Positions 1 to 63,106 of a DNA stretch of 63,106 nucleotides are shown here, one piece after another; position 1 is the first letter of the stretch; each line of letters starts with the position of its first letter. The notes beneath the pieces are model-generated. The model did not search any database. It was not told where the DNA came from and was given only the letters and a program-made list of their open reading frames with translations. The DNA lies in contig CAZNDY010000002.1 in the NCBI GenBank assembly GCA_964572055.1, positions 5,555 to 68,660 of the forward strand, read 5' to 3'. The translations under genes and the position numbers were made by a program. The stretch is from an uncultured Gammaproteobacteria bacterium (GTDB lineage Bacteria > Patescibacteriota > Patescibacteriia > Patescibacteriales > UBA12465).

Positions 1-302
1 CCTTTATTCATCCTCAAGAAGAAGATTTTGGCATATCAAAGGTTGAAGCTATGGCCTCTGGTCGTCCCGTTATTGCTTATAAAAAAGGAGGAGCACTAGA
101 GACTGTAATTGAAGGTGAGACTGGTTTATTTTTTGAAGAACAAAGCGTTGCATCACTTAAATCTTGTGTACAAAAATTTTGTACTGAATCTAAAAATATT
201 TGGGATAGCAATAAAATAAGGGAACATTCTAAAAATTTTTCTTTAAATAATTTTAAAGAAAGAATTGATAATTTTTTAAAAAGTATAAATAAATATAATT
301 AA
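1..302 (+). CDS. glycosyltransferase (GT-B fold, family 1/4), C-terminal fragment; 5' end outside window
   Basis: Frame open from window edge (codons from nt 3): [38 protein letters not shown], the E-x7-E / EAMA-G-PVIA region of retaining GT4-type enzymes; stop 300-302. Confidence 0.75.
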
Positions 303-1433
303 ATGAGATTAGGTGTAGATATTAGGGTATTAATGGATAATTATTATAGTGGCGTTTCTGTTTTTACTTTTAATTTACTTAGTTCTTTATTAAAAAAAGA
401 TAAGTTGAACACTTATCGTTTTTTTTGTAACTCCTTTAAAAGAAAAAAAATAGATTTATCACCAGAAAATACTGTACAAACTTTTTATCCAAACAAAATA
501 TTTAATTATTTACTGCAGAAAACATTTTCATATCCGAAATTAGATAAAATTATTGGAGGGGTTGATTTGTTCTATTCACCACATATTAATTTTTCATCTT
601 TTTCTTCTAAGGTTAAAAAAGTAATTACTATTCATGATTTATCTTTTTTGCGTTATCCGGAGTTTTTTAGCCAGAGAAAGAATTTTTGGCATAAATCAGT
701 CAATATTTCTAAAAAAATAAAGGATTTTGATAAAATCATAGCTGTTTCTGATAATACTAAAAACGATTTAGTTGAATTATTAAAGATAAATGAAGATAAA
801 ATTGAAGTTATTTATCCAGGAATATCGAATGATTTATCTTTAAATCATAATTTTTCTCCTATTTTTCTTTCGGAAAAATATGGTATTAGTAGACCCTATG
901 TTTTATACTTGGGCACAATTGAGCCCCGAAAAAACATTGTTGGCTTAATTAAAGCTTATAATCTGCTAAGAGATGCTGGATTTGATTATTTGTTGGTTTT
1001 GGCTGGTTCTTGGGGTTGGAAAACAAAAGAAATAAAAAAAGAATGGTTTAAATCTAGATATAAGAAAGATATTATATTTACCGGTTATATTTCGAATGAA
1101 GAAAAGTCTGTTTTTTACTCTCAAGCAGAATTATTTGTCTATCCTTCTTTTTATGAAGGTTTTGGTTTTCCTCCTTTAGAGGCAATGTATTTTTCTTTGC
1201 CGGTTATCTCCAGTAATGTTTCTAGTTTACCTGAAGTTTTGTCTGATTCGGCTTTATTGATTAACCCTGATAAACCAGGCGATTTGTTTGAAGCTATGAA
1301 AATGACTCTAGTAAATCAAGATTTAAAAACGAAGTTAATAGAAAGAGGCAATATTAGATCATCTTTTTTTAATTGGGAAAAAACTAGTGTAGATTATTTA
1401 AAAATTTTTGAAAAAGTTTATGACCAAAAGTAG
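303..1433 (+). CDS. glycosyltransferase family 4 (GT-B fold)
   Basis: 376 aa; YPSFYEGFGFPPLEAMYFSLPVISSNVSSLPEV motif typical of GT4; directly abuts the previous GT gene. Confidence 0.8.
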   Translation: MRLGVDIRVLMDNYYSGVSVFTFNLLSSLLKKDKLNTYRFFCNSFKRKKIDLSPENTVQTFYPNKIFNYLLQKTFSYPKLDKIIGGVDLFYSPHINFSSFSSKVKKVITIHDLSFLRYPEFFSQRKNFWHKSVNISKKIKDFDKIIAVSDNTKNDLVELLKINEDKIEVIYPGISNDLSLNHNFSPIFLSEKYGISRPYVLYLGTIEPRKNIVGLIKAYNLLRDAGFDYLLVLAGSWGWKTKEIKKEWFKSRYKKDIIFTGYISNEEKSVFYSQAELFVYPSFYEGFGFPPLEAMYFSLPVISSNVSSLPEVLSDSALLINPDKPGDLFEAMKMTLVNQDLKTKLIERGNIRSSFFNWEKTSVDYLKIFEKVYDQK

Positions 1434-2505
1434 TAAAAGAAAAAAGGTTTTGGTGGCAATTTCTGGTGGCGTTGATTCGGCTGTGGCTGCCAAGCTTTTA
1501 ATTGAAAAGGGTTATGATGTTAGTGGAATTTTTCTTAATTTTTGGAAAGAATCTGGTAAAGAAACATCAGAAAATAAATGTTGTTCATTAGAGGCTCAGC
1601 TTGATGCCAAAAAGGTGTGTCTTTTTTTAGGAATACCTTTTTATACCTTTAATTTTTCTAGAAAATTTAAAAAAGATGTGGTTGATAATTTCTTAAGTGA
1701 GTATCAGGTTGGCAATACTCCCAATCCTTGTGTTGTTTGTAATAAAAAAATAAAGATTGGAGGTTTACTAGAATATGCTAAATCTTTAGGGTTTGATTTT
1801 TTGGCAACCGGGCATTATGTTAGGATTAAAAAAAATCAAAATTCTTTTTACTTGCTAAGGGGTTTGGATGAAAATAAGGATCAATCTTATTTTCTTTACA
1901 CCTTAAAGCAAAATCAATTGAAAAAATTATTATTTCCTTTGGGTAATTTAAAAAAGCCAGAAGTTAGGCGAATTGCTTCTAAGGCTGATTTACCAGTTGC
2001 TTCCAAAAGTGAAAGTCAGGAAATCTGTTTTATCTCTGGTAAGAGGCATAATGATTTTTTAAAAAAATATTTAAAATTAAAACCAGGAAAAATTAAGCTT
2101 TGGCCTGAGAACCTTGTAATTGGAGAACATCAAGGTTTGCCACTTTATACTATTGGACAAAGAAGAGGAATTGATATTGGTGGTACTGGTCCTTACTATG
2201 CAGCTTCTTTTGACTATAAAAATAATGATTTGTATGTTGTTAAGAACTTTGACGACCCAATATTATATGGAAAGGAGATGTTGGTTAAGGATTTTTATTG
2301 GGTTAATAAAAAAAATTTAAAATTTCCCTTAAAAACAAAAGTTGTTATTCGTTATAGACACAAAGCTGTAGCTTGCACAGTTGAAAATGCTAAAAATAAA
2401 ATGTTAAGGGTAATCTTTTTTAGAAGACAGAGAGCTATAACCCCTGGACAAAGTGCTGTTTTTTATAGTGGTAATAAAGTTCTGGGTGGGGGTATAATTT
2501 GTTAA
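1408..2505 (+). CDS. mnmA: tRNA-specific 2-thiouridylase MnmA
   Basis: PP-loop VAISGGVDSAV, NPCVVCN catalytic Cys motif, GHY..., full-length MnmA-like layout; start could be ATG 1420. Confidence 0.9.
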   Translation: MKKFMTKSSKRKKVLVAISGGVDSAVAAKLLIEKGYDVSGIFLNFWKESGKETSENKCCSLEAQLDAKKVCLFLGIPFYTFNFSRKFKKDVVDNFLSEYQVGNTPNPCVVCNKKIKIGGLLEYAKSLGFDFLATGHYVRIKKNQNSFYLLRGLDENKDQSYFLYTLKQNQLKKLLFPLGNLKKPEVRRIASKADLPVASKSESQEICFISGKRHNDFLKKYLKLKPGKIKLWPENLVIGEHQGLPLYTIGQRRGIDIGGTGPYYAASFDYKNNDLYVVKNFDDPILYGKEMLVKDFYWVNKKNLKFPLKTKVVIRYRHKAVACTVENAKNKMLRVIFFRRQRAITPGQSAVFYSGNKVLGGGIIC

Positions 2506-2509
2506 TAAT

Positions 2510-3487
2510 ATGATTTATTTTAAAGCCTTATCAGTTTTAATTAAAAATGAAATATTTAAGAATCCACAAATTTCCGAGTTATCATTTGGCAATAATTATC
2601 AAACTTTTTTATGCTCAGAAAATGGTTTGAAATATGTTCTTCGACTTCCTTTAAAAAAAGCTAATGCCAAAAATAGATTGGAAAAATCTTATTTGATTTT
2701 AAAATTTATTGAAAGCGAAGGGGTTGATTTTGCGGAAAAAAATATTTTTTTTGATAAAACTAATAATTTTTTATTAACAAGCTATATTGAAGGAAGAGAA
2801 GTCTCTGTTAGAGATTTAAGTCTGAGACAATTAGCGGATTTTATAGATAAGATATTGTTTTTAAAAAAATTAAGTTTCAAAAAGTTTAATAATTTAACTC
2901 AAAAAGAGGGAATTAAAATTAATTTGCTTGAAAATCCTAGTGACAGATTATCTTTTTTGGAGGCTAAGAGATTTAAAAATATTAAAAAGAATAAAAAAGA
3001 ATTATTAAATTTTAATTTTTTTGAATTTGAAAAATGGTTTAAATTAAATTTAGCATCTTTAAAAGAGTATTATTATTCTAAAAAATATAAACAGAAAGAT
3101 ATTTTTTTTGATCACGGTGATGTGGCTGGGGCTAATATAATTTTGAAGAATAATTCTCTTGCTTTTATTGATTGGGATAACGCTAGATTTACACATGATA
3201 TTGGCTTTTCTTTGGCTAATATATTTTTTTATTGTGGTGATTTTTCTTCTAAGTTTATTGAAAAATTTATTTCTATTTATTTAAAAAAAGAACAAAGTGA
3301 TGATTTTAATAAGAAAAACTTAATTGGGGATGTTAAGCATGGCTTAAAATTAATTATTTTTAGTGGTGTTCTTTGGTCTTTAGAGTCTTTTGTTGTTTCT
3401 CGTAAGAAAAATGAGAAAAATAGTATTGAATATTTTCGAGAATATCAAGAGAGATTAAAATCTTATAATGATTTTTGTAAATTATAA
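2510..3487 (+). CDS. kinase-like phosphotransferase (APH / choline-kinase fold)
   Basis: HGDVAGANII (H-x-D-x4-N) followed by FIDWD, the catalytic and Mg-binding motifs of the APH/ChoK family. Confidence 0.6.
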   Translation: MIYFKALSVLIKNEIFKNPQISELSFGNNYQTFLCSENGLKYVLRLPLKKANAKNRLEKSYLILKFIESEGVDFAEKNIFFDKTNNFLLTSYIEGREVSVRDLSLRQLADFIDKILFLKKLSFKKFNNLTQKEGIKINLLENPSDRLSFLEAKRFKNIKKNKKELLNFNFFEFEKWFKLNLASLKEYYYSKKYKQKDIFFDHGDVAGANIILKNNSLAFIDWDNARFTHDIGFSLANIFFYCGDFSSKFIEKFISIYLKKEQSDDFNKKNLIGDVKHGLKLIIFSGVLWSLESFVVSRKKNEKNSIEYFREYQERLKSYNDFCKL

Positions 3488-3489
3488 AA

Positions 3490-3518
3490 AAAAGGGGGTG
3501 GTTTTAAAACCACCCTTT
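3490..3518. terminator. bidirectional intrinsic terminator between convergent genes
   Basis: Perfect 8-bp stem GGGTGGTT-ttaa-AACCACCC flanked by an A run and a T-rich tract. Confidence 0.7.
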
Positions 3519-3519
3519 G

Positions 3520-4590
3520 TTAATTTTTTTCTTGATAAATTAATTTTCGTTTGTCTAGCTCTACTAGAATATCATTCTCCTGGTAGGGATGTTTTTTGCA
3601 ATAGGGAATTATTTCTGAAAAACCCAGATTGTATTTATCAAGTTCTTTTTTTTCGGAGGCTACCTGGAAAACTTCATTATCGGTCATTATGGCTGTTATA
3701 AAAACTGGACTTAGTTCTGGTTTTTTTTCACAAAATTTTACTACTTTAATCCATGTTTTTTGCAAGGCTATTTCCATTTTTCCCTTGTTAGTTTGATCAT
3801 CTAAGATAAAGTAAACATTCTCATACATCCATTTTCTCATTTTTTCAAAGAGAATAGCTTCTGGGGTTTCTTGAAATTTTATTTTTCCACATTCTAGACT
3901 TTCTTGTTGTATTGCCTTGAGGCAAGTTATGATTCTTTGTCTTTGATTTTTTCCCAGTTTAAGATAATATTTTGGTAATTTTTTTTCTATCAAAAATCCA
4001 GTTCTTAAACAATCATTTATGTCTGAGAATAAATAAGCAATTTTGTCAGCCAACATTACTACTCCAAACTCTAGTGGTAAGCCTTCGTCAATACTTAGGC
4101 CGTTTGACCCTCTGGAGTGTTTGGTTATTCCTTTTAATGTTTCCCAGCTTAAATTAAGTCCTAGTCCAGATCTTTCTATTCTTTCAGCCAAAATTACACC
4201 AAAAAGTTCATGTCGAAATTTTTGACCACTTAATTTTTCAATCGTTCTTTCACCTAAATGACCAAAGGCGAAATGACCGAGATCATGGCCTATGCCTATA
4301 GCAGAACTTAATGATGAATTTAATTCAAGCATTTCAGCCATTATTTCAGAGATAGAAGAAACTTCAAGGCTATGGATCAAACGGTTTCTTACTAGGGGAT
4401 TGGAAGCTATTGGAAAAACCTGTGTTTTATCAGCTAGTCTTCTGAAGCTTTTGGAGTTAATAATTTTGTGGTAGTCAATTTTAAAAGGATTATTTTTTTT
4501 AAAAAAGACTGGGTCGTCTAATTGATCTTCATAATATTTTCGACCGAAAGAATTTTCCGATCTAAAAGCTAGATGTTTTAAACTTTTCAT
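3520..4590 (-). CDS. dGTP triphosphohydrolase-like HD-domain phosphohydrolase
   Basis: 356 aa; RLIHSLEVS ... GIGHDLGHFAFGH HD-domain metal motif as in the Dgt/dNTPase family. Confidence 0.75.
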   Translation of the reverse strand: MKSLKHLAFRSENSFGRKYYEDQLDDPVFFKKNNPFKIDYHKIINSKSFRRLADKTQVFPIASNPLVRNRLIHSLEVSSISEIMAEMLELNSSLSSAIGIGHDLGHFAFGHLGERTIEKLSGQKFRHELFGVILAERIERSGLGLNLSWETLKGITKHSRGSNGLSIDEGLPLEFGVVMLADKIAYLFSDINDCLRTGFLIEKKLPKYYLKLGKNQRQRIITCLKAIQQESLECGKIKFQETPEAILFEKMRKWMYENVYFILDDQTNKGKMEIALQKTWIKVVKFCEKKPELSPVFITAIMTDNEVFQVASEKKELDKYNLGFSEIIPYCKKHPYQENDILVELDKRKLIYQEKN

Positions 4591-4664
4591 GTTTTGTCCT
4601 CCTTTATTGTATTATTTTAATGTTCTTTTTTACAAAAAAAGACAGGGTTGAGCCGTCTTTTTTT

Positions 4665-4749
4665 TGGTGCCGATGGTGGGACTTGAACCCACAAGCCTTG
4701 CGGCACACGATTTTGAGTCGTGCGTGTTTGCCAATTTCACCACATCGGC
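4665..4749 (-). tRNA. tRNA-Leu (anticodon CAA), class II with long variable arm, CCA encoded
   Basis: Reverse complement folds as a cloverleaf: acceptor GCCGATG/CATCGGC, anticodon stem CACGA/TCGTG with loop CTCAAAA, variable arm GCC-gcaa-GGC, T arm GTGGG-TTCAAGT-CCCAC, 3' ACCA. Confidence 0.92.
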
Positions 4750-4762
4750 TTTTAATAAAAGA

Positions 4763-4791
4763 ATTATAAATGATTTTAATTTGCTTGTCAA
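4763..4791 (-). promoter_or_regulatory. sigma70-type promoter for tRNA-Leu
   Basis: On the minus strand TTGACA-17 nt-TATAAT (both hexamers consensus); -10 ends 13 nt before the tRNA 5' end. Confidence 0.7.
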
Positions 4792-4912
4792 AAAATATAT
4801 TGACTTTTTGTTTTATAATTGTTTATATATTCTTAGTTCTTAATAAAAATAAATTTGAATTTTAACCATATAACAAAAGTCCAACTGAGTAAAGTAGGCT
4901 GGCATTTATCTC

Positions 4913-5404
4913 ATGATTACTTCCGAAGAAAGAATTATTGATGTCCCGCTAGGATCTTTTTGTTTTGAAAAAAATCTCTTGATTAGAAAAATGATTTCTT
5001 GGGCTGACTATGATTTCGTTTATGATGAAATTGAAAGAGTGGTAGCCATGAAAGACTGGGGAAGCAATATTGTTATACCTGCTACTATTTCTTGGCTTTT
5101 GGCTGGTGGCAGTAACAATGAGTCCGAGTTTTTAAAACCAATAAATCTTGATCTAGTAAAAAGAGAAGCGGCCCTAGGAAATTTTCAATTTGGTAATTTT
5201 TTAGATTTATTAATTTTTGGGGTTTTGAATCCCAGAATATCAGAGTCTATAACAATTATTTCTTTAGCCACTAGTTTAGGGTTAAATGGTAAAATTTACT
5301 ACCCATTCATCGGGGGACAGCAGGGTATATGCACTGTTCTTGGTGTTTTGTCAGAAGATGAAATATTAAAAGTGAATGAGTATGTTTTTATAGTTAAAAA
5401 CTAA
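4913..5404 (+). CDS. hypothetical protein (163 aa)
   Basis: Clean ORF with ATG start, followed by a strong terminator; no motif recognised. Confidence 0.5.
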   Translation: MITSEERIIDVPLGSFCFEKNLLIRKMISWADYDFVYDEIERVVAMKDWGSNIVIPATISWLLAGGSNNESEFLKPINLDLVKREAALGNFQFGNFLDLLIFGVLNPRISESITIISLATSLGLNGKIYYPFIGGQQGICTVLGVLSEDEILKVNEYVFIVKN

Positions 5405-5412
5405 TTTTTTCT

Positions 5413-5444
5413 GACCTTGTTTCTTGGACGACAAGGTCTTTTTA
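5413..5444 (+). terminator. intrinsic terminator
   Basis: Perfect 8-bp stem GACCTTGT ... ACAAGGTC followed by TTTTT. Confidence 0.75.
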
Positions 5445-5499
5445 TTTGCTCAAAATTAAATTATTAGTTATAATTGTTTCAAGTTTATTTTTTAAATTT

Positions 5500-6258
5500 A
5501 TGGGAAAAATAATTTCAGTTGTAAATCAAAAAGGGGGAGTCGGAAAAACAACTACCTCTGTCAATTTAGGTGCTTATTTGGCTTATTTTGGAAAAAAAAC
5601 TTTATTAGTTGATGTTGATCCTCAAGCTAATGCTACATCTGGCTTAGGAATAAATCATCGACAAATAGAAGGAGGTGTTTATGATGTTTTAACTGGTAAT
5701 TGCTCAATTTTAGATTCTATTATTAAAACTGAGCAAGAAAATTATTATATTATACCAGCGACTGCTTCTTTGTCTGGTGCTTCTGTTGAATTGGTTGGTC
5801 TGGATAACAGGGAGTTTCGTTTATCATTAGCTCTAGAAGAGATTAGAGATAATTTTGATTATATAATAATTGATGGACCTCCTTCACTTGGGCTTTTAAC
5901 TGTTAATAGCTTGACTTCGTCGGATGAGGTTTTAATTCCTATACAAAGTGAATATTATGCTTTAGAGGGTTTGGGTCAGTTATTAGAGACAATATCTTTG
6001 ATTCAGAACAATTTAAAACCTTCTTTGGGGATTATGGGGGTTGTAATAACTATGTTTGATAAAAGAAATAGGCTGTCTTCTTTGGTTAAAGATGAGTTGT
6101 ACAAATATTTTCCTAATAAAGTTTTTAAATCAATTATCCCTAGAAGTGTTCGTTTGGCTGAAGCTCCTAGTTATGGTTTGAGTATTTTGAACTATGATTC
6201 AAAATCTATTGGGGCTAGAGCTTACGAAGAATTAGCTAAAGAAATTATATCTAAATAA
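5500..6258 (+). CDS. parA: chromosome partitioning ATPase ParA/Soj
   Basis: MGKIISVVNQKGGVGKTTT deviant Walker A, DPQANAT, IIIDGPPSLG; ORF-track start 5446 is TTG, ATG 5500 gives the canonical N-terminus. Confidence 0.9.
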   Translation: MGKIISVVNQKGGVGKTTTSVNLGAYLAYFGKKTLLVDVDPQANATSGLGINHRQIEGGVYDVLTGNCSILDSIIKTEQENYYIIPATASLSGASVELVGLDNREFRLSLALEEIRDNFDYIIIDGPPSLGLLTVNSLTSSDEVLIPIQSEYYALEGLGQLLETISLIQNNLKPSLGIMGVVITMFDKRNRLSSLVKDELYKYFPNKVFKSIIPRSVRLAEAPSYGLSILNYDSKSIGARAYEELAKEIISK

Positions 6259-6268
6259 ATAAAAAAAT

Positions 6269-7147
6269 ATGACAAAAAAAGGATTAGGAAGGGGTCTTGA
6301 TTCTCTGATACCTAAAAAAATTGATATTTCTAGTTATTCTGATTTTAAATTAGAAAAAGATGATTCTTTGTCTTTAGAAAAAAAAGGTGAAGTTATAATG
6401 ATGATTGACCCTAAAAGAATAAAGCCAAATCCTTATCAACCAAGAAAAGATTTTAATCAAGTAGCTTTAAATGATTTGATGAATTCAATTAAAGAACATG
6501 GTATTTTGCAACCCTTGGTTGTTAGTCGAAAGGATGGTGAATATGAATTAATTGCTGGAGAAAGAAGGTTGCGTAGTTCAGTAGAGCTAGGATTGTCAGA
6601 GGTTCCAGTTATTATCAGAGAGGTCGATAGTCAAAAAAAATTAGAATTAGCTTTAATTGAAAATTTGCAAAGAGAAAATTTAAATCCAATTGATTCAGCT
6701 ATTGCTTATAATCAGCTTATTAATGAATTTAATCTAACTCAGGATGATTTGTCTAAAAAATTAGGCAAGCCAAGATCTTCAATAGCTAACATTTTGAGGT
6801 TTTTAAATTTACCGACAGAAATTAAATCAGCTTTGGCCAGTGGTCAAATAAGCGAGGCTCATGCTAAATATTTATTGGGAATAGATGGGGAGGTAAAGCA
6901 ATTGACAATTTTTCGAAAAATAATTTATAATAACTTGTCGGTTAGAGAGACTGATGCTTTGATACGTCAGTCTGGTGGGACAAAAAAAGCTAAAACCGAC
7001 AATCATCAATACGATGTTTATCAAGATAAACTTCAGAAGCATCTTAATACTAAGGTTGAAATAAAAAATGCTAGCAAGCAAAATAGCATAAATATTTTCT
7101 TCTATTCAGAGGATGATTTGAAGGAAATAATTAAGAAAATAATTTAG
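6269..7147 (+). CDS. parB: chromosome partitioning protein ParB/Spo0J
   Basis: PNPYQPRKDF, LQPLVV, IAGERRLR ParB box motifs and an HTH region; follows parA. Confidence 0.9.
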   Translation: MTKKGLGRGLDSLIPKKIDISSYSDFKLEKDDSLSLEKKGEVIMMIDPKRIKPNPYQPRKDFNQVALNDLMNSIKEHGILQPLVVSRKDGEYELIAGERRLRSSVELGLSEVPVIIREVDSQKKLELALIENLQRENLNPIDSAIAYNQLINEFNLTQDDLSKKLGKPRSSIANILRFLNLPTEIKSALASGQISEAHAKYLLGIDGEVKQLTIFRKIIYNNLSVRETDALIRQSGGTKKAKTDNHQYDVYQDKLQKHLNTKVEIKNASKQNSINIFFYSEDDLKEIIKKII

Positions 7148-7201
7148 AAAAGCAGATAATTAAAATAGTTTAGTAATAGTAACTTAAAAAAGAGATTAAA
7201 A

Positions 7202-7399
7202 ATGAAGAAAAAATATTTTTTTATTATTTTTATCTTAATATTGGCCTTCTTTTTATTTGGTTGGTTTTTATTGGGCGAAAGTTTTGTTCTTTATTTGCCA
7301 AAATTGGGGGGATATTTTTGTGCTTTTCTCCTGTTTGTTTTTTTGGTTTCTGGTCTTTTTACCAGCGCCAAAGGGCTAGAAGAGACAAAGAAAAATTAA
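7202..7399 (+). CDS. small membrane protein (65 aa, two predicted TM helices)
   Basis: Hydrophobic ORF with ATG start, followed by a terminator hairpin; function unknown. Confidence 0.4.
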   Translation: MKKKYFFIIFILILAFFLFGWFLLGESFVLYLPKLGGYFCAFLLFVFLVSGLFTSAKGLEETKKN

Positions 7400-7408
7400 T
7401 TATTTTTT

Positions 7409-7434
7409 CCGGGCTTAAGCTCGGATTTTTTTTA
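7409..7434 (+). terminator. intrinsic terminator
   Basis: CCGGGC-ttaa-GCTCGG stem (one G-U pair) followed by a T8 run. Confidence 0.65.
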
Positions 7435-7498
7435 TTTTCAAATTTGAATTATTTTTGAATTTAAACTATTATATAAGAATTAAATATTAATTTTTATT

Positions 7499-10400
7499 AT
7501 GTCTTTTGTTCACCTGCATAACCATACTCATTATTCGTTGCTCGATGGTTTGACTAATATCGATGATTTTATTGCTAAAGCTAAAAGCCAGGGTTGTCCA
7601 GCTTTAGCTATTACTGACCATGGTGTTATGTATGGTGTTATTGAGTTTTATAAAAAATGCAAAAAAGCCGGCATAAAGCCAATTATTGGAGTGGAACTTT
7701 ATTTAGCTCCCAATTCAAGACATGATAAGAATACTAAAGATGATGCTCGTAATTTTCATATATTATTATTAGCCAAGAATAATATTGGCTATCAAAATTT
7801 AATAAAATTAGTGTCTTTGGCTCACCTAGAAGGCTTTTATTATAAACCTAGAATAGATTGGGAGCTTTTAGAAAAATATCACGAAGGGATAATTGCCTCA
7901 ACAGCTTGTTTGGGCGGTGAAATCCCTTCTTTGATTTTAGCTGATAGATTGGATCAAGCCAAAAAGAAAATAATAGAATATAATAATTTGTTTGGTCAGG
8001 ATAATTTTTATTTAGAAATAATGGACCATCCTGAGTTAGATGGCTTAGACAAGGTTAACCAACAATTAATTAAATTTTCAAAAGAGTTAAATATTCCCTT
8101 AATAGCTACTAACGATATTCATTATTTGGACAAACAAGATGATGATGCTCAGGATATTTTGCTTTGTTTGCAGAACAAGAAAAAAATAAATGATGAAGAT
8201 CGTATGAAAATGAAAGGTCATGGTGATTATTCTTGCAGAGATCCAAAAGAATTAGCTGAAGTTTTTAAAGATGTTCCAGAGGCAATAACAAATACAGTTA
8301 AAATAGCTGAAATGTGTGATGTCAATATTTCTTTGGATGAAATACATTTACCACACTTTGAAGTTCCAGAGGGTTATGATCAATCTTCTTATTTAAGAAA
8401 GATTTGTGAAGATGGTATATCTTCAAGATATATTGACAAGAGCGAAGAAGAACTAGAAGAGGTTAAAAAAAGACTAGATTATGAGTTAGGGGTTATAAAT
8501 GGAATGGGTTGGCCTTCTTACTTTTTGATTGTGGCTGATTTTATTTCTTGGGCTAAGAAAAATAAAATTGTTGTTGGTCCAGGAAGGGGTAGTGCTCCTG
8601 GGTCAATTGTTTGTTATTTAAGTGGAATTACTAATATTGATCCAATTAAATATGAACTTTTGTTTGAAAGATTTTTGAATCCAGAAAGAATATCTATGCC
8701 TGATATCGATATGGATTTTGCTGATGTTCGTCGAAATGAAGTTATTGAATATGTTGAACATAAATACGGTAAAGATAATGTCTCTCAAATTATAACTTTC
8801 GGAACTATGGCAGCCAGAGCTGCTGTTAGAGATGTTGGTCGTGTACTTGATGAACCTTACGATTATTGTGATAAGTTGGCTAAAATGATTCCAGTTAATT
8901 ACAAGATAAAAAATGCCCTAGAAGATGTGACTGAACTTAAAGATATTTATAAAAAAGAAGAAGCAGCTCGTAGAATTTTAGATTTTGCTCAAAAATTAGA
9001 AGGGGTTTCTCGTCACTCTTCAACTCATGCTTGTGGTGTTTTAATAACCAAGGAACCTTTAACTAATTACGTTCCTTTACAGTATGCTTCATCTTCTGAT
9101 AAAAGTATAGTTTCCCAATATTCTCTTCATCCAGTAGAAGATCTTGGTTTATTAAAAATGGACTTCTTGGGTCTTAAGAATTTAACAATTATTGAGTCAG
9201 CTATTAAGATTATTAAAAATACCAGGGGGGTAGAAATTGATATTGATAAAATACCGCTTGATGATAAAAATACTTTTGACGTTTTTAAAAAGGGTGAAAC
9301 AACTGGTGTTTTTCAATTTGAGTCTGGTGGCATGAAGAGGTATTTAAAAGAATTAAAGCCAAATGAATTTGAAGATATTATTGCCATGGTAGCCCTTTAT
9401 CGTCCTGGGCCAATGGAATGGATTAAGGATTATATTTCTGGTAAACACAATAATAACATGGTTTATTTGCATCCTAAGTTAGAGTCAATCTTGAAGAAAA
9501 CTTATGGAGTTGTTGTTTATCAGGAACAAGTTATGCAGATATCAAGAGATTTGGCTGGTTTTAGCAGGGGAGAGGCAGACACCTTAAGAAAGGCTATGGG
9601 TAAAAAAATTCCAGAACTCTTAGCCGAACAAAAAGAAAAGTTTATTAATGGTTGTGTTGAAAATGGTATAAATAAAAATTTAGCAGAGAGAGTTTTTTCT
9701 TTTATTGAGCCCTTTGCTGGTTATGGATTTAATCGTTCTCATGCTGCTTGTTATGCTTTGGTTGCTTATCAAACAGCTTATTTAAAGGCTCATTATCCAG
9801 CCGAATTTATGGCAGCTTTACTTACAGCTGATCAAAATGACTTAGATCGAATTGCTATTGAAATTGATGAATGTCGCCAAATGGGAATAGAAATAATGCC
9901 CCCCGATGTTAATGAGTCTTTTGCTTCTTTTACTGTTGTTACTAGCGGAACTAAAGATAATAAAGTTGTTGGTGAAAATGAGAAGATAAAAACAATTAGG
10001 TTTGGTTTAAATGCGATTAAAAACGTTGGAACTCATATAGTTGAAGAGATAATTAAAGATAGAAAAGAAAATGGAAAATTTGAAAGTATTTTTGATTTAT
10101 TAGAAAGGGTGGTTGATCGAGATTTGAATAAAAAATCTTTAGAGAGTTTGATAAAATGTGGAGCTTTTGATCAATTTGAGGACAGGGAGTTATTGCTGGG
10201 TAGTTTAGATGTTTTACTTAATTTTAATAAAGAGTCTTCAAAGAATAAAAACAATCCTCAAGTTAGTCTTTTCTTTGACTCTCCTCAGTCAGTTGTTTTT
10301 TCTTATCCTAAGCTTGAAAAAAGGGAAGAAGTGAGTGATAAAATTAAATTACAGTGGGAAAAGGAATTATTGGGCTTGTATGTTTCAGAGCATCCATTTA

Positions 10401-11047
10401 ATGCTTTTAAAGATAAGCTTTCCGGTCGAATTGTTAGTTTGTCAAATCTAAAAGAGAGAAAACAAGAAAATGTTTTAACTGCTGGTATAGTTTCTAGTAT
10501 TAAAAAAATAATTACCAAAAATAACGATTCCATGCTTTTTGTTAAAATTGAGGATGGGGTTTCTTTTGTTGAAATATTAGTTTTTCCGAAAATTTTAAAA
10601 AGCTCAATTGATGTTTGGCAAGAAGGAGCTGCTGTAATTGTTCATGCTACGGTCTCCGATAAAGATGGAGAGATAAAATTGTTACTGAATAAAGCTGATA
10701 TTTTAGAGCTAGATAGTTTAGAAAAATCAATATCTGATTTTAGTAATTTAAAAACTAGACCTCGTGGACAATTTAATTATTATTCTAAAAAAAATAATGA
10801 AAACCAAACTAGCATTAATTCAAGTAATAAATCAATTGGTTTGATTTTTAAATCCTCTCCTAGTGTTGAACAAATGGAAGAAATTAAAAGTGTTTTATTC
10901 CAATATCCTGGTAAAGATTTTGTTTTTGCTAAACTAAAAATTAATGGAGAAGAAAAGATAATTAAGCTAGGAGTTTTGGTTGATAGTTCTGGTGAGTTAA
11001 AAGATAAGATTAGAGTTGATTTTTCTTCCTTGGTAGATGTTGTCTAA
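7499..11047 (+). CDS. dnaE: DNA polymerase III alpha subunit
   Basis: 1182 aa; N-terminal PHP motif FVHLHNHTHYSLLDG, polymerase core (PDIDMDF, GLLKMDFLGLKNL), C-terminal OB region. Confidence 0.95.
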   Translation: MSFVHLHNHTHYSLLDGLTNIDDFIAKAKSQGCPALAITDHGVMYGVIEFYKKCKKAGIKPIIGVELYLAPNSRHDKNTKDDARNFHILLLAKNNIGYQNLIKLVSLAHLEGFYYKPRIDWELLEKYHEGIIASTACLGGEIPSLILADRLDQAKKKIIEYNNLFGQDNFYLEIMDHPELDGLDKVNQQLIKFSKELNIPLIATNDIHYLDKQDDDAQDILLCLQNKKKINDEDRMKMKGHGDYSCRDPKELAEVFKDVPEAITNTVKIAEMCDVNISLDEIHLPHFEVPEGYDQSSYLRKICEDGISSRYIDKSEEELEEVKKRLDYELGVINGMGWPSYFLIVADFISWAKKNKIVVGPGRGSAPGSIVCYLSGITNIDPIKYELLFERFLNPERISMPDIDMDFADVRRNEVIEYVEHKYGKDNVSQIITFGTMAARAAVRDVGRVLDEPYDYCDKLAKMIPVNYKIKNALEDVTELKDIYKKEEAARRILDFAQKLEGVSRHSSTHACGVLITKEPLTNYVPLQYASSSDKSIVSQYSLHPVEDLGLLKMDFLGLKNLTIIESAIKIIKNTRGVEIDIDKIPLDDKNTFDVFKKGETTGVFQFESGGMKRYLKELKPNEFEDIIAMVALYRPGPMEWIKDYISGKHNNNMVYLHPKLESILKKTYGVVVYQEQVMQISRDLAGFSRGEADTLRKAMGKKIPELLAEQKEKFINGCVENGINKNLAERVFSFIEPFAGYGFNRSHAACYALVAYQTAYLKAHYPAEFMAALLTADQNDLDRIAIEIDECRQMGIEIMPPDVNESFASFTVVTSGTKDNKVVGENEKIKTIRFGLNAIKNVGTHIVEEIIKDRKENGKFESIFDLLERVVDRDLNKKSLESLIKCGAFDQFEDRELLLGSLDVLLNFNKESSKNKNNPQVSLFFDSPQSVVFSYPKLEKREEVSDKIKLQWEKELLGLYVSEHPFNAFKDKLSGRIVSLSNLKERKQENVLTAGIVSSIKKIITKNNDSMLFVKIEDGVSFVEILVFPKILKSSIDVWQEGAAVIVHATVSDKDGEIKLLLNKADILELDSLEKSISDFSNLKTRPRGQFNYYSKKNNENQTSINSSNKSIGLIFKSSPSVEQMEEIKSVLFQYPGKDFVFAKLKINGEEKIIKLGVLVDSSGELKDKIRVDFSSLVDVV

Positions 11048-11105
11048 TTAACTAAAAAATGTTATTATTGTTTTAGATAATTTGTTTAAAATTAAGTTTT
11101 CTTTT

Positions 11106-12689
11106 ATGCCACTTACAAACCACCCAATTAGTCCTAAAAATAAAAAAGTAAAAAATAATTCACAAATTGAAAAAATTGCTAAGTTTTTAAACGATTCTGA
11201 TGTAGTTGATGGTGAGGTTCAAGATGACAATCTTTCTGTTAAAAAAACCAGTGAACATAATGATGATTTAGGTAAAGATAAGTCTAATTTACAGGAAAAA
11301 AATATTGCTAGTGATGATAAAGAAAAAATTGATTCTCGTAAAGAATTTTTTCGTTTAATGGCTGAGAAAATCAAGGATAAGGATTTTAATATTAATCGAG
11401 CAATGGCTGTTAAGGAGGAGATTAATAAAATTGAAAAAAATAATAATTTTGATGAGGATATTTTTTTGGAAGAAAAAGTGTCCGAAGATAAGTCTGTAGT
11501 AGAGGATGATTTTGAAAATAATTTTTATGACAACGAAGAGAATAATAATCACGAACAACTAACCAGAGAGACTGAAAAACCAAAATCAGTTGTTTTGTAT
11601 AAAAAAATAGTTTATCGTTTTTTATTTTTAACTCTCATTTTATTGTTAGTTGTTTCTTATCTTTCTTTTGTTAGATTGGATATAAAAATAAATACCGAAA
11701 AAAATAATATTGATGGCAGTTTAAATTTTTATGCTTATTCTAATGGAGAAAAAATTAATTTAGATAGAGCTATTAAAGCTTCTATAACTAAAGTGGAGAT
11801 AGAAGAAAAGGGTGTTTTTAAAAGTAGTGGAGAAAAAGATACTAGAGGTGAAATAGTTGGTAGGGTTAAAATTATAAATAATTATTCTAAAAATCAACCA
11901 TTAGTAGCTACCACTAGATTGTTAAGTTCTGATGATAAATTGTTTAGAATAAAAGAGACAGTTAATGTTCCGGCTGGAGGTTCGGTTGAGGTTGATATTT
12001 ATGCTGATTCAGTTTCAGAAGACATGGCAATTAATCCTGATAAATTTATTATTCCTGGTTTATGGATAGGTGTTCAAGACAAGATTTATGCCGAAAGTTA
12101 TGAAAAGTTTAGTTTTGTAAAAGATAGTAAAAAATACATAATGGAAAAGGATGTAAATAGTGCTGTAGAAAGTCTAAAAAATAGAATAATTGAGCAGGCT
12201 GAAATAAAGGCTGAAGCTGCTATAGGTGCTGGTCGTCAATATGTTCTTAGTATTGATACTGATTCTTCGATTATTAGTACTGACAAGGAAATAGGAGTAG
12301 AAGCTGACGACTTTAATGTTAGTGTAAAAAGCGTGGTTAATGTTATTAGTTTTGAAACTGATGAAATAATAGAATTAGCTAAACAAAAAGTTTCAATTGA
12401 GACTAGTCAAAGTATTAGTGAGATAGATGCCAATTCTTTGAACTATGAATTACTTAATTTTGATCCTTCTAAGAATTTAGCTGAGATAAAAGCTTTTTTT
12501 GCAGCTAGAGCTTTGGTTGGCTCAGATGAATTTATTGATAAAAAACATTTAAGTAATTTAAAAGAGGGTCAAATTGAAGCTTATTTAGATAAAGTTGAGG
12601 AGATAAAGTCTTATGAACTTAATTTTACTCCTAAATTTATAAATAGATCTCCATTATTGGTTGATAAGATAAATATAGAATATAGATAA
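11106..12689 (+). CDS. hypothetical membrane-anchored protein with acidic N-terminal region and large extracytoplasmic domain
   Basis: ORF-track start 11082 is TTG; ATG 11106 preferred. D/E/K/N-rich first ~165 aa, one TM helix (FLFLTLILLLVVSYLSF), then ~330 aa with no recognised motif. Confidence 0.5.
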   Translation: MPLTNHPISPKNKKVKNNSQIEKIAKFLNDSDVVDGEVQDDNLSVKKTSEHNDDLGKDKSNLQEKNIASDDKEKIDSRKEFFRLMAEKIKDKDFNINRAMAVKEEINKIEKNNNFDEDIFLEEKVSEDKSVVEDDFENNFYDNEENNNHEQLTRETEKPKSVVLYKKIVYRFLFLTLILLLVVSYLSFVRLDIKINTEKNNIDGSLNFYAYSNGEKINLDRAIKASITKVEIEEKGVFKSSGEKDTRGEIVGRVKIINNYSKNQPLVATTRLLSSDDKLFRIKETVNVPAGGSVEVDIYADSVSEDMAINPDKFIIPGLWIGVQDKIYAESYEKFSFVKDSKKYIMEKDVNSAVESLKNRIIEQAEIKAEAAIGAGRQYVLSIDTDSSIISTDKEIGVEADDFNVSVKSVVNVISFETDEIIELAKQKVSIETSQSISEIDANSLNYELLNFDPSKNLAEIKAFFAARALVGSDEFIDKKHLSNLKEGQIEAYLDKVEEIKSYELNFTPKFINRSPLLVDKINIEYR

Positions 12690-12712
12690 GATTAGGTATG
12701 AAGGACTTTATT

Positions 12713-12750
12713 CCGACAACTATAATGATTATTTTGGTTGTCGGTTTTTA
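12713..12750 (+). terminator. intrinsic terminator
   Basis: Perfect 8-bp stem CCGACAAC ... GTTGTCGG followed by TTTTT. Confidence 0.7.
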
Positions 12751-12779
12751 TTTGGTGGTTAAAAAATTATTAGTTTTAT

Positions 12780-13358
12780 ATGTTGCTTATTAATAAAAAT
12801 AATATTGATAATTTAAATAGAAAAATAATTCATGCTTTGTCAGCTATACTTATTTGTTTTTTTCCTTATTTTTTTAGTATCGGTCAGATAGTTTTTATTT
12901 CTTTTTTGTTTTCGTTTATATTTTTATTGTCTAAATATTTTGATTTTCTTCCCGTGATTAAAGTTAAGAGAGTCGGCTTGGGAGAAGTTTTTTATCCTCT
13001 TGGCGTGATGATTTCAGCTTTAGTTTTTTTACCTCAAGGAGAGGTGTTGGCTTTTCAGTTTGGAATATTAGTTTTGGGTATCTCTGATGCTTTGGCTAAT
13101 ATTTTTGGTGATCTTTACGGTTTTCATAAAATTGATTTTTATTGGAGTAAGAAAAGCTTAGAGGGGTCTCTTTCTTTTTTTGTATCAACTCTTTTAATTT
13201 TGATTTTTGTTAATTTTTTTAATTTTAGTTTTTCTAGTTTTATTACCTATTTTATTTTATCAATAGTTTTAACTTTTTTAGAGTTTTTATTATTTTTTGG
13301 TTTAGATAATTTAGTTTTACCACTTTTATCTTCTTATTTATTCCTGGTTTTATTGTAG
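12780..13358 (+). CDS. polytopic membrane protein, polyprenol (dolichol/phytol) kinase-like (COG0170-type)
   Basis: GISDALANIFGDLYG...KKSLEGSLSFF resembles the CTP-dependent dolichol/phytol kinase C-terminal motif; about 6 TM helices. Confidence 0.45.
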   Translation: MLLINKNNIDNLNRKIIHALSAILICFFPYFFSIGQIVFISFLFSFIFLLSKYFDFLPVIKVKRVGLGEVFYPLGVMISALVFLPQGEVLAFQFGILVLGISDALANIFGDLYGFHKIDFYWSKKSLEGSLSFFVSTLLILIFVNFFNFSFSSFITYFILSIVLTFLEFLLFFGLDNLVLPLLSSYLFLVLL

Positions 13359-13369
13359 ATTTTTAAAAT

Positions 13370-13404
13370 AAAAAAACAGAGGGTAAATTTACCCTCTGTT
13401 TTTT
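13370..13404. terminator. bidirectional intrinsic terminator between convergent genes
   Basis: CAGAGGGTAA/TTACCCTCTG perfect stem flanked by an A7 run and a T6 run. Confidence 0.8.
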
Positions 13405-13411
13405 ATTGTTT

Positions 13412-14266
13412 TTATTTTATTACTATTTTTTTTATTTGTTGACCAAGTTTTATAGCTTGTTTTAGATTGTTTTGATGAATATTACGACCTATTGCACACC
13501 CTCTAGCACCAGATATTTTTATTTGGTTTTCAATAGTTTCTAAAAAATTTTTTTCATTTATTTTTTTACCACCAGAAAATATTACTCCCGACCTTCCAGC
13601 TGCCATGGTTATTTCTTTTGCTTTTTGGGCATCATTTTTGTTGCTACCAAAAGGATAATTTAGTTTTATGAAATCAGCTCCCAGGCATAAACCAAGACCA
13701 GCTGCTCCGGCTATTATTTCTGGATTTTTTTCTTCTTTTACATTCTTTCCTCGAGGATATATCCAGAGAACAGTTATTAAACCATTTTCATGAGCTTCTT
13801 TAATTGCTTGAGCTGCTTCTTTTAGCATTACCGTTTCATACTCGCTTCCCAGATATATAGTATAGCCGATTCCTAATATTTTAAGTCCAGATGATTTTTT
13901 GAAAGAAATAACATCCTTGACTGTCCATAGGGCAGGTGATACTGGATCTTTGGTTTTTACCAGATTTGATTTTCCATTTATTTTTATTAAATAGGGAATT
14001 TTTTTGTAATCATTGCCATAATGAGAAATCAATCCAAGATGAGCTGCAAAAACTCCAATATTGGTTTTTGATGCTATTTTGAACAAATGCTCAGGGTCTG
14101 TATTGTCAAATCCTAGCTCTTGCGAAAAGTCGTCGTTTAAATGTTCTATTTTTTGATCACCAGCAAATAAAAACAACCTTCCGGTTCCCATAGTTGCTTC
14201 TGTGAAATTTTTTTTGTATAGGTTTGTTTTATTTTTTGGTACATCGACTGGAATGTTAATTTTCAT
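13412..14266 (-). CDS. class I aldolase, DhnA/FbaB (archaeal-type fructose-bisphosphate aldolase) family
   Basis: 284 aa TIM-barrel-like sequence with GADFIKLNYP (candidate Schiff-base Lys) and overall DhnA-type layout. Confidence 0.65.
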   Translation of the reverse strand: MKINIPVDVPKNKTNLYKKNFTEATMGTGRLFLFAGDQKIEHLNDDFSQELGFDNTDPEHLFKIASKTNIGVFAAHLGLISHYGNDYKKIPYLIKINGKSNLVKTKDPVSPALWTVKDVISFKKSSGLKILGIGYTIYLGSEYETVMLKEAAQAIKEAHENGLITVLWIYPRGKNVKEEKNPEIIAGAAGLGLCLGADFIKLNYPFGSNKNDAQKAKEITMAAGRSGVIFSGGKKINEKNFLETIENQIKISGARGCAIGRNIHQNNLKQAIKLGQQIKKIVIK

Positions 14267-14337
14267 ATTTTTTAAAATTATTAATTTATGCTATAATATT
14301 AATATAACATAATATAATTATTTTTAAAAATATATTT

Positions 14338-15216
14338 ATGGAGGATAATAATGATATAAATTTAGGGAAATATTCTGATAAAAATAAAAATCTGTCTAAG
14401 GCAAATATTGGCCTTTGGTTATTGGAGCATAAAAGGCACATGATACTTCTGATTATTATTGTTTTGGGAGGTGCTTCTTTGTGGCTTTATTCTTTTTTCT
14501 TTTATAATCTGTTTGATTATCTTAGATACGACAGGGAACAGAGAGCCGCTATCAACGAATTATCAACCGTAAATGTGAGTGTTAGCGCTCAAAGATTGGC
14601 CACTCCTTTAGAAACCATTAATGATGACTTTTTTCAACATGATGATGTTTATGATTTTGTGGCTAAAGTAGAAAATAGTAATAACAATTTTTTTGCCAAA
14701 GTTTCTTACTGTTTTGTTGATGGTCAAAAAGATTTGGCTTGTGACAATGATATAGTTTTTCCCGAAGAAGAAAAGTATTTGTTAATTATTTCTAAGAAAT
14801 TAGAGAGTAAACCAAAAAATATTGAATTTAAAATTAAAAATGTTATTTGGGAAAGAGTTGATATTAGGAAGTATCCAAACTGGAAAGAATACTATGATTT
14901 AAGGGCTAATTTTGAAATTAGTAATATAAAATTTGAAAAGGAAGTTAACCCTTCTTCTGTTAAAAATTTTAATAACCTTAACTTTACAATTGAAAACAAA
15001 AGTCCCTATAATTATTGGGAAGTTCCATTGCAGATAATATTAATGAACCGTGGAGTGGTTGTTGGTGTTAATACTTACAAGATATCTGAGTTTAGATCTA
15101 GTGATTTGAAGGACATAAGAATGACTTGGCCCAATTCAGTTTCAAGCGTGAGTGACGTTAAAATTCTTTTGAATCTTAATGTTTTGGATGATTCTAATTA
15201 TATTAGTTATAAATAA
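14338..15216 (+). CDS. hypothetical membrane-anchored protein (292 aa)
   Basis: One N-terminal TM helix (MILLIIIVLGGASLWLYSFFFY), remainder unrecognised. Confidence 0.5.
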   Translation: MEDNNDINLGKYSDKNKNLSKANIGLWLLEHKRHMILLIIIVLGGASLWLYSFFFYNLFDYLRYDREQRAAINELSTVNVSVSAQRLATPLETINDDFFQHDDVYDFVAKVENSNNNFFAKVSYCFVDGQKDLACDNDIVFPEEEKYLLIISKKLESKPKNIEFKIKNVIWERVDIRKYPNWKEYYDLRANFEISNIKFEKEVNPSSVKNFNNLNFTIENKSPYNYWEVPLQIILMNRGVVVGVNTYKISEFRSSDLKDIRMTWPNSVSSVSDVKILLNLNVLDDSNYISYK

Positions 15217-15224
15217 AAAAATAT

Positions 15225-15821
15225 ATGTCTTTAAATTTTTTAAACATTCCTTATAATAAAAGAGATTTGGAGCCATTTCTTTCTGCTGAGACTTTAGAGT
15301 TTCACCATGAAAAACATCACCGAGCTTATTTTGATAATTTAAGTAAATTAATTGTCGGAACCGAGCTCGAAAATAAAAGTTTAGAAGAAATAATTTTATT
15401 TTCTTTTTCCAAGAAAGAGATGAGAAATATTTATAACAATGCTGCTCAGGTTTTTAATCATGATTTTTATTTTAAATCTTTAAAAAAAGATATTAAGCCG
15501 TCAGAAAGATTTTTAAAGATGATAGATGATAGTTTTGGATCTTGGACTAAATTTGAAGAAGAGTTTAAAGCTAAAGCTTTGGCCCAATTTGGTAGTGGTT
15601 GGACTTGGCTTGTTTTAAATGGCGCTAAATTAGAAGTAGTTTCTACTTCTAATGCTGATAATCCCTTAGTTTTAGGAATGAAACCTTTAATGACGATCGA
15701 TGTTTGGGAGCATGCTTATTACATAGATTATCGGAATATGAGAGGAGATTATGTTTCGTCTATTTTGAAAAATTTAATTGATTGGAAGTTTGTTGAAGTT
15801 AATTGTGGGGCTGTGGATTAA
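15225..15821 (+). CDS. Fe/Mn superoxide dismutase
   Basis: LPYNKRDLEPFLSAETLEFHHEKHH ... DVWEHAYYIDYRN, the metal-ligand motifs of the Fe/Mn SOD family. Confidence 0.9.
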   Translation: MSLNFLNIPYNKRDLEPFLSAETLEFHHEKHHRAYFDNLSKLIVGTELENKSLEEIILFSFSKKEMRNIYNNAAQVFNHDFYFKSLKKDIKPSERFLKMIDDSFGSWTKFEEEFKAKALAQFGSGWTWLVLNGAKLEVVSTSNADNPLVLGMKPLMTIDVWEHAYYIDYRNMRGDYVSSILKNLIDWKFVEVNCGAVD

Positions 15822-15870
15822 ATGTTTATAAATTGTTTATAAATAATAAATAAAAAATTTAAAAAAATAT

Positions 15871-15909
15871 AAAAAAAGAAGTGCTTGTTAATAAGTGCTT
15901 CTTTTTTTT
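15871..15909 (+). terminator. intrinsic terminator after SOD gene
   Basis: 10-bp stem AGAAGTGCTT-gttaat-AAGTGCTTCT (two G-U pairs) between an A7 run and a T8 run. Confidence 0.7.
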
Positions 15910-15952
15910 ATTTTTGTCATTTTTACCCTTTATTTTCAGTATGTTTAAATTA

Positions 15953-15981
15953 TTGACCTTAGGGGAAAAGTGGTGTATAAT
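15953..15981 (+). promoter_or_regulatory. sigma70-type promoter of the mraZ/dcw operon
   Basis: TTGACC-17 nt-TATAAT, about 50 nt upstream of the mraZ ATG. Confidence 0.65.
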
Positions 15982-16007
15982 AACACTTGAGAGGTGATTG
16001 GTGGTGA
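15970..16007 (+). promoter_or_regulatory. candidate MraZ operator (three phased GTGGTG-type direct repeats)
   Basis: GTGGTGT 15970-76, GAGGTGA 15991-97, GTGGTGA 16001-07; spacings 21 and 10 nt; overlaps and follows the promoter -10. Confidence 0.45.
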
Positions 16008-16030
16008 ATTTAGGCGAATAATTTTAAAAT

Positions 16031-16462
16031 ATGTTTATTGGAGAATATAATCACAACTTAGATGACAAAGGTCGCTTGGCCATTCCAGCCAAGTTTAGAT
16101 CTTTATTGAAGAAGGGTGGTGTGGTAACTAAGGGTTTAGATAACTGTCTTTTTCTGTATACAAAAGAGCAATGGCAAAAGATAGCTCAAAAATTATCAGC
16201 TCTTCCAATTAGTCAGTCCAAGGCTAGAGCTTTTGCTAGACATTTTTTAGCTGGAGCCATGGATTTAGAGTTCGATAGTCAGGGAAGAGTTACTTTGCCA
16301 GAATATTTGAGAAATTTTGCAGTACTTAAAAAAAGCGTAATAGTGGCTGGCTTGTATAATCATTTAGAAATTTGGGATGCAGACTCTTGGGATAAATATA
16401 AAAAAGAATCAGAAAAAAATAGTGTAGATATTGCAGAAGAGTTGGGAGACTTAGGAATATAA
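16031..16462 (+). CDS. mraZ: transcriptional regulator MraZ
   Basis: MFIGEYNHNLDDKGRLAIPAKFR and a second SpoVT/AbrB-like repeat DSQGRVTLPEYLR; first gene of the dcw cluster. Confidence 0.93.
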   Translation: MFIGEYNHNLDDKGRLAIPAKFRSLLKKGGVVTKGLDNCLFLYTKEQWQKIAQKLSALPISQSKARAFARHFLAGAMDLEFDSQGRVTLPEYLRNFAVLKKSVIVAGLYNHLEIWDADSWDKYKKESEKNSVDIAEELGDLGI

Positions 16463-16465
16463 TAT

Positions 16466-17359
16466 ATGAAAAATTATTTCCATATTCCAGTAATGCTCGA
16501 AGAGGTTGTTAGTTTTTTAAATGTTAGAGCTGATGGAAGTTATATTGATGCTACTTTGGGAGGTGGGGGATATACACGAAAAATAACAAATCTGTTGGGT
16601 GATGACGGTCGGGTTTTATCTGTTGACTTAGATCCTCTGTCTTTAGAAAATTTTTCTCAGTTTAAAACTAAAAAAAATATTGTTGTTAATGATAATTTTG
16701 CAAATATAAAGAAAGTAGTTTTAGAGAATTTTAAAAAAGAAATGTTTTTTGATGGAATTGTGGCTGATCTAGGATTATCATCAGCTCAATTAGACGATGA
16801 GGAGAGGGGTTTTTCTTTTAATAATGAAAAATCGTTAGACATGGCTTTTGGTCCCCAGATAGAGAACGACACTTTTTGGATAGTTAATAACTATAAACAG
16901 TTTGAACTTGAAAATATTATTAGAGAATATGGGGAGGAGTCCTGGGCTAAAAAAATTGCCGGAAGAATAGTTGAAGAGAGAAAAAAGAGCAAGATTGATA
17001 ATTCTAAAAAATTAGCTGAAATAATTAGCTCCGCTATTCCTAAGAAATTTTGGTCAAAACGGATAAACCCTGCAACTAGAACTTTTCAGGCTCTTAGAAT
17101 GGAAACTAATAATGAATTGAATAATTTAGAAATCTTTTTGGAGGATGCTAGTGATTTACTAAAAATAGATGGATGCTTGGTAGTAGTTTCTTTTCATAGT
17201 TTGGAGGATAGAATTGTTAAGAGATTTTTTAAAAGCAAAAAAGAGAGTGGGAGTTTTGAACTAGCAAATAAAAAGCCATTGATAGCAACGGAAGATGAAA
17301 TTAAAAACAATAGTCGAGCTAGAAGCGCTAAACTTAGGGTTTTAAAGAAAATAAAATAA
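16466..17359 (+). CDS. rsmH: 16S rRNA (cytosine1402-N4)-methyltransferase RsmH
   Basis: HIPVMLEEV, DATLGGGGY, DLGLSS, FHSLEDRIVK motifs. Confidence 0.93.
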   Translation: MKNYFHIPVMLEEVVSFLNVRADGSYIDATLGGGGYTRKITNLLGDDGRVLSVDLDPLSLENFSQFKTKKNIVVNDNFANIKKVVLENFKKEMFFDGIVADLGLSSAQLDDEERGFSFNNEKSLDMAFGPQIENDTFWIVNNYKQFELENIIREYGEESWAKKIAGRIVEERKKSKIDNSKKLAEIISSAIPKKFWSKRINPATRTFQALRMETNNELNNLEIFLEDASDLLKIDGCLVVVSFHSLEDRIVKRFFKSKKESGSFELANKKPLIATEDEIKNNSRARSAKLRVLKKIK

Positions 17360-17374
17360 ATTAATAAAAATAAT

Positions 17375-17683
17375 ATGGGAACAATTGAACCAAGAAAAAA
17401 TAATTTTTTAAAGGGTTTAAACATTTGTCTTTTGTTTGCTATTGTAATTAGTGGCTTTTATTATCTAAAAAGCATAGATGATTTGGTTAATAAAAATTTT
17501 GAATTACAAAGCTTAAAGGACAAATCTACTCTTCTTGAAGAAGAGAATAAAAATTTTGAAATTATGAAGAGTGAGTTAGAGTCTTATGAAAGTATGAGTG
17601 CTCGAATTGATGATTTGAAAATGGTTAAGGTTTCAGGGGTGAGCTATATTAATGCCGGTGATGATTCTTTGGCCAAAAAATAA
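17375..17683 (+). CDS. FtsL-like cell-division protein (single TM plus coiled coil)
   Basis: 102 aa, one TM helix then heptad-rich region; positional analogy between rsmH and ftsI. Confidence 0.5.
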   Translation: MGTIEPRKNNFLKGLNICLLFAIVISGFYYLKSIDDLVNKNFELQSLKDKSTLLEEENKNFEIMKSELESYESMSARIDDLKMVKVSGVSYINAGDDSLAKK

Positions 17684-17698
17684 TTTTAATTTAATTTA

Positions 17699-19786
17699 AT
17701 GACCAACGCTAAAAAGAGATTGGAGAAAAAAAAGACCAATAGTATAAATAGTCGCCTTATATTTTTAAGTGCGATTATTTTTTTTCTTTTTTTGTCATTG
17801 GGTTTAAAATTGTTTAAGACGCAGATAGTGGATTGCGAAACTTATTTAGCTAAAGCTGGTTTGCAGCATAAAATTTTTAATGAATTGAAAGCTAAAAGAG
17901 GTGAAATTTATTTGCATAAAAATTCTGAATCTAATTTTTATTCTATTGCCACTAATAAAGATTTTGCTAGTCTTTATATTGTTCCTAGATTATTAAGTGA
18001 AGAAGATTTATTATCTATTTTAAACTCTGTTTATTTGGTTTTTCATGAAGAAGCAGTTCTTCAAGAGGTTGAGGAGTATTTAAAAGAATTAGATCGTCAA
18101 GATCTTTTAAATGAGCTGAGGTATATAGATTCTTTGAGTATTAGTGAAAATGATAAAATTTTTAGAAAGAAAGAGGTTGAAGAAAGAAGGGCTAACTTAA
18201 AATTTAACGAAGAGTGGTTGGAGTTTAGAAAAATTCAAAAAGATTTGGAAATAGAGGAAAGGAAACAGTCTATAATTAGTAATTATCTTTCTGAGCTTAA
18301 AGATTCAAAAAAATATTCAAGATTAATATTGAGAAAGGTAAGTAAAGAGGATTTATTGAAGTTTTATTTTCAGCATCTAGGTTCTTTTTGGGAGATAGAG
18401 TCGGTTTCTGATTTGAGTATTAAAAATGGAAAAATTTTTTTAGACAAGAAAGAAAAAGATTTAACCAATGAAATTATTGGTTTTTATTATGAGTGGGAGA
18501 GTTTAAGGTATTATCCTGAGAAAATGTTTCTATCTCACTTAACCGGCTTTGTTAACTATGATGGGATTGGTAATTATGGTTTGGAAGGTTTTTTTAATGA
18601 TGAACTTTCTGGTGAAGATGGTTTTTTATTTGGAGAAAAGGGGACATATAAGGGTAAGAAAATAATAATTGATCAACAAGAGTATAGTGAACCAGTTAAT
18701 GGTAATAGTCTGGTTTTAACTATTGATTATGCTGTTCAAGCTTATGTTTGTAATAAAATAAAGGAGTATTACGAGAAACATTCTTTTGAGAGTGGAAGTA
18801 TTTCGGTTATGGATCCTCAAACTGGAAAAATATTAGCTCTTTGTGTTTGGCCCGAGTTTGATGCTAACGACTATCAAAATGCTTCCAGTACTGATGTTTT
18901 TGATAATCAATTTATTTCTTATCAGTATGAACCAGGGTCAGTTTTTAAAACAATTACCTTAGCGGCTGCTATTGATCAAGGAAAGGTTAGTCCTAACACT
19001 GTTTATAGGGACGAGGGTCAACTTTTTGTTAAGGGAGTTCCTAGGCCTATTAAAAATTCTGATTTTGATACTCATGGTGCTCATGGTGATGTTTCTATGA
19101 CATACGTTCTTGAGAAATCTTTGAATACTGGGGCTATTTTTGCAGCTGAACAAATAGGAAAAGATGTTTTTGCCGATTATTTAGAAAAGTTTGGCTTTGG
19201 TGAACGTGTTGGCATTGAAATGAGTGGAGAGACTTCTGGAAATATTAGTAATATACTTGGAAAAAATGTGAAGGATATTGATTTTTTCACTGCTTCTTTT
19301 GGTCAGGGGATAGCAGTTACCCCCTTACAAATGCTCTCCTCTTATGCTACTATTGCTAATAAAGGCATAATGATGAAGCCTTATGTGGTTGAAGAAATAT
19401 TGGATCAAGACGGGAAAACATTAAAAAAAATTGAGCCTCGTCAAATCAGGAGAGTTATTTCAGAAGAGACAGCTTTGGCTGTTTCGGCTATGTTGGTTAG
19501 TGTTGTTGAGGAGGGTCATTCCGTCAAAGCTAAAATTCCTGGTTATTATGTTGGTGGAAAAACTGGGACGGCTCAAATTCCTTCACCCAAAGGAGGATAT
19601 TTGGATAAACAATATATTCATAACTTTATAGGTTATGCGCCTATAGACAATCCGCGATTTGTTGTTTTGGTTAAGTTTGACAACCCTAAGACATCGGTTT
19701 TTGCTGAAGGAACGGTTGTGCCAGCCTTTGAAGAAATAGCAGATTTTTTGTTAAAATATTATCAAATCCCTAAAAATATAAATTAA
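17699..19786 (+). CDS. ftsI: class B penicillin-binding protein (FtsI/PBP2-type transpeptidase)
   Basis: N-terminal TM anchor; transpeptidase motifs SVFK (SxxK), SLN (SxN), KTGT; dcw position. Confidence 0.88.
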   Translation: MTNAKKRLEKKKTNSINSRLIFLSAIIFFLFLSLGLKLFKTQIVDCETYLAKAGLQHKIFNELKAKRGEIYLHKNSESNFYSIATNKDFASLYIVPRLLSEEDLLSILNSVYLVFHEEAVLQEVEEYLKELDRQDLLNELRYIDSLSISENDKIFRKKEVEERRANLKFNEEWLEFRKIQKDLEIEERKQSIISNYLSELKDSKKYSRLILRKVSKEDLLKFYFQHLGSFWEIESVSDLSIKNGKIFLDKKEKDLTNEIIGFYYEWESLRYYPEKMFLSHLTGFVNYDGIGNYGLEGFFNDELSGEDGFLFGEKGTYKGKKIIIDQQEYSEPVNGNSLVLTIDYAVQAYVCNKIKEYYEKHSFESGSISVMDPQTGKILALCVWPEFDANDYQNASSTDVFDNQFISYQYEPGSVFKTITLAAAIDQGKVSPNTVYRDEGQLFVKGVPRPIKNSDFDTHGAHGDVSMTYVLEKSLNTGAIFAAEQIGKDVFADYLEKFGFGERVGIEMSGETSGNISNILGKNVKDIDFFTASFGQGIAVTPLQMLSSYATIANKGIMMKPYVVEEILDQDGKTLKKIEPRQIRRVISEETALAVSAMLVSVVEEGHSVKAKIPGYYVGGKTGTAQIPSPKGGYLDKQYIHNFIGYAPIDNPRFVVLVKFDNPKTSVFAEGTVVPAFEEIADFLLKYYQIPKNIN

Positions 19787-19791
19787 CTTAT

Positions 19792-21087
19792 ATGAAAAAA
19801 ATAGTGATGAAATTATTGGCTTTTTTTGCCAACAAGATAATAAAAAAATATAAGCCAAAGGTAGTTGGCATAACTGGTAGTGTTGGTAAAACAAGCTCCA
19901 AAGAGGCTATTAGTTTAGTTTTGTCTTGTCAAAAGAGGGTTCGCTCTAGTTTCTCTAATTATAATAATGAATTTGGGTTACCCCTGACTATTATTGGTTT
20001 AAAATCTCCAGGAAAAAATCTTTTTAAATGGTTCTTTGTTTTTTGTAAGGCAATTTTTTTATTATTCTTTAAAGATAAAAGTTATCCAGAATATTTAGTT
20101 TTAGAAATGGGTATAGATCGAGAAGGTGATATGGATTATTTGTTGAAAATAGTTAAGCCGGACAGAGCTGTTTTAACCAATATCTCTCATTCTCATTTAG
20201 AATATTTTGGTAGTATTGATAAAATTAAAAAAGAGAAAATGAAGTTATTGCATGGATTAAAAAAGGGTGGAGTAGCTATTGTTAATTCTGATAATGATTT
20301 TTTAAAAAATGTTAAAGAGGAATTAAAAGTTTTACTTATTAATTATGGTTTCAAACCGGGGGCAAATATTTTGGCCAGGGATTTAAATTTTATTTTACCT
20401 GATGGAGATTTAAAAAATAATTTTTATGGAGCTAATTTTAAGTTGGAATATAGGGGATCTATTGTTCCGGTTGTTTTGCCAGGGGTAATTAGTAAATCTT
20501 CGGTTTACTCTGTTTTAAGCGCTTTGGCCGTAGCCATTTCTTTTGATTTTAATTTAATAGACCTTGTTGGATGTTTAAAAAATATTAAAGTTCCTGTTGG
20601 ACGTATGAACGTTCTTTCTGGTATAAAAAATACCATCCTAATTGATGATACATACAATTCATCACCAGAGTCATCTTTATTGGCTTTAGATTTTTTACAA
20701 AGTATTAAGAAGCGCCAAAATAGGAGAAAAATAGTTGCCTTGGGTGATATGTTAGAACTCGGAAATTACAGTGAGGAGGGGCATCGATTGATTGGTGACA
20801 AGATAAGTAAGTTAGACATTGATGAAATTGTATTAGTAGGAGAGAAGTCTAGAGATATCGGTAGGGGAGCTATTGCCGGAGGTTTTGATAAAAATTTTAT
20901 TTTTCAATTTAAGGAATCATCTGAGGCTGGTTTGTTTTTGCAAAAAAGAATGAGCGAAGGCGATGTTGTTTTACTTAAGGGTTCCCAAGGTGTTAGAATG
21001 GAAAAAGCTGTAAAAGAGATTATGGCTGAGCCAATGAAGTCTGGTGAGTTGTTGGTAAGGCAGTCAAATGAATGGGTTGATAAATAA
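19792..21087 (+). CDS. murF: UDP-N-acetylmuramoyl-tripeptide--D-alanyl-D-alanine ligase
   Basis: GITGSVGKTS P-loop, Mur ligase middle and C-terminal domains (DDTYNSSP, LLKGSQG). Confidence 0.88.
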   Translation: MKKIVMKLLAFFANKIIKKYKPKVVGITGSVGKTSSKEAISLVLSCQKRVRSSFSNYNNEFGLPLTIIGLKSPGKNLFKWFFVFCKAIFLLFFKDKSYPEYLVLEMGIDREGDMDYLLKIVKPDRAVLTNISHSHLEYFGSIDKIKKEKMKLLHGLKKGGVAIVNSDNDFLKNVKEELKVLLINYGFKPGANILARDLNFILPDGDLKNNFYGANFKLEYRGSIVPVVLPGVISKSSVYSVLSALAVAISFDFNLIDLVGCLKNIKVPVGRMNVLSGIKNTILIDDTYNSSPESSLLALDFLQSIKKRQNRRKIVALGDMLELGNYSEEGHRLIGDKISKLDIDEIVLVGEKSRDIGRGAIAGGFDKNFIFQFKESSEAGLFLQKRMSEGDVVLLKGSQGVRMEKAVKEIMAEPMKSGELLVRQSNEWVDK

Positions 21088-21088
21088 A

Positions 21089-21409
21089 TTAATCTTTTAA
21101 ACTTATTTTTCTGGCTAAATCTGTTATATTTTTCTCTATTTTAACTATTTTTAATCTCATTTTAAATATTAAATAAAATAAGAATAAAACCGCTATATAA
21201 AAAGCTAGGTTTATGGCAGAAGATGAAAAGCCTAAACCTATTACTATTTTATCTACTTGTTTTATAAAAATTACAATTAATAAGGCAAAAATCCAGAAAA
21301 GCAACCAAAAAACAAATTCATTCAAGGAGATTGTTTTTTTCTTCCACTGTTTTAATAATTTAAGAAGAAAGAAAACTATTACTAAGCCGGCTATTATTTG
21401 TTGAATCAT
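21089..21409 (-). CDS. small membrane protein, DUF2304-like
   Basis: 106 aa, 3 TM helices plus a charged C-terminal tail, immediately downstream of a GT2 gene as is typical for this pairing. Confidence 0.45.
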   Translation of the reverse strand: MIQQIIAGLVIVFFLLKLLKQWKKKTISLNEFVFWLLFWIFALLIVIFIKQVDKIVIGLGFSSSAINLAFYIAVLFLFYLIFKMRLKIVKIEKNITDLARKISLKD

Positions 21410-21426
21410 ATTTTTTTGTTTAATTT

Positions 21427-22134
21427 TTATCCACTTATTTTTTTTAAAAAAAGATCTTTGATTATTTTTAATCCACCAGAAAATTTTTGACCAAATTCAT
21501 GATAAATGACTTTAATTGGGACTTCTTTGATTTTTAGTTTGTATTTAAATGCTTTGGCTAGTATTTCAGTGCAATGAGCCATTCGATCGTTTTCTATTTT
21601 TATTTTTAAAATAGCTTCTTTGGTCATAGCTCTAAAACCATTTTGAGGATCGCTTGTTTTTATTCCGAAGAAAATATTATTAAAAATTTTAGCAATAGGC
21701 ATTATGATTTTTTTCTTGAATTTTGGAATATTAGATTCAATTCCCATAAATCTAGAACCAATAACTAAATCATAACTCTCTTCTATCAATGGTTCTATCA
21801 TTTTTTTGATATCACTTGCTAAAAATTGACCATCAGCATCAAAATGAACTATGATATCAAAATTTTGTCTTAGGCAATATTCGTTTCCGGTTTGCAAAGC
21901 AGCTCCTTGACCTAGGTTTATTGGGTGATATATTTTTTTTATTTTTTCTTCCTGTATTTTGTTTAAAACCTCCCTGGTTCTATCTTGTGAATTGTCGTCT
22001 ACTACCACTACTAAATCAACTAAGTTTTTAACTTGTTCTATTGTTTGAGAGATTTTTTCTTCTTCATTGTAAGCTGGTATTACACAGGCTATTTTCATTG
22101 TTTTGTTTTTATTAATCTTTTTAAAGTCTAGCAT
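21427..22134 (-). CDS. glycosyltransferase family 2 (polyprenol-phosphate sugar transferase-like)
   Basis: KIACVIPAYNEE, VVVDDNSQD, HFDADGQ (DxD) motifs; start may be the internal ATG at 22098. Confidence 0.85.
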   Translation of the reverse strand: MLDFKKINKNKTMKIACVIPAYNEEEKISQTIEQVKNLVDLVVVVDDNSQDRTREVLNKIQEEKIKKIYHPINLGQGAALQTGNEYCLRQNFDIIVHFDADGQFLASDIKKMIEPLIEESYDLVIGSRFMGIESNIPKFKKKIIMPIAKIFNNIFFGIKTSDPQNGFRAMTKEAILKIKIENDRMAHCTEILAKAFKYKLKIKEVPIKVIYHEFGQKFSGGLKIIKDLFLKKISG

Positions 22135-22189
22135 ATTTTATATTATTTTTAAAATATGCTAAACTAAAGCAGATATTTATTTTATTATT

Positions 22190-22612
22190 ATGAGCTTATT
22201 TGTAAAAATTTATGATCGTTCAAGCTATGTCTTGAACAATCTTAGGTCACTTTTGAATAATTTTTATAGACCACTGCAGGTTAAGATTTTTTTTTCCCTT
22301 TTTGCTCTTCTTAATATATTTTTGTGGTTGTTTTCTTATTATATTTATAATAATGTTACTCAGGACAGGCTTGTATTACACTACAATGTTGATATTGGAA
22401 TTGATTTGATTGGTGACAAACATGACATTTTTTTAATTCCTATTATTAGTTTATTTTTTATTTTTATTAATAATATTTTTTTATTATTTTTTTTCAAAAA
22501 GAGAATTTTTGATTTCAAGTTTATTTTTTATTTTAATTCTATTTTTTTATTAATAACTCAGGTTTTTTTGCTTTTATCAATACTAACTATTTATTTAATT
22601 AATTTTAGTTAA
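22190..22612 (+). CDS. hypothetical membrane protein (140 aa)
   Basis: Three or four hydrophobic helices; no recognised motif. Confidence 0.4.
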   Translation: MSLFVKIYDRSSYVLNNLRSLLNNFYRPLQVKIFFSLFALLNIFLWLFSYYIYNNVTQDRLVLHYNVDIGIDLIGDKHDIFLIPIISLFFIFINNIFLLFFFKKRIFDFKFIFYFNSIFLLITQVFLLLSILTIYLINFS

Positions 22613-22616
22613 GCTT

Positions 22617-23669
22617 ATGGAATTTCAAGTAATAAAAATTTTATTTTTAGCAACTTTTGCTTTTATTTTTACTGTTTTATGGACGCCAATTCTTACCAAT
22701 TTTTTATATAAGTATAAGTTGGGTAAAAAAATAAGAAACAGTGGTTCAACTCCTATTTTTAGTGAGTTGCATGCCCATAAGTCTGGAACACCTACTATGG
22801 GTGGTATTTTGATTTGGGGTACATTGTTTTTTCTTATTTTGGTGTTTTATTATTTGAGCTTAATTTTTCCAAATAGCATAATTGCTCATCTTAATTTTTT
22901 ATCACAAAAAGAAACATTACTTCCTTTAGGTGCTTTAATAGCCTCGGCTCTTATTGGTTTGTTGGATGATTGGCTAGATGTTTCTGGAAAGGGTGTTTTT
23001 GGTGGTGGCGGTTTAAGGATGAAACATCGTTTGCTGATTTACACTTTAATCGCTATTTTTGGGGCTTTGTGGTTTTATTTTAAGTTAGATTGGACGTTGA
23101 TACATGTTCCTTTTTTGGGTTATTTTCAAATTGCTTGGTGGTATGTTCCTGTTTTTATTTTTATAATAGTAGCTACTTCTTTTTCGGTTAATGAAACTGA
23201 TGGTTTAGATGGCCTGGCCGGTGGAACTTTGTTAATTTCTTATGCTTCTTACGGAATCATATCTTTTGTTATGGGTAGATATGATTTGGCTACTTTTTGT
23301 GCTGTTATCGTTGGGGCTCTTTTAGCTTTTTTGTGGTTCAATATTCCGCCAGCTAGATTTTATATGGGAGATACGGGATCTATGAGTTTGGGTGTTACCT
23401 TGGGAATAATTGCTTTACTAACCAATAATGTTCTTCTTTTGCCTTTTATTGGTTTTATTTTTTTACTTGAGTCTTTATCAGTTATAATTCAAATTACTTC
23501 TAAAAAAATTCGAAAAAAGAAAGTTTTTTTATCGGCCCCAATACACCATCATTTTCAAGCTTGTGGTTGGAATGAGTCTAAGATAGTTATGAGGTTTTGG
23601 CTTATTTCAGCGGTGGCAGCCGCCATTGGTTTAATGATTTTTTTAATTGATAAGAGTTTTTCTTTTTAG
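22617..23669 (+). CDS. mraY: phospho-N-acetylmuramoyl-pentapeptide transferase
   Basis: GLLDDWLD, NETDGLDGLAGG, MGDTGSMSLG, PIHHHF motifs. Confidence 0.93.
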   Translation: MEFQVIKILFLATFAFIFTVLWTPILTNFLYKYKLGKKIRNSGSTPIFSELHAHKSGTPTMGGILIWGTLFFLILVFYYLSLIFPNSIIAHLNFLSQKETLLPLGALIASALIGLLDDWLDVSGKGVFGGGGLRMKHRLLIYTLIAIFGALWFYFKLDWTLIHVPFLGYFQIAWWYVPVFIFIIVATSFSVNETDGLDGLAGGTLLISYASYGIISFVMGRYDLATFCAVIVGALLAFLWFNIPPARFYMGDTGSMSLGVTLGIIALLTNNVLLLPFIGFIFLLESLSVIIQITSKKIRKKKVFLSAPIHHHFQACGWNESKIVMRFWLISAVAAAIGLMIFLIDKSFSF

Positions 23670-23674
23670 TTTTT

Positions 23675-24838
23675 ATGATATTGAAGAACAAAAAAAAGGC
23701 TTCAGTCGACAAATATTTATCTTTTACTATTCCATTGTTAATTGTTTTTGGTTTAGTTATGCTTTTTAGTGCTTCTTTGGCTGTTTCTCAGTCTAATTTT
23801 GGAGAGCCCTATCATTATGTTAGGGGACAGATTTTTGGTTTAGTTTTTGGTCTCTTTTTGTTTTTTTTGTTTTTTAAAATAGATTATCATTTTTTTAAAA
23901 AATGTTCTTTCATCTTTCTTCTTTTTTCTATAATCCTTTTGATTTCAGTTTTCATACCTGGCTTAGGAAATGAATATGGGACATCTCGTAGTTGGATAGT
24001 TATTTTTGGTAAATCTTTTCAGGTTTCGGAGTTTGTCAAATTATTTTTTTTATTTTATTTAGCTGCTTGGTTGGAGTCTAAAAAAGATGATTTGAAGAAA
24101 TTTTCTACCGGAATATTTCCTTTTTTGGTGGTTTTGATGACCATTGGAGCATTGATTTTAAAACAACCAGATTTGGGGACTTTTTTGATTATTTTTTTTG
24201 TTTCTCTGATGGTTTATTTAGTGGCTGGCGGTAATCTAAGTCATTTATTTGTTTTATTTTTGGTGATGATTATTGGAATTTTGTTTATTTTTAATTCCAT
24301 GAACTCAGATAGCGACAAAGGCTTAATAAAAGAGTATCAAATCAACAGAATAAAGTGTTTGCAAGATCCCGATTTTGATAGAGATATTTGTTATCAGGTT
24401 AATCAATCTCTGATTGCCGTTGGTTCTGGTGGTTTGTGGGGGAGGGGTTTAGGCGAGAGTAGACAAAAGTTTAATTATTTGCCAGAGGTTTGGGCTGATT
24501 CTATTTTTCCTATTATAGCTGAAGAAATTGGTTTTATTGGTTCTTTGGTTTTAATTTTAATTTATCTTTTTATATTTATTAGAGGAATGAAAATTGCTAG
24601 TAGGGCGCCTGATCTTTTTGGTCAGTCTCTAGCTGTTGGTATATCTGTTTGGATTTTTTTTCAAGCTTTTTTAAATATAGCTGGAATGATAAATTTAGTT
24701 CCAATGACTGGTGTCCCTTTGCCTTTTATTAGTGCTGGAGGAACTTCTTTATCTATTTTGTTGGCTGCTTTTGGAATTTTATTAAATATCAGTCGTCAAC
24801 TTGTAGATGAAAAAAATAATTTTTATGGAAAACAATAA
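23675..24838 (+). CDS. ftsW: SEDS-family cell-division protein FtsW
   Basis: 10-TM SEDS layout, QVSEFVKL, PEVWADSIF, GVPLPFISAGGTS motifs. Confidence 0.88.
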   Translation: MILKNKKKASVDKYLSFTIPLLIVFGLVMLFSASLAVSQSNFGEPYHYVRGQIFGLVFGLFLFFLFFKIDYHFFKKCSFIFLLFSIILLISVFIPGLGNEYGTSRSWIVIFGKSFQVSEFVKLFFLFYLAAWLESKKDDLKKFSTGIFPFLVVLMTIGALILKQPDLGTFLIIFFVSLMVYLVAGGNLSHLFVLFLVMIIGILFIFNSMNSDSDKGLIKEYQINRIKCLQDPDFDRDICYQVNQSLIAVGSGGLWGRGLGESRQKFNYLPEVWADSIFPIIAEEIGFIGSLVLILIYLFIFIRGMKIASRAPDLFGQSLAVGISVWIFFQAFLNIAGMINLVPMTGVPLPFISAGGTSLSILLAAFGILLNISRQLVDEKNNFYGKQ

Positions 24839-25898
24839 AAACAAAAAAATAATTTTAAGTGGTGGTGGTACCGGAGGTTCTGTTATTCCTTTAATGTTTA
24901 TAAGGCAAGAATTAAAAGATAATTTTGATTTTTTATTTGTTGGTACTTATAGAGGAGTGGAAAAAAATATAGTTTTATCGGAAGGTTTAAGATATAAAGC
25001 GATTTTTAGTGGAAAGTTTAGACGTTATTTTTCTGTTTATAATTTTATTGATTTATTTAAAATTTTTATAGCTTTTTGGCAATCTTTATTTTTGCTTATT
25101 AAAGAAAAACCAGATTTAATTATTAGTGCCGGTGGCTTTGTCTCTGTTCCTCTGGTTTTTTCTTCTTGGTTTTTAAAAATACCAGTTTTAATACACCAGC
25201 AAGATGTTATTCCTGGTTTAGCCAATAAATTAATGGCCCCATTTTCTAAAGTAGTTACAGTTACTTTTGAAAAATCTTTAAAATCTTATGGCAAAAAGGG
25301 GGTGTTAATAGGGAATATAGCTAATAATTTAAATTCCTCGAATGTTATTAAAAATGATATTTTTAAAAAATACCATTTGGATAATAACTTGCCATTGTTA
25401 TTGGTTCTTGGTGGTGGTACTGGTTCTTATTTTATAAATAATTTGTTAAAATTATCTTTAAAAGAATTAAGTTTATTAGTTAATATTGTTCATGTTAGTG
25501 GTGGAAATGATAGGGGATCTAAAATAGAAGAAAACATAAAAAATTATTTTAGATTTGAATTTTTAAAACATCAAGACTTAATTGAGTTAATGAAGGTTTC
25601 TGATTTACTTGTTTCTAGATGTGGTCTATCTACTTTGACTGAAATTTCTTTTTTAAAAAAACCTTCAATACTTATTCCTATGCCTAATTCTCATCAAGAG
25701 TTTAACGCTTGGGAGTTTAAAAATAAGGAAGCTGCTATGATTTTGGAGGAAAAAAATCTTGACTCGGCTTTATTAATCAAGACAATAAAAGAAATTTTAT
25801 CTAACAATTTTTTAAGGGAAAAGTTGTCTAAAAATGTTTCAGATGTAATAAAAAATGGCAATCAAGAAATGATTGCCATTGTTAAGTCTTTTTTCTAA
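24807..25898 (+). CDS. murG: UDP-GlcNAc:lipid I N-acetylglucosaminyltransferase
   Basis: LSGGGTGGS, HQQD, LGGGTGS, RCGLSTLTE motifs; start may be ATG 24825. Confidence 0.88.
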   Translation: MKKIIFMENNKNKKIILSGGGTGGSVIPLMFIRQELKDNFDFLFVGTYRGVEKNIVLSEGLRYKAIFSGKFRRYFSVYNFIDLFKIFIAFWQSLFLLIKEKPDLIISAGGFVSVPLVFSSWFLKIPVLIHQQDVIPGLANKLMAPFSKVVTVTFEKSLKSYGKKGVLIGNIANNLNSSNVIKNDIFKKYHLDNNLPLLLVLGGGTGSYFINNLLKLSLKELSLLVNIVHVSGGNDRGSKIEENIKNYFRFEFLKHQDLIELMKVSDLLVSRCGLSTLTEISFLKKPSILIPMPNSHQEFNAWEFKNKEAAMILEEKNLDSALLIKTIKEILSNNFLREKLSKNVSDVIKNGNQEMIAIVKSFF

Positions 25899-26083
25899 TC
25901 AATTTTGTTGCTAGTCATTTCTTGTGCCCACTCTTGAGCCATTTTTCTAGCCTCTTCTTGATTGTCTCCTTTTTTAACAAAGATTTCGAAAAAAAATTCT
26001 TCCAGATCCTTTGGATCTGTTTTTTTGTTCAGTTCATTTATTTCTTCTGGTGAAAAAATTTTTTCCATTTTTAATTCCTCCAT
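25895..26083 (-). CDS. small acidic hypothetical protein (62 aa), third gene of reverse-strand operon
   Basis: ORF begins 4 nt after the stop of the 500-aa gene; 3' end overlaps the murG stop by 4 nt. Confidence 0.4.
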   Translation of the reverse strand: MEELKMEKIFSPEEINELNKKTDPKDLEEFFFEIFVKKGDNQEEARKMAQEWAQEMTSNKID

Positions 26084-26087
26084 ATTT

Positions 26088-27590
26088 TTAAATTAATTCT
26101 TTTTTAAAATTAAGCATTTTTTCACAAAAAGGGTTTATAAAATTTTCCTTAAATTTACTTATGAAAATATAGATTGGCAAGTCTTTATTTTCTTCGTTTT
26201 CGTTATTTATTTCTTTGTGATTTTTTAAAAAATTATCAATCATATCTTTTTTGGAATAGATTTCTTGATCAATTTTGCCTATTAGATTTGCTTTTTCTTC
26301 TTGACTCATATCATTTATTTTTTTCATTTCATTTGATATTTCTAAATAGCTATTCTTAAGCAATTCTTGTTCGCGTCCAATTTCTTTTTTAAGATTCTCT
26401 ACAGCTATTTGCAAGTGTCCATCGTTATAAACATTTTCTAATCCTTTTCCGTTATGTTTTTCTTCTTTAAATTTTTTACTAATATCAATAAAATTTCTTA
26501 ATAATAGTAACTCTTCTTCATTTTGACAAAGCTCCCTTGTTTTTCTAATTATTTCTAATTTGTTATTTCCACTTAATTCAAATAAATTAGCTATTCTATT
26601 AATAAATTTTTTAGATTTGTTTTCGTTTTTTTGATCATCTTTTTCATTCAAGAAAGAGTCGAAGTTAAAACCTTTAATTTCATTAATTAAGCTCTTGAAA
26701 TACAGTTCTACCTGACCAGATTTGTCTAGGATGTTAAAGTTTTCTTGTTCGTTTTCAGATATTTTATTTTTAATTATTTGATATTTAGTATCTTTAGCGC
26801 CTGGATTTATTAAGCCATTTGGTTCTTCTGTTTTTTGTCCAAAAGCTTCAACTTCAATTTCTCTAATCTCTCCTTTTTCATTTTTTGTTTCAATTTTTCC
26901 CTTTATAAAAGGACATCCAGTATTAGGTGCTATCCCAGTTTCAAACCCTAAAGATTTAAATTCTTGTGACATTTTTTCGAAATCTTTTTCGTGAAAAATA
27001 ATATCAATATCGTCTGGTTGTTTTTTACTTTCAGTGGCATTTATTAAAAAAGCTATCGATCCGGTTAAATACCAAGGATATTGGCATTTATTAAAAATTC
27101 TAGAACAAACTTTAAGAGCTTCTTTTTGATGACCAGGAATTCTTTCAATAAATCTTTCTTGTTCTTCTTGGTCGGAGTCCCTTATTTCTAGTCTTGATTT
27201 TATTTTTTCTGGGCTAGGATGTTGGTCTATTTCTTTTTCTTTGTTGTTTATTTTTAACTCTAAATCATTTACTAGCGACATTATCTCTTCTTGAATTTTA
27301 TCTATTTCTTTTATTACAGTAATAGCCTTTTGATTGTCTAATAAATCATGTTTATCTTTTTTGTAAACACCACTTGTTCCTTCGATGGCAATTAAAAAAT
27401 TTTTTAAATCATTTTGTAATTTTTCATAAGAAGTTTTATTTTCTTCTTTTTGTTTGTTTATTTTTTCTTTAGTTTCGTTTATTATTAATTTTGCTTTTTC
27501 GACAATATTAATTTTTTCTGCAATATTTTTTTCCAGTGGATTTATTTCTTCTATATCTAAATTTTCTTTTTCTATTTGCTCTTTTTTCAT
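26088..27590 (-). CDS. Pol-beta-superfamily nucleotidyltransferase-fold protein flanked by long coiled-coil regions
   Basis: 500 aa; YLTGSIAFLINATESKKQPDDIDIIFHEKDFEKMSQEFKSLGF = G-S...D-x-D minimal NTase signature (residues ~177-196). Residues 1-150 and 320-480 are K/E/N-rich and heptad-like. Confidence 0.55.
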   Translation of the reverse strand: MKKEQIEKENLDIEEINPLEKNIAEKINIVEKAKLIINETKEKINKQKEENKTSYEKLQNDLKNFLIAIEGTSGVYKKDKHDLLDNQKAITVIKEIDKIQEEIMSLVNDLELKINNKEKEIDQHPSPEKIKSRLEIRDSDQEEQERFIERIPGHQKEALKVCSRIFNKCQYPWYLTGSIAFLINATESKKQPDDIDIIFHEKDFEKMSQEFKSLGFETGIAPNTGCPFIKGKIETKNEKGEIREIEVEAFGQKTEEPNGLINPGAKDTKYQIIKNKISENEQENFNILDKSGQVELYFKSLINEIKGFNFDSFLNEKDDQKNENKSKKFINRIANLFELSGNNKLEIIRKTRELCQNEEELLLLRNFIDISKKFKEEKHNGKGLENVYNDGHLQIAVENLKKEIGREQELLKNSYLEISNEMKKINDMSQEEKANLIGKIDQEIYSKKDMIDNFLKNHKEINNENEENKDLPIYIFISKFKENFINPFCEKMLNFKKELI

Positions 27591-27595
27591 ATTTA

Positions 27596-27775
27596 TTAAA
27601 AGTTATTTTTAATATTTAGTCTTATTTTGTCTAGGTGTTCTTTTTCTTTTTCTTTGATAAAATCTAAAACAATTTTTTCTTGTCTGAGTTTAAGTTTTTT
27701 TATTTGATTGGTGTATTCTTGATAGATGGTTTTTATTTCCTCTATCCTTTTTTCTATTTCTAAGTCAATATTCAT
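27596..27775 (-). CDS. small coiled-coil hypothetical protein (59 aa; below ORF-track cutoff), first gene of reverse-strand operon
   Basis: Hand translation: MNIDLEIEKRIEEIKTIYQEYTNQIKKLKLRQEKIVLDFIKEKEKEHLDKIRLNIKNNF*; stop lies 5 nt before the start of the 500-aa gene. Confidence 0.35.
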   Translation of the reverse strand: MNIDLEIEKRIEEIKTIYQEYTNQIKKLKLRQEKIVLDFIKEKEKEHLDKIRLNIKNNF

Positions 27776-27910
27776 TTTTTTTCTTTTAATGCTTTAGTAA
27801 ATTTTACTAAAAAAAGCCTTTTTTGTCAATTAAAATTTATATTTATTTTTTTATTTTTTTGTGTTAATATATTAAGGATAGATTTATTTTTTATTCTTAA
27901 ATTTAAATAT

Positions 27911-28663
27911 ATGGATTTTTTTATTGTTCTTTTGGTTTTTGTTTTTATTTTTTTCTTATCGTCTTTAAAACAAATAAATCAATACGAAAGAGGTGTTAAA
28001 TTTACAATGGGTCGTTTTTCTAGTGTTATGAATCCAGGTTGGAAGTTTTTGTGGCCAATTTTTCAAACTTATAAGAAGGTTGATATTAGAGTTAAAGCTG
28101 TTGACGTGCCAGATCAAAGGGCTATTACTAGGGACAATGTGCCAGTAACAGTTAATGCTGTTTTATATTATAAAATATCTGATGCTTCTAAGGCTATTAT
28201 TGAGGTTGAAAATTTTTATTATGCTGTCTCTCAATATGCTCAAACAACCATGAGAAACATTGTCGGAGAAACAAGTCTTGACGAGCTTTTAACTAGTCGT
28301 GATAAAATTGCTGAAAGAATTAGAGAAATTGTCGACAAAGAAACTGATGCCTGGGGCTTAAAGGTTAATAACGTTGAATTAAAAGATATAATATTGCCAG
28401 AGTCAATGGAAAGAACTATTGCTAAACAGGCTGAGGCTGAAAGGGAAAAAAGGGCTGTTATTATTAATGCTCAAGGAGAGTTGGCGGCTGCTGAGAATTT
28501 GTCTAATGCTGCCAAGATATTATCATCTTCTGATGGTGCCTTACATTTAAGAACATTGCAGTCAATAAATGATATATCGTCTGATCAATCAAATACAATA
28601 GTTTTTGTTACTCCGGTTGAAATATTAAAAGCGTTTGAAAGTTTTAAGAATAAGAAAGATTAA
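27911..28663 (+). CDS. SPFH/band-7 (stomatin/prohibitin-like) membrane protein
   Basis: N-terminal TM anchor, then ERGVKFTMGRF...TRDNVPVTVNAVLYYKI...RNIVGETSLDELL...WGLKV..VELKDI, the typical SPFH domain. Confidence 0.88.
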   Translation: MDFFIVLLVFVFIFFLSSLKQINQYERGVKFTMGRFSSVMNPGWKFLWPIFQTYKKVDIRVKAVDVPDQRAITRDNVPVTVNAVLYYKISDASKAIIEVENFYYAVSQYAQTTMRNIVGETSLDELLTSRDKIAERIREIVDKETDAWGLKVNNVELKDIILPESMERTIAKQAEAEREKRAVIINAQGELAAAENLSNAAKILSSSDGALHLRTLQSINDISSDQSNTIVFVTPVEILKAFESFKNKKD

Positions 28664-28703
28664 ATTAAATTAAAATAATTCGCACCTTTAAAAAAAATAA
28701 ATC

Positions 28704-29315
28704 ATGAAGAGGAGAAAAAAAATTGTTAAACAGGCAATTGAGTTGTTTGATTTTCAAATAAATAAATTAGCCTCTTTGGATGTTCCGGCTTTTGTTATGA
28801 CTGACCCTTTGCTTTCTTTAATGGAGCTCAGAGATAATGTTGTTTCTAAGATTAAAGAGCTTGATGATAAAGGATTATTGTCTGGTGTGTGGTTTGTTCC
28901 AGTTATTCCTTTTAGTATTATAGGGATTTTAAATCAAGTTCAGTTTTTACAGTTCAACAATAACAAGGGTTATTCATATTTTAATTGTGATGATGTTGTG
29001 GATTTAATAGCGACACCTCAAACGCCTTACTATGTCTGGGGTGTAAATGAAGGTTTTGCTAGCTCTAAGGAGTCGGTTGATTCTGAAAAATTTTTGACTT
29101 TGTCGGAGTCATTAGCTTTGTGTTTTCATAGTGACATCTTGACTAGACATTATGTTAAAGCTCTTAACTCATTTTTTAAAACCGTTAAAGATTCACCCAT
29201 TATTCACATCTACAGAGGCGAACATCCTAAGGTTGATTGGGATTATTTCGAAGGTCAAGAAAGCGATAATTTTTTAAAAGAAGCAAGACCTTTTTGTCTT
29301 GGAAGAATCTTTTAA
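28704..29315 (+). CDS. hypothetical protein (203 aa)
   Basis: Clean ORF 40 nt after the SPFH gene, followed by a terminator; no motif recognised. Confidence 0.5.
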   Translation: MKRRKKIVKQAIELFDFQINKLASLDVPAFVMTDPLLSLMELRDNVVSKIKELDDKGLLSGVWFVPVIPFSIIGILNQVQFLQFNNNKGYSYFNCDDVVDLIATPQTPYYVWGVNEGFASSKESVDSEKFLTLSESLALCFHSDILTRHYVKALNSFFKTVKDSPIIHIYRGEHPKVDWDYFEGQESDNFLKEARPFCLGRIF

Positions 29316-29318
29316 TTT

Positions 29319-29346
29319 AAGTGGAGTCATTGATTCCACTTTTTTA
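29319..29346 (+). terminator. intrinsic terminator
   Basis: AAGTGGA ... TCCACTT 7-bp stem followed by TTTTT. Confidence 0.7.
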
Positions 29347-29382
29347 TTTATTTAAATATGTTATAATAATTTTATAATATTT

Positions 29383-30825
29383 ATGATTTTAAATAAAAAA
29401 GACAATGTTTATATGGTTGGGATTAAAGGGGTTGGCATGGCAATGTTGGCTCAGTTTTTGGTTTTTAAGGGCTTTAGTGTTTCTGGCTCGGACGTTGAAG
29501 AAGAGTTTCAAACTAATAAAACTTTAGCTAACTCTAAAATAAAAGTTAAGCACGGATTTTCTTTGGAAAATTTTCCGGAAAAAATTGATTTGGTTATCCG
29601 TTCTTCAGCTTTTAATATTGATAAAAATATAGAGCTTAAGCATTTAAATAAGAGAGGGGTAAAAATAATAACTTATGCTGAGGCGGTGGGATATTTATTT
29701 AATCAGTATTTTGGTATTTCTGTTTGTGGGAGTCATGGAAAAACAACGGTTACTTCTTGGTTGGGTTATGTTTTATTTAAATCAAAGGTTGAGCCTAACG
29801 TTTTAAGTGGTTCTTATGTTAGGCAATTTAATGGAAGTTCTTTGATGGGAAAATCAAAGTATTTTATTCTAGAATCTGATGAATATCAAAACAAATTGCA
29901 ATATTTTAATCCACAAATGGTTGTTTTAAATAATATTGATTTTGATCATCCAGATTACTTTAAAGATGAAAAAGCTTATTTTAAAGTTTTTTCTGACTTT
30001 GTTAAAAAAGTTCCCAAGTCTGGTTTTTTAGTAACCAATATTAAAGACAAGCAATGTTTAAAAATCAGTAAATTTAATCAAGGTAAAAATATTTTTTATA
30101 CTATTTCTGACATGGTTAATATAAAAGATTTGAGTAAGTTGAATTATAAGTATTTATATAGGGCAGAGAATATAAAGACTGAAAAGTACGGACAAAGTTT
30201 TATTTTGTATAAAAATAATAAAAGTTTGGGTAAGTTTAAAATCAAGTTAATGGGTGAACATAATATTTCTAATGCTTTGGCTGTAATTTCTTCTTGTCTA
30301 GAATTGAGAGTTGATTTGGAAAAAATTAGAAAAAATTTGTTTTTGTTTACTGGGGCTTCTCGTCGCTTCGATGTCTTGGGTGTTTATAGGGGGTCGGTTA
30401 TTATAGATGATTATGGACATCATCCAACTGAAGTAAAAGCATGTCTTCAGGCAGTTAAACAAAGATATGGAGATAAAAAAATAATTACTGTTTTTCATCC
30501 GCACACCGTAAGTCGAACTAAGGCTTTATTCGATGATTTTGTTAAAAGCTTTGAATTAACTGATAGTTTATATTTAATGGAGATTTATACTTCAGCTCGA
30601 GAAAAGTCTCAAAAACTTTCCAGCCTTGATTTAATGAAAAAAATAGGGCAATATAATTTGAAAAATAATAAAAAGCAAGAATTAAAATATTTTAAAAATT
30701 TTTCTGATATTGAAAAAGATTTGAGAAAAATAGCTAGCAAGGATAAAGTTATTTTGCTTTTGGGTGCTGGTGATATTTTTCGAGTAGCTTATAAATTACT
30801 TAATATATCTTCTAAAGATATTTAA
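29383..30825 (+). CDS. murC: UDP-N-acetylmuramate--L-alanine ligase
   Basis: VGIKGVGMAMLAQFL, GSHGKTTVTSW P-loop, DDYGHHPTE. Confidence 0.9.
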   Translation: MILNKKDNVYMVGIKGVGMAMLAQFLVFKGFSVSGSDVEEEFQTNKTLANSKIKVKHGFSLENFPEKIDLVIRSSAFNIDKNIELKHLNKRGVKIITYAEAVGYLFNQYFGISVCGSHGKTTVTSWLGYVLFKSKVEPNVLSGSYVRQFNGSSLMGKSKYFILESDEYQNKLQYFNPQMVVLNNIDFDHPDYFKDEKAYFKVFSDFVKKVPKSGFLVTNIKDKQCLKISKFNQGKNIFYTISDMVNIKDLSKLNYKYLYRAENIKTEKYGQSFILYKNNKSLGKFKIKLMGEHNISNALAVISSCLELRVDLEKIRKNLFLFTGASRRFDVLGVYRGSVIIDDYGHHPTEVKACLQAVKQRYGDKKIITVFHPHTVSRTKALFDDFVKSFELTDSLYLMEIYTSAREKSQKLSSLDLMKKIGQYNLKNNKKQELKYFKNFSDIEKDLRKIASKDKVILLLGAGDIFRVAYKLLNISSKDI

Positions 30826-30828
30826 TAT

Positions 30829-31854
30829 ATGGAATTAGAGATAAAAAAAAATGTAAAACTAGCTGATTATTCTACTTTTAGAATTGGTGGTTTAGCTAAA
30901 TATTTTGTAGTTGTAAAAAGTGAAGATGATTTTATGGTAGCTATTAAATGGGCCAAGAGAAGATCTAAAAAGATATTTATTTTAGGTGGAGGTTCAAATA
31001 TTTTATTTTCTGACAAAGGTTTTGATGGTTTGGTTATTAAAAACGAAATAAAGGGGATGGAAATTGTGGGTGAAAATGAATATTCTGCTATTATTAAATC
31101 ATATAGTGGTGAGACTTGGTCGAAGATGGTTAATTTCAGTATATTGCATAATTATTATGGCATAGAAAATATGTTTTATATTTTCGGGACAGTTGGGGCA
31201 GCTCCGGTTCAAAATATTGGAGCTTATGGAGTAGAACTGAAAGATGTTTTTTATAATTTATGCGCTATTGATTTAAAAACGGGAGAGAAAAGATATTTTA
31301 ATTTGAAAGATTGTCAGTTTGCTTATCGTGATAGTATTTTTAAAAACAAATTAAAAAATAAATATTTTGTTTTGTGGATAGAGTTAAAATTGAGTAAAAA
31401 AGAAAAGTTTAATTTAGAATATGGTGATATAAAAAATAGATTAGCCGAGAAGGGAGTGGAAAACCCTAAATTAAAAGACATAGCTGAAGTAATTCAAGAA
31501 ATTAGAAATTTAAAATTACCTAACCCAGGAACACTTCCTAACGCTGGTTCATTTTTCAAAAATCCAGTTATTAGTGAAAGTGAGTTTAAAAATTTAAAAG
31601 AAAAATTTTCAGATATTAAAAGTTTTTCAGATGAGAAGGGGGTAAAAATTCCAGCTGGCTGGTTAATAGAGCAAGCGGGTATGAAGGGCTATCGTCATGG
31701 CGATGCTGGTGTTTATGAAAACCAGGCACTAATAATAGTAAATCATGGCAGTGCCAGTCAAAAAGATGTTTTGTTTTTGGTAGATTTGGTGAAGAAAAAT
31801 GTTTTTGATAAGTTTGGTATAATTTTAGAGGCAGAGGTTAATATTTTGAAATAA
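30829..31854 (+). CDS. murB: UDP-N-acetylenolpyruvoylglucosamine reductase
   Basis: FAD-binding N-terminus (YSTFRIGG, LGGGSNIL), GSFFKNP, AGWLIEQAG motifs. Confidence 0.9.
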   Translation: MELEIKKNVKLADYSTFRIGGLAKYFVVVKSEDDFMVAIKWAKRRSKKIFILGGGSNILFSDKGFDGLVIKNEIKGMEIVGENEYSAIIKSYSGETWSKMVNFSILHNYYGIENMFYIFGTVGAAPVQNIGAYGVELKDVFYNLCAIDLKTGEKRYFNLKDCQFAYRDSIFKNKLKNKYFVLWIELKLSKKEKFNLEYGDIKNRLAEKGVENPKLKDIAEVIQEIRNLKLPNPGTLPNAGSFFKNPVISESEFKNLKEKFSDIKSFSDEKGVKIPAGWLIEQAGMKGYRHGDAGVYENQALIIVNHGSASQKDVLFLVDLVKKNVFDKFGIILEAEVNILK

Positions 31855-31871
31855 ACACCTCATTTTTTGTC

Positions 31872-31899
31872 ACCCCAGCGAAAGCTGGGGTCTTTTTTT
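31872..31899 (+). terminator. intrinsic terminator after murB
   Basis: CCCCAGC-gaaa-GCTGGGG stem with GNRA loop followed by a T7 run. Confidence 0.85.
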
Positions 31900-31900
31900 A

Positions 31901-31930
31901 TTGCCAATTTTACAAAAATTATAGTATAAT
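31901..31930 (+). promoter_or_regulatory. candidate promoter of alaS
   Basis: TTGCCA-18 nt-TATAAT, 35 nt upstream of the alaS ATG. Confidence 0.45.
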
Positions 31931-31964
31931 AATTAAAGTATAAAAAATAATATAAACAATATAT

Positions 31965-33821
31965 ATGACAACTAGTGAAATTAGACAAAAGTATTTTGAA
32001 TTTTTTCAAAAAAAACAACATAGTTTGATATCATCATCGTCACTTGTTCCTGAAAATGATTCTAGTCTTTTATTTACTAATTCCGGAATGTTTCCTTTAG
32101 TGCCATATTTTTTGGGTGAAAAACATCCCGCTGGAGTTTGTTTGGTGAATAGTCAAAAATGTTTTCGTTCCGAAGATATTGATGAAGTTGGTGATGGTCG
32201 TCACAATACTTTTTTTGAAATGCTTGGTAATTGGAGTTTGGGTGATTATTTCAAGGAAGAGCAGTTAAATTGGTGGTTTGAATTTATGATAGAAGAACTT
32301 GGTCTTGATATAAATAAAATTTATCAAACAGTTTATGCTGGCGATGGTCAAAATATTGTCAAAGATGAAGAATCTATAAAAATTTTAAAAAATATTTACA
32401 AAAAATACGGATTAGAAGTCGAAGAAGGTCCAGAAACTCTAACTAAGGGTGACAAAGGATCAGGATTAGAACTCGATTTTTCTAAACAAAGAATTTTTGC
32501 TTACCGAGACAAGAATTGGTGGCAAAGAGGTGATGCTGTCGGAGAGCTTGGTGGTCCAGATAGTGAAACCTTTTATGATACTGGCAAAGAACATGATCCA
32601 AGATTTGGCGAACATTGTCATTTGAACTGTGATTGTGGAAGATTTATTGAAATTGGTAATTCGGTTTTTATGCAATATCAGAAAACAGTTGATGGTTGGA
32701 AAGAATTGGAAAATAAAAATGTTGATTTCGGTGGAGGGCTAGAAAGAATTGTGATGATTAAAAATAATTTAAACAATGTTTTTGAAATTGATTCACTTAA
32801 ACCTATTGTAGATAAATTAGAAAAGTCTTCTGGTTTAAAATATGAAGATAATAAAAAAGCTTTTGAAGTTATAGCTGATCATATTAAAAGTGCTACTTTT
32901 TTATTAGGTGATGATAAGGGTCTTAGTCCGTCTAACACTGATCAGGGTTATATCATTAGGCGTCTTATTAGAAGAGCGGTGCGCTATTTGAAGCAATTAA
33001 AAATTGAAGAAAAAAATCTTACTTCAGAATTAAGTCAAATAATTATTGAATTTTATAAAGATTCTTATAGTGAATTAAATAAAAATAGTGACTTTATTTT
33101 AAAAGCTTTAAGCGAAGAAGAGGAAAAATTTAACAGAACCATAGAAAAAGGAGAGAGAGTTTTGAATAACTTAGTTGAAAAGGGTGAAAAAATAGACGGA
33201 GAAATTGCTTTTAATTTATTTCAAAGTCATGGTTATCCGCTAGAAATGACTTTAGAAATTATAGAGGAAAAAAATATTTCTAAATCAGATAATTTTTTAG
33301 ATGAATATAGTCAGGCATTAAATAAACATCAAGAATTATCCAAAACTGCTAGTGCTGGAAAGTTTAAGGGAGGTCTGGCTGATCAAAGCGAGGAAACTAC
33401 TAAGCTTCATACTGCGGCTCATTTATTGTTAGAGGCTCTTCGTCGAGTTTTAGGTGATCATGTATCACAGCGGGGAAGTAATATTACTGCCGAAAGACTT
33501 CGTTTCGATTTTTCTCATCCTGAAAAAATGACTGATGAACAAAAAAAACAAGTAGAAGATTTGGTAAATAATAATATTCAAAAAGGATTAGAAGTTAATT
33601 GCAGTGAAATGACATTGGATGAAGCCAAACAAATGGGGGCTACTGGAGTTTTTGAATCTAAGTATGGTGAAAGAGTAAAAGTTTATTCTGTGGGTGATTT
33701 TTCTAAAGAAATTTGTGGCGGTCCTCATGTTGAAAGTCTAGAGAATTTAGGCGTATTTAAAATACAAAAAGAGGAAAGCTCTAGTTCTGGTGTTAGGAGA
33801 ATTAAAGCAGTTTTATTATAA
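31965..33821 (+). CDS. alaS: alanine--tRNA ligase, short form (618 aa)
   Basis: Class II core (SSSLVPENDSSLLFTNSGM, FEMLGNWSLGDYFK, FGGGLER), editing-site HTAAH and CGGPH motifs; ends shortly after the editing core. Confidence 0.9.
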   Translation: MTTSEIRQKYFEFFQKKQHSLISSSSLVPENDSSLLFTNSGMFPLVPYFLGEKHPAGVCLVNSQKCFRSEDIDEVGDGRHNTFFEMLGNWSLGDYFKEEQLNWWFEFMIEELGLDINKIYQTVYAGDGQNIVKDEESIKILKNIYKKYGLEVEEGPETLTKGDKGSGLELDFSKQRIFAYRDKNWWQRGDAVGELGGPDSETFYDTGKEHDPRFGEHCHLNCDCGRFIEIGNSVFMQYQKTVDGWKELENKNVDFGGGLERIVMIKNNLNNVFEIDSLKPIVDKLEKSSGLKYEDNKKAFEVIADHIKSATFLLGDDKGLSPSNTDQGYIIRRLIRRAVRYLKQLKIEEKNLTSELSQIIIEFYKDSYSELNKNSDFILKALSEEEEKFNRTIEKGERVLNNLVEKGEKIDGEIAFNLFQSHGYPLEMTLEIIEEKNISKSDNFLDEYSQALNKHQELSKTASAGKFKGGLADQSEETTKLHTAAHLLLEALRRVLGDHVSQRGSNITAERLRFDFSHPEKMTDEQKKQVEDLVNNNIQKGLEVNCSEMTLDEAKQMGATGVFESKYGERVKVYSVGDFSKEICGGPHVESLENLGVFKIQKEESSSSGVRRIKAVLL

Positions 33822-33830
33822 ATTTTATAA

Positions 33831-34379
33831 ATGTTTAAAAATTATTTTCAAAAAAACAAAAAAGCCTTCACCTTAGTAGAACTTCTAGTAGTAATAGCTA
33901 TTATTGGCATATTGGCTACTCTAGCTGTTGTAGCCCTTCAACAAGCTCGTTCTCGTGCTCGTGATTCTAAACGTGTAGCTGACGTTAAACAAACCCAAAC
34001 TGCCCTAGAACTATTCTTTAATGAACAAGGCCGTTATCCTACTGTAGAAGAATGGAATAGTGGCACTTTAATTACATCTAGTGGAGAAATGTTAATGATT
34101 GATATTCCTTCTGCTCCTTATCCAGCTGACGGTGTTTGTGATGCTAGTCAAAATACTTTCTATTATCAAGTTGACGATGATTATTCTTCTTATTCTATCT
34201 CTTTCTGTTTAGGTAGTGATTTTCTAGTTTATCAGAGGGACCAAAATGTGCTACTCCTGGAGGAATATTGGATTACGATTGTTCGGGAGGCTCAGTGGGT
34301 GGTGAAGATAATCCCGTTTCTAATGTTTGTTATCCAGACTGTCAAGCTGGTTATATTTGTCAAAGTGGTTCTTGTGTAG
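33831..34379 (+). CDS. type IV pilin-like protein, N-terminal module; last ~52 codons are out-of-frame read-through
   Basis: KKAFTLVELLVVIAIIGILATLAVVAL class III (prepilin) signal with Glu+5, then ARSRARDSKRVADVKQ..ALELF pseudopilin head; sense lost after ...ISFCLGSDF (~34223). Confidence 0.7.
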   Translation: MFKNYFQKNKKAFTLVELLVVIAIIGILATLAVVALQQARSRARDSKRVADVKQTQTALELFFNEQGRYPTVEEWNSGTLITSSGEMLMIDIPSAPYPADGVCDASQNTFYYQVDDDYSSYSISFCLGSDFLVYQRDQNVLLLEEYWITIVREAQWVVKIIPFLMFVIQTVKLVIFVKVVLV

Positions 34380-36007
34380 TAGATACTTTTGAATGCGGTC
34401 AAGATGTCTCTTATAACGATCACACTTATCCTACAGTTGCTATCGGTGATCAATGTTGGTTTAAAGAAAACTTAATAACTGACAAGTTCAAAAATGGAGA
34501 TAGTATTCCTCGGGTAACTGGAAGTTGGGGATCAACTATATCCTCGTGGATTTCTTATCATAGCAACTCTTCTTATTATCCGGTCTATGATTTTTTTTCT
34601 ACTTATGGAAACCTTTATGGTTATGTTTATTCATCTCATACTATAACTGATCCTAGAGGAGTTTGTCCTGAGGGCTGGATGGTGCCAACTAGAGATGATT
34701 TTATTTCTTTAATAAACAATATTGGAGCTTATAATGTCTACAACTTAAGATCTTGTCGCCAGGCTAATTCTCCTTTAGGAGGTGAATGTACAACTTCAGA
34801 GCATCCTTATTGGGCTTCTGATACTGTTTATGGAACTGATGACCTTGGTTTTTCTTTACTTCCTGGTGGTCACAAATATTCAACACAGTGGCCTTATTTT
34901 GGAAGTGGTTTTTGGCTTTGGACATCGACCGCTAATAGTACTGGACCTAGTTTATACTATATATATAATACAGGTGGCCCAACAATTTCTACTTCAAGTA
35001 CTGTTCCTATTGATTCTATTTACGGTCGCTATGTTAGATGTATTAAAAAAACAGATCTTTTTCCTAAAACTGTTCCGATTGTTACCACTAGTCCTGTTAA
35101 CAATATTTCGGCAACTAGAGCTTTTTCTGGAGGAACTATAACTAATGATGGCGGTTCTATTGTTCATTCTGGTGGCGTTGTTTGGAGTGAAAACAGTAAT
35201 CCCTTGATTGACGATGGAAATTCAAAGTTTTCACATTCAACTTTAAGTTCTACCTCTTTTGTCTCTGATGTTTTCTATGGCCTTGAACCAGGTAAAACTT
35301 ATTACATTAGAGCTTATGCTGTTAATGAGGTCGGAGTAGGTTATGGTAATGTTTTATCTTTTACAACCACAGACCCTTGTTTGGGCTTAAGTTCAGTTTC
35401 TTATAATGGTTATAATTATCCAACTGTTGCTATTGGTGAACAATGTTGGTTTAAAGAGAATTTAATATCTGACAAGTTTAAAAACGGAGATTCTATCCCT
35501 AGAGTTAGTGGAAGTTGGAGTGGAACGAATTATCCTTTATATGATTTTCTTTCTACCTATGGAAATCTTTATGGTTATGTTTATTCATCTCACACCATAA
35601 CTGACCCTAGAGGAGTTTGTCCTGAGGGTTGGATGGTGCCAACTAGAGATGATTTTATTTCTTTAATGAGTAATATTGGAGCTTATAATATCTATAATCT
35701 TAGGTCATGTCGTCAGGTTAATTCTCCCTTAGGAGGAGAATGTACAACCTCAGAACATCCATATTGGGCTTCTGACACTTTTTATGGAACTGATGATCTT
35801 GGTTTTTCTTTACTTCCTGGTGGTCATAAATATTCAACTCAGTGGCCCTATTTTGGAGGTGGTTTTTGGCTTTGGACTAGGACTGTTGATGATCTTGGGA
35901 CAAGTTTGTATTATATCTATAATACAGGTGGTTCAATAATTTCTACTTCAAGTACTGTTCCTATTGATTCTATTTACGGTCGCTACATTAGATGTATTAA
36001 AGAATAA
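34220..36007 (+). CDS. continuation of the same pilin-like gene in the -1 frame: FISUMP-like domain / Ig-like domain / FISUMP-like domain
   Basis: Frame open from 34220 (ORF-track TTG 34268 is not a real start). Two copies of ...IGDQCWFKENL...YGNLYGY...CPEGWMVPTRDDF...GFSLLPGG...FWLWT... resemble the Fibrobacter succinogenes major paralogous domain. A TT..V..ISATRAFSGG..TNDGGS...GKTYYIRAYAVNEVGVGYG domain lies between them. Confidence 0.65.
   Translation, partial: FSSLSEGPKCATPGGILDYDCSGGSVGGEDNPVSNVCYPDCQAGYICQSGSCVVDTFECGQDVSYNDHTYPTVAIGDQCWFKENLITDKFKNGDSIPRVTGSWGSTISSWISYHSNSSYYPVYDFFSTYGNLYGYVYSSHTITDPRGVCPEGWMVPTRDDFISLINNIGAYNVYNLRSCRQANSPLGGECTTSEHPYWASDTVYGTDDLGFSLLPGGHKYSTQWPYFGSGFWLWTSTANSTGPSLYYIYNTGGPTISTSSTVPIDSIYGRYVRCIKKTDLFPKTVPIVTTSPVNNISATRAFSGGTITNDGGSIVHSGGVVWSENSNPLIDDGNSKFSHSTLSSTSFVSDVFYGLEPGKTYYIRAYAVNEVGVGYGNVLSFTTTDPCLGLSSVSYNGYNYPTVAIGEQCWFKENLISDKFKNGDSIPRVSGSWSGTNYPLYDFLSTYGNLYGYVYSSHTITDPRGVCPEGWMVPTRDDFISLMSNIGAYNIYNLRSCRQVNSPLGGECTTSEHPYWASDTFYGTDDLGFSLLPGGHKYSTQWPYFGGGFWLWTRTVDDLGTSLYYIYNTGGSIISTSSTVPIDSIYGRYIRCIKE
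34427..35049 (+). repeat. intragenic duplication, copy 1 (lectin-like domain)
   Basis: Roughly 90% nt identity by eye to 35417-36003, with a 36-nt insertion relative to copy 2. Confidence 0.85.
35417..36003 (+). repeat. intragenic duplication, copy 2 (lectin-like domain)
   Basis: See copy 1; most differences are at third codon positions. Confidence 0.85.
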
Positions 36008-36016
36008 CTGGTATTC

Positions 36017-36045
36017 TTGACTTATTATCTTTTCTTTGCTAAATT
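36017..36045 (+). promoter_or_regulatory. candidate promoter of the str operon
   Basis: TTGACT-17 nt-TAAATT, about 100 nt upstream of rpsL. Confidence 0.35.
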
Positions 36046-36144
36046 CTTTATACACATTCCAGAATTGTGTTGTTTGTGTTTTTGTTTGTATTTGTATAGA
36101 TAATATAAAAATAGTATAAATTAATAAAATTTTAAATAATTTTT

Positions 36145-36564
36145 ATGCCAACTATTAATCAGTTAGTTAGAAAGGGAAGAAAACCTTCCAGCAAAAGAAA
36201 AAAGAATTTAGCATTACGTACTAGCCTAGATTCTTTACATCGTAAGAAAAAAGTTACAAAAAGTGGTTCACCTTTTAAGCAAGGTGTTTGTCTTAAAGTT
36301 ACTACCATGACTCCAAAGAAACCAAACTCAGCTTTACGTAAAATTGCTCGTGTTCGTTTATCTAATGGAATGGAAGTTACTGCTTATATCCCTGGTATGG
36401 GTCATAACCTACAAGAACATTCAATTGTTTTAGTTAAGGGTGGAAAAACAAAAGATTTACCAGGTGTTAGATATAAAGTTGTTCGTGGTGTTTATGATGC
36501 TCAAGGTGTTGAGGCTCGAAGGCAGGGAAGAAGCTGCTATGGCGCTAAAAAACCAAAGGCTTAA
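36145..36564 (+). CDS. rpsL: 30S ribosomal protein S12
   Basis: [13 protein letters not shown]...[10 protein letters not shown]...; carries a ~15-aa insertion near the N-terminus. Confidence 0.95.
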
Positions 36565-36628
36565 AATTTAATTAATATAAAATTGATATAAATTAATAAA
36601 AATTGCTATAGCTGGTAATTTTAAAATT

Positions 36629-37096
36629 ATGAGAGGTAAACAAGCTCCAAAAAGAAAAATTGAAAATGATTTAAAGTATGGTGATAAAAATATTGCCAAA
36701 TTTATAAATTATATCATGGTTGACGGAAAAAGATCTGTAGCTCAAAAAATAACTTATGATGCTTTTGATATTATTCGTCAAGAAACTAAACATGATCCAA
36801 GACATATCTTTAATAAAGCCTTAAAAAAGGTTTCTCCATTGCTTGAAGTTAGAGGTAAAAGGGTTGGTGGTGCTAACTATCAAGTTCCTTTTCAAGTGAG
36901 AGGCGAAAGAAGATTTTATTTAGGTTGTAATTGGATTATTTCAGCTGCTAAAGATAGAAAAGGAAAATCTATGGCTGAAAAATTAGCTGCTGAAATTTTA
37001 GATGCTTCTAATGGTGAAGGTGCATCTGTTAGAAAAAGAGAAACTGTTCATAAGATGGCTGAGGCTAATAAGGCTTTTGCTCATTTCTCAAGATAA
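36629..37096 (+). CDS. rpsG: 30S ribosomal protein S7
   Basis: KFINYIMVDGKRSVAQKI...LEVRGKRVGGANYQVP... Confidence 0.95.
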   Translation: MRGKQAPKRKIENDLKYGDKNIAKFINYIMVDGKRSVAQKITYDAFDIIRQETKHDPRHIFNKALKKVSPLLEVRGKRVGGANYQVPFQVRGERRFYLGCNWIISAAKDRKGKSMAEKLAAEILDASNGEGASVRKRETVHKMAEANKAFAHFSR

Positions 37097-37112
37097 TAAA
37101 ATTATATATTTT

Positions 37113-37202
37113 GGCAAACTTTTTTGTCAAAGACTGCGAGGCTCGTTCATCGTATTATAAATACGACTTACTTCGCTTCTCGTCTTTTCCTCAAATTTTG
37201 CT
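37113..37202 (+). promoter_or_regulatory. ~90-nt imperfect inverted repeat (candidate structured RNA) in the rpsG-fusA spacer
   Basis: Central perfect hairpin TCGTAT-tataa-ATACGA (37150-37166). Outer arms pair in blocks: GCGAG/TTCGC, AGAC/GTCT, GCAAA/TTTGC. Confidence 0.35.
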
Positions 37203-37326
37203 CAAAATATAAAATTTTAATCGCAATTCTTTCTTAATTTTTTTCTAAAAATTTCACTTAAAATATGAGGTTTTAAGAAGAAATAAAAAAATATAAAATA
37301 TATATAAAAATTAAAATAAGTATCCT

Positions 37327-37365
37327 AAGAGTCTTGAAAGTCTTAAAACTCTTAAAACTCTTTAA
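37327..37365 (+). repeat. 27-nt hairpin repeat unit overlapping four tandem 9-nt repeats, just upstream of fusA
   Basis: AAGAGTCTTGAAAGTCTTAAAACTCTT (37327-53). Tandem units AGTCTTGAA/AGTCTTAAA/ACTCTTAAA/ACTCTTTAA span 37330-65. Related to the units at 49568 and 49631. Confidence 0.6.
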
Positions 37366-37372
37366 CTAATAT

Positions 37373-39457
37373 ATGTCGCAAGATTATACTCTAGATAAAT
37401 TTAGAAACATTGGCATCATGGCCCATATTGATGCTGGAAAAACAACTTTTACCGAAAGAGTTCTTTTTTATACTGGAAAAAAACATAAGATTGGTGAAAC
37501 TCATGATGGTGCCGCTGATATGGATTGGATGGAGCAGGAAAAAGAAAGAGGTATTACTATAACTTCAGCTGCTACAACTTGTTTTTGGAAAGACAATAAA
37601 ATTAATATAATTGATACTCCGGGTCACGTTGATTTTACGGTTGAAGTAGAAAGATCTCTTCGTGTTTTAGATGGCGCTATTGCTGTCTTTGATGGATCTC
37701 AGGGTGTTGAACCTCAATCAGAAACTGTTTGGCGTCAAGCAGACAAATATAATGTTCCTAGACTTTGTTTTGTTAATAAAATGGATAAAACAGGAGCTGA
37801 TTTTTACATGAGTTTAGATTCCATTAAAAAAAGATTAAATCCTAAGGCTGTTGCTTATCAATTGCCAATTGGATCTGAAGGTACTTTTTCTGGTGTTATT
37901 GATGTGTTAGAAAAAAAAGCTTATAAGTTTGAAGGAAATTTTGGTGTGAATATAACTGAAATTGAAATTCCAACTGACATGCAAGAAAAAGTTGACAAAT
38001 ATCACAGTGAGTTAGTTGAAAGAATTGTTGAGTTTGATGATAGTTTAACTGAAAAATATTTAGGTGGTGAGCAGATATCTATTGAAGAATTAAAACCAGC
38101 CTTAAGAAAGGGTGTTATTTCAAATGGAATATATCCTGTTTTTTGTGGAACAGCTTTACAGAATGTTGGAGTTCAAAAAGCTCTTGATGCTGTTTGTGAT
38201 TATTTACCATCACCTCTTGATGTTCCAGAAATAGAAGCTACAGATGTTGATGATGAAAACAAGAAAGTGGTTGTTAAGCCAGACGAAAAAGATCCTTTTA
38301 TTGGATTAGCTTTTAAAATAGCGACTGATCCTTTTGTAGGAAAACTTTGTTTTGTAAGGGTTTATAGTGGTGTTTTGAGTTCCGGTTCATATATAATTAA
38401 TTCTTCTACTGGAAACAAAGAAAGAATTGGACGCTTGGTTCGTATGCATGCTAATCATAGAGAGGAGATCAAGGAAATAAAAGCTGGAGATATTGCAGCT
38501 GTTATTGGTTTAAAAGATACTACAACTGGTAATACTTTGTGTGATGAAAAGAATCCTTTATTGCTTGAATCTATTATTTTTCCTGAACCAGTTATTAAGA
38601 TTGCTGTTGAACCAAAAACTAAGGCTGACCAAGAAAAAATGGGCATTGCTTTAAGCAGATTAGCCGAAGAAGATCCAACTTTTAGAGTAGAAAGTGATGA
38701 AGAAAGTGGACAAGTTTTGATTTCTGGTATGGGTGAACTTCATTTAGATATTATCGTTGATCGCATGAAGAGAGAGTTCGGTGTTGAAGCTAATGTTGGT
38801 AATCCTCAAGTATCTTATCGTGAAACCATTAAGCAAAAAGCTGAGGCTGAACATAAATATGCCAAACAATCTGGTGGTCGTGGTCAATATGGTCATTGTT
38901 ATTTGAGACTGGAGCCACAAGTTAATGAAGGTGGTAAAACTTATGAATTTGTTGATGAAGTTAAGGGAGGAGCTATTCCAAGAGAATATATTCCTGCTAT
39001 TGAGAAGGGTGTTAAAGAGGCAATGGGAAGTGGTGTTTTAGCTGGCTATCCAATGGTTGATGTTAAGGTAACTGTTTATGATGGTTCTTATCATGAGGTT
39101 GACTCTTCTGAAATAGCTTTTAAAATGGCAGCTATTTTTGCTTTTAAAGATGCTTGTCAAAAAGCTAGTCCGGTTTTACTTGAGCCAGTTATGAAAGTTG
39201 AAGTTACTACTCCAGAGGAATATATGGGCAATATTATTGGGGATTTAAATGCTAAAAGAGGTCAAATTGAAGAAATGACTGACAGAGGTAATGCTAAAGT
39301 TATTTTAGCTAAAGTTCCATTGGCAGAAATGTTTGGCTATGCCACATCTTTGAGGTCAATGAGTCAAGGCAGAGCTAATTATTCAATGGAATTTTCTCAT
39401 TATAATGAAGTTCCAAGAAATATTTTAGAACAAATTAAAGAAAAAAGTGGTAAATAG
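37373..39457 (+). CDS. fusA: translation elongation factor G
   Basis: [26 protein letters not shown] GTPase motifs; 694 aa full-length EF-G. Confidence 0.96.
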
Positions 39458-39470
39458 TTTTTTATAGATA

Positions 39471-39502
39471 AAAAAACGGAGCTTAATAAAGCTCCGTTTT
39501 TT
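39471..39502 (+). terminator. intrinsic terminator after fusA
   Basis: AAAAAACGGAGC-ttaataaa-GCTCCGTTTTTT perfect stem with T run. Confidence 0.85.
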
Positions 39503-39524
39503 GTTTTTAAAATATATATTTTTT

Positions 39525-39533
39525 TGCTATAAT
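39525..39533 (+). promoter_or_regulatory. extended -10 promoter element (TGcTATAAT) for the pilin-LamG unit
   Basis: TGCTATAAT ends 6 nt before ATG 39540; weak -35. Confidence 0.4.
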
Positions 39534-39539
39534 TTTGGT

Positions 39540-40571
39540 ATGAATAATTTTTTGTTTATAAGAAATAAAAAAGCTTTTACCTTTGTTGAGATTTTAGTTG
39601 CTGTTTTAATTGTTGCCTTAATTTCTACTTTAGTGATGATTTCTCTTTCTAACTCCAGGAGTAAGGGCAGAGATTTAAAAAGAATTAATGATGTTAATCA
39701 AATTCAAGTTGCTTTAGAAAATTATAAAAATGTTGAAGGACGATACCCAGAACAATTAATTCCAGAAGAATCGTTGGTTGGTTCTTCTTCGCTTGTTTTT
39801 ATGAATTCTATTCCCAGTAATCAAGGCTATTCTTTAAATTCTTGTTTGTATGATTCTTATTATTATGAAAATTTAGAGGGAGGAGAATCTTATCAGATAA
39901 ATTTTTGTTTAGAAAATAATAATAATAATTTTGACGAAGGCTTAAAATGTGCTGGTCCGAATGGAATTTTGAATGTTCCTTGTGAGGTAAAAAATAATCT
40001 TTTGGCTTATTGGGAGTTTGATGGCAACCTAGATGATTTATCTGGTAATGGATTTAATGGTCTAGAAGTTAATGGTGCCAATTTTGTTTCTGGTTTGATT
40101 GGTCAGGCACTTGAATTTGATGGAGCGACAACTACCTATGCCTTAATGCCAAATCTCGGAATAGCTTCTGGTCCATTTTCTATTGTTTCAGTGGTTTATT
40201 TTTATTCAAATCCTCCACGTATTTATAGAACAATTTGTGGGTATGCTGGTACTAGAAGGCTTTTGGTTTCTAGCGCTGGTCGTCTTCTTACACAATTTGG
40301 TGGAAATTTTTTTTCTAATGAATATTTGCCTAATGAAGAGTGGTTTATGATTTCTTATGTTTGGGATGGAGTTAATGAAAATTGGTATATAAATGATCGT
40401 CATGACAACAGCGATGTTCCCACAGCTACTCCTAGCTGGAATAATCAATTTTATGTTGGGCAATACGATCTACAAAACTATCCACACAAGGGGTTAGTGG
40501 ATAGTCTTCGTTTTTATAATAGAGCATTAAGTTATGAAGAGATTATTAGGTTGTATGAAACAATTAGATAG
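39540..40571 (+). CDS. type IV pilin-like protein with C-terminal LamG/ConA-like lectin domain (paralogue 1)
   Basis: ORF-track start 39501 is TTG; ATG 39540 gives MNNFLFIRNKKAFTFVEILVAVLIVALISTLVMISL (prepilin signal). C-terminal half has LAYWEFDGNLDDLSGNG...GQALEFDG...LVDSLRFYNRALSYEEIIRLYE (Laminin_G_3-like). Confidence 0.75.
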   Translation: MNNFLFIRNKKAFTFVEILVAVLIVALISTLVMISLSNSRSKGRDLKRINDVNQIQVALENYKNVEGRYPEQLIPEESLVGSSSLVFMNSIPSNQGYSLNSCLYDSYYYENLEGGESYQINFCLENNNNNFDEGLKCAGPNGILNVPCEVKNNLLAYWEFDGNLDDLSGNGFNGLEVNGANFVSGLIGQALEFDGATTTYALMPNLGIASGPFSIVSVVYFYSNPPRIYRTICGYAGTRRLLVSSAGRLLTQFGGNFFSNEYLPNEEWFMISYVWDGVNENWYINDRHDNSDVPTATPSWNNQFYVGQYDLQNYPHKGLVDSLRFYNRALSYEEIIRLYETIR

Positions 40572-41652
40572 TTATATAAAAATTTTATTTAGAAAAAACA
40601 AAAAAGCTTTTACCTTTGTTGAGATTTTAGTTGCTGTTTTAATTGTTGCCTTAATTTCTACTTTAGTGATGATTTCTCTTTCTAATTCCAGGAGTAAGGG
40701 TAGGGACTTAAAAAAAATCAATGATGTTAATCAAATTCAAATTGCTTTAGAAAACTATAAAAACGTTGAAGGGGAATATCCGGAACAATTAAATTTGGGT
40801 GATCAATTAATTGGAAGCTCTTCTGATTTGGTTTTTTTAAATGAAATACCGGGTGATTTTTCATATTTATTATTTGGAGAAAATTATTATGAACTAGAAT
40901 TTGAATTAGAAAATAATTCAGATCAATTGAGTGAAGGTTTAAATCTGGCAACACCTGAAGGGATTACAAACAAAGACATTATACCTGATCTAAGCAGTAA
41001 TTATCTTAAATTTGATGGAGTCGATGATTATTTATCTTCCAGTCAAAACGTTGATTTTAATATTAATTCTGGTGATTATTCGGCTAGCGCCTGGATATAT
41101 GTCGATAATCAAGATTTAATGAATTGGCAAACAGTTGTAGGTGTTGGACAGCAATATCTTTATGGTTTTCATCTTTATGCCAATAGGGTCTGTACCTATG
41201 GAGATAGTACTGCTTTTTGTGTTAGCTTTGATTCTTATGTTCCTAGAAACCAGTGGTATTTGGCTACTATTGTGCATAATTTTTCTAGTAAAAAATTTTT
41301 TGCTTATTTAAATGGTGTTAAGGTAAATGAGGGAACTTATACTATTAATTTAGTTAATGCAATAAATAGACCAATAACTTCTGGTTATCGAGGCACATAT
41401 ACTGTTGGTATTCCTAATTATTTTAAGGGCTATATTTATGATGCTAGAATTTATAGAAGGGTTTTAAATCCTGAAGAAATAGTTTCTTTATATGAAGGGG
41501 GAAAAATATCGAGCAGTGATTTAGTTGTTCGATGGATAATGGATGACGGACTTGGATGTGCAGTCTTAGATTCTTCTATTAATAAAAACAATGCTTCTTT
41601 ATTGCCTGATTGTCCGACGTCTTGTCCTATGTGGGTAAATAGTGTTTTATAA
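40555..41652 (+). CDS. type IV pilin-like protein with C-terminal LamG/ConA-like lectin domain (paralogue 2)
   Basis: ATG 40555 or 40534; KKAFTFVEILVAVLIVALISTLVMISL, then YLKFDGVDDYL...ASAWIYV...FKGYIYDARIYRRVLNPEEIVSLYEG; overlaps the previous gene. Confidence 0.75.
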   Translation: MKQLDSYIKILFRKNKKAFTFVEILVAVLIVALISTLVMISLSNSRSKGRDLKKINDVNQIQIALENYKNVEGEYPEQLNLGDQLIGSSSDLVFLNEIPGDFSYLLFGENYYELEFELENNSDQLSEGLNLATPEGITNKDIIPDLSSNYLKFDGVDDYLSSSQNVDFNINSGDYSASAWIYVDNQDLMNWQTVVGVGQQYLYGFHLYANRVCTYGDSTAFCVSFDSYVPRNQWYLATIVHNFSSKKFFAYLNGVKVNEGTYTINLVNAINRPITSGYRGTYTVGIPNYFKGYIYDARIYRRVLNPEEIVSLYEGGKISSSDLVVRWIMDDGLGCAVLDSSINKNNASLLPDCPTSCPMWVNSVL

Positions 41653-41679
41653 TTATAATTTATAAATTTATAAATATTT

Positions 41680-42690
41680 ATGATTGCTTTTAAAAAAAAT
41701 AAAAAAAATCTGCTACTAGCCTTTACTTTTACAGAACTAATGGTTGTTATTTTAATAATTTCATTAGTAACCACCGTAGCTATTGCTTCGGTTAGTGTTA
41801 TTAAGAGATCGGCTAGAGATAAAAAGGTTTTAAGCAATATTTCAGAATTAAGACTAGCTTTAGAGTCTTACAAGATGGTGGAGGGTGATTACCCTGATAA
41901 TGAAAATTTTAATTCGGGAGAACAATTGGTTGGTCCCTCGGGCGTTGTTTTTTACGATAAAATTCCTGATAATATTTTTTATAATTATGATCAGGATTAT
42001 AGAAAATATTCAATTTCTTTTCAGTTAGAGGGTGACTTAGATAATTTAAGTTCCGGTTATAATTGTGTAGTTAATGAAAGTACAATAAATCAACCCTGTT
42101 GTCCCTTCGGTGTTTCAGCTTATTTAAAAGCAGATGGGAATGTTAATGATTATTTAGGAAATTATAATGGTGTTTTTACTGGGCCTGCTTATGTCGAGGG
42201 TAAGCTTGGGCAAGCTTTTAGTTTTAATGGTTCTAATAATTACATAAGCTTAAATTCTCCAATAGAGTTTTCTGTTGGCACAAGTCTTTCTCTTTGGATT
42301 GATTTTAATAATATTTCTACTACTAGATATTTTATAGGTGATTCTTCTCGTACCGTTGGTATTCGTTATAGTGGAACAGAATTTTTAGCTTTTCAAGGTG
42401 GGGCAGGTTATACTGGAATTAGTTGGTCAAAATTAAATGGATTTGTTCATCTGGTTATTATAAAAGTAGATAGTTACAATTTTGATTTTTATATTAACGG
42501 CGTTAAGATTGGGACTTCTTATTCTGGAGCGAATTCAAGTAATATATTAATTGATTTTATAGGAAGAAGATTGGACGGTTATTATTTTTTGGGACCAATT
42601 GACGAAGTTATGTTTTTTAATAGAGAATTGTCTTTAGATGAAATAAACTTTTTATATGAAATGGGCAATACTTGTTATTATCCAAACTAA
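41680..42690 (+). CDS. type IV pilin-like protein with C-terminal LamG/ConA-like lectin domain (paralogue 3)
   Basis: LLLAFTFTELMVVILIISLVTTVAIA prepilin signal; AYLKADGNVNDYLGN...GQAFSFNG...LGPIDEVMFFNRELSLDEINFLYE. Confidence 0.75.
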   Translation: MIAFKKNKKNLLLAFTFTELMVVILIISLVTTVAIASVSVIKRSARDKKVLSNISELRLALESYKMVEGDYPDNENFNSGEQLVGPSGVVFYDKIPDNIFYNYDQDYRKYSISFQLEGDLDNLSSGYNCVVNESTINQPCCPFGVSAYLKADGNVNDYLGNYNGVFTGPAYVEGKLGQAFSFNGSNNYISLNSPIEFSVGTSLSLWIDFNNISTTRYFIGDSSRTVGIRYSGTEFLAFQGGAGYTGISWSKLNGFVHLVIIKVDSYNFDFYINGVKIGTSYSGANSSNILIDFIGRRLDGYYFLGPIDEVMFFNRELSLDEINFLYEMGNTCYYPN

Positions 42691-42696
42691 TTTTTG

Positions 42697-42724
42697 TTGA
42701 CATAATTTATTTTTTAATTATAAT
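42697..42724 (+). promoter_or_regulatory. consensus sigma70-type promoter
   Basis: TTGACA-16 nt-TATAAT, 27 nt upstream of ATG 42752. Confidence 0.6.
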
Positions 42725-42751
42725 ACTTAGTTATAATTAAAAATTAGTTTT

Positions 42752-43021
42752 ATGTCTAAACAATTAAAGCAAGTTATAAATTTATCAAAAAAAACTGGAG
42801 ATCGTATTATTGTTTTTGATAATAGCGAGCCCGAAGACTCTTTTGTTTTAATGGGTCTTGATCAGTACGAAAGTTTAATTAATATTGATCAAAAAAAAGG
42901 CTTGACAGAGAAAAAAAATATTGATAATATCAAGGGAGATGAAAATGTTGTTAATGGAAATGGAAAAAGTTCAAGTAATTGGAAGATTCCGCCGCAAATT
43001 AGAGAAGAGGCTGAAAACTAA
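42752..43021 (+). CDS. hypothetical small protein (89 aa)
   Basis: ORF behind a consensus promoter, upstream of tuf; no motif recognised. Confidence 0.45.
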   Translation: MSKQLKQVINLSKKTGDRIIVFDNSEPEDSFVLMGLDQYESLINIDQKKGLTEKKNIDNIKGDENVVNGNGKSSSNWKIPPQIREEAEN

Positions 43022-43162
43022 ATTAAATAAAACAAATTAAAATAGTTAATTTTTTTAGCTATTTTTGCTTGTTTGTAAAAATAAATTTATTAATAATTAA
43101 TGTAAACGGCTGGTTGCCTTTGAGGCAAGTAACTCCGAAAGGAGGTCGTGTTTTCAAAAAAA

Positions 43163-44350
43163 ATGGCAGACAAATTTGAACGAAGTAAGCCTCATGTCAA
43201 CGTTGGAACGGTTGGTCACGTTGATCATGGGAAAACAACTTTGACAGCGGCTATCTTAACAGTAGCCAATGCTCAGGGTATGAAAGCAACTCAAAGAGGA
43301 GTTGACGAGATTGATAATGCCCCTGAAGAAAAACAGAGAGGTATTACAATCGCTACCTCTCATCAAGAGTATGAAACAGAGGGTAGACACTATGCTCACG
43401 TTGATTGTCCTGGTCACGCTGATTATGTTAAAAACATGATCACTGGTGCCGCTCAAATGGATGGTGCTATCTTAGTGGTTTCAGCTACTGATGGTCCTAT
43501 GCCTCAAACTAGAGAGCACATCTTGTTGGCTCGTCAGGTTGGTGTTCCTTACATCGTTGTATTTTTAAATAAATGTGACATGGTAGAGGATAAAGAGTTA
43601 ATTGATTTAGTTGAAGAAGAAATTAAAGATTTATTAAAGAAATACGAGTTCCCTGGAGACACAACTCCAATTATCAGAGGTAGTGCTTTGAAGGCTTTAG
43701 AGAATCCAACAGGTCCAGATGCGCAACCAATAGCAGATTTACTTAAAGCTTTAGATGACTATATTCCAACTCCAGAGAGAGATTTGGACAAACCATTCTT
43801 AATGCCTATTGAGGATATTTTCTCAATTGAAGGAAGAGGAACTGTGGTAACTGGAAGAATTGAAAGAGGTGTTGTTAATGTTGGTGATGAAGTTGAGATT
43901 GTTGGTTTAATGGAAACAAAAAAGACAACAATTACTGGCGTAGAGATGTTTAACAAGTCTTTGGATAGAGGTGAGGCTGGTGATAATGCTGGTTTACTTT
44001 TAAGAGGTACTAAAAAAGACGAAGTAGAAAGAGGTCAGGTTTTGACAAAACCAGGAACAGTTACACCGCATACAGAATTTGAAGCTGAAGTTTATATTTT
44101 GGGTAAAGATGAAGGTGGAAGACATAAACCATTTTTCAAGGGTTATAAACCCCAATTCTACATCAGAACAACTGATGTAACTGGTGAAATTGAATTGCCA
44201 GCAGGAGTTGAAATGGTTATGCCTGGTGATACAGTTAATTTAAAAGTTAAATTAATTGCCCCTATCGCTCTTGAAGAAAAGCAAAGATTTGCTATTCGTG
44301 AAGGTGGTAGAACAGTTGGAGCTGGTGTTGTAGCTAAAATTATCAAATAA
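43163..44350 (+). CDS. tuf: translation elongation factor Tu
   Basis: [39 protein letters not shown]; ORF-track GTG 43148 is too close to GGAGG, ATG 43163 gives the canonical N-terminus. Confidence 0.96.
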
Positions 44351-44357
44351 ATATTTA

Positions 44358-44390
44358 GGCCCGTTTTTGAAAAAAGACGGGCTTATAATG
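44358..44390 (+). terminator. hairpin after tuf (weak terminator)
   Basis: GCCCGTTTTT-gaaa-AAAGACGGGC stem; the downstream T tract is short. Confidence 0.45.
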
Positions 44391-44433
44391 TTTATTTAAA
44401 ATAATTTATAATTTAAAATAAAATATAAAATTA

Positions 44434-44478
44434 AAATGTGCAGTATAGTGAAAAGATCTTTTAAATTGTTGCACATTT
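44434..44478 (+). promoter_or_regulatory. leader hairpin immediately upstream of rpsJ
   Basis: Perfect 9-bp inverted repeat AAATGTGCA ... TGCACATTT with a 27-nt loop, ending 14 nt before the rpsJ ATG. Confidence 0.4.
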
Positions 44479-44492
44479 AATCGTAAATCCAT

Positions 44493-44846
44493 ATGGCTGA
44501 AAGTAAAAAAAAGAACGTCAAGAAAGAGGGCGGTGAATCAAAAAGCAAAATTCGCATTAAGATTAAAGCTTTTGATCACAAAATAATTGATCAAGCGTCC
44601 AAAACTATTATTGAGACAGCTCTTAGAACTGATGCTCAAGTTTCAGGACCAGTTCCACTTCCTACTGAAAAAAGGAAATATACTGTTAATCGCTCAACTT
44701 TCGTGCATAAGAATGCTAGAGATCAGTATGAAATGAGAACACATAAAAGATTAATTGATATTATTGAACCATCAGCTAAGACTATTGAGGACTTGACAAG
44801 CTTATCTCTTCCTTCAGGGGTTGACTTAGAAATAAAAATGGATTAG
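44493..44846 (+). CDS. rpsJ: 30S ribosomal protein S10 (with ~19-aa K-rich N-terminal extension)
   Basis: [15 protein letters not shown]...VSGPVPLPT...[24 protein letters not shown]. Confidence 0.95.
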
Positions 44847-44855
44847 AATGTTACT

Positions 44856-44900
44856 GATACCACGTTAGTGGTTATCGTTTTGTTTATTTTGTATTTTTTT
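44856..44900 (+). terminator. intrinsic terminator-like hairpin after rpsJ
   Basis: GATACCAC-gtta-GTGG(T)TATC stem (one bulge) followed by GTTTTGTTTATTTTGTATTTTTTT. Confidence 0.55.
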
Positions 44901-45064
44901 AAAATAAATTAAATTGAAATTAATTGATTGTTTATTTTTTCGGAAACTCTTCTTTTAAAAATAAGAGGAAAGTCCCCTAAAGATTTATCAATCATTTTTA
45001 GAGGAGGTATTTTTTTCAACAAAAACAAATTTAAGCTTATACTTTGAATTATAAAGTTTTCGCT

Positions 45065-45095
45065 ACTGGTTTTTGTTGAGAACCAGTTTTTATTT
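45065..45095 (+). promoter_or_regulatory. attenuator-like terminator hairpin 24 nt upstream of rplC
   Basis: ACTGGTT-tttgttgag-AACCAGT followed by TTTTATTTTATT. Confidence 0.45.
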
Positions 45096-45118
45096 TATTA
45101 GATAATTTTTTAATATAT

Positions 45119-45955
45119 ATGAAATTTATACTAGGGAAAAAAATGAAAATGACTCAGATTTGGCAAGGGGATAAAGTTATTCCTTGTACTCTTGTTCAGG
45201 CTGGTCCTTGTTTTGTTACTCAAATTAAAAATGATAAGAGCGATTCTTATAAAGCTGTCCAGATTTCTTACGGAGAAAGAAAGTCTAAAAATATTTCTAA
45301 ATCAGTTAAGGGACACGTTAAAAAAGCTTTGGGTCGTGAGGATGTTAGATATTTAAGAGAGTTCAGGTTAAAAGAAGATAATTCAAATATAGAAATTGGA
45401 AAAATGATTGATGTTTCTACTTTTGCTAGTGGTGATATTGTTGATGTTACGGGAGTTTCAAAAGGAAAGGGGTTTCAAGGTGTTGTTAGAAGACATGGTT
45501 TTTCTGGTTCTAAAAAAACTCATGGTAACAAAGATCAATTAAGAGCATCTGGTTCTGTTGGCCCAAAAGGTCCAGCTCATGTATTTAAAGGAACTAAAAT
45601 GGGTGGAAGAATGGGCAATGACAGAGTGACTACTAAAAACATGGAAATTGTTGATATTGATTTAGAAAATAATATAATTTTTGTAAAAGGGGCTGTTCCA
45701 GGCGCTACAAACTCTCTAGTTATTATTAAGGGAGAAGGTGAATTACTTGTTAAAGACAATGTTAAAACAGAAAAAGTAAAAGAAACAAAAGAAGAAGTTG
45801 TTGAAAATAAAACAGAAGAAGTAGAAAACAAGACTGAAGAAAAAGCTGAAGAAAAAGCTGAAGAAAAAGCTGAAGAAAAAGCTGAAGAAAAAGCTGAAGA
45901 AAAAAAAGAAGAAAAAGTTGAAGAAAAAAAAGAGGAAGACTCAAGTAAGAAGTAA
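45119..45955 (+). CDS. rplC: 50S ribosomal protein L3 with ~70-aa K/E-rich C-terminal extension
   Basis: ILGKKMKMTQIW...GKGFQGVVRRHGF...; tail ...EEKAEEKAEEKAEEKAEEKAEEKKEEKVEEKKEE. Confidence 0.95.
   Translation: MKFILGKKMKMTQIWQGDKVIPCTLVQAGPCFVTQIKNDKSDSYKAVQISYGERKSKNISKSVKGHVKKALGREDVRYLREFRLKEDNSNIEIGKMIDVSTFASGDIVDVTGVSKGKGFQGVVRRHGFSGSKKTHGNKDQLRASGSVGPKGPAHVFKGTKMGGRMGNDRVTTKNMEIVDIDLENNIIFVKGAVPGATNSLVIIKGEGELLVKDNVKTEKVKETKEEVVENKTEEVENKTEEKAEEKAEEKAEEKAEEKAEEKKEEKVEEKKEEDSSKK
45836..45895 (+). repeat. perfect 12-nt tandem repeat x5 (GAAGAAAAAGCT) inside the rplC tail
   Basis: Five identical in-frame units encoding EEKA; degenerate units on both sides. Confidence 0.9.
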
Positions 45956-45993
45956 GTCTAAATATTTAATAAAATAAATTTGATATAAATCTT

Positions 45994-46656
45994 ATGTCTG
46001 TTAAAGTAAATATATATAATCAAAATGGTGAACAAACAGGAGAATTAAAACTTTCTGATAAGGTTTTTGCTTTGGAGGTTAATAATGATTTGGTTCACCA
46101 GGCGATGGTTGCCCAAACAGCTAATGAAAGACAAGTTTTAGCTCATACTAAAACAAAATCTGAAGTTCGCGGTGGTGGTAAGAAACCATGGAAACAAAAG
46201 GGAACTGGTAGAGCTAGAGCTGGTTCTAGTAGATCTCCTATCTGGGTTGGTGGTGGAGTTACTTTTGGCCCTAGAAAAGACCGTAATTTTTCTAAAAAGA
46301 TTAATAAAAAAATGAAGCAAAAAGCTTTGATGATGGTTTTTTCTGATAGAGTTAAAAATGATAATTTGTTGGTTGTTGATAAGGTTGAGATGGCTGAGTT
46401 TAAAACTAAACTTTTTAATGATTCACTAAAGAAAATTGAAAAGAATTTTAAAGGTTTTGATCCAAAGGGAAGAAGAAGTATTTTGTTTATAAATGACAGT
46501 AAAGATGTTAAGGTTCTTAATTCTGGACGTAATTTGTCAGGAGTCGAAATGATTAATTTGGAGAATATTAATATTGTTGATTTATTAAAAAATAGAAATT
46601 TGTTAATTTCAGAATCTGCTATTAAAAAAATTAACGAAAGATACTCAAAAGAATAA
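45994..46656 (+). CDS. rplD: 50S ribosomal protein L4
   Basis: RGGGKKPWKQKGTGRARAGSSRSPIWVGGGVTFGP. Confidence 0.95.
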   Translation: MSVKVNIYNQNGEQTGELKLSDKVFALEVNNDLVHQAMVAQTANERQVLAHTKTKSEVRGGGKKPWKQKGTGRARAGSSRSPIWVGGGVTFGPRKDRNFSKKINKKMKQKALMMVFSDRVKNDNLLVVDKVEMAEFKTKLFNDSLKKIEKNFKGFDPKGRRSILFINDSKDVKVLNSGRNLSGVEMINLENINIVDLLKNRNLLISESAIKKINERYSKE

Positions 46657-46675
46657 TTAAATTTTTTTTAAAAAT

Positions 46676-47131
46676 ATGGGAATATTTACTGCTAAAAAAA
46701 CAAATGATTCTGAAAACCAAGAAAAGGAAGTTATTGATTTAAACAAAGAAAAAAAAGTTAAAGAGGAGATGGTTAAAGAAGAAAAGTCAATGAAAGATCT
46801 TTATAATGAAGGTGATAAAAAGACCTCTAAGAAGGGGGTTAAAAATTCAGTAGCTTACAGGGTTTTAGTTAAGCCCTTGATAACAGAAAAGGCCGCTAAT
46901 CTTGCTTCTTTAAATCAATATGCTTTTGTTGTTTCTGCTTCAGCTAATAAAATAGATGTAGCCAAGGCCGTTTTTGAAGTTTACGGTGTAAAACCAGAAA
47001 AGGTTAATATTATTAAGGTTAAGGGGAAAGTTGTTAATAGAGGTAGAGTTACTGGCAAAAGAAAGGATTTTAAAAAAGCCTTAGTTAGTCTTAAAAAAGG
47101 TGATTCTATATCAATTTACGAAGGAGTTTAA
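46676..47131 (+). CDS. rplW: 50S ribosomal protein L23 with ~55-aa K/E-rich N-terminal extension
   Basis: LVKPLITEKAANL...YAFVVSASANKIDVAKAVFEVYGVKPEKVNI. Confidence 0.92.
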   Translation: MGIFTAKKTNDSENQEKEVIDLNKEKKVKEEMVKEEKSMKDLYNEGDKKTSKKGVKNSVAYRVLVKPLITEKAANLASLNQYAFVVSASANKIDVAKAVFEVYGVKPEKVNIIKVKGKVVNRGRVTGKRKDFKKALVSLKKGDSISIYEGV

Positions 47132-47153
47132 AATAATATAATTTATTAAGGAT

Positions 47154-47999
47154 ATGGCTATAAAAAAAACAAAACCAAATACACCAAAGAGACGTCATGC
47201 TACTTATGATGATTTTTCAGATATTTCTCGTAATGTATCTCCTGAAAAGAGACTTTTGAAAATAAAAAAGAAAAACAGTGGAAGAAATAATCAAGGTAAA
47301 ATTACAGTTAGACATCGTGGTGGTGGTGTAAAGAGATATATTAGATTGATTGATTTTAAGAGAGATAAATTTAATATCCCAGCAGTTGTAAAAACTATTG
47401 AATATGATCCAAATAGAGGTTCTCGTATTGCTTTAGTTTCTTATTTTGATGGTGATAAAAGATATATCGTAGCTCCAGTTGGCTTGAAAGTTGGTGATAA
47501 AATAGTTAGCTCTAAAGAATTAGTTGAAATAAAAGCAGGCAATGCTATGCCCCTTAAATTTATACCAGCTGGTATTTCCGTTCATAATATAGAAATAGAG
47601 CCAGGTATGGGTGCTAAAATTGCTAGAGGCGCCGGAAATGCCGTTTCTATCATGGGTATTGAAGGTAAGTATGCTCAAGTTAAAATGCCATCAGGAGAAA
47701 TTCGTTTAATCAAAAAGGAGTCTCTTTGTACTGTTGGACAGGTTAGCAATCCAGATAAAATGCATATTAAAATTGGTTCAGCTGGTAGAAAAAGACTTTT
47801 AGGAATAAGGCCAACAGTTAGAGGTACTGCTATGAATCCAAATGATCACCCTCATGGTGGTGGAGAAGGAAAACAATCTATTGGTCTTAAGGGCCCAAAA
47901 ACAAAATGGGGAAAACCAGCATTAGGTGTTAAAACTAGAAAAAAAAGAAGATCTAATAAATTGATTGTTAAAAGGAGACCTTCTAAAAAGAAGAAATAA
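47154..47999 (+). CDS. rplB: 50S ribosomal protein L2
   Basis: RHRGGGVKRYIRLIDF...GTAMNPNDHPHGGGEG. Confidence 0.96.
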   Translation: MAIKKTKPNTPKRRHATYDDFSDISRNVSPEKRLLKIKKKNSGRNNQGKITVRHRGGGVKRYIRLIDFKRDKFNIPAVVKTIEYDPNRGSRIALVSYFDGDKRYIVAPVGLKVGDKIVSSKELVEIKAGNAMPLKFIPAGISVHNIEIEPGMGAKIARGAGNAVSIMGIEGKYAQVKMPSGEIRLIKKESLCTVGQVSNPDKMHIKIGSAGRKRLLGIRPTVRGTAMNPNDHPHGGGEGKQSIGLKGPKTKWGKPALGVKTRKKRRSNKLIVKRRPSKKKK

Positions 48000-48019
48000 A
48001 ATAATTTAATTATAATATT

Positions 48020-48307
48020 ATGGCAAGAAGTTTAAAAAAAGGACCATACATTAATCAAAGAATATTGGCAAAAATAAAAGCAATGTCTCCAGAAGATAAA
48101 ACTGTTATTAAGGTTTGGGACAGGGCTTGTACAATAACACCAGAAATGGTTGGTAAAACTATTGGGGTCCACAACGGTAAACAGCATGTTCCAGTTTACA
48201 TTGTAGAAAATATGGTTGGTCATAAATTGGGAGAGTTTTCTATTACTAAAAAATTTGTTGGACATGGAGGAAAAATGGCAAAAGCCCAATCTCAAGGAAA
48301 AAAATAA
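48020..48307 (+). CDS. rpsS: 30S ribosomal protein S19
   Basis: [11 protein letters not shown]...[14 protein letters not shown]...MVGHKLGEF. Confidence 0.95.
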
Positions 48308-48335
48308 TTAACTAATATCATAATATATTAAAAAT

Positions 48336-48860
48336 ATGGAAGTTAGAGCCAGTTTAAAACATTTAAGAGTAGCTCCAAGAAAAGCCAGATTGGTTTCCGG
48401 TTTAGTCCGTGGTTTGGATGTTAATAAAGCTGCTAATCAATTGAAATTTTTAAATAAAAAATCAGCTAAACCGATGTTAAAATTATTAGAATCAGCGGTT
48501 GCTAATGCTATTAATAATTATGATTTAGATAGAAATAATTTAATTATCAAGGAAATTAAAGTTGATGAAGGACGTGTTCTTAAGAGATGGTTGCCAAGGG
48601 CTCATGGTAGAGCTACTATTTTAAGGAAAAAAATGAGTCATGTTACAATCATCTTGTCTGAAATAGTTGACAGTGGCAAGAAAGAGCCTAAAAAAGTTAA
48701 AGTAGAGGCACCGGTTAAGTTAGATGAGGTTGCTAAGGAAGCTAAAAAAAATAAAAAAGAAGATAAGGTAGATAAGGATATAGATAAGAACGTAAAAGGT
48801 GATGTTAAATCTTCTAATAAAAGTTTTGCTAACAAAGTTTTTAGAAGAAAAGCTGGTTAA
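48336..48860 (+). CDS. rplV: 50S ribosomal protein L22 with ~60-aa K-rich C-terminal extension
   Basis: LRVAPRKARLVSGLVRG...ANAINNYDLD...RAHGRATILRKKMSHVTI. Confidence 0.93.
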   Translation: MEVRASLKHLRVAPRKARLVSGLVRGLDVNKAANQLKFLNKKSAKPMLKLLESAVANAINNYDLDRNNLIIKEIKVDEGRVLKRWLPRAHGRATILRKKMSHVTIILSEIVDSGKKEPKKVKVEAPVKLDEVAKEAKKNKKEDKVDKDIDKNVKGDVKSSNKSFANKVFRRKAG

Positions 48861-48891
48861 TATTGATTAAAAATTTTATTTAATAAAAAAT

Positions 48892-49551
48892 ATGGGTAAA
48901 AAAGTAAATCCAAAAATACTAAGAATGGGAATTACCAAGACTTGGCCTTCAACTTGGTTTAGTGCTGGTAACAACTATATCAAAAATGTTAAGCAAGATG
49001 TTTTGATTAGAAAATATATTTTAAAAGAATTTAGAGAGGCTGGTATTGATAGAGTAGAGATTGGTAGGGATTCCGGTAAAATCACAATGGATATTTACAC
49101 AGGAAAACCTGGTGTTATTATTGGCAGAGGTGGTAATGGTGTTGAAGAGTTAAAAAGGAATATTCACCGAAAATTTTTAAGTAATCCAATGAAGGTTAGA
49201 TTGGATGATATGAATGTAAATATCAAAGAGGTTGAAAACCCTAATTTAAGTGCTCAAATCAATGTTCAGGCAATGGCTTTAGAAATAGAAAAGAGAGTTC
49301 CTTTTAGAAAGGTTATGAAACAAGCCATTTCTAGAATAGAAAGAGCTGGTGCTTTGGGTGTTAAAGTGGTTGTTGCTGGTCGTCTTAATGGTGCTGAAAT
49401 TGCTAGATCTGAAAAATTGATTTTTGGTAAATTACCACTTAGTACTCTAAGAGCTAATATTGATTATGCCAGAGGAGCAGCTAATACTACTTATGGGGCT
49501 ATTGGTATCAAGGTTTGGATATACAAAGGTGAAATTTTTAAGAAAAAATAA
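48892..49551 (+). CDS. rpsC: 30S ribosomal protein S3
   Basis: [23 protein letters not shown]...[10 protein letters not shown]...[10 protein letters not shown]. Confidence 0.95.
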
Positions 49552-49567
49552 TTTATGATTATTAATT

Positions 49568-49594
49568 AAGATTCTTGAAATATTCAGGATTCTT
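49568..49594 (+). repeat. 27-nt hairpin repeat unit (rpsC-rplP spacer, unit 1)
   Basis: AAGATTCTTGAAATATTCAGGATTCTT followed by AAA; arms pair with one mismatch. Confidence 0.55.
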
Positions 49595-49630
49595 AAATAG
49601 TTTTGGAAATATAAAATTAAAAAACAATCT

Positions 49631-49657
49631 AAGGATCTCGGTGATCTCAAGAATCTT
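49631..49657 (+). repeat. 27-nt hairpin repeat unit (rpsC-rplP spacer, unit 2)
   Basis: AAGGATCTCGGTGATCTCAAGAATCTT followed by AAA; ends 11 nt before the rplP ATG. Confidence 0.5.
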
Positions 49658-49668
49658 AAACAAAAAAT

Positions 49669-50076
49669 ATGTTAATGCCAAAAAAAACTAAACATAGAAA
49701 GATGCATAAAGCCAAAAGAGGTGGTAAGGCCAGTAGTTTACTTAATGTTGATTTTGGGTCTTATGGCTTAAAGAGTATGGAGGCTTGTTGGATTACTTCT
49801 CGTCAGATTGAGGCTGCTAGAAGAGTTATTGCTAAATACACCAAAAAGAATGGTAAAATTTGGATTAGAATTTTTCCCGATAGATCAGTTACTCAGAAAG
49901 GTGGAGAAATACCTATGGGTAAAGGAAAGGGAGCGGTTGATCATTATATTTGTCCAGTAAAGCCGGGAATGATTATGTATGAGATTGATGGTTTAACAGA
50001 GGAGCAATCATTGCAAGCTTTAAACTTGGCTGCTTATAAGTTGCCAGTTAAATGTAAGATTGTTAAAAAAGATTAA
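49669..50076 (+). CDS. rplP: 50S ribosomal protein L16
   Basis: MLMPKKTKHRKMHKAKRGG...RQIEAARRVI...RIFPDRSVTQKGGEIPMGKGKG. Confidence 0.95.
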   Translation: MLMPKKTKHRKMHKAKRGGKASSLLNVDFGSYGLKSMEACWITSRQIEAARRVIAKYTKKNGKIWIRIFPDRSVTQKGGEIPMGKGKGAVDHYICPVKPGMIMYEIDGLTEEQSLQALNLAAYKLPVKCKIVKKD

Positions 50077-50098
50077 TTATAAAATAAATAATTAAAAT

Positions 50099-50326
50099 AT
50101 GGATTTAAAAGAATTAAAAACGAAAAAAGACTCAGAACTTCATTCTTTGCTTGCTAAGTGGAGGGAAGAGTTGAGAGAACTTAGATTCAAGGACTCTAAT
50201 CGTCAGTTGAAAAATATTAGGGAAATTAGAAATATTAGAAAGAATGTTGCTCAAGTTTTGACTTTGTTGAATTCTGATAAAAACTCTGTTGATATAGAAA
50301 ATAATAAAAATGAAGAGAATAAATAA
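50099..50326 (+). CDS. rpmC: 50S ribosomal protein L29
   Basis: LKELKTKKDSELHSLLAKWREELRELRFK...; operon position. Confidence 0.88.
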   Translation: MDLKELKTKKDSELHSLLAKWREELRELRFKDSNRQLKNIREIRNIRKNVAQVLTLLNSDKNSVDIENNKNEENK

Positions 50327-50334
50327 AAAATAAT

Positions 50335-50592
50335 ATGGAAAATAAAAAAGAAGCTAAAAAAGTTATTAGAAAAAAATTCTCAGGATTGGTTGTCAGTGAC
50401 AAATCTGACAAAACTATTCTTGTTTCTGTTGATATTACTAAAATCAATAAAAAATATCAGAAAAGGTATGTTTCTAGTAAGAAATATAAAGTTCATGATG
50501 AGGAAAATAGATTTAAAACAGGGGATAAGGTTTCTTTTGTAGAATGTCGTCCAATTAGTAAGGATAAAAAATGGAGAGTTATTTATAGCTAA
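50335..50592 (+). CDS. rpsQ: 30S ribosomal protein S17
   Basis: [18 protein letters not shown]...[32 protein letters not shown]. Confidence 0.92.
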
Positions 50593-50624
50593 TAATTTTA
50601 ATTGTTTTTAAATATTATAAATAT

Positions 50625-50996
50625 ATGATACAAGTAGAAAGTCGATTAAAAGTTGCTGATAATACCGGAGCTAAAGAAGTTTTGTGTATTAGAGTTTTGG
50701 GTGGTTATAAAAAGAGATATGCCACTGTTGGTGATATTATTGTGGCTACTGTTAAGTCAGCTAGTCCTCATATGCCTATTAAAAAAAGTGATGTTCTTAG
50801 AGCCGTTGTTGTTAGAACAAAAAAAGAAATTAGACGCAAAGATGGCAGTTATTTAAGGTTTGATGACAATGCTTGTGTTGTTATTGATAAAGAAAAAAAG
50901 GAGCCAAAGGGGACACGTATTTTTGGTCCAGTAGCCAGAGAAGTCAGAAGAGCTGGTTTTACTAAGATAGCTTCTTTAGCCCCAGAGGTTTTATAA
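50625..50996 (+). CDS. rplN: 50S ribosomal protein L14
   Basis: [27 protein letters not shown]... Confidence 0.96.
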
Positions 50997-51026
50997 TTTT
51001 TGATTTATTAAATTAAATTTTTTGAT

Positions 51027-51353
51027 ATGAAGATAAAAAAAGGAGATAAAGTTAAAATATTAGCCGGAAAGGATAGTGGTAAAACTGGAAAAGTTTTACA
51101 AATTTTTCCTAAAGAAGGAAGAGTTAGTGTTGAAGGTTTGAATATTTTAATTAAACATTTAAGACCACAAAAACAAGGAGAAAAAGGACAAAGAATTGAA
51201 TTTCCTGGTTTAATTAATATTTCAAATGTTGCCTTAATTTGCCCTAAATGTGGTAAAAACACTAGAGTTTCTTATAAAATAGGTGAAAAGAACGCTGATT
51301 CAAGTGTCAAAAAATTTAGAGTTTGTAAAAAATGTGGAGAAACCATAGATTAA
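51027..51353 (+). CDS. rplX: 50S ribosomal protein L24 (Cys4 zinc-ribbon variant)
   Basis: MKIKKGDKVKILAGKDSGKTGKVL KOW motif; CPKCG...CKKCG as in Thermus-type L24. Confidence 0.93.
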   Translation: MKIKKGDKVKILAGKDSGKTGKVLQIFPKEGRVSVEGLNILIKHLRPQKQGEKGQRIEFPGLINISNVALICPKCGKNTRVSYKIGEKNADSSVKKFRVCKKCGETID

Positions 51354-51376
51354 TTAAAATATATTAAAATAATAGT

Positions 51377-51931
51377 ATGAGTTTAAAAGAAAAATATCAA
51401 AAAGAAATAATACCCGCTTTAAAAGAGAAGTTTAATTATTCTAATGGGTTTTTAGTCCCTGGTATTAAGAAAGTTGTTATTAATGTTGGTTTTGGTCGAA
51501 GAGTTAAAGATAAGGATTATATTGATAATATCGAAAAAACTTTAATTAATATTTCGGGCCAAAAACCAGTTTTTACAAAGGCTAAAAAATCAATTTCATC
51601 TTTTAAAGTTAGAGAGGGTATGATTATTGGTGCCATGGTTACTCTTAGAGGTGAGAGAATGTATAATTTTTTAGAGAAATTAGTTAATGTTAGTTTTCCT
51701 AGGGTTAGAGATTTTAGAGGTATTTCAGAAAAATCAGTTGACAAACAAGGCAACTTAACTATTGGTTTTAAAGAAAATACAGCTTTTCCAGAAGTAAAGG
51801 TTGATGATATTAACAATATTCATGGTTTAGAGGTTATAGTTGATTCTAGTGCTAAAAACAGGGAAGAAGGTTTAGAGTTATTCAGGATGTTTGGTTTTCC
51901 TTTTAAAAAAGAGGAGAATAATAAAAAATAA
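51377..51931 (+). CDS. rplE: 50S ribosomal protein L5
   Basis: LKEKYQKEIIPALKEKF...KKVVINVG...GAMVTLRGERMYNFLEKL. Confidence 0.95.
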   Translation: MSLKEKYQKEIIPALKEKFNYSNGFLVPGIKKVVINVGFGRRVKDKDYIDNIEKTLINISGQKPVFTKAKKSISSFKVREGMIIGAMVTLRGERMYNFLEKLVNVSFPRVRDFRGISEKSVDKQGNLTIGFKENTAFPEVKVDDINNIHGLEVIVDSSAKNREEGLELFRMFGFPFKKEENNKK

Positions 51932-51946
51932 TTAAAAAATATTTAT

Positions 51947-52132
51947 ATGGCTAGACAAGCGTTAATTGTAAAAGCTAAAAGACAAGCAAAATTTTCAACT
52001 AGAAAAATTAATAGATGTTGGCGTTGTGGTAGAAACAAGGGATACATGAGGGATTTTGATTTGTGTCGTATTTGTTTTAGAGAATTAGCTGACAATGGAG
52101 ATTTACCAGGAATTAAAAAAGCAAGTTGGTAA
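51947..52132 (+). CDS. rpsN: 30S ribosomal protein S14, type Z (zinc-binding, 61 aa)
   Basis: [29 protein letters not shown]...[10 protein letters not shown]...PGIKKASW. Confidence 0.95.
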
Positions 52133-52177
52133 TTCGACTATTTATTAAATTATATACTTTTATTTAATTAAAATATT

Positions 52178-52597
52178 ATGATAGATCCAATCGCAGACAT
52201 GCTAACCAGAATTAGAAACGCCTCTACTGTAAGAAAGGCCGATGTTCTTTTGCCAATGAGCAAAATAAAATTTAACATTGCCAAAATACTAGAGAAAGAG
52301 GGTTTTATAAGCAAAGCTGAAATAATTAAAGGTGGCCAAGATTTGCAAAAAAACAAAAGTTCAAAATTTGATCAAATCAGATTGGTTTTGAAGTATGAGG
52401 CTGATGGTCGACCAAGAATAAGCTCTTTAAAGAGAGTAAGTAAACCAGGAAGAAGAGTTTATATTGACAAAGATAATATCCCAACTATTTTAAATGGTTT
52501 TGGTTTAGCCATAGTTTCCACCTCTAAAGGTTTAATGACTAATATTGAGGCTAGAAAAAATAAAATTGGTGGAGAATTTATTTGTGAAATTTATTAA
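52178..52597 (+). CDS. rpsH: 30S ribosomal protein S8
   Basis: MIDPIADMLTRIRNA...GGEFICEIY. Confidence 0.95.
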   Translation: MIDPIADMLTRIRNASTVRKADVLLPMSKIKFNIAKILEKEGFISKAEIIKGGQDLQKNKSSKFDQIRLVLKYEADGRPRISSLKRVSKPGRRVYIDKDNIPTILNGFGLAIVSTSKGLMTNIEARKNKIGGEFICEIY

Positions 52598-52656
52598 TTT
52601 TTTAAGAAAAATGCTTTTGAAATTATTTTTAATTTTAAAATTATAATACCATTATT

Positions 52657-53196
52657 ATGTCAAGATTAGGAAAATTAGCAATCAAAATACCAAATGGAAC
52701 CGATGTTAAAATTGAAGGTAGAACAATAACTGTTAAAGGTCCAAAAGGTGAATTAAAAACGAGCTTTTTAAAAGAGGCTAAGGTTGAAGTTGTTGATGGA
52801 GAGATTATAGTTAAAGTTTCTAACCCAGAAAATAAGAAAGAAAAATCTTTGTGGGGTTTGTATAGAGCTTTGATAAATAACATGGTTGTAGGCGTCAATG
52901 ATGGCTTTGAAAAAAAATTAGAAATCAAGGGTGTCGGTTACAAGATGGCTGTTGCTGGAAATAAGATAAATTTCAATTTAGGCTTTTCACATCCAATAGA
53001 ATTTCCTTTACCTCAGGGAATTTCAGCTGTGGCAGAGGGTAATACTTTGACAATCAGTGGTATTGATAAGCAGTCTGTTGGTGAAGTAGCTGCTCAAATT
53101 AGAAAATTGAGAGCACCAGAGCCGTACAAAGGAAAAGGAATTAAATATAGTGATGAAGTTATTAGAAGAAAAGCTGGTAAGGCTGCTGCTAAATAA
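52657..53196 (+). CDS. rplF: 50S ribosomal protein L6
   Basis: MSRLGKLAIKIPNGTDVKIEGRTITVKGPKGEL...EPYKGKGIKY. Confidence 0.95.
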   Translation: MSRLGKLAIKIPNGTDVKIEGRTITVKGPKGELKTSFLKEAKVEVVDGEIIVKVSNPENKKEKSLWGLYRALINNMVVGVNDGFEKKLEIKGVGYKMAVAGNKINFNLGFSHPIEFPLPQGISAVAEGNTLTISGIDKQSVGEVAAQIRKLRAPEPYKGKGIKYSDEVIRRKAGKAAAK

Positions 53197-53228
53197 TTTA
53201 ATAATATTTATAAATAAATTTTTTACAT

Positions 53229-53588
53229 ATGAATAAGCAGAAAGAAAAAAATAACAAATTAGAAAGAAGGCATAAAAAAATCAGAATGAGAATTAGTGGC
53301 ACAGCCAATAAACCAAGATTAAGTGTTTTTAAATCTAATATTGGTATTTATTTGCAATTAATTGATGATGTTAGTGGAAAGACTTTGTTTAGTGTTAATT
53401 TTAAAGAATTAAAAGGAGCTGACAAAATGAAAAAGACCGAACAAAGCTTTAAATTAGGGAAGCTTTTAGGGGAAAAGGCTGTTAAGGCCAATATTTCAGA
53501 GGCAGTTTTTGATCGTGGTGGTTATAAATATCATGGAAGAGTTAAAGCTGTAGCTGACGGTGCTCGTGAGGCTGGATTGAAGTTTTAA
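53229..53588 (+). CDS. rplR: 50S ribosomal protein L18
   Basis: RHKKIRMRISGTANKPRLSVFKSN..IYLQLIDD...FDRGGYKYHGRVKAVADGAREAGLKF. Confidence 0.95.
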   Translation: MNKQKEKNNKLERRHKKIRMRISGTANKPRLSVFKSNIGIYLQLIDDVSGKTLFSVNFKELKGADKMKKTEQSFKLGKLLGEKAVKANISEAVFDRGGYKYHGRVKAVADGAREAGLKF

Positions 53589-53622
53589 TCATAATTTATT
53601 TATATATAAGTTTTTAAATATT

Positions 53623-54291
53623 ATGTCCGAAGAAAAAAAACAAGAAGAAAAAAAACAGGGAAATACTTCGACTGCCGGAGCAGCTGGGAACTCATTTAAT
53701 AATTCTGGTTTTAATAAGAAGAGAAAAGATTTTTCTGGTCGTGGAAAGAGATTTGGAGAGAGACCAAAGGAAGAATTTGAGCAAAGGATTTTAGACTTGG
53801 CTCGCGTAACCAGAGTTATGAAGGGTGGTAAAAGAATGAGTTTTAGAGCTTGCGTTGCTATTGGAGATAAAAAAGGAAGGATTGCTGTTGCTTTAGGTAA
53901 GGGTGCTGATGTTACTCTAGCTGTTAACAAAGCAGTAAATAAGGCTAAGAAAAATTTATTGGAAGTTCCTATCTACAATGACACTATAACTCATCAAATT
54001 AATGCCAAATTTGGTTCTGCTAAATTGTTGTTAAAACCAGCTGCTAAGGGTAGGGGTGTTATTGCTGGCGGTGTTATTAGAGTTATTTTAGATTTGGCTG
54101 GTATTAAAAACGTTACTAGTAAAATTTTAGGAACTAATAACAAGGTTAATAATGCTAAATGTACAATTTTGGCTTTATCAAAATTAAAAAGAAAAGCATC
54201 TTCTCCTAAGAAAGATTTTGAAAGTAAAAAAAATAAGGATGTAAATAATTTAGAAAAATCAGACAAAAAAGAAATTAAATCCAAAAAATAA
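53623..54291 (+). CDS. rpsE: 30S ribosomal protein S5 with N- and C-terminal K/E-rich extensions
   Basis: RVTRVMKGGKRMSFRACVAIGDKKGRIAVALGKGADV...; 222 aa. Confidence 0.94.
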   Translation: MSEEKKQEEKKQGNTSTAGAAGNSFNNSGFNKKRKDFSGRGKRFGERPKEEFEQRILDLARVTRVMKGGKRMSFRACVAIGDKKGRIAVALGKGADVTLAVNKAVNKAKKNLLEVPIYNDTITHQINAKFGSAKLLLKPAAKGRGVIAGGVIRVILDLAGIKNVTSKILGTNNKVNNAKCTILALSKLKRKASSPKKDFESKKNKDVNNLEKSDKKEIKSKK

Positions 54292-54311
54292 AAATAATTT
54301 TTATAAAAGAT

Positions 54312-54737
54312 ATGATTACACTAGATAGTATAAAAAAGGGAAAAGGAACCTTAAAGAAGAAAAAGAGAATTGGTAGAGGAAATTCTTCTGGTTCTGGTAC
54401 TTATAGCGGACGTGGTTTAAAAGGACAAAAATCTCGTTCTGGTGTTAGTCGTGGTAAATTGAAAAGATTAGGTATGAAACAAAATCTTTTAAAGATACCA
54501 AAGGTTAGAGGTTTTAAATCTTTAAGTGACAAAAACCAGGTTGTTAATATTAAGGCTATTAATGAAAACTTTAAGGACAATGAAGTTGTTAGTCCTGAAA
54601 CTTTATTAGCCAAAAAACTCATTTCTAAGAAAAATCAATCAGTAAAAATATTAGGAAAGGAATCTTTAACTGTTAAAGATTTGAAATTTGAAAATATTAA
54701 AATGAGCGATAGTGTTAAAAAAACATTAGAAAAATAA
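54312..54737 (+). CDS. rplO: 50S ribosomal protein L15
   Basis: KKKKRIGRGNSSGSGTYSGRGLKGQKSRSG; follows rpsE directly, with no L30 gene between. Confidence 0.93.
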   Translation: MITLDSIKKGKGTLKKKKRIGRGNSSGSGTYSGRGLKGQKSRSGVSRGKLKRLGMKQNLLKIPKVRGFKSLSDKNQVVNIKAINENFKDNEVVSPETLLAKKLISKKNQSVKILGKESLTVKDLKFENIKMSDSVKKTLEK

Positions 54738-54745
54738 TTTAAAAT

Positions 54746-56014
54746 ATGTTTGATAAAATAACAAAAATTTGGAAAATTAGAGATTTAAGAAACAATATTC
54801 TTTTTGTGTTATTGATGTTAGCTTTTTTTAGGCTTTTTGCTCATATTCCTGTTCCAGGTGTTAACGTCGATGTTTTGAGAGATATTTTTTCTTCAAATCA
54901 GTTTTTAGGGATGTTGAATGTTTTTTCAGGTGGTAGTATGGATAATTTTTCAATCGTTATGATGGGTATTGCTCCTTATATTACTTCATCTATTATTTTT
55001 CAATTATTAGGCATGATTATTCCTAAATTGGAAGAAATGCAGAAGGAAGAGGCTGGTCGTCAAAAAATTAATACTTGGACAAGGTTGGGTACAGTTCCTT
55101 TGGCCATGATTCAAGCTTACGGCATGATTAAATTACTTAATAGTTCAGGTGCTGGCATCTTGAGTGGTGGTTACTTTAATTTATTGACAATTATTATAAC
55201 TATAACAGCTGGAACAATATTTTTAATGTGGATTGGAGAACTTATTTCAGAAAAAAAGATTGGAAATGGTATATCTCTTTTAATCTTTGCTGGAATTATA
55301 GCAGGATTACCAACTGGTCTTCAGAGAATAATTTTTACTTTTGACCAATCTCAATTATTCATGCTTTTAGGTTTTATTTTTATAACCCTAATAACTATTA
55401 TTGGTATAGTCATTATTAACGAAGGTCAAAGAAATATTCCAGTTCAATATGCTAGGCAAATAAGGGGTAACAGGGCTTTTGGAGGAACAAGCACTCATTT
55501 GCCATTAAGGGTTAATACTGCTGGTGTTATACCGATTATCTTTGCTATTTCTATTATTGTTTTTCCAACAATGATTGCCCAATTTTTTGTTTCTTCTAAA
55601 TATGCTATTTTAGCCAATATTTCAACCTGGATAATAAAAGTTTTTGAAAATCAACTTTTCTATGGTATATTTTACTTTATCCTAGTTGTTGGATTTACTT
55701 ATTTTTATACTGAAATAGTATTTAAACCAGATCAGATAGCTGAAAATTTACAAAAACAAGGAGGTTTTATTCCGGGGATAAGACCGGGCAGACATACTAG
55801 TGAGTATTTACAGGGTATTAGTAGACGTATATTGCTTACTGGTTCTCTTTTCTTGGGTGTTATTGCTGTTTTACCTTTAATTATGAAGTATTTTACAGGA
55901 ATGCAAACCTTGGCTATTGGAGGAACAAGCATGTTAATCGTTGTTTCGGTTGTTATTGAGACGGTTAAGCAAATTGAATCTCAAATTACCATGAGAGACT
56001 ACGACAGTATTTAA
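54746..56014 (+). CDS. secY: preprotein translocase subunit SecY
   Basis: 10-TM SecY layout, IPVPGV, GIAPYITSSIIFQLL, GGFIPGIRPG motifs. Confidence 0.95.
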   Translation: MFDKITKIWKIRDLRNNILFVLLMLAFFRLFAHIPVPGVNVDVLRDIFSSNQFLGMLNVFSGGSMDNFSIVMMGIAPYITSSIIFQLLGMIIPKLEEMQKEEAGRQKINTWTRLGTVPLAMIQAYGMIKLLNSSGAGILSGGYFNLLTIIITITAGTIFLMWIGELISEKKIGNGISLLIFAGIIAGLPTGLQRIIFTFDQSQLFMLLGFIFITLITIIGIVIINEGQRNIPVQYARQIRGNRAFGGTSTHLPLRVNTAGVIPIIFAISIIVFPTMIAQFFVSSKYAILANISTWIIKVFENQLFYGIFYFILVVGFTYFYTEIVFKPDQIAENLQKQGGFIPGIRPGRHTSEYLQGISRRILLTGSLFLGVIAVLPLIMKYFTGMQTLAIGGTSMLIVVSVVIETVKQIESQITMRDYDSI

Positions 56015-56033
56015 TATTTTTTAAAATATATAG

Positions 56034-56063
56034 AAAAACAAGGACAAAATTCCTTGTTTTTTT
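56034..56063 (+). terminator. intrinsic terminator after secY
   Basis: AAAAACAAGGA-caaaat-TCCTTGTTTTT stem plus T run. Confidence 0.8.
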
Positions 56064-56101
56064 GTTGTTTTTTTAGTATAATAATTTTATTGTAATACTT
56101 A

Positions 56102-56401
56102 ATGATATGCAATATGTTGTCTAAAAAATTACCACCAACTGGTCATTCTTTTAAAATGAGTGGCAGTAGTGGTTTTGCTAGAAAGTTTTCTAGCATGGTT
56201 AATCATGGTCAATTTTCTAGTTTAAAAAATAATAAAGATTTGGCTATAAAAATTTTTAAAAAGTTAACAAAAACAATTAAAGACGATGGAAAAATACCAT
56301 TTTTTAAGAGAAGTAGAGCCCTTAGAGAGTTTGACAAAAATCCCAATACTAGTGATCAGGATACAAAAAATTTTAAGAAAATTTTAGAAAATTATAAATA
56401 A
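56102..56401 (+). CDS. hypothetical small basic protein (99 aa) at the position usually held by adk
   Basis: ORF between the secY terminator and map; no kinase P-loop; no motif recognised. Confidence 0.4.
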   Translation: MICNMLSKKLPPTGHSFKMSGSSGFARKFSSMVNHGQFSSLKNNKDLAIKIFKKLTKTIKDDGKIPFFKRSRALREFDKNPNTSDQDTKNFKKILENYK

Positions 56402-56405
56402 AAAA

Positions 56406-57239
56406 ATGATAGAGATTAAAACATTAGAAGAAATTGAAATATTAAAAGAAGGTGGAAAAATACTTTCTGAAGTTTTGAATGAGGTTTGTAAAATGGTTAA
56501 ACCAGGTGTTAATTCAGAAGATTTGGAAAATCTAGCGACTTCTTTAATAGAAAAAAATGGTGGTCGTCCAGCTTTTAAAGATTATCCGATGGGTGGTAAG
56601 ATTTTTTTTCCATCAACACTTTGTGTTTCTGTGAATAATGAGGTTGTTCATGGTACTGCCTTGCCAAATAAGGTTTTAAAATCAGGAGATATTGTTGGTT
56701 TAGATATTGGAATGGAGTGGCCAATTCAAACCAAAGAAGATGCTCAGAGAAATAATCGACCATATAATCATCGTTCCGAGGGTGGTGGTTTTTATACTGA
56801 TATGTGTCGAACTGTTCCAGTTGGTAAGGTGTCTAAGGATGCCTCTAGAATAATAAAAATATCTAAAGAGGCTTTATTTTTAGGGATAGGCAAGGCCAAG
56901 CCAGGCATGACTTTAAATGATATTGGTAAAACAATCGAAGATTTTGTTGTTAAAAATGGTTTTAGTGTTGTTAGGGATTTGGTTGGACATGGTGTTGGTT
57001 ATCAAGCTCACGAAGATCCTCATGTTTTTAATTATGAAATAGGTAATAAAAGTCGTGAAAATTTAGTTTTAAAACCGGGAATGGTTATTGCTATTGAGCC
57101 AATGATTAATGCTGGCAGGTTTAATGTTAAAGCAGCTAAGAACACTTATACTTTTGTAACTTCGGATGGGTCGCTTAGTTCTCATTACGAGCACTCAATT
57201 GCCATTGTTGAAGATGGAAATATAATTTTAACTGAATAA
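56406..57239 (+). CDS. map: methionine aminopeptidase, type I
   Basis: VNNEVVHG, GDIVGLDIG, GHGVGYQAHEDP, IEPM, HYEHS metal-ligand pattern; ~30-aa insertion after DIG. Confidence 0.92.
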   Translation: MIEIKTLEEIEILKEGGKILSEVLNEVCKMVKPGVNSEDLENLATSLIEKNGGRPAFKDYPMGGKIFFPSTLCVSVNNEVVHGTALPNKVLKSGDIVGLDIGMEWPIQTKEDAQRNNRPYNHRSEGGGFYTDMCRTVPVGKVSKDASRIIKISKEALFLGIGKAKPGMTLNDIGKTIEDFVVKNGFSVVRDLVGHGVGYQAHEDPHVFNYEIGNKSRENLVLKPGMVIAIEPMINAGRFNVKAAKNTYTFVTSDGSLSSHYEHSIAIVEDGNIILTE

Positions 57240-57619
57240 TGATTAAATATTTAGGGGTTGATTGGGGCGAGAAAAGAATAGGTTTAGCCCTAGCCAACAG
57301 TGAAAATAGAATATCTACCCCCTTTAAAACCGTTTTTAGTCCATCAGCTTTACTTGAGCTTGTGGAAGAGGAAGGGATAAATTTTTTAGTGATTGGTAAT
57401 CCCAGAAAGATGAGTGGTCAAGAAAGTGACAATAAAAATTTTTTAAGATTTATTAATTTTATTGAAAAAGAGTTATCTGGAAAAGGTATTCAGATAGCAT
57501 TGATTGATGAAAGGCTTTCTAGTTTGCAAGCTGACTCTATAATGAACAAAAAAATGAATAGCAATCGGGATTCTTTGGCGGCCATGATAATTCTTCAATC
57601 TTACTTAGATAAAAGATGA
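57239..57619 (+). CDS. ruvX: YqgF/RuvX-family putative pre-16S rRNA nuclease / Holliday junction resolvase-like
   Basis: YLGVDWGEKRIGLALAN...ALIDERLSS. Confidence 0.88.
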   Translation: MIKYLGVDWGEKRIGLALANSENRISTPFKTVFSPSALLELVEEEGINFLVIGNPRKMSGQESDNKNFLRFINFIEKELSGKGIQIALIDERLSSLQADSIMNKKMNSNRDSLAAMIILQSYLDKR

Positions 57620-58347
57620 TAAGAACTAAGGCTATAGTTTTAAATAGATTTCCACACAAAGAAAACGATTCTTTGATTTATTTTTATACTTTAGATTTTG
57701 GTAAGTTGGTTTTAACAGCTAGAGGTGCTAGGAAGCAATCATCTAAATTAGTGGCTCACCTTGAACCTTTTAATTTTGTGGATTTAATGATGATTAAAAA
57801 TAAAAATGGAGTTAGTGTTGGTAGTGTGATTAGTCAAGATTCTTTTTTAAATTTGAAAAACGATTATAATTCCTTGTTTTTAAGCGGTAAGATTTTTTCT
57901 TTTTTTAATCAACATGTTAAAGAGGGTCAAACAGATTTTGATCTTTTTATTTTTTTAAATAATTTTTTAAAGACCATTAATAATTCAGTGGAAAATATTA
58001 AGATTAAATCTTTAAAAGATCTTGATTTTTTAAGTGATATTTTAAAATTTAAACTTTTGGATTTATTGGGTTATTCCTATCAAACTTCTAGGTGCGTTGA
58101 GTGTTCTGGCGATAAAAATTTGAATTTTATTAGTTTAAATCGAGGTGGTGTTGTTTGTGATTCTTGCACTAATAAAGAAATTGTTAATAGAAGTTTGGAT
58201 AAAATAAGTCATTTAAAAATTAATAAAGATTTATTGTCTTTAAAAGAATTTGTTAAAAAAAATGATTTTTCTTTATTGCTGGATTTAAAAATAGACAAAA
58301 ATTTCCAAAATTTTATAAGAAGAAAAATAAACTATTTAAATTTTTAA
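57616..58347 (+). CDS. recO: DNA repair protein RecO
   Basis: N-terminal OB region (AIVLNRFPHKENDSLIYFYT), Cys4 zinc motif CVECSG...CDSC. Confidence 0.8.
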   Translation: MIRTKAIVLNRFPHKENDSLIYFYTLDFGKLVLTARGARKQSSKLVAHLEPFNFVDLMMIKNKNGVSVGSVISQDSFLNLKNDYNSLFLSGKIFSFFNQHVKEGQTDFDLFIFLNNFLKTINNSVENIKIKSLKDLDFLSDILKFKLLDLLGYSYQTSRCVECSGDKNLNFISLNRGGVVCDSCTNKEIVNRSLDKISHLKINKDLLSLKEFVKKNDFSLLLDLKIDKNFQNFIRRKINYLNF

Positions 58348-58359
58348 TATTTTTTACTA

Positions 58360-58388
58360 TTGATAAAAGACTTAAAATTAGTTAGAAT
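58360..58388 (+). promoter_or_regulatory. candidate promoter of scpA-scpB
   Basis: TTGATA-17 nt-TAGAAT. Confidence 0.45.
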
Positions 58389-58448
58389 GGATAAGTAAGG
58401 GTTTTTAATAAAATGCCCATTTTTTGGCTTGTTTTTATCAAAAATACT

Positions 58449-59180
58449 ATGATAGATATCAAAATAGATCAATTTCAAGGCCCTTTATCTTTACTTCTTC
58501 GGATTATAGAAAAAGAGGAATTAGATATTACCTCAGTCAGTCTAGCTAAAATAGCTGATGAATATTTGGAGTATATTCAGAATTCAAAGGATATTTTACC
58601 AGAAAGAATGGCTGATTTTTTATTAATGGCTAGTAAATTGATTTATTTGAAATCAAAAGCTTTGTTGCCATATTTATTTACCCCTGAAGACGAGGAAGAA
58701 ATTGAAGATTTAGAAAAGCAATTGAGGATGTATAAAGACTTTGTTGATTTAAGTGGTAAAATTCAAAAAATAATTGGTAGAAAAAAGTTTTCTTTCTCTA
58801 GAATAATTAATAAGAATAATCGTCGCTTTTCTTTTTTGGGTGAATATTTTTTTCCTCCAAAAAACGTTAAGCAAAATGACTTACATCATTCTTTTTTGAA
58901 AATATTAGAAAAAGTTAAAGTTGAAGAGGAAAAATTAGAGGAAGAAACGATTAAATCGGAGATAAGTATAGATGAGAGAATTTCTTTTATTAAAAATTTG
59001 ATAGATAAAAAAATTAAAATAAATTTTACTAAAATTTTAAAAGAAGCTAAATCTAAGACTGAAATAATTGTTAATTTTTTAGCTGTATTAGAATTATCTA
59101 AACAAAGACAATTAGTTTTTAATCAAGTTTCTTTATTTAGTGAAATTTATTTAGAAGAAAATCAGGAAGATGTTTTGTAA
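58449..59180 (+). CDS. scpA: segregation and condensation protein A (kleisin)
   Basis: MIDIKIDQFQGPLSLLLRIIEKEELDITSVSLAKIADEYLEYI typical ScpA N-terminus; ORF-track start 58413 adds 12 atypical residues. Confidence 0.88.
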   Translation: MIDIKIDQFQGPLSLLLRIIEKEELDITSVSLAKIADEYLEYIQNSKDILPERMADFLLMASKLIYLKSKALLPYLFTPEDEEEIEDLEKQLRMYKDFVDLSGKIQKIIGRKKFSFSRIINKNNRRFSFLGEYFFPPKNVKQNDLHHSFLKILEKVKVEEEKLEEETIKSEISIDERISFIKNLIDKKIKINFTKILKEAKSKTEIIVNFLAVLELSKQRQLVFNQVSLFSEIYLEENQEDVL

Positions 59181-59198
59181 TTTAATTAAAATAATTTT

Positions 59199-60026
59199 AT
59201 GAATATTAAGCGTTCAATCGAATCACTACTCTTTGTTTCTCCTAAGCCTTTATCTCTTAAGGAATTAGCTGATGTTTTAGATAAAAAAACAGAAGAGATA
59301 GAAAAAAACCTTCAAGAATTAATAAGTGATTGTAAAAATAATGACCGAGGCGTTCTTGTAATTGAAAATTCTAAAAAATACCAAATGTCTAGTTCTCCTG
59401 AAAGCGCTGCTATTGTTCAAAAATTTATGCAAAGTGAAGTTAGCGGAGAATTAACCCCAGCTAGTTTAGAAACATTAACTATTATTGCTTACAGGGGACC
59501 AATCAAGAAAAAAGATATTGAAAAAATTAGAGGCATAAACTGTAGTTTGATTTTAAAAAATTTATTAATCAGGGGTTTAGTTGAAGAGAAGTCAGCTGAT
59601 GAAGTCGAGGACAATATTTATACGGTTAGCCTTGATTTTGTTAAATTTTTAGGAATATCTAGTTTAAGCGATTTGCCTGATTATGAAAAATTTAATAATA
59701 ATGAAGAGATAGATAAATTGTTAGGAAAAATAAGCAGTCATGAGGGTGACAATTTAATTGACGGTAATGACCTGGAAAATAGCTTACCAACAGAAGATAA
59801 GAATAAGGAGGAGATTTTACGAGACGATAAAGAAGAAAAAAAGAATGAAGAAAATGAAGAGGGCGACGAAGAAGATGATAAAGAAAGTGAAGATGATGAA
59901 GATGATAAATATGATGAAGATGATGAAGAAGATGAAGAAGATGAAGTTAGTGACGATGATGATAAAAATTGTAGTGGGGATGGTGAAGAAAATAAAAAAG
60001 AAATTAATAATAATCTAGAGAAGTAA
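59199..60026 (+). CDS. scpB: segregation and condensation protein B with ~95-aa D/E-rich C-terminal tail
   Basis: IESLLFVSPKPLSLKELADVL...ETLTIIAYRGPIKKKDIEKIRG; acidic low-complexity tail. Confidence 0.88.
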   Translation: MNIKRSIESLLFVSPKPLSLKELADVLDKKTEEIEKNLQELISDCKNNDRGVLVIENSKKYQMSSSPESAAIVQKFMQSEVSGELTPASLETLTIIAYRGPIKKKDIEKIRGINCSLILKNLLIRGLVEEKSADEVEDNIYTVSLDFVKFLGISSLSDLPDYEKFNNNEEIDKLLGKISSHEGDNLIDGNDLENSLPTEDKNKEEILRDDKEEKKNEENEEGDEEDDKESEDDEDDKYDEDDEEDEEDEVSDDDDKNCSGDGEENKKEINNNLEK

Positions 60027-60032
60027 TTTTTT

Positions 60033-60926
60033 ATGTTTATTTTTGTTGTTTTTCATATTTTAATTTCTTCTTTGTTTGGTTTTGTCTCTTTGTTTGATTT
60101 TAATGATTATGGAGATGTTCGGAAGATTTGGCAGTTAGATAATTTTTCTGAAAAAATAGAAGAAATTAATAATTTAGATTTATCAGCTTCTTCGGTAGCG
60201 GTACTTGACCTTGATTCTAATTTTTTCTTATTTGAAAGAGAAGCTAATGAGACTCGTTCTATTGCTAGTATTAGTAAATTAATGGCAGCTTTAGTCTTTA
60301 TGGATCTTGATATCAATTTTGAGGATTATTATAAAATTCAAGCAAGTGATCGTCGTTTAGGTGGGAGAGATTATCTTTTCTTAGGTGAAGAGGTAAAAAA
60401 AATAGATTTATTGGCTTTATCTTTAATTCCATCCGACAATACCGCTGTTATTGCTTTAGCTAACTCTATTGGTTTAAGTGAGTCTGATCTTGTCAATAAA
60501 ATGAATGAAAAAGCCAAGGAATTAAAGTTGTATAAAACCTATTTTGAAGATGCAACTGGTTTAAGTAATAATAATGTTTCTACAGCTAAAGAGGTAGCAA
60601 TTATGACAGCCAAGGCTTTTGAAAATAAACTTATAGCTGACCTTGCTCAGAGATATAGTTATAATTTTGAAACCAAGAATGGTCGTGTTAAAAACGTAAA
60701 TTCTACCAATGAATTACTTGCTGGTTTTAAAGATTTAGAGGTTGATGGAAGAGTTATTTCTGGAAAAACTGGTTATAATTTTTTGGCAGGATATTGTTTG
60801 ACTTTAAAATTTTCTAATAGTGATGGCAAGGAGTTTATAAGCGTTGTTTTAAACTCTGGTAGTATTAGTAATCGTTTTCGTGACTCAGAAAAAATAATTG
60901 CCGAGGTAGCCGAAATTTATAAGTAA
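60033..60926 (+). CDS. D-alanyl-D-alanine carboxypeptidase (peptidase S11, PBP5/6-like)
   Basis: N-terminal signal/anchor; SISK (SxxK), SDN, KTG motifs in the correct order. Confidence 0.82.
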   Translation: MFIFVVFHILISSLFGFVSLFDFNDYGDVRKIWQLDNFSEKIEEINNLDLSASSVAVLDLDSNFFLFEREANETRSIASISKLMAALVFMDLDINFEDYYKIQASDRRLGGRDYLFLGEEVKKIDLLALSLIPSDNTAVIALANSIGLSESDLVNKMNEKAKELKLYKTYFEDATGLSNNNVSTAKEVAIMTAKAFENKLIADLAQRYSYNFETKNGRVKNVNSTNELLAGFKDLEVDGRVISGKTGYNFLAGYCLTLKFSNSDGKEFISVVLNSGSISNRFRDSEKIIAEVAEIYK

Positions 60927-60931
60927 GTTTT

Positions 60932-61378
60932 ATGTATCAAAAGTTAAAATTTTTTATTTTTTCATATTTTCCAATAACTTTTAAAATTTTAAATTTAAGA
61001 AAAGCTTACGTTAAGTTTTTTATAACTGGTTGTTTTACATTATTTTTGGATTTATTGTTTTTGTTTTTATTACACGATGTTTTAAATCAGAGTTTATTAC
61101 CGTCCACTGCCTTGGCCTTCTTTTTGTCTTTTTTGTTTAATTTTTTTACTCATAAATTTTGGACATTTAGAGATAATAATTTGGCCTATGTTCATCGCCA
61201 GCTTTTTTCTTATTTGTTTATTTCTTTTTTCAATTTATTAATAAACGTTAAATTAATGCATATCTTTTCAGGTATTAAAGGATTTAATTATCTTTGCTCT
61301 CAATCTTTGGTTACTTTAATTATTGGAATAGAAAGTTTTATTATTTATAATTTTTTTATTTTTAAGAAAAAAAGATAA
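60932..61378 (+). CDS. GtrA-family membrane protein
   Basis: 148 aa, 4 TM helices, HKFWTFRD loop motif typical of GtrA-like proteins. Confidence 0.6.
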   Translation: MYQKLKFFIFSYFPITFKILNLRKAYVKFFITGCFTLFLDLLFLFLLHDVLNQSLLPSTALAFFLSFLFNFFTHKFWTFRDNNLAYVHRQLFSYLFISFFNLLINVKLMHIFSGIKGFNYLCSQSLVTLIIGIESFIIYNFFIFKKKR

Positions 61379-61381
61379 TAT

Positions 61382-61882
61382 ATGAAGTTTTTAGTTAAAT
61401 CAATAAAATTAGAGGAGGCAAAGAATATAACTAGGCGCTTTGGTTATGCTTTGATATTTGACAGAAGGAGTGGTCAGGAAAGTTTGGTTAGGCGCTTGTC
61501 TGGTGAACATTATCCTCGTTTTCATTTGTATATAGATGAAAATAATCAGGGATGTATATTTAGTCTGCATTTAGATCAAAAAAAGGCTAGTTACGAAGGT
61601 CAACACATGCATAGTGCTGAGTATGATGGTGATTTAGTTGAGGGTGAGATAAGTGCTTTAGTTTCTTTTTTTTCAGGTCAATATGATGTTTCTCCTTTGG
61701 GATTTAAAAATAAAATAGAGAAAGAAGTTGTTGGCTGTGTCGAGAGTCAAGATGTTGATTTTAAAAATAAACCAGATTCTTTAAGGGAGGATATATTAGA
61801 TGATATGGAAATAGCTGATTTGGAGAGAGATATTGAAAATTTCAATAAAAATGTAAAAAAGAAAAGATTTTTATTTATTTAA
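61382..61882 (+). CDS. hypothetical protein (166 aa)
   Basis: Clean ORF; His-rich segment YPRFHLYIDE...LHLDQKKASYEGQHMHSAEYDG; family not recognised. Confidence 0.5.
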   Translation: MKFLVKSIKLEEAKNITRRFGYALIFDRRSGQESLVRRLSGEHYPRFHLYIDENNQGCIFSLHLDQKKASYEGQHMHSAEYDGDLVEGEISALVSFFSGQYDVSPLGFKNKIEKEVVGCVESQDVDFKNKPDSLREDILDDMEIADLERDIENFNKNVKKKRFLFI

Positions 61883-61888
61883 ATTAAA

Positions 61889-63106
61889 ATGAATCATTCA
61901 GAAGAAATAAAATCTAGAATAGATATTGTTGAACTAGTCTCACAATATCTTAACTTAAAGCCAGCTGGCTCTAATTTTAGGGGTATCTGTCCTTTTCATA
62001 ATGAAAAAACCCCTTCTTTTATGGTTTCGCCAGAAAAACAAATTTGGCATTGTTTTGGTTGTGGTAAGGGCGGTGATATTTTTTCTTTTATTATGGAAAT
62101 GGAAGGCTTAGATTTTGTAGAAACTTTAAAAATGTTAGCCCCTAGAGCCGGTGTTGTTTTGGATAATCGTGATTTCTCTGAAAATAAAAATAGAAACCGT
62201 TTGTTTGAAATTTTAGAATTTAGCTTGAAATATTATAATTTTATTTTAACCAATGAAAAAAGCAAAAATGAAAATATTGATAAGATTAAAAAATATTTAA
62301 TTCAAAGAGGTTTGAATATTGACGCTATTAATCGTTGGGGTATAGGTTATAGCTTAAATAATTATGATGATTTAATTAATTTTTTAAAAAGCAAAAAATA
62401 TACGGACAAGGAAATATTTTTAAGCGGAATGTCAGCTAAAAGCGACAAGGGTAAATATTTTAATCGTTTTCGTGATAGAATAATGTTTCCCATTAAAGAT
62501 GCTAATGGTCGAGTTTTGGCTTTTACAGCCAGAATTAATCCAGAAAATCAAGATAAGGAAAAATCTTTTGGCAAATATATAAACAGCCCTCAGACTGATT
62601 TGTATGATAAGAGCAGGGTCCTTTTTGGCTTAGATAAAGCTAAGAGCTTTATTAAGGAAAAAGATGCTGTGATTGTGGTTGAAGGACAAATGGATGTTAT
62701 CTCAGCTCATGAGGCTGGCTTTAAAAATGTTGTAGCTTCCTCTGGTACAGCATTAACAGTCTCCCAGTTAAACTTAATTAAAAGATACACCAATAATATT
62801 ATTTTGTCCTTCGATCAGGATTTAGCTGGTTCTGGTGCTACGGACAGAGGTATAGCTGAAGCCTTGAAAATGGGTTTAAATTTGAAGGTAGTGGTTTTTG
62901 ATGATAAAGAGGTCGGTAAAGACCCCGATGAGATAATTAGAGAAAATCCAACTGTTTTTGGGTCGGCTATTGAAAATTCTAGGCATATTATTGATTATTA
63001 TTTAAACAAAGAGCTCAAAAGCCTCGATTTAAATAATATTGATCAAAAAAATAAATCTGTTAACAAGATATTAACAGTTATAAACATGTTGTATAATAAA
63101 GTTGAA
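61889..63106 (+). CDS. dnaG: DNA primase, N-terminal 406 codons (3' end outside window)
   Basis: Not in the ORF track because there is no stop in the window. ATG 61889; CHC2 zinc finger CPFHNEKTPSFMVSPEKQIWHCFGCGKGGD; Toprim VVVEGQMDVISAHEAG ... DQDLAGSGAT. Confidence 0.92.
   Translation, partial: MNHSEEIKSRIDIVELVSQYLNLKPAGSNFRGICPFHNEKTPSFMVSPEKQIWHCFGCGKGGDIFSFIMEMEGLDFVETLKMLAPRAGVVLDNRDFSENKNRNRLFEILEFSLKYYNFILTNEKSKNENIDKIKKYLIQRGLNIDAINRWGIGYSLNNYDDLINFLKSKKYTDKEIFLSGMSAKSDKGKYFNRFRDRIMFPIKDANGRVLAFTARINPENQDKEKSFGKYINSPQTDLYDKSRVLFGLDKAKSFIKEKDAVIVVEGQMDVISAHEAGFKNVVASSGTALTVSQLNLIKRYTNNIILSFDQDLAGSGATDRGIAEALKMGLNLKVVVFDDKEVGKDPDEIIRENPTVFGSAIENSRHIIDYYLNKELKSLDLNNIDQKNKSVNKILTVINMLYNKVE

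Follow-up and report, generated by a model that had tools for sequence, protein, structure and literature searches.

A lineage-specific operon with a probable Pol-beta-type nucleotidyltransferase and two small helical proteins between murG and murC in Falkowbacteria-like Patescibacteria

Here we describe three minus-strand genes, located between murG and murC in the dcw cluster, which in our assessment are likely to form a self-contained, lineage-specific accessory operon that joins a probably active Pol-beta nucleotidyltransferase (NTase) of an undescribed family to two dedicated small helical partners. The three genes travel together under purifying selection, with dN/dS of ~0.03-0.3 across all three ORFs. 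Patescibacteria have tiny genomes in which most lineage-specific genes are without an assigned role, and a literature search for a module of this kind found nothing. As it stands, the module is a well-delimited enzyme set rather than a new kind of system.

The window (the whole stretch of DNA that was analysed, 63,106 nt) carries the trio as originally predicted, and re-derived coordinates agree for all three ORFs:

27596-27775, minus strand: 59-aa ORF (the 'up' family), helical, with the consensus IYxxY...KQxxI...KLxxIRxxI
26088-27590, minus strand: 500-aa NTase ORF, confirmed as an ORF
25895-26083, minus strand: 62-aa acidic helical ORF (the 'dn' family), with the consensus S-x-E-E ... G-x3-E-E-A-x3-A-x-E

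Gaps of 5 nt (59-aa/500-aa) and 4 nt (500-aa/62-aa) separate the ORFs, and the end of the 62-aa ORF overlaps by 4 nt the stop codon of murG (24807-25898), the flank being identified as murG by PF03033/PF04101 in Pfam; both the spacing and the overlap had been noted before. Beyond the module lie an SPFH gene (PF01145), a 203-aa ORF without assignment and then murC. The statement that murG and murC are normally contiguous is borne out by 12 species that lack the module (eight of the same genus and four of other genera), in which the two genes are ~0-50 nt apart.

The central region of the large protein had been interpreted as a Pol-beta-superfamily NTase core, and the alignments and predicted structures both point to this assignment. 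Following the criteria set out for the nucleotidyltransferase-fold (Pol-beta-like) superfamily (Kuchta et al., 2009; PMC2794190), we found in the 500-aa protein the hG[GS] motif, the DxD motif, a third carboxylate and, in the models, a superposable alpha/beta core. The peptide YLTGSIAFLINATESKKQPDDIDIIFHEKDF is present in the protein, and the residue numbering G177-S178 and D194/D196 is correct. The regions and residues to which we refer below are:

27225-27533, minus strand: N-terminal extension (aa 20-122), two long predicted helices, variable
26721-27191, minus strand: Pol-beta-type nucleotidyltransferase core (aa 134-290), assigned from motif conservation, model and Foldseek
27057-27062, minus strand: G177-S178, core motif hG[GS]
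27009-27011, minus strand: D194, first carboxylate position of DxD
27003-27005, minus strand: D196, second position of DxD
26847-26849, minus strand: E248, third carboxylate
26091-26720, minus strand: C-terminal predicted helical domain (aa 291-500), with conserved Y297, E304, K328 and R332

Conservation of G177-S178 and D194/D196 among homologues had been proposed as a check, and these residues proved invariant: T-G177-S178 in alignments of both 30 and 33 sequences, and D194-I-D196-I in the alignment of 30. V-E248-A is nearly invariant across the same 30 sequences: it occurs without exception in close homologues and in at least 90% of the distant ones. This conservation of catalytic residues holds in alignments down to 18-25% identity, and a Lys/Arg on the helix after the GS motif is likewise conserved down to ~20% identity. 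In the two AlphaFold models (pLDDT of 80.5 and 88.3), the catalytic residues fall on the helix and strands where the fold would have them; in the model of the window protein, helix 177-184 starts at G177, the DxD motif is placed with strand 195-200 and E248 lies on strand 242-252. A Foldseek search against the PDB, also suggested at the outset, recovered the NTase fold and matched minimal NTases, each with probability 1.00: TM1012 (E 3e-5, target TM-score 0.60), LnuA (1.8e-3), MenT1 (4e-3) and ANT(2'')-Ia (1e-2), as well as the palm domains of Pol lambda and Cid1. These E-values are modest (3e-5 to 1e-2), target TM-scores are 0.5-0.6 and the matches span just ~150-200 residues. Sequence profiles gave less: PF10706 was the sole recurrent Pfam family, with weak matches in 10 of 30 family members (best E 5.5e-4), and no Pfam NTase family reached its gathering score with the window protein (14.4 bits for PF10706 against a threshold of 21). 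Searching the PDB with a sequence profile of the NTase family returned coiled-coil noise only (such as haemagglutinin stem and keratin), and Foldseek against viral structures (BFVD) returned generic NTase cores only, none at E <= 1e-3. From the conserved residues, the 500-aa NTase is probably active as an enzyme.

Outside the core, the NTase family varies in length from 365 to 563 aa, and its two outer regions differ in character. The N-terminal extension is modelled as helices 20-73 and 80-122 at pLDDT of ~45-79, and it is missing from the alignment in homologues of 370-442 aa. The C-terminal part had been described as coiled-coil-like; it is instead confidently predicted as a helical domain, with pLDDT mostly 85-95 over ~200 aa, and Y297, E304, K328 and R332 are invariant in the 33-sequence alignment. 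Sequence-profile and Foldseek searches gave this region no convincing match in the PDB or BFVD outside the core. On the models, then, a novel helical domain of ~200 aa is fused to the NTase core.

Both small ORFs are under purifying selection (dN/dS of 0.09-0.15 for the 59-aa ORF and 0.03-0.29 for the 62-aa ORF), and they are conserved with the large gene, as the original prediction required, even where the NTase has fallen to 23-29% identity and where the module lies outside the dcw cluster. A profile search with the 59-aa family gathered 27 proteins of 51-65 aa, all of the source-named ones from Falkowbacteria or Patescibacteria, and a Pfam scan of these yielded no consistent family. The distribution of the 59-aa gene follows the architecture of the NTase: it was found in all 16 loci with an NTase of at least 452 aa versus none of the eight with a shorter one, and it occurs solely with NTases bearing the N-terminal helical extension. 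The acidic family comprises proteins of ~60-75 aa, again with no family in a Pfam scan. A single-sequence homology search with the 62-aa protein gave only three close matches, so its relatives were gathered from gene neighbourhoods, where 19 of 24 intact loci have a member after the NTase gene, some of these loci lying outside the dcw cluster. The true start of the 62-aa ORF may be Met6 (ATG at 26066-26068), since that codon is preceded, at a distance of 8 nt, by a GGAGG. Neither small protein contains a HEPN or other Pfam domain, and no HEPN domain was found in the neighbours. In five lineages (loci L043-L046 and L008) neither small ORF is present, and the GS/DxD/E residues of the NTase are intact.

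The region around the module also contains candidate signals for its transcription:

27801-27829, minus strand: promoter-like site TTGACA-17 nt-TAAAAT, matching at 11 of 12 positions, the top match in the region
27793-27811, no strand assigned: perfect 9+1+9 palindrome, TTTAGTAAA-T-TTTACTAAA, overlapping the -10 hexamer
25854-25880, minus strand: terminator-like hairpin with an 11-bp stem and a T-run, directly past the 62-aa ORF and within the 3' end of murG

The TTGACA-17-TAAAAT site is a promoter-like, near-consensus element for the three-gene unit. All 10 genus-g1 loci that were scanned over a full ~140-nt upstream stretch have a TTGACA-17-TAnnnT pattern ahead of the module; L005 and L011, for which the stretch was shorter, gave none, and neither did L032, L033 and L034. 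The palindrome had been pointed out as a feature of this divergent promoter region and is exact, but significance of the operator type is not supported. It is kept only in the window and its closest relative (L015), occurs with one mismatch in L014 and is absent from the other loci examined; nor is it enriched over chance, the AT-rich window containing 12 such palindromes (counting nested ones), where 5.1 were expected and first-order Markov simulations reached 14 at most. Being neither conserved nor enriched, the palindrome was rejected as an operator.

The module was found in 19 of 148 genomes, representing six of the 16 genera of one Patescibacteria family, and in 10 of the 21 species of the genus; a search of 400 other genomes of the phylum gave one weak match. 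Most copies with examined flanks sit between murG and murC in antisense orientation, a placement seen in genus g1, genus g412 and three more metagenome loci, whose NTases have 23-29% identity. The label 'orphan', originally given to the trio, thus does not apply to a module shared within a family and mostly at one site. Gene-neighbourhood analysis, another of the checks first proposed, showed that the trio also co-occurs outside the dcw cluster. Copies at other sites (L003, L008, L032, L058, L059) indicate that the module is able to move.

A MurG-only tree left the base of the genus without resolution, and a concatenate of five proteins (MraY-FtsW-MurG-MurC-MurB) was used instead as the dcw tree. 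On it, the lineages that carry the NTase include the genus's sister group and a clade with the NTase throughout; its starred branches force at least three changes of module presence or absence. The same well-supported clades appear in the NTase tree, and a recent horizontally acquired island was set aside on this ground. At deep distances the NTase module has diverged about twice as much as the neighbouring dcw genes. These trees suggest largely vertical descent within the family, under purifying selection, and they indicate that the module has been lost at least three times, clean losses leaving murG and murC abutting. Given the poorly supported deep nodes of the NTase tree, recombination via the conserved flanking genes murG and murC may also have transferred the module in some cases. 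The module would thus have entered the murG-murC gap before the genera of one Falkowbacteria-like Patescibacteria family split, and would since have been inherited mostly vertically, with at least three clean losses and occasional relocation as a unit.

The trio had been compared with toxin-antitoxin or defence modules, a resemblance that fades on closer comparison: it draws no support from the defence, phage and plasmid collections searched, descent is largely vertical and five lineages carry the NTase alone. We see no firm sign of a toxin-antitoxin or anti-phage system, and consider improbable a MenT/AbiEii-like toxin-antitoxin or abortive-infection module, in which a toxic NTase would nucleotidylate tRNA or some other essential target and one of the small proteins would serve as antitoxin. 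MenT1/MenA1 and AbiEii/AbiEi do share with the module an NTase core followed by helical elements and adjacent small gene(s), and the match to MenT1 (8an5, E 4e-3, probability 1.00) extends over ~205 aligned columns. The small-large-small layout with its tight spacing, the patchy presence in the genus (10/21), the occasional relocation (one copy lies beside a gene with weak integrase-core similarity) and the palindrome over the -10 hexamer in the window would also fit. However, none of 30 NTase family members matches DUF1814/AbiEii in Pfam at E <= 0.1, tblastn with the NTase against phage and plasmid collections gave no match, and scans of PHROGs and NCBIfam with the three proteins and the 203-aa neighbour gave nothing meaningful; in PADLOC the NTase, the 59-aa ORF and the 203-aa ORF have no match and the 62-aa ORF a weak one only. 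Neither small gene is related to known antitoxins, conservation of the palindrome is lacking, and the module, under purifying selection, is passed on vertically at one fixed chromosomal site. An obligate toxin-antitoxin pair was set aside, since the five lineages with neither small gene keep an intact-looking NTase. Other defence systems with NTases are no closer, as the module lacks the adjacent HEPN-domain partner of MNT-HEPN pairs and, compared with CD-NTase/CBASS systems, has neither a PADLOC match for its NTase nor an effector-like neighbour; the structural match to CdnE is weak (Foldseek E 0.011, probability 0.72). The best Foldseek matches, TM1012, ANT(2'')-Ia (PF10706, Aminoglyc_resit) and the lincosamide adenylyltransferase LnuA, share the minimal Pol-beta core with hG[GS], DxD and third carboxylate, and PF10706 is the closest sequence family, which would suit an enzyme of the ANT(2'')/Lnu kind, inactivating or modifying some small molecule (of the aminoglycoside or lincosamide type, environmental or host-made). 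We hold this to be distinctly unlikely. Known ANT(2'') and LnuA enzymes consist of one protein of ~160-180 aa, and those of PF10706 of one domain of ~150-180 aa, whereas the NTase (~370-560 aa) is two to three times longer, with its optional N-terminal hairpin, a conserved C-terminal helical domain and two dedicated partner genes beside it; its scores for PF10706 all fall below the gathering threshold, so that it is not a member by score, and it has no known antibiotic context and, in the plasmid collection search, no association with mobile resistance contexts.

The position of the module has its own possible meaning, namely a dcw-linked cell-envelope enzyme, either a LicD/FKRP-like phosphotransferase or an NTase with a peptidoglycan precursor or a division protein as its target, whose function would be the reason that the murG-murC position is conserved. 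Several genera do share that position, even where NTase identity has fallen to 23-29%. The spacing of G[ST]...DDxDh...D[FY] in the NTase also presumably resembles that of the LicD motif. LicD, fukutin and FKRP share with the module a TM1012-like core and a location among envelope genes, TM1012 having been the template nearest to fukutin and FKRP in an earlier study (Kuchta et al., 2009; PMC2794190), and FKRP is among the Foldseek matches, albeit weakly (E 0.07, probability 1.00, ~100 columns). Yet the module is dispensable, being absent from half of the genus and most of the family, in at least five loci it is found outside the dcw cluster, and it is transcribed from the opposite strand with its own predicted promoter; no LicD match was found with Pfam in 30 members, and an old insertion inherited in a highly syntenic cluster explains the site equally well. 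We therefore think an envelope enzyme of this kind very unlikely. It is also unlikely, if somewhat less so, that the NTase and the two small proteins form a new three-protein complex of Falkowbacteria-like Patescibacteria whose site reflects a tie to wall or division, in which case candidate acceptors for nucleotidylation would include a peptidoglycan precursor, an envelope glycopolymer and a division protein. Finally, the long helical extensions and K/E-rich composition would be compatible with a catalytically dead NTase-fold scaffold or a coiled-coil structural protein with no enzymatic role, but this is scarcely credible given three carboxylates, a GS motif and a following-helix Lys/Arg conserved to ~20% identity, the pattern linked to active members of the superfamily (Kuchta et al., 2009; PMC2794190).

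Returning to the accessory operon that we favour, the NTase would bind NTP-Mg2+ and transfer a nucleotidyl group to an acceptor hydroxyl, the acceptor perhaps being held by the C-terminal domain. From co-occurrence only, we infer that the small proteins contact the NTase: the 59-aa protein may dock on the optional N-terminal helical hairpin, since the two always co-occur, and the 62-aa acidic protein could be a regulator, an adaptor or a substrate. Three linked protein families are now defined, namely the NTase with its helical domain, a ~60-aa helical partner tied to the N-terminal extension and a ~60-75-aa acidic partner, and with its catalytic residues, distribution and evolutionary behaviour given, the NTase becomes tractable for biochemistry. 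Should the cell envelope prove to be where the enzyme acts, ultrasmall bacteria would have in it a lineage-specific supplement to their dcw programme; should the enzyme be a toxin or a resistance enzyme, those classes would gain a new architecture. We sought RNA runs among the public sequencing runs that hold the sequence and found none; every one is a DNA metagenome, sampled from sludge, landfill or wastewater.

The three minus-strand genes lying antisense between murG and murC constitute a real, expressed-looking, lineage-specific accessory operon. Its large product is probably an active nucleotidyltransferase (NTase) of a new family, judging from sequence and structural models, with a new helical domain. 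The family is a new form inside a well-known superfamily, and the module adds two new families of small proteins, putative partners of the NTase on the strength of their co-occurrence with it. The features of the region, including the minus-strand arrangement and the exact palindrome of the original prediction, both of which we recovered in the window, are as follows.

Features of the murG–murC region (window coordinates)
24807-25898, murG, assigned by Pfam
25880-25854, 11-bp hairpin followed by a T-run, directly after the 62-aa ORF and inside the murG 3' end
25895-26083, minus strand, 62-aa acidic ORF, overlapping the murG stop by 4 nt
26088-27590, minus strand, 500-aa ORF (NTase), 4 nt from the 62-aa ORF
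27596-27775, minus strand, 59-aa ORF, 5 nt from the NTase gene
27793-27811, exact 9+1+9 palindrome, overlapping the -10 hexamer
27829-27801, minus strand, promoter-like TTGACA-17-TAAAAT (11/12 positions; best-scoring such site in the region)
27911-28663, SPFH gene (PF01145), assigned by Pfam
27911-29315, SPFH gene together with the neighbouring 203-aa ORF, the latter without Pfam assignment
29319-29341, terminator-like hairpin, after the 203-aa ORF
29351-29378, promoter-like TTTAAA-16-TATAAT, directly upstream of murC
29383-30825, murC, assigned by Pfam

With the promoter-like site upstream of the 59-aa ORF and the hairpin with its T-run, the three genes form a transcription unit of their own, which converges on murG. 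T-rich tracts occur on both strands of this hairpin (25854-25880), which may serve as terminator for both murG and the three-gene unit. The hairpin at 29319-29341 and the promoter-like site before murC indicate that the division/cell-wall (dcw) cluster appears to be split into separate transcription units here. That these are genuine genes is shown by their dN/dS in comparisons with the three closest relatives: 0.09-0.15 (59-aa ORF), 0.08-0.12 (500-aa ORF) and 0.03-0.29 (62-aa ORF). The 62-aa ORF may start at its second in-frame ATG (Met6), giving a product of 57 aa; within 26066-26083 this codon follows a GGAGG at a distance of 8 nt, and it is kept at the homologous loci L010 and L014.

Homologues of the NTase numbered 28 in a word-indexed search and 29 representatives, down to ~20% identity, in an exhaustive one; all those with a source name were Patescibacteria, one of them Candidatus Falkowbacteria. 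The sole Pfam match of the window's protein was a sub-threshold one, over residues 165-217, to the ANT(2'') family PF10706 (E 0.042). When all 30 members were scanned, ten matched PF10706 (best E 5.5e-4) and no other Pfam family recurred; none of the scores reached the gathering threshold. In a 30-sequence alignment that includes distant members, G177, S178, D194 and D196 were the sole invariant columns besides the start Met, while K190, F199, D203, E248, F250, Q252, N262, G264, Y297, E304, K328 and R332 were at least 90% conserved; a 33-sequence alignment agreed. In AlphaFold2 models of the window's protein (pLDDT 80.5) and of a naturally short homologue of 372 aa (pLDDT 88.3, pTM 0.84), a short helix begins with GS, and DxD and E248 occupy two neighbouring strands. 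This is the arrangement of the NTase fold, in which GS lies on a short helix and DxD and a further carboxylate on strands (Kuchta et al., 2009; PMC2794190). Foldseek against the PDB matched TM1012 (probability 1.00, E 3e-5, target TM-score 0.60) and, also at probability 1.00, the 5uvd NTase-like antigen, LnuA, MenT1, ANT(2'')-Ia and the palm domains of Pol lambda and Cid1. Motif conservation, models, structural matches and the recurrence of PF10706 thus bear out the original NTase call and the residues it named.

Of the two flanks proposed as coiled-coil-like, the C-terminal one is not loose coiled coil: its ~200 residues are confidently predicted to fold as a helical domain in which Y, E, K and R are conserved, and the searches gave no convincing structural match for it. 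The N-terminal ~120 residues are modelled, at lower confidence, as two long helices and are missing in many homologues. Elsewhere in the phylum, a distant genome has a 926-aa open frame (L035, G529:C65, 6113-6448) whose match to the family profile (E 5e-10) is confined to the NTase core.

Both small proteins, expected to be conserved with the large gene, proved to be conserved families (alignments A4 and A5), neither with a consistent Pfam match. A profile search with the 59-aa family returned 27 proteins of 51-65 aa, a count close to the number of NTases, and those with a source name were Falkowbacteria or Patescibacteria. Over 24 intact loci, the upstream gene (16/24) accompanies every NTase of 452 aa or more (16 of them), the forms bearing the N-terminal helical extension, and none of the eight shorter ones; this strict co-occurrence suggests that the 59-aa protein binds the extension. 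The downstream acidic gene (19/24) accompanies the 16 long NTases and three short ones (L005, L003, L037), and is absent at L043-L046 and L008, where the NTases retain GS, DxD and the third carboxylate.

The operon is not the orphan it was first taken for. In a GTDB-based genome set, 10 of the 21 species in the window's genus (g1) have the NTase, as do 19 of 148 genomes, representing 6 of 16 genera, of its family. No other genus of the order had it among 201 sampled genomes, bar one marginal match (E 2e-4), and 400 further genomes of the phylum yielded a single weak case. Every module-bearing g1 genome holds it antisense between murG and murC; among genomes without it, the eight genus members and four family members that were examined have these two genes ~0-50 nt apart. 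Position and orientation are unchanged for NTases only 23-29% identical to the window's in L033 (genome G631), L036, L037 and the other genomes of genus g412, organisms with MurG and MurC at ~50% identity to those of the window. Sites elsewhere are L003/L064, adjoining a gene with weak integrase-core similarity, L008, L032 (between rpoD and greA in a 51% GC organism), L058 and L059; at least one small gene accompanies the NTase at four of these five, and L008 has the NTase alone. The copy at L063 (G627:C46, 3836-5384) is split over two frames with in-frame stops, marking a pseudogene or else a misassembly.

In a concatenated MraY-FtsW-MurG-MurC-MurB tree (1900 columns), L033 and L036 form a module-bearing sister group to the genus, one clade of six that includes the window is entirely module-positive, and a second is mixed, with the module in six lineages and missing from eight; at least three presence/absence changes are required by the well-supported branches. 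The simplest reading is a single ancient insertion that was then cleanly lost several times, with recombination through the conserved murG/murC flanks a possible transfer route at unresolved deep nodes. The same well-supported clades emerge from the NTase tree, whose branches are several times as long, in agreement with identities of 74-87% for the NTase versus 82-91% for MurC among close relatives, and ~25% versus ~50% for Mur proteins between genera.

The likeness to toxin-antitoxin or defence systems noted originally is favoured by the small-large-small layout, patchy presence, the MenT1 match and the palindrome over the -10 hexamer. However, in five lineages the NTase occurs by itself and its active site is intact; PADLOC gave no match for the NTase, 59-aa ORF or 203-aa ORF, and its match for the 62-aa ORF was weak (E 0.014); and searches of PHROGs, phages and plasmids gave no match. 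The fixed chromosomal site, largely vertical descent and purifying selection also count against it, and the palindrome is limited to the window and its nearest relative, such palindromes being not rarer in the window than chance. This reading accordingly stands as a minority rival. An ANT/Lnu-like modifier of small molecules would suit the nearest relatives, but the module's NTase differs from these enzymes in size, additional domain and partner proteins. A role in the cell envelope could be argued from the conserved dcw position, a weak structural match to FKRP and the TM1012-FKRP relationship (Kuchta et al., 2009; PMC2794190), yet most of the family does without the module, which also occurs at sites outside the dcw cluster, and its position is equally explained by an ancient insertion into a cluster of strongly conserved synteny.

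The murG|murC gap of this family also gathers other accessory genes. The SPFH gene and 203-aa ORF are limited to the window and its three closest relatives; locus L001 has a 200-aa ORF (5080-5682; 41% identical) without SPFH, L037 an unrelated 185-aa ORF (2345-2902) and L007 two pilin-like genes (4351-5470). At five loci (L006, L007, L011, L012 and L018) a 15-nt palindrome, ATTATATCATATAAT, lies between the NTase gene and murC, near the murC start, and may act as a promoter or operator element for murC.

Follow-up and report, generated by a model that had tools for sequence, protein, structure and literature searches.

The str operon interval between fusA and tuf in the stretch of DNA analysed here (the window, 63,106 nucleotides from an ultrasmall bacterium of the Patescibacteria) carries an array of three genes that probably encodes modular type IV pilins with LamG/ConA-like heads, placed at a clade-specific site and serving pilus-borne surface binding.

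A tandem pilin array between fusA and tuf

The canonical str operon is organized as rpsL-rpsG-fusA-tufA, with fusA and tuf adjacent, and the fusA-tuf gap measures 40-250 nt in the non-Patescibacteria loci that we fetched. In the window, rpsL, rpsG, fusA and tuf keep this order ahead of the S10 operon, yet a terminator-like hairpin follows fusA, and 3.7 kb separate the fusA stop (39457) from the tuf ATG (43163). The gap is occupied by three co-directional paralogues, pil1, pil2 and pil3 (Table 1), all recovered as open reading frames where the initial annotation had placed them; its observation as a whole is confirmed, and its interpretation is partly supported. The first 17 nt of pil2 are also the last 17 of pil1. 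Alternative starts from the ORF list were set aside for pil1 (TTG 39501) and pil2 (ATG 40534), where the ATG codons of the initial annotation give normal leaders of 12 to 18 residues, and for tuf (GTG 43148), where ATG 43163 is likelier. EF-G of the window is 62-90% identical to EF-G of 80 genome loci, and its EF-Tu is 97% identical to that of the relative L084.

Table 1. Features of the fusA-tuf region and of the pilin gene upstream of rpsL (window coordinates)
Feature	Position	Strand	Details
Fourth modular pilin, upstream of rpsL	33831..36007	+	Split ORF; same pilin module, two FISUMP heads
fusA (EF-G), upstream cassette boundary	37373..39457	+	694-aa ORF
Intrinsic terminator-like hairpin after fusA	39471..39502	+	14-bp stem, 4-nt loop, 5 G-C pairs, T-run
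Promoter-like site before pil1	39506..39533	+	Extended -10 (TGCTATAAT) at 39525-39533
pil1, modular type IV pilin (predicted)	39540..40571	+	343 aa; N_methyl, TIGR02532, Laminin_G_3
210-nt 5' pilin-module repeat, copy 1 (in pil1)	39550..39759	+	91% identical to copy 2
pil2, modular type IV pilin (predicted)	40555..41652	+	365 aa; N_methyl 23.6 bits, Laminin_G_3 E 1.2e-16
210-nt 5' pilin-module repeat, copy 2 (in pil2)	40583..40792	+	
pil3, modular type IV pilin (predicted)	41680..42690	+	336 aa; Laminin_G_3 E 1.7e-15, GspG N-terminus E 2.5e-8
Consensus sigma-70-type promoter before small ORF	42697..42724	+	TTGACA-16-TATAAT, 12/12 match
Small conserved ORF preceding tuf in many Patescibacteria	42752..43021	+	89 aa
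Conserved tuf leader	43040..43149	+	AT-rich hairpin and T-run after small ORF, then two short hairpins
tuf (EF-Tu), downstream cassette boundary	43163..44350	+	Likely start ATG 43163
Terminator-like site after tuf	44356-44385		

Domain architecture and predicted fold

Each of the three proteins is predicted to join a class III signal and a module of about 145 residues to a C-terminal LamG/ConA-like beta-sandwich. In pil1, the leader MNNFLFIRNKKA precedes FTFVE, the pilin module (~145 aa) and a LamG head; pil2 has a module without cysteines and a head with a C-terminal extension of ~45 aa; in pil3, the leader MIAFKKNKKNLLLA is followed by FTFTE, giving AFTFTE and a hydrophobic stretch. Profile searches returned N_methyl at 22.1 bits (cut-off 21.2), TIGR02532 at 17.3 (cut-off 16.3) and Laminin_G_3 at E 9e-10 for pil1. 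N_methyl and TIGR02532 exceed their cut-offs only marginally in pil1 and pil2, and the Pfam profile search gave no N_methyl match in pil3, whose N-terminus matches GspG. Laminin_G_3 scores above the Pfam gathering threshold in all three proteins, and each carries the terminal LamG motif D..R.YNR.LS.EEI..LYE. All 12 module sequences compared have Phe+1 and Glu+5. At position -1, where the canonical residue is Gly, 11 of them have Ala and one has Gly; a second Gly occurs in an orthologue outside the alignment.

The AlphaFold2 model of pil3 (pLDDT 91.7) comprises a 52-residue alpha1 helix (residues 17-68), a small pilin sheet (90-136) and a jelly-roll beta-sandwich (145-313). Its best Foldseek matches are LamG/ConA-like carbohydrate-binding domains, with AbnA domain 4 at E 1e-10 to 1e-9 and the lectin-like domains of clostridial neurotoxins and trans-sialidases among the other top matches. 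In a PDB profile search, the N-terminus matches GspG, geopilin, PilA and PilE1, and the head matches LamG-type domains. Collectively, profiles and model support prepilin-type N-termini fused to LamG/ConA-like heads, as the initial annotation had proposed on the basis of the prepilin signal and lectin hallmarks that include the terminal motif.

The array as a transcription unit

The hairpin after fusA, previously described as an intrinsic terminator, is preceded by an A-run and is therefore potentially bidirectional. An equivalent hairpin with a T-run lies 3' of fusA in every cassette-bearing relative and is absent from seven relatives (L003, L004, L008, L010, L012, L022 and L053) in which the next gene begins ~3-60 nt after fusA; L011, with a different insert in the gap, also has one. 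The predicted extended -10 before the first pilin gene is present and ends 6 nt before the pil1 ATG, so the pil1 mRNA may be leaderless. At the equivalent position, L081, L085, L086 and L002 have T-rich sequence and then an extended -10-like box, either TGnTATAAT or close to it; the pattern is looser in L001 and L083. The consensus promoter noted after the third pilin gene is likewise kept, as TTGACAT-N16-TATAAT, in L084, L081, L085 and L086. Because promoter-like sites in this AT-rich region are not in excess over shuffled sequence (42 observed, 50.8 expected), the case for both promoters lies in conservation among relatives and not in the consensus match. These elements, conserved only in cassette-carrying genomes, support the view that the cassette, having a terminator and a promoter of its own, forms a unit. 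The terminator would insulate the array from fusA, the array would use its own promoter, and the second promoter would restart transcription toward the small ORF and tuf.

The gap had an earlier occupant

The initial annotation held that the cassette splits a canonical fusA-tuf junction; this does not hold for the Patescibacteria lineage concerned, throughout which tuf follows a small ORF that has its own promoter. In 16 aligned loci, some of them labelled Falkowbacteria or Saccharibacteria, this ORF occupies the space between fusA and tuf; its dN/dS is 0.08. A protein search returned 466 clusters. Among the 120 that were listed, most of those with a name are called "hypothetical protein", and the displayed taxon labels are of Patescibacteria type. 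The N-terminus is weakly Phd/YefM-like (24 bits, below the cut-off of 29.8). In the sister lineages L003, L053 and L022, the small ORF is alone in the gap, and in L004 it is accompanied by an unrelated 217-aa ORF. Sister lineages without pilins thus carry the small ORF, and the junction was non-canonical before the pilins arrived; the small ORF is the ancestral occupant, with the pilins inserted between it and fusA. Downstream, the tuf leader, whose two short hairpins lie at 43114-43128 and 43133-43144, matches no Rfam family. The second hairpin contains GGAGG and shows compensatory changes (CTCC/GGAG, CCCTC/GAGGG and CTCCC/GGGAG) in a seven-genome comparison.

The cassette occupies the equivalent site in L001, L002, L081/82, L083, L084, L085, L086-88 and L131-133, and the assemblies that carry one to three pilin genes here number at least eight and are independent, coming from different samples and sources. 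The carriers are monophyletic on the EF-G tree and form a Falkowbacteria-like clade. Orthologues of pil2, always at this locus, are 91% (L084), 59% (L081) and 59% (L083) identical, and those of pil3 at the same locus are 56-81% identical. The insertion is therefore a conserved neighbourhood of a whole clade in public genomes, not a one-off. The array was probably acquired once, in the ancestor of this clade, and would later have varied in copy number (1-3) and head type. Its genes stand in tandem at a variable site that is specific to the lineage.

A chimeric assembly, or a mobile island transferred recently, could be suspected in place of native chromosome from the sharp boundaries with their own terminator and promoters, and from an AT skew unlike that of the flanking translation genes. 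This is very improbable: the recurrence in independent assemblies shows that the contig is no chimera, the carriers are monophyletic, the G+C content of the insert equals that of its surroundings, and a search for integrase, transposase and flanking repeats found none. The skew is shared with another secreted-protein gene, at 33831-36007, and therefore more likely reflects protein composition.

Heads are exchanged on a conserved pilin module

The window is collinear with L084, at 90% nucleotide identity, from 40594 onwards. In the first gene slot, by contrast, the match (95%) ends after 213 nt, and the heads show no relationship at the DNA level; the repeat stretch 39550-39759 is correspondingly 95% identical to the start of the L084 slot-1 gene, beyond which the heads do not align. 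The slot-1 head in L084 and L131 differs from that of pil1, and each slot-1 head type has its own orthologue, 80-85% identical (P0160, at 80%, for the pil1 head). Across the clade, heads at this locus include LamG variants, GLUG, InlB B-repeat and He_PIG+FISUMP. These comparisons show that heads are swapped while the pilin module stays conserved, among paralogues as well as among close relatives. Of the earlier proposal of a pilin anchor with swappable lectin heads, head swapping is thus seen, but a modular adhesin set is not a new idea.

Synonymous divergence of the pil2 module (40583-40792) from L084 is 0.14, against 0.63 for the head and ~0.4 for neighbouring genes, a pattern that fits gene conversion, by which the 5' module would be kept near-identical between some copies. 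The pilin genes are under purifying selection (dN/dS 0.12 for pil2 and 0.17 for pil3).

A fourth pilin gene, noted earlier at 33831-36007, is indeed present upstream of rpsL, but it is not intact here. Frame analysis resolves it into two overlapping ORFs, 33831-34379 and 34268-36007, which carry N_methyl (E 3e-9) and Fib_succ_major (E 6e-52) matches; alignment with the intact 733-aa orthologue at the syntenic place in L131 reveals a 1-nt deletion between 34220 and 34221.

Proposed function

No pilus assembly genes were recognized in the translations of 1-32 kb; as the initial annotation had noted, the 63-kb window contains neither pilus assembly nor prepilin peptidase genes, and only four real ORFs in it have prepilin motifs. 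A prepilin peptidase encoded elsewhere would cleave after Ala/Gly at -1, and the processed proteins may be built into type IV pili in small numbers, probably at the tip, and their heads could recognize glycans or other ligands on the surface of host cells or particles. Ligand specificity would then vary with the head. PF13385 is very broad (~238,000 representative proteins at E<=0.001) and includes many proteins not known to be lectins; glycan binding is accordingly only proposed here.

Archaeal sugar-binding proteins with class III signals and T2SS-type pseudopilins offer a model in which signal and helix serve secretion or anchoring only, the proteins being membrane-anchored or short-pseudopilus surface receptors that capture or sense ligands. 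Such receptors would explain the lack of assembly genes nearby, the bulky heads of 190-220 residues on a small module, which would fit poorly in a filament body, and the best NCBIfam N-terminal matches, which are GspG-type pseudopilins, all far below cut-off. We nevertheless consider them unlikely, given the invariant Glu+5 and the occurrence, within a type IV pilus cluster (pilT-pilC-pilD), of a 156-aa protein that is homologous to the module but headless (hhalign 99.5%, E 1.6e-22). Its gene is flanked by pilC and a prepilin peptidase gene, with a T2SSE ATPase gene and four further pilin genes next to it. Equally bulky modular pilins are, moreover, incorporated in S. sanguinis pili (PMC8179133, PMC9934059).

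Less likely still, the array could serve a pilus for competence (DNA uptake), or some other type IV filament that is not adhesive, with LamG heads acting in assembly priming or in cell-wall or envelope contacts. Patescibacteria are described as naturally competent and reliant on imported nucleotides (PMC10633639), and the N-termini weakly resemble those of ComGC/ComGE/ComGF; these matches, however, cover the N-terminal helix only and lie far under cut-offs, the fold matches are carbohydrate-binding modules, and head replacement between close relatives suits ligand diversification better than a conserved assembly role. Pilus-borne surface binding is thus the reading that we prefer.

Comparison with known systems

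Modular pilins were defined by Raynaud et al. 2021 (PNAS, PMC8179133), and the present proteins share with them a prepilin methylation motif and pilin module fused to PF13385 (Laminin_G_3). IPR012902-PF13385 (N_methyl-PF13385) outnumbers every other modular pilin architecture in their Dataset S1, with 229 proteins that include many CPR ones, and 6 of the 15 representatives in their Fig. 8 come from CPR lineages, a Candidatus Magasanikbacteria protein first. The FISUMP-headed architecture of the fourth gene, IPR012902-IPR011871, is included as well, with 40 proteins. The class being already catalogued, novelty is low. That catalogue is domain-based, without genomic context, and the fusA-tuf placement, tandem array and one-locus head replacement are absent from it; a text search found no publication combining str operon/fusA, pilin and CPR. 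The modest new observation is only the conserved, head-swapping genomic position.

The S. sanguinis minor pilin PilC (Shahin et al. 2023, PNAS) has a ConA-like module and glycan-binding activity, and a model places it, along with other minor pilins, at the pilus tip (PMC9934059). Unlike the present proteins, it has an extra Ig-like module and Gly at -1, and is encoded with the machinery in the pil locus of a monoderm Firmicute. It is absent from the PDB profile-search matches and from the best 50 Foldseek matches; the likeness is one of architecture, not orthology, with no sequence-level relationship detected beyond the superfamily.

Within Patescibacteria, most phyla have pilB/T/M/C homologues, and Saccharibacteria (TM7x) PilX1 and PilX2 are minor pilins with large C-terminal accessory domains; the PilX1 jelly-roll resembles L-type lectins, and sugars inhibit binding to the host, which requires PilX2 (PMC11623550). 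The present proteins resemble them, by description only, as Patescibacteria pilins with large C-terminal domains. PilX1 and PilX2, however, belong to dedicated pilus loci and have no predicted PilD signal, whereas the array described here lies in the str operon region and carries a clear Ala/Gly-Phe-Thr-x-x-Glu motif.

Domain composition and predicted fold of the cassette proteins

The three co-directional paralogues that the initial annotation placed between fusA and tuf are present, and are here named pil1, pil2 and pil3 (genes or slots 1-3); a small ORF lies in the same gap. The three proteins are 31-49% identical, and all end in the LamG motif D..R.YNR.LS.EEI..LYE. In the Pfam search, all exceed the gathering score of Laminin_G_3 (PF13385, cut-off 27.6 bits), with 39.3, 61.6 and 57.9 bits for pil1, pil2 and pil3 (E-values 9e-10, 1.2e-16 and 1.7e-15), so the claimed LamG domain holds throughout. 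The claimed prepilin N-terminus is recovered by profile in pil1 and pil2, which narrowly pass N_methyl (PF07963; 22.1 and 23.6 bits, cut-off 21.2) and TIGR02532 (17.3 and 17.0, cut-off 16.3), but not in pil3, which has no N_methyl match at E<=0.1 in the Pfam search. The pil3 N-terminus nevertheless reads AFTFTE followed by a hydrophobic stretch, matches the GspG N-terminus (E 2.5e-8), and its module, i.e., the N-terminal pilin part of ~145 residues, aligns column by column with the other module sequences. By joining N_methyl with Laminin_G_3, the three window genes belong to the modular pilins, which combine the IPR012902 motif with at least one domain that is not pilus-specific.

Table. Coordinates of the features discussed
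Feature	Sequence	Position	Strand	Remark
Fourth pilin gene	window	33831-36007		two overlapping ORFs in different frames
Missing base	window	34220/34221		inside a T-run
Duplicated FISUMP head region	window	34406-34874, 35396-35828		
Antisense TTGACA-18-TATAAT	window	37130-37101	-	between rpsG and fusA
fusA	window	37373-39457	+	upstream neighbour of region 39471-43147
Hairpin, 14-bp stem and T-run	window	39471-39502	+	after fusA
Extended -10 TGCTATAAT	window	39525-39533	+	before pil1
pil1	window	39540-40571	+	large ORF
pil2	window	40555-41652	+	large ORF
pil3	window	41680-42690	+	large ORF
TTGACA-16-TATAAT	window	42697-42724	+	12/12 consensus match, before small ORF
Small ORF	window	42752-43021	+	fourth ORF in the gap, directly upstream of tuf
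tuf 5' leader	window	43040-43149		
tuf	window	43163 (likely start ATG)	+	downstream neighbour of region 39471-43147
Small-ORF family member	L001	13414-13707		directly upstream of tuf
Small-ORF family member	L003	8995-9396		directly upstream of tuf
Small-ORF family member	L008	3897-4319		directly upstream of tuf
Small-ORF family member	L010	12087-12419		directly upstream of tuf
Small-ORF family member	L071	12124-12384		directly upstream of tuf
Type IV pilus cluster	L090	1390-7462		T2SSE ATPase, T2SSF, two pilins, peptidase A24, three more pilins, then ligA
L001 and similar labels are loci of other genomes or metagenomes fetched for comparison.

An AlphaFold2 model of pil3 built from a 39-sequence alignment is confident (pLDDT 91.7, pTM 0.83), whereas a six-sequence alignment gave an unusable one (pLDDT 49). 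In this model, residues 17-68 form one unbroken helix, 90-136 a small sheet and 145-313 a beta-sandwich, with a short C-terminal helix at the end, in agreement with the proposed pilin helix with a beta-sandwich head; the N-terminal part is predicted to adopt the pilin lollipop fold, an alpha1 helix of ~50 residues on a small beta-sheet. With this model, Foldseek retrieves from the PDB carbohydrate-binding or lectin-like jelly rolls, including domain 4 of arabinanase AbnA (5hon_A; E 1.3e-9, TM 0.70 normalised to the target), Hc-N domains of clostridial neurotoxins and the lectin-like domain of trans-sialidases. When PDB sequences were searched by profile, the N-terminus matched GspG, geopilin, PilA and PilE1, and the head LamG-type domains (4qvs, 5hon). 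The likeness of the head to carbohydrate-binding modules is at the level of the predicted fold, and its lectin activity is putative.

Variable gene content after fusA, and a pilin-bearing clade

To compare the site, 80 genome loci were fetched with an EF-G probe, and further contigs were reached via pilin orthologues. In the fusA-tuf gap, L001 has one pilin gene, L084 three, L083 at least two, and two each are present in L002, L081/L082, L085, L086-L088 (including the NCBI genome HGW-Falkowbacteria-1, GCA_002840305.1) and L131-L133 (including GCA_964540285.1). The initial annotation had named read-pair breaks as a sign of a chimeric contig; judged here by assemblies, the arrangement recurs in independent ones, and a chimeric join is therefore excluded. 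Neither recombinase genes nor flanking repeats were found, and an artefact or a mobile island is hardly credible as an explanation of the cassette.

In a neighbour-joining tree of EF-G, the placeable cassette-bearing genomes form one clade, and its sisters (L003, L004 and L053, then L022) have no pilins at the fusA-tuf site. A homologue of the small ORF sits directly upstream of tuf in all these genomes and in distant Falkowbacteria-, Parcubacteria-, Moranbacteria- and Saccharibacteria-labelled ones. In pilin-less genomes it follows fusA by ~3-60 nt with no terminator between; in some lineages, other inserts occupy the same point after fusA, namely a 217-aa protein gene in L004 and a 3-kb segment in L011. 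The synteny comparison indicates that the ancestral order in the lineage is fusA, small ORF, tuf, and that the boundary after fusA is variable; together with the EF-G tree, it argues that the pilin cassette was acquired once at this boundary. In a canonical str operon, tuf directly follows fusA in one unit, and in the non-Patescibacteria loci fetched the gap is 40-250 nt; here it spans 3.7 kb and contains a terminator and two promoter-like sites. The cassette accordingly does not split a canonical junction, as had been claimed, since the small ORF already lay between the two genes ancestrally. The insertion itself is real, yet it is clade-wide and not a one-off. A text search of the literature found no work joining the str operon or fusA, pilins and CPR, and this placement appears not to have been described previously; it is a clade-level synteny feature rather than a new mechanism.

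Different heads on a conserved module

Across relatives, the same module carries differing heads at this one locus, in line with the proposed pilin anchor with swappable heads. The window alone has three different LamG heads; slot 1 of L084 and L131 has a longer LamG head, L085 a GLUG-repeat head, and L002 an InlB B-repeat head and a He_PIG plus FISUMP (Fib_succ_major) head, while the heads of L001 and of a 527-aa protein of L086 have no family assignment. From 40594 through the ribosomal protein genes, the window aligns collinearly with L084 at 90% nucleotide identity. In slot 1 the match (95%) is confined to the first 213 nt, and the heads cannot be aligned. For each of these two slot-1 heads there is a separate orthologue elsewhere, 80-85% identical, indicating alternative alleles and not one fast-diverging sequence. 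Head variation arises by whole-head replacement rather than fast point substitution.

Some copies of the module are near-identical: within the window, genes 1 and 2 share 91% identity over their first 210 nt, versus ~40-49% over the whole proteins. Synonymous divergence of the gene-2 module (window 40583-40792 versus L084 1150-1355) is 0.14, compared with 0.63 for its own head and ~0.4 for neighbouring genes, which would fit gene conversion or concerted evolution among module copies. With dN/dS of 0.12 and 0.17, genes 2 and 3 are under purifying selection; they are functional, and their evolution is faster than that of tuf (0.04) and the ribosomal protein genes (0.01-0.09). Pairwise dN/dS of 0.10-0.22 gives no support for diversifying selection on the heads. 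A profile search with the full-length alignment against 1.84 billion representatives returned 237,958 matches, a number that reflects a huge head family and gives no count of the pilin-LamG architecture; nearly all of the best 150 matches are giant multi-LamG proteins.

The module also varies in its cysteines. In an alignment of the window genes with those of L001, L002, L081, L083 and L085, some copies have a set of four, some the last two only, and gene 2 and its orthologues none. Judging from this pattern, some paralogues seem able to do without disulfide bonds in the pilin head.

Transcription signals around the cassette

The initial annotation gave the unit its own terminator, an extended -10 and a promoter restarting transcription toward the small ORF and tuf. 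All three sites are present. Since promoter-like sites in this AT-rich region are not enriched (42 found versus 50.8 expected from shuffles), a consensus match by itself proves little; for such candidate signals, conservation in relatives is the better evidence. The terminator and the extended -10, or a looser form of it, follow fusA in every cassette-bearing genome, and TTGACAT-N16-TATAAT is kept before the small ORF in five genomes. The hairpin is missing in seven pilin-less relatives with the small ORF (in L004, the unrelated 217-aa ORF) directly after fusA; L011, with its unrelated 3-kb insert, also has a hairpin there.

Between the end of the cassette's -10 hexamer and the pil1 ATG lie 6 nt (window 39528-39542), as in L081 and L086, a spacing that suggests that the first pilin gene has a leaderless mRNA. 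Neither gene 1 nor gene 3 is preceded by a Shine-Dalgarno-like sequence. Separately, the minus strand holds a second perfect 12/12 sigma-70 consensus, directed antisense into rpsG.

It is conceivable, though doubtful, that the fusA/small-ORF junction is a dedicated diversification site, with the module as a recombination handle and adhesin output tied to growth rate. The 210-nt 5' module, near-identical among paralogues (91%) and across genomes (95%) and with unusually low synonymous divergence, would serve as the handle for head swapping, akin to C-terminal module exchange in polymorphic toxins or to pilin gene conversion. The position inside the translation-factor cluster, with partial read-through of the terminator, could let adhesin output follow growth rate in a genome with very few regulators.

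A frameshifted fourth pilin gene upstream of rpsL

The fourth pilin-like gene does carry a pilin module with different heads, as proposed, yet it is not a single ORF. Its first ORF encodes the module (N_methyl, E 3e-9) and its second two FISUMP domains (E 6e-52), giving a frameshifted N_methyl plus Fib_succ_major x2 architecture. L131 has an intact 733-aa orthologue at the syntenic place (murC-murB-alaS-pilin-rpsL), relative to which the window is one base short; this deletion may reflect a true pseudogene, a population variant or an assembly error. In HGW-Falkowbacteria-1 (L087), the FISUMP gene upstream of rpsL is likewise called as two overlapping ORFs. The FISUMP head region of the window holds an internal tandem duplication, its two domain copies sharing 82-90% DNA identity and lying ~950-990 nt apart.

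The small ORF and the tuf leader

The small ORF belongs to a family of 80-140-residue proteins that weakly resemble Phd/YefM at the N-terminus and share the conserved C-terminal motif W-x-I-P...K..A.E. A search with its protein returned 466 clusters; in the list of 120, most entries with a name are annotated "hypothetical protein", and the taxon labels given there are of Patescibacteria type. Its dN/dS is 0.08. As no toxin partner adjoins it, the small ORF probably does not act in a toxin-antitoxin system.

Seven genomes share a highly conserved tuf 5' leader, with an AT-rich hairpin and T-run after the small ORF, followed by two short hairpins. The second of these, CTCC-gaaa-GGAG, has undergone compensatory changes in L001, L002 and L081, and it includes a GGAGG that lies 17 nt from the ATG. 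An Rfam scan of 33-46 kb gave a sub-threshold sRNA on the fusA terminator as its sole match and no known RNA family for the leader, which may therefore act in controlling the translation of tuf. Within this locus, the less explored ground may lie in the small ORF and the structured leader, both found ahead of tuf in many Patescibacteria.

Pilin identity and assembly machinery

Phe+1, Thr+2 and Glu+5 are invariant in 12 module sequences of this locus family. Leaders have 12-18 residues, are rich in Lys and Asn, and precede a hydrophobic stretch. Glycine is the canonical residue at the prepilin -1 position; here it is Ala in 11 of the 12 sequences and Gly in one (L085_b), as well as in L081_a, an orthologue outside the alignment; all four window genes have Ala. 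Metagenomes were scanned with the module alignment on a generic AFT[LF]xE pattern, and ~6 of the 42 loci listed match the whole module. Among the loci listed, the metagenome contig L090 encodes a headless 156-residue protein, also with Ala at -1, that aligns with the entire module (hhalign probability 99.5%, E 1.6e-22). Its gene lies between T2SSF (PilC) and peptidase A24 (PilD) genes, beside a T2SSE ATPase gene and four more pilin genes, indicating that the module family occurs in ordinary type IV pilus loci.

As the initial annotation had noted, no pilus assembly genes were recognised in translations of window positions 1-32 kb; downstream of tuf follow S10 and other ribosomal protein genes. 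In the whole window, prepilin motifs at the start of real ORFs occur only in the four pilin genes. Assignment to the GspG pseudopilins (TIGR01710) was rejected, the scores being 28-34 bits against a cut-off of 88.85 and covering only residues 2-64 of the 134-position model.

The products probably join type IV pili as minor subunits that carry the heads for ligand or host binding, with the pilus machinery encoded elsewhere in the genome. The prepilins would be cleaved at Ala|Phe and incorporated into pili, where the head-bearing subunits may occupy the tip and their heads may bind glycans. Surface receptors that are anchored but not polymerised are an unlikely alternative. A role in competence or in another filament is quite improbable; assignment to the Com pilins was rejected, since they match through the N-terminal helix alone, with scores far below the cut-offs.

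Comparison with known modular pilins

Patescibacteria live attached to other microbes, and to our knowledge their host recognition is largely unexplained. The locus is a compact natural series, with one conserved pilin carrier bearing different heads at the same chromosomal site in close relatives; it could link head type to host or habitat and steer the choice of heads for binding assays.

The adhesin proposal is sensible, but it is already the standing hypothesis for modular pilins and thus not new as a concept. Raynaud et al. 2021 (PMC8179133) defined modular pilins and catalogued >1,200 of them, with many representatives from CPR lineages. For S. sanguinis PilC, Shahin et al. 2023 (PMC9934059) solved the structure, modelled the protein at the pilus tip, and showed that its ConA-like module binds sialylated glycans and heparin-type GAGs. 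For Saccharibacteria, work from 2024 (PMC11623550) described lectin-like minor pilins and host binding inhibited by sugars, and it also reported pilB/T/M/C homologues in most Patescibacteria phyla. The locus does not add a novel type of protein or system, and tests of the adhesin idea are already under way in Saccharibacteria. Both of the window's architectures are listed in Dataset S1 of PMC8179133: that of pil1-pil3, IPR012902-PF13385, is the commonest modular-pilin architecture (229 proteins), and that of the fourth gene, IPR012902-IPR011871 (FISUMP), is the fifth (40 proteins).
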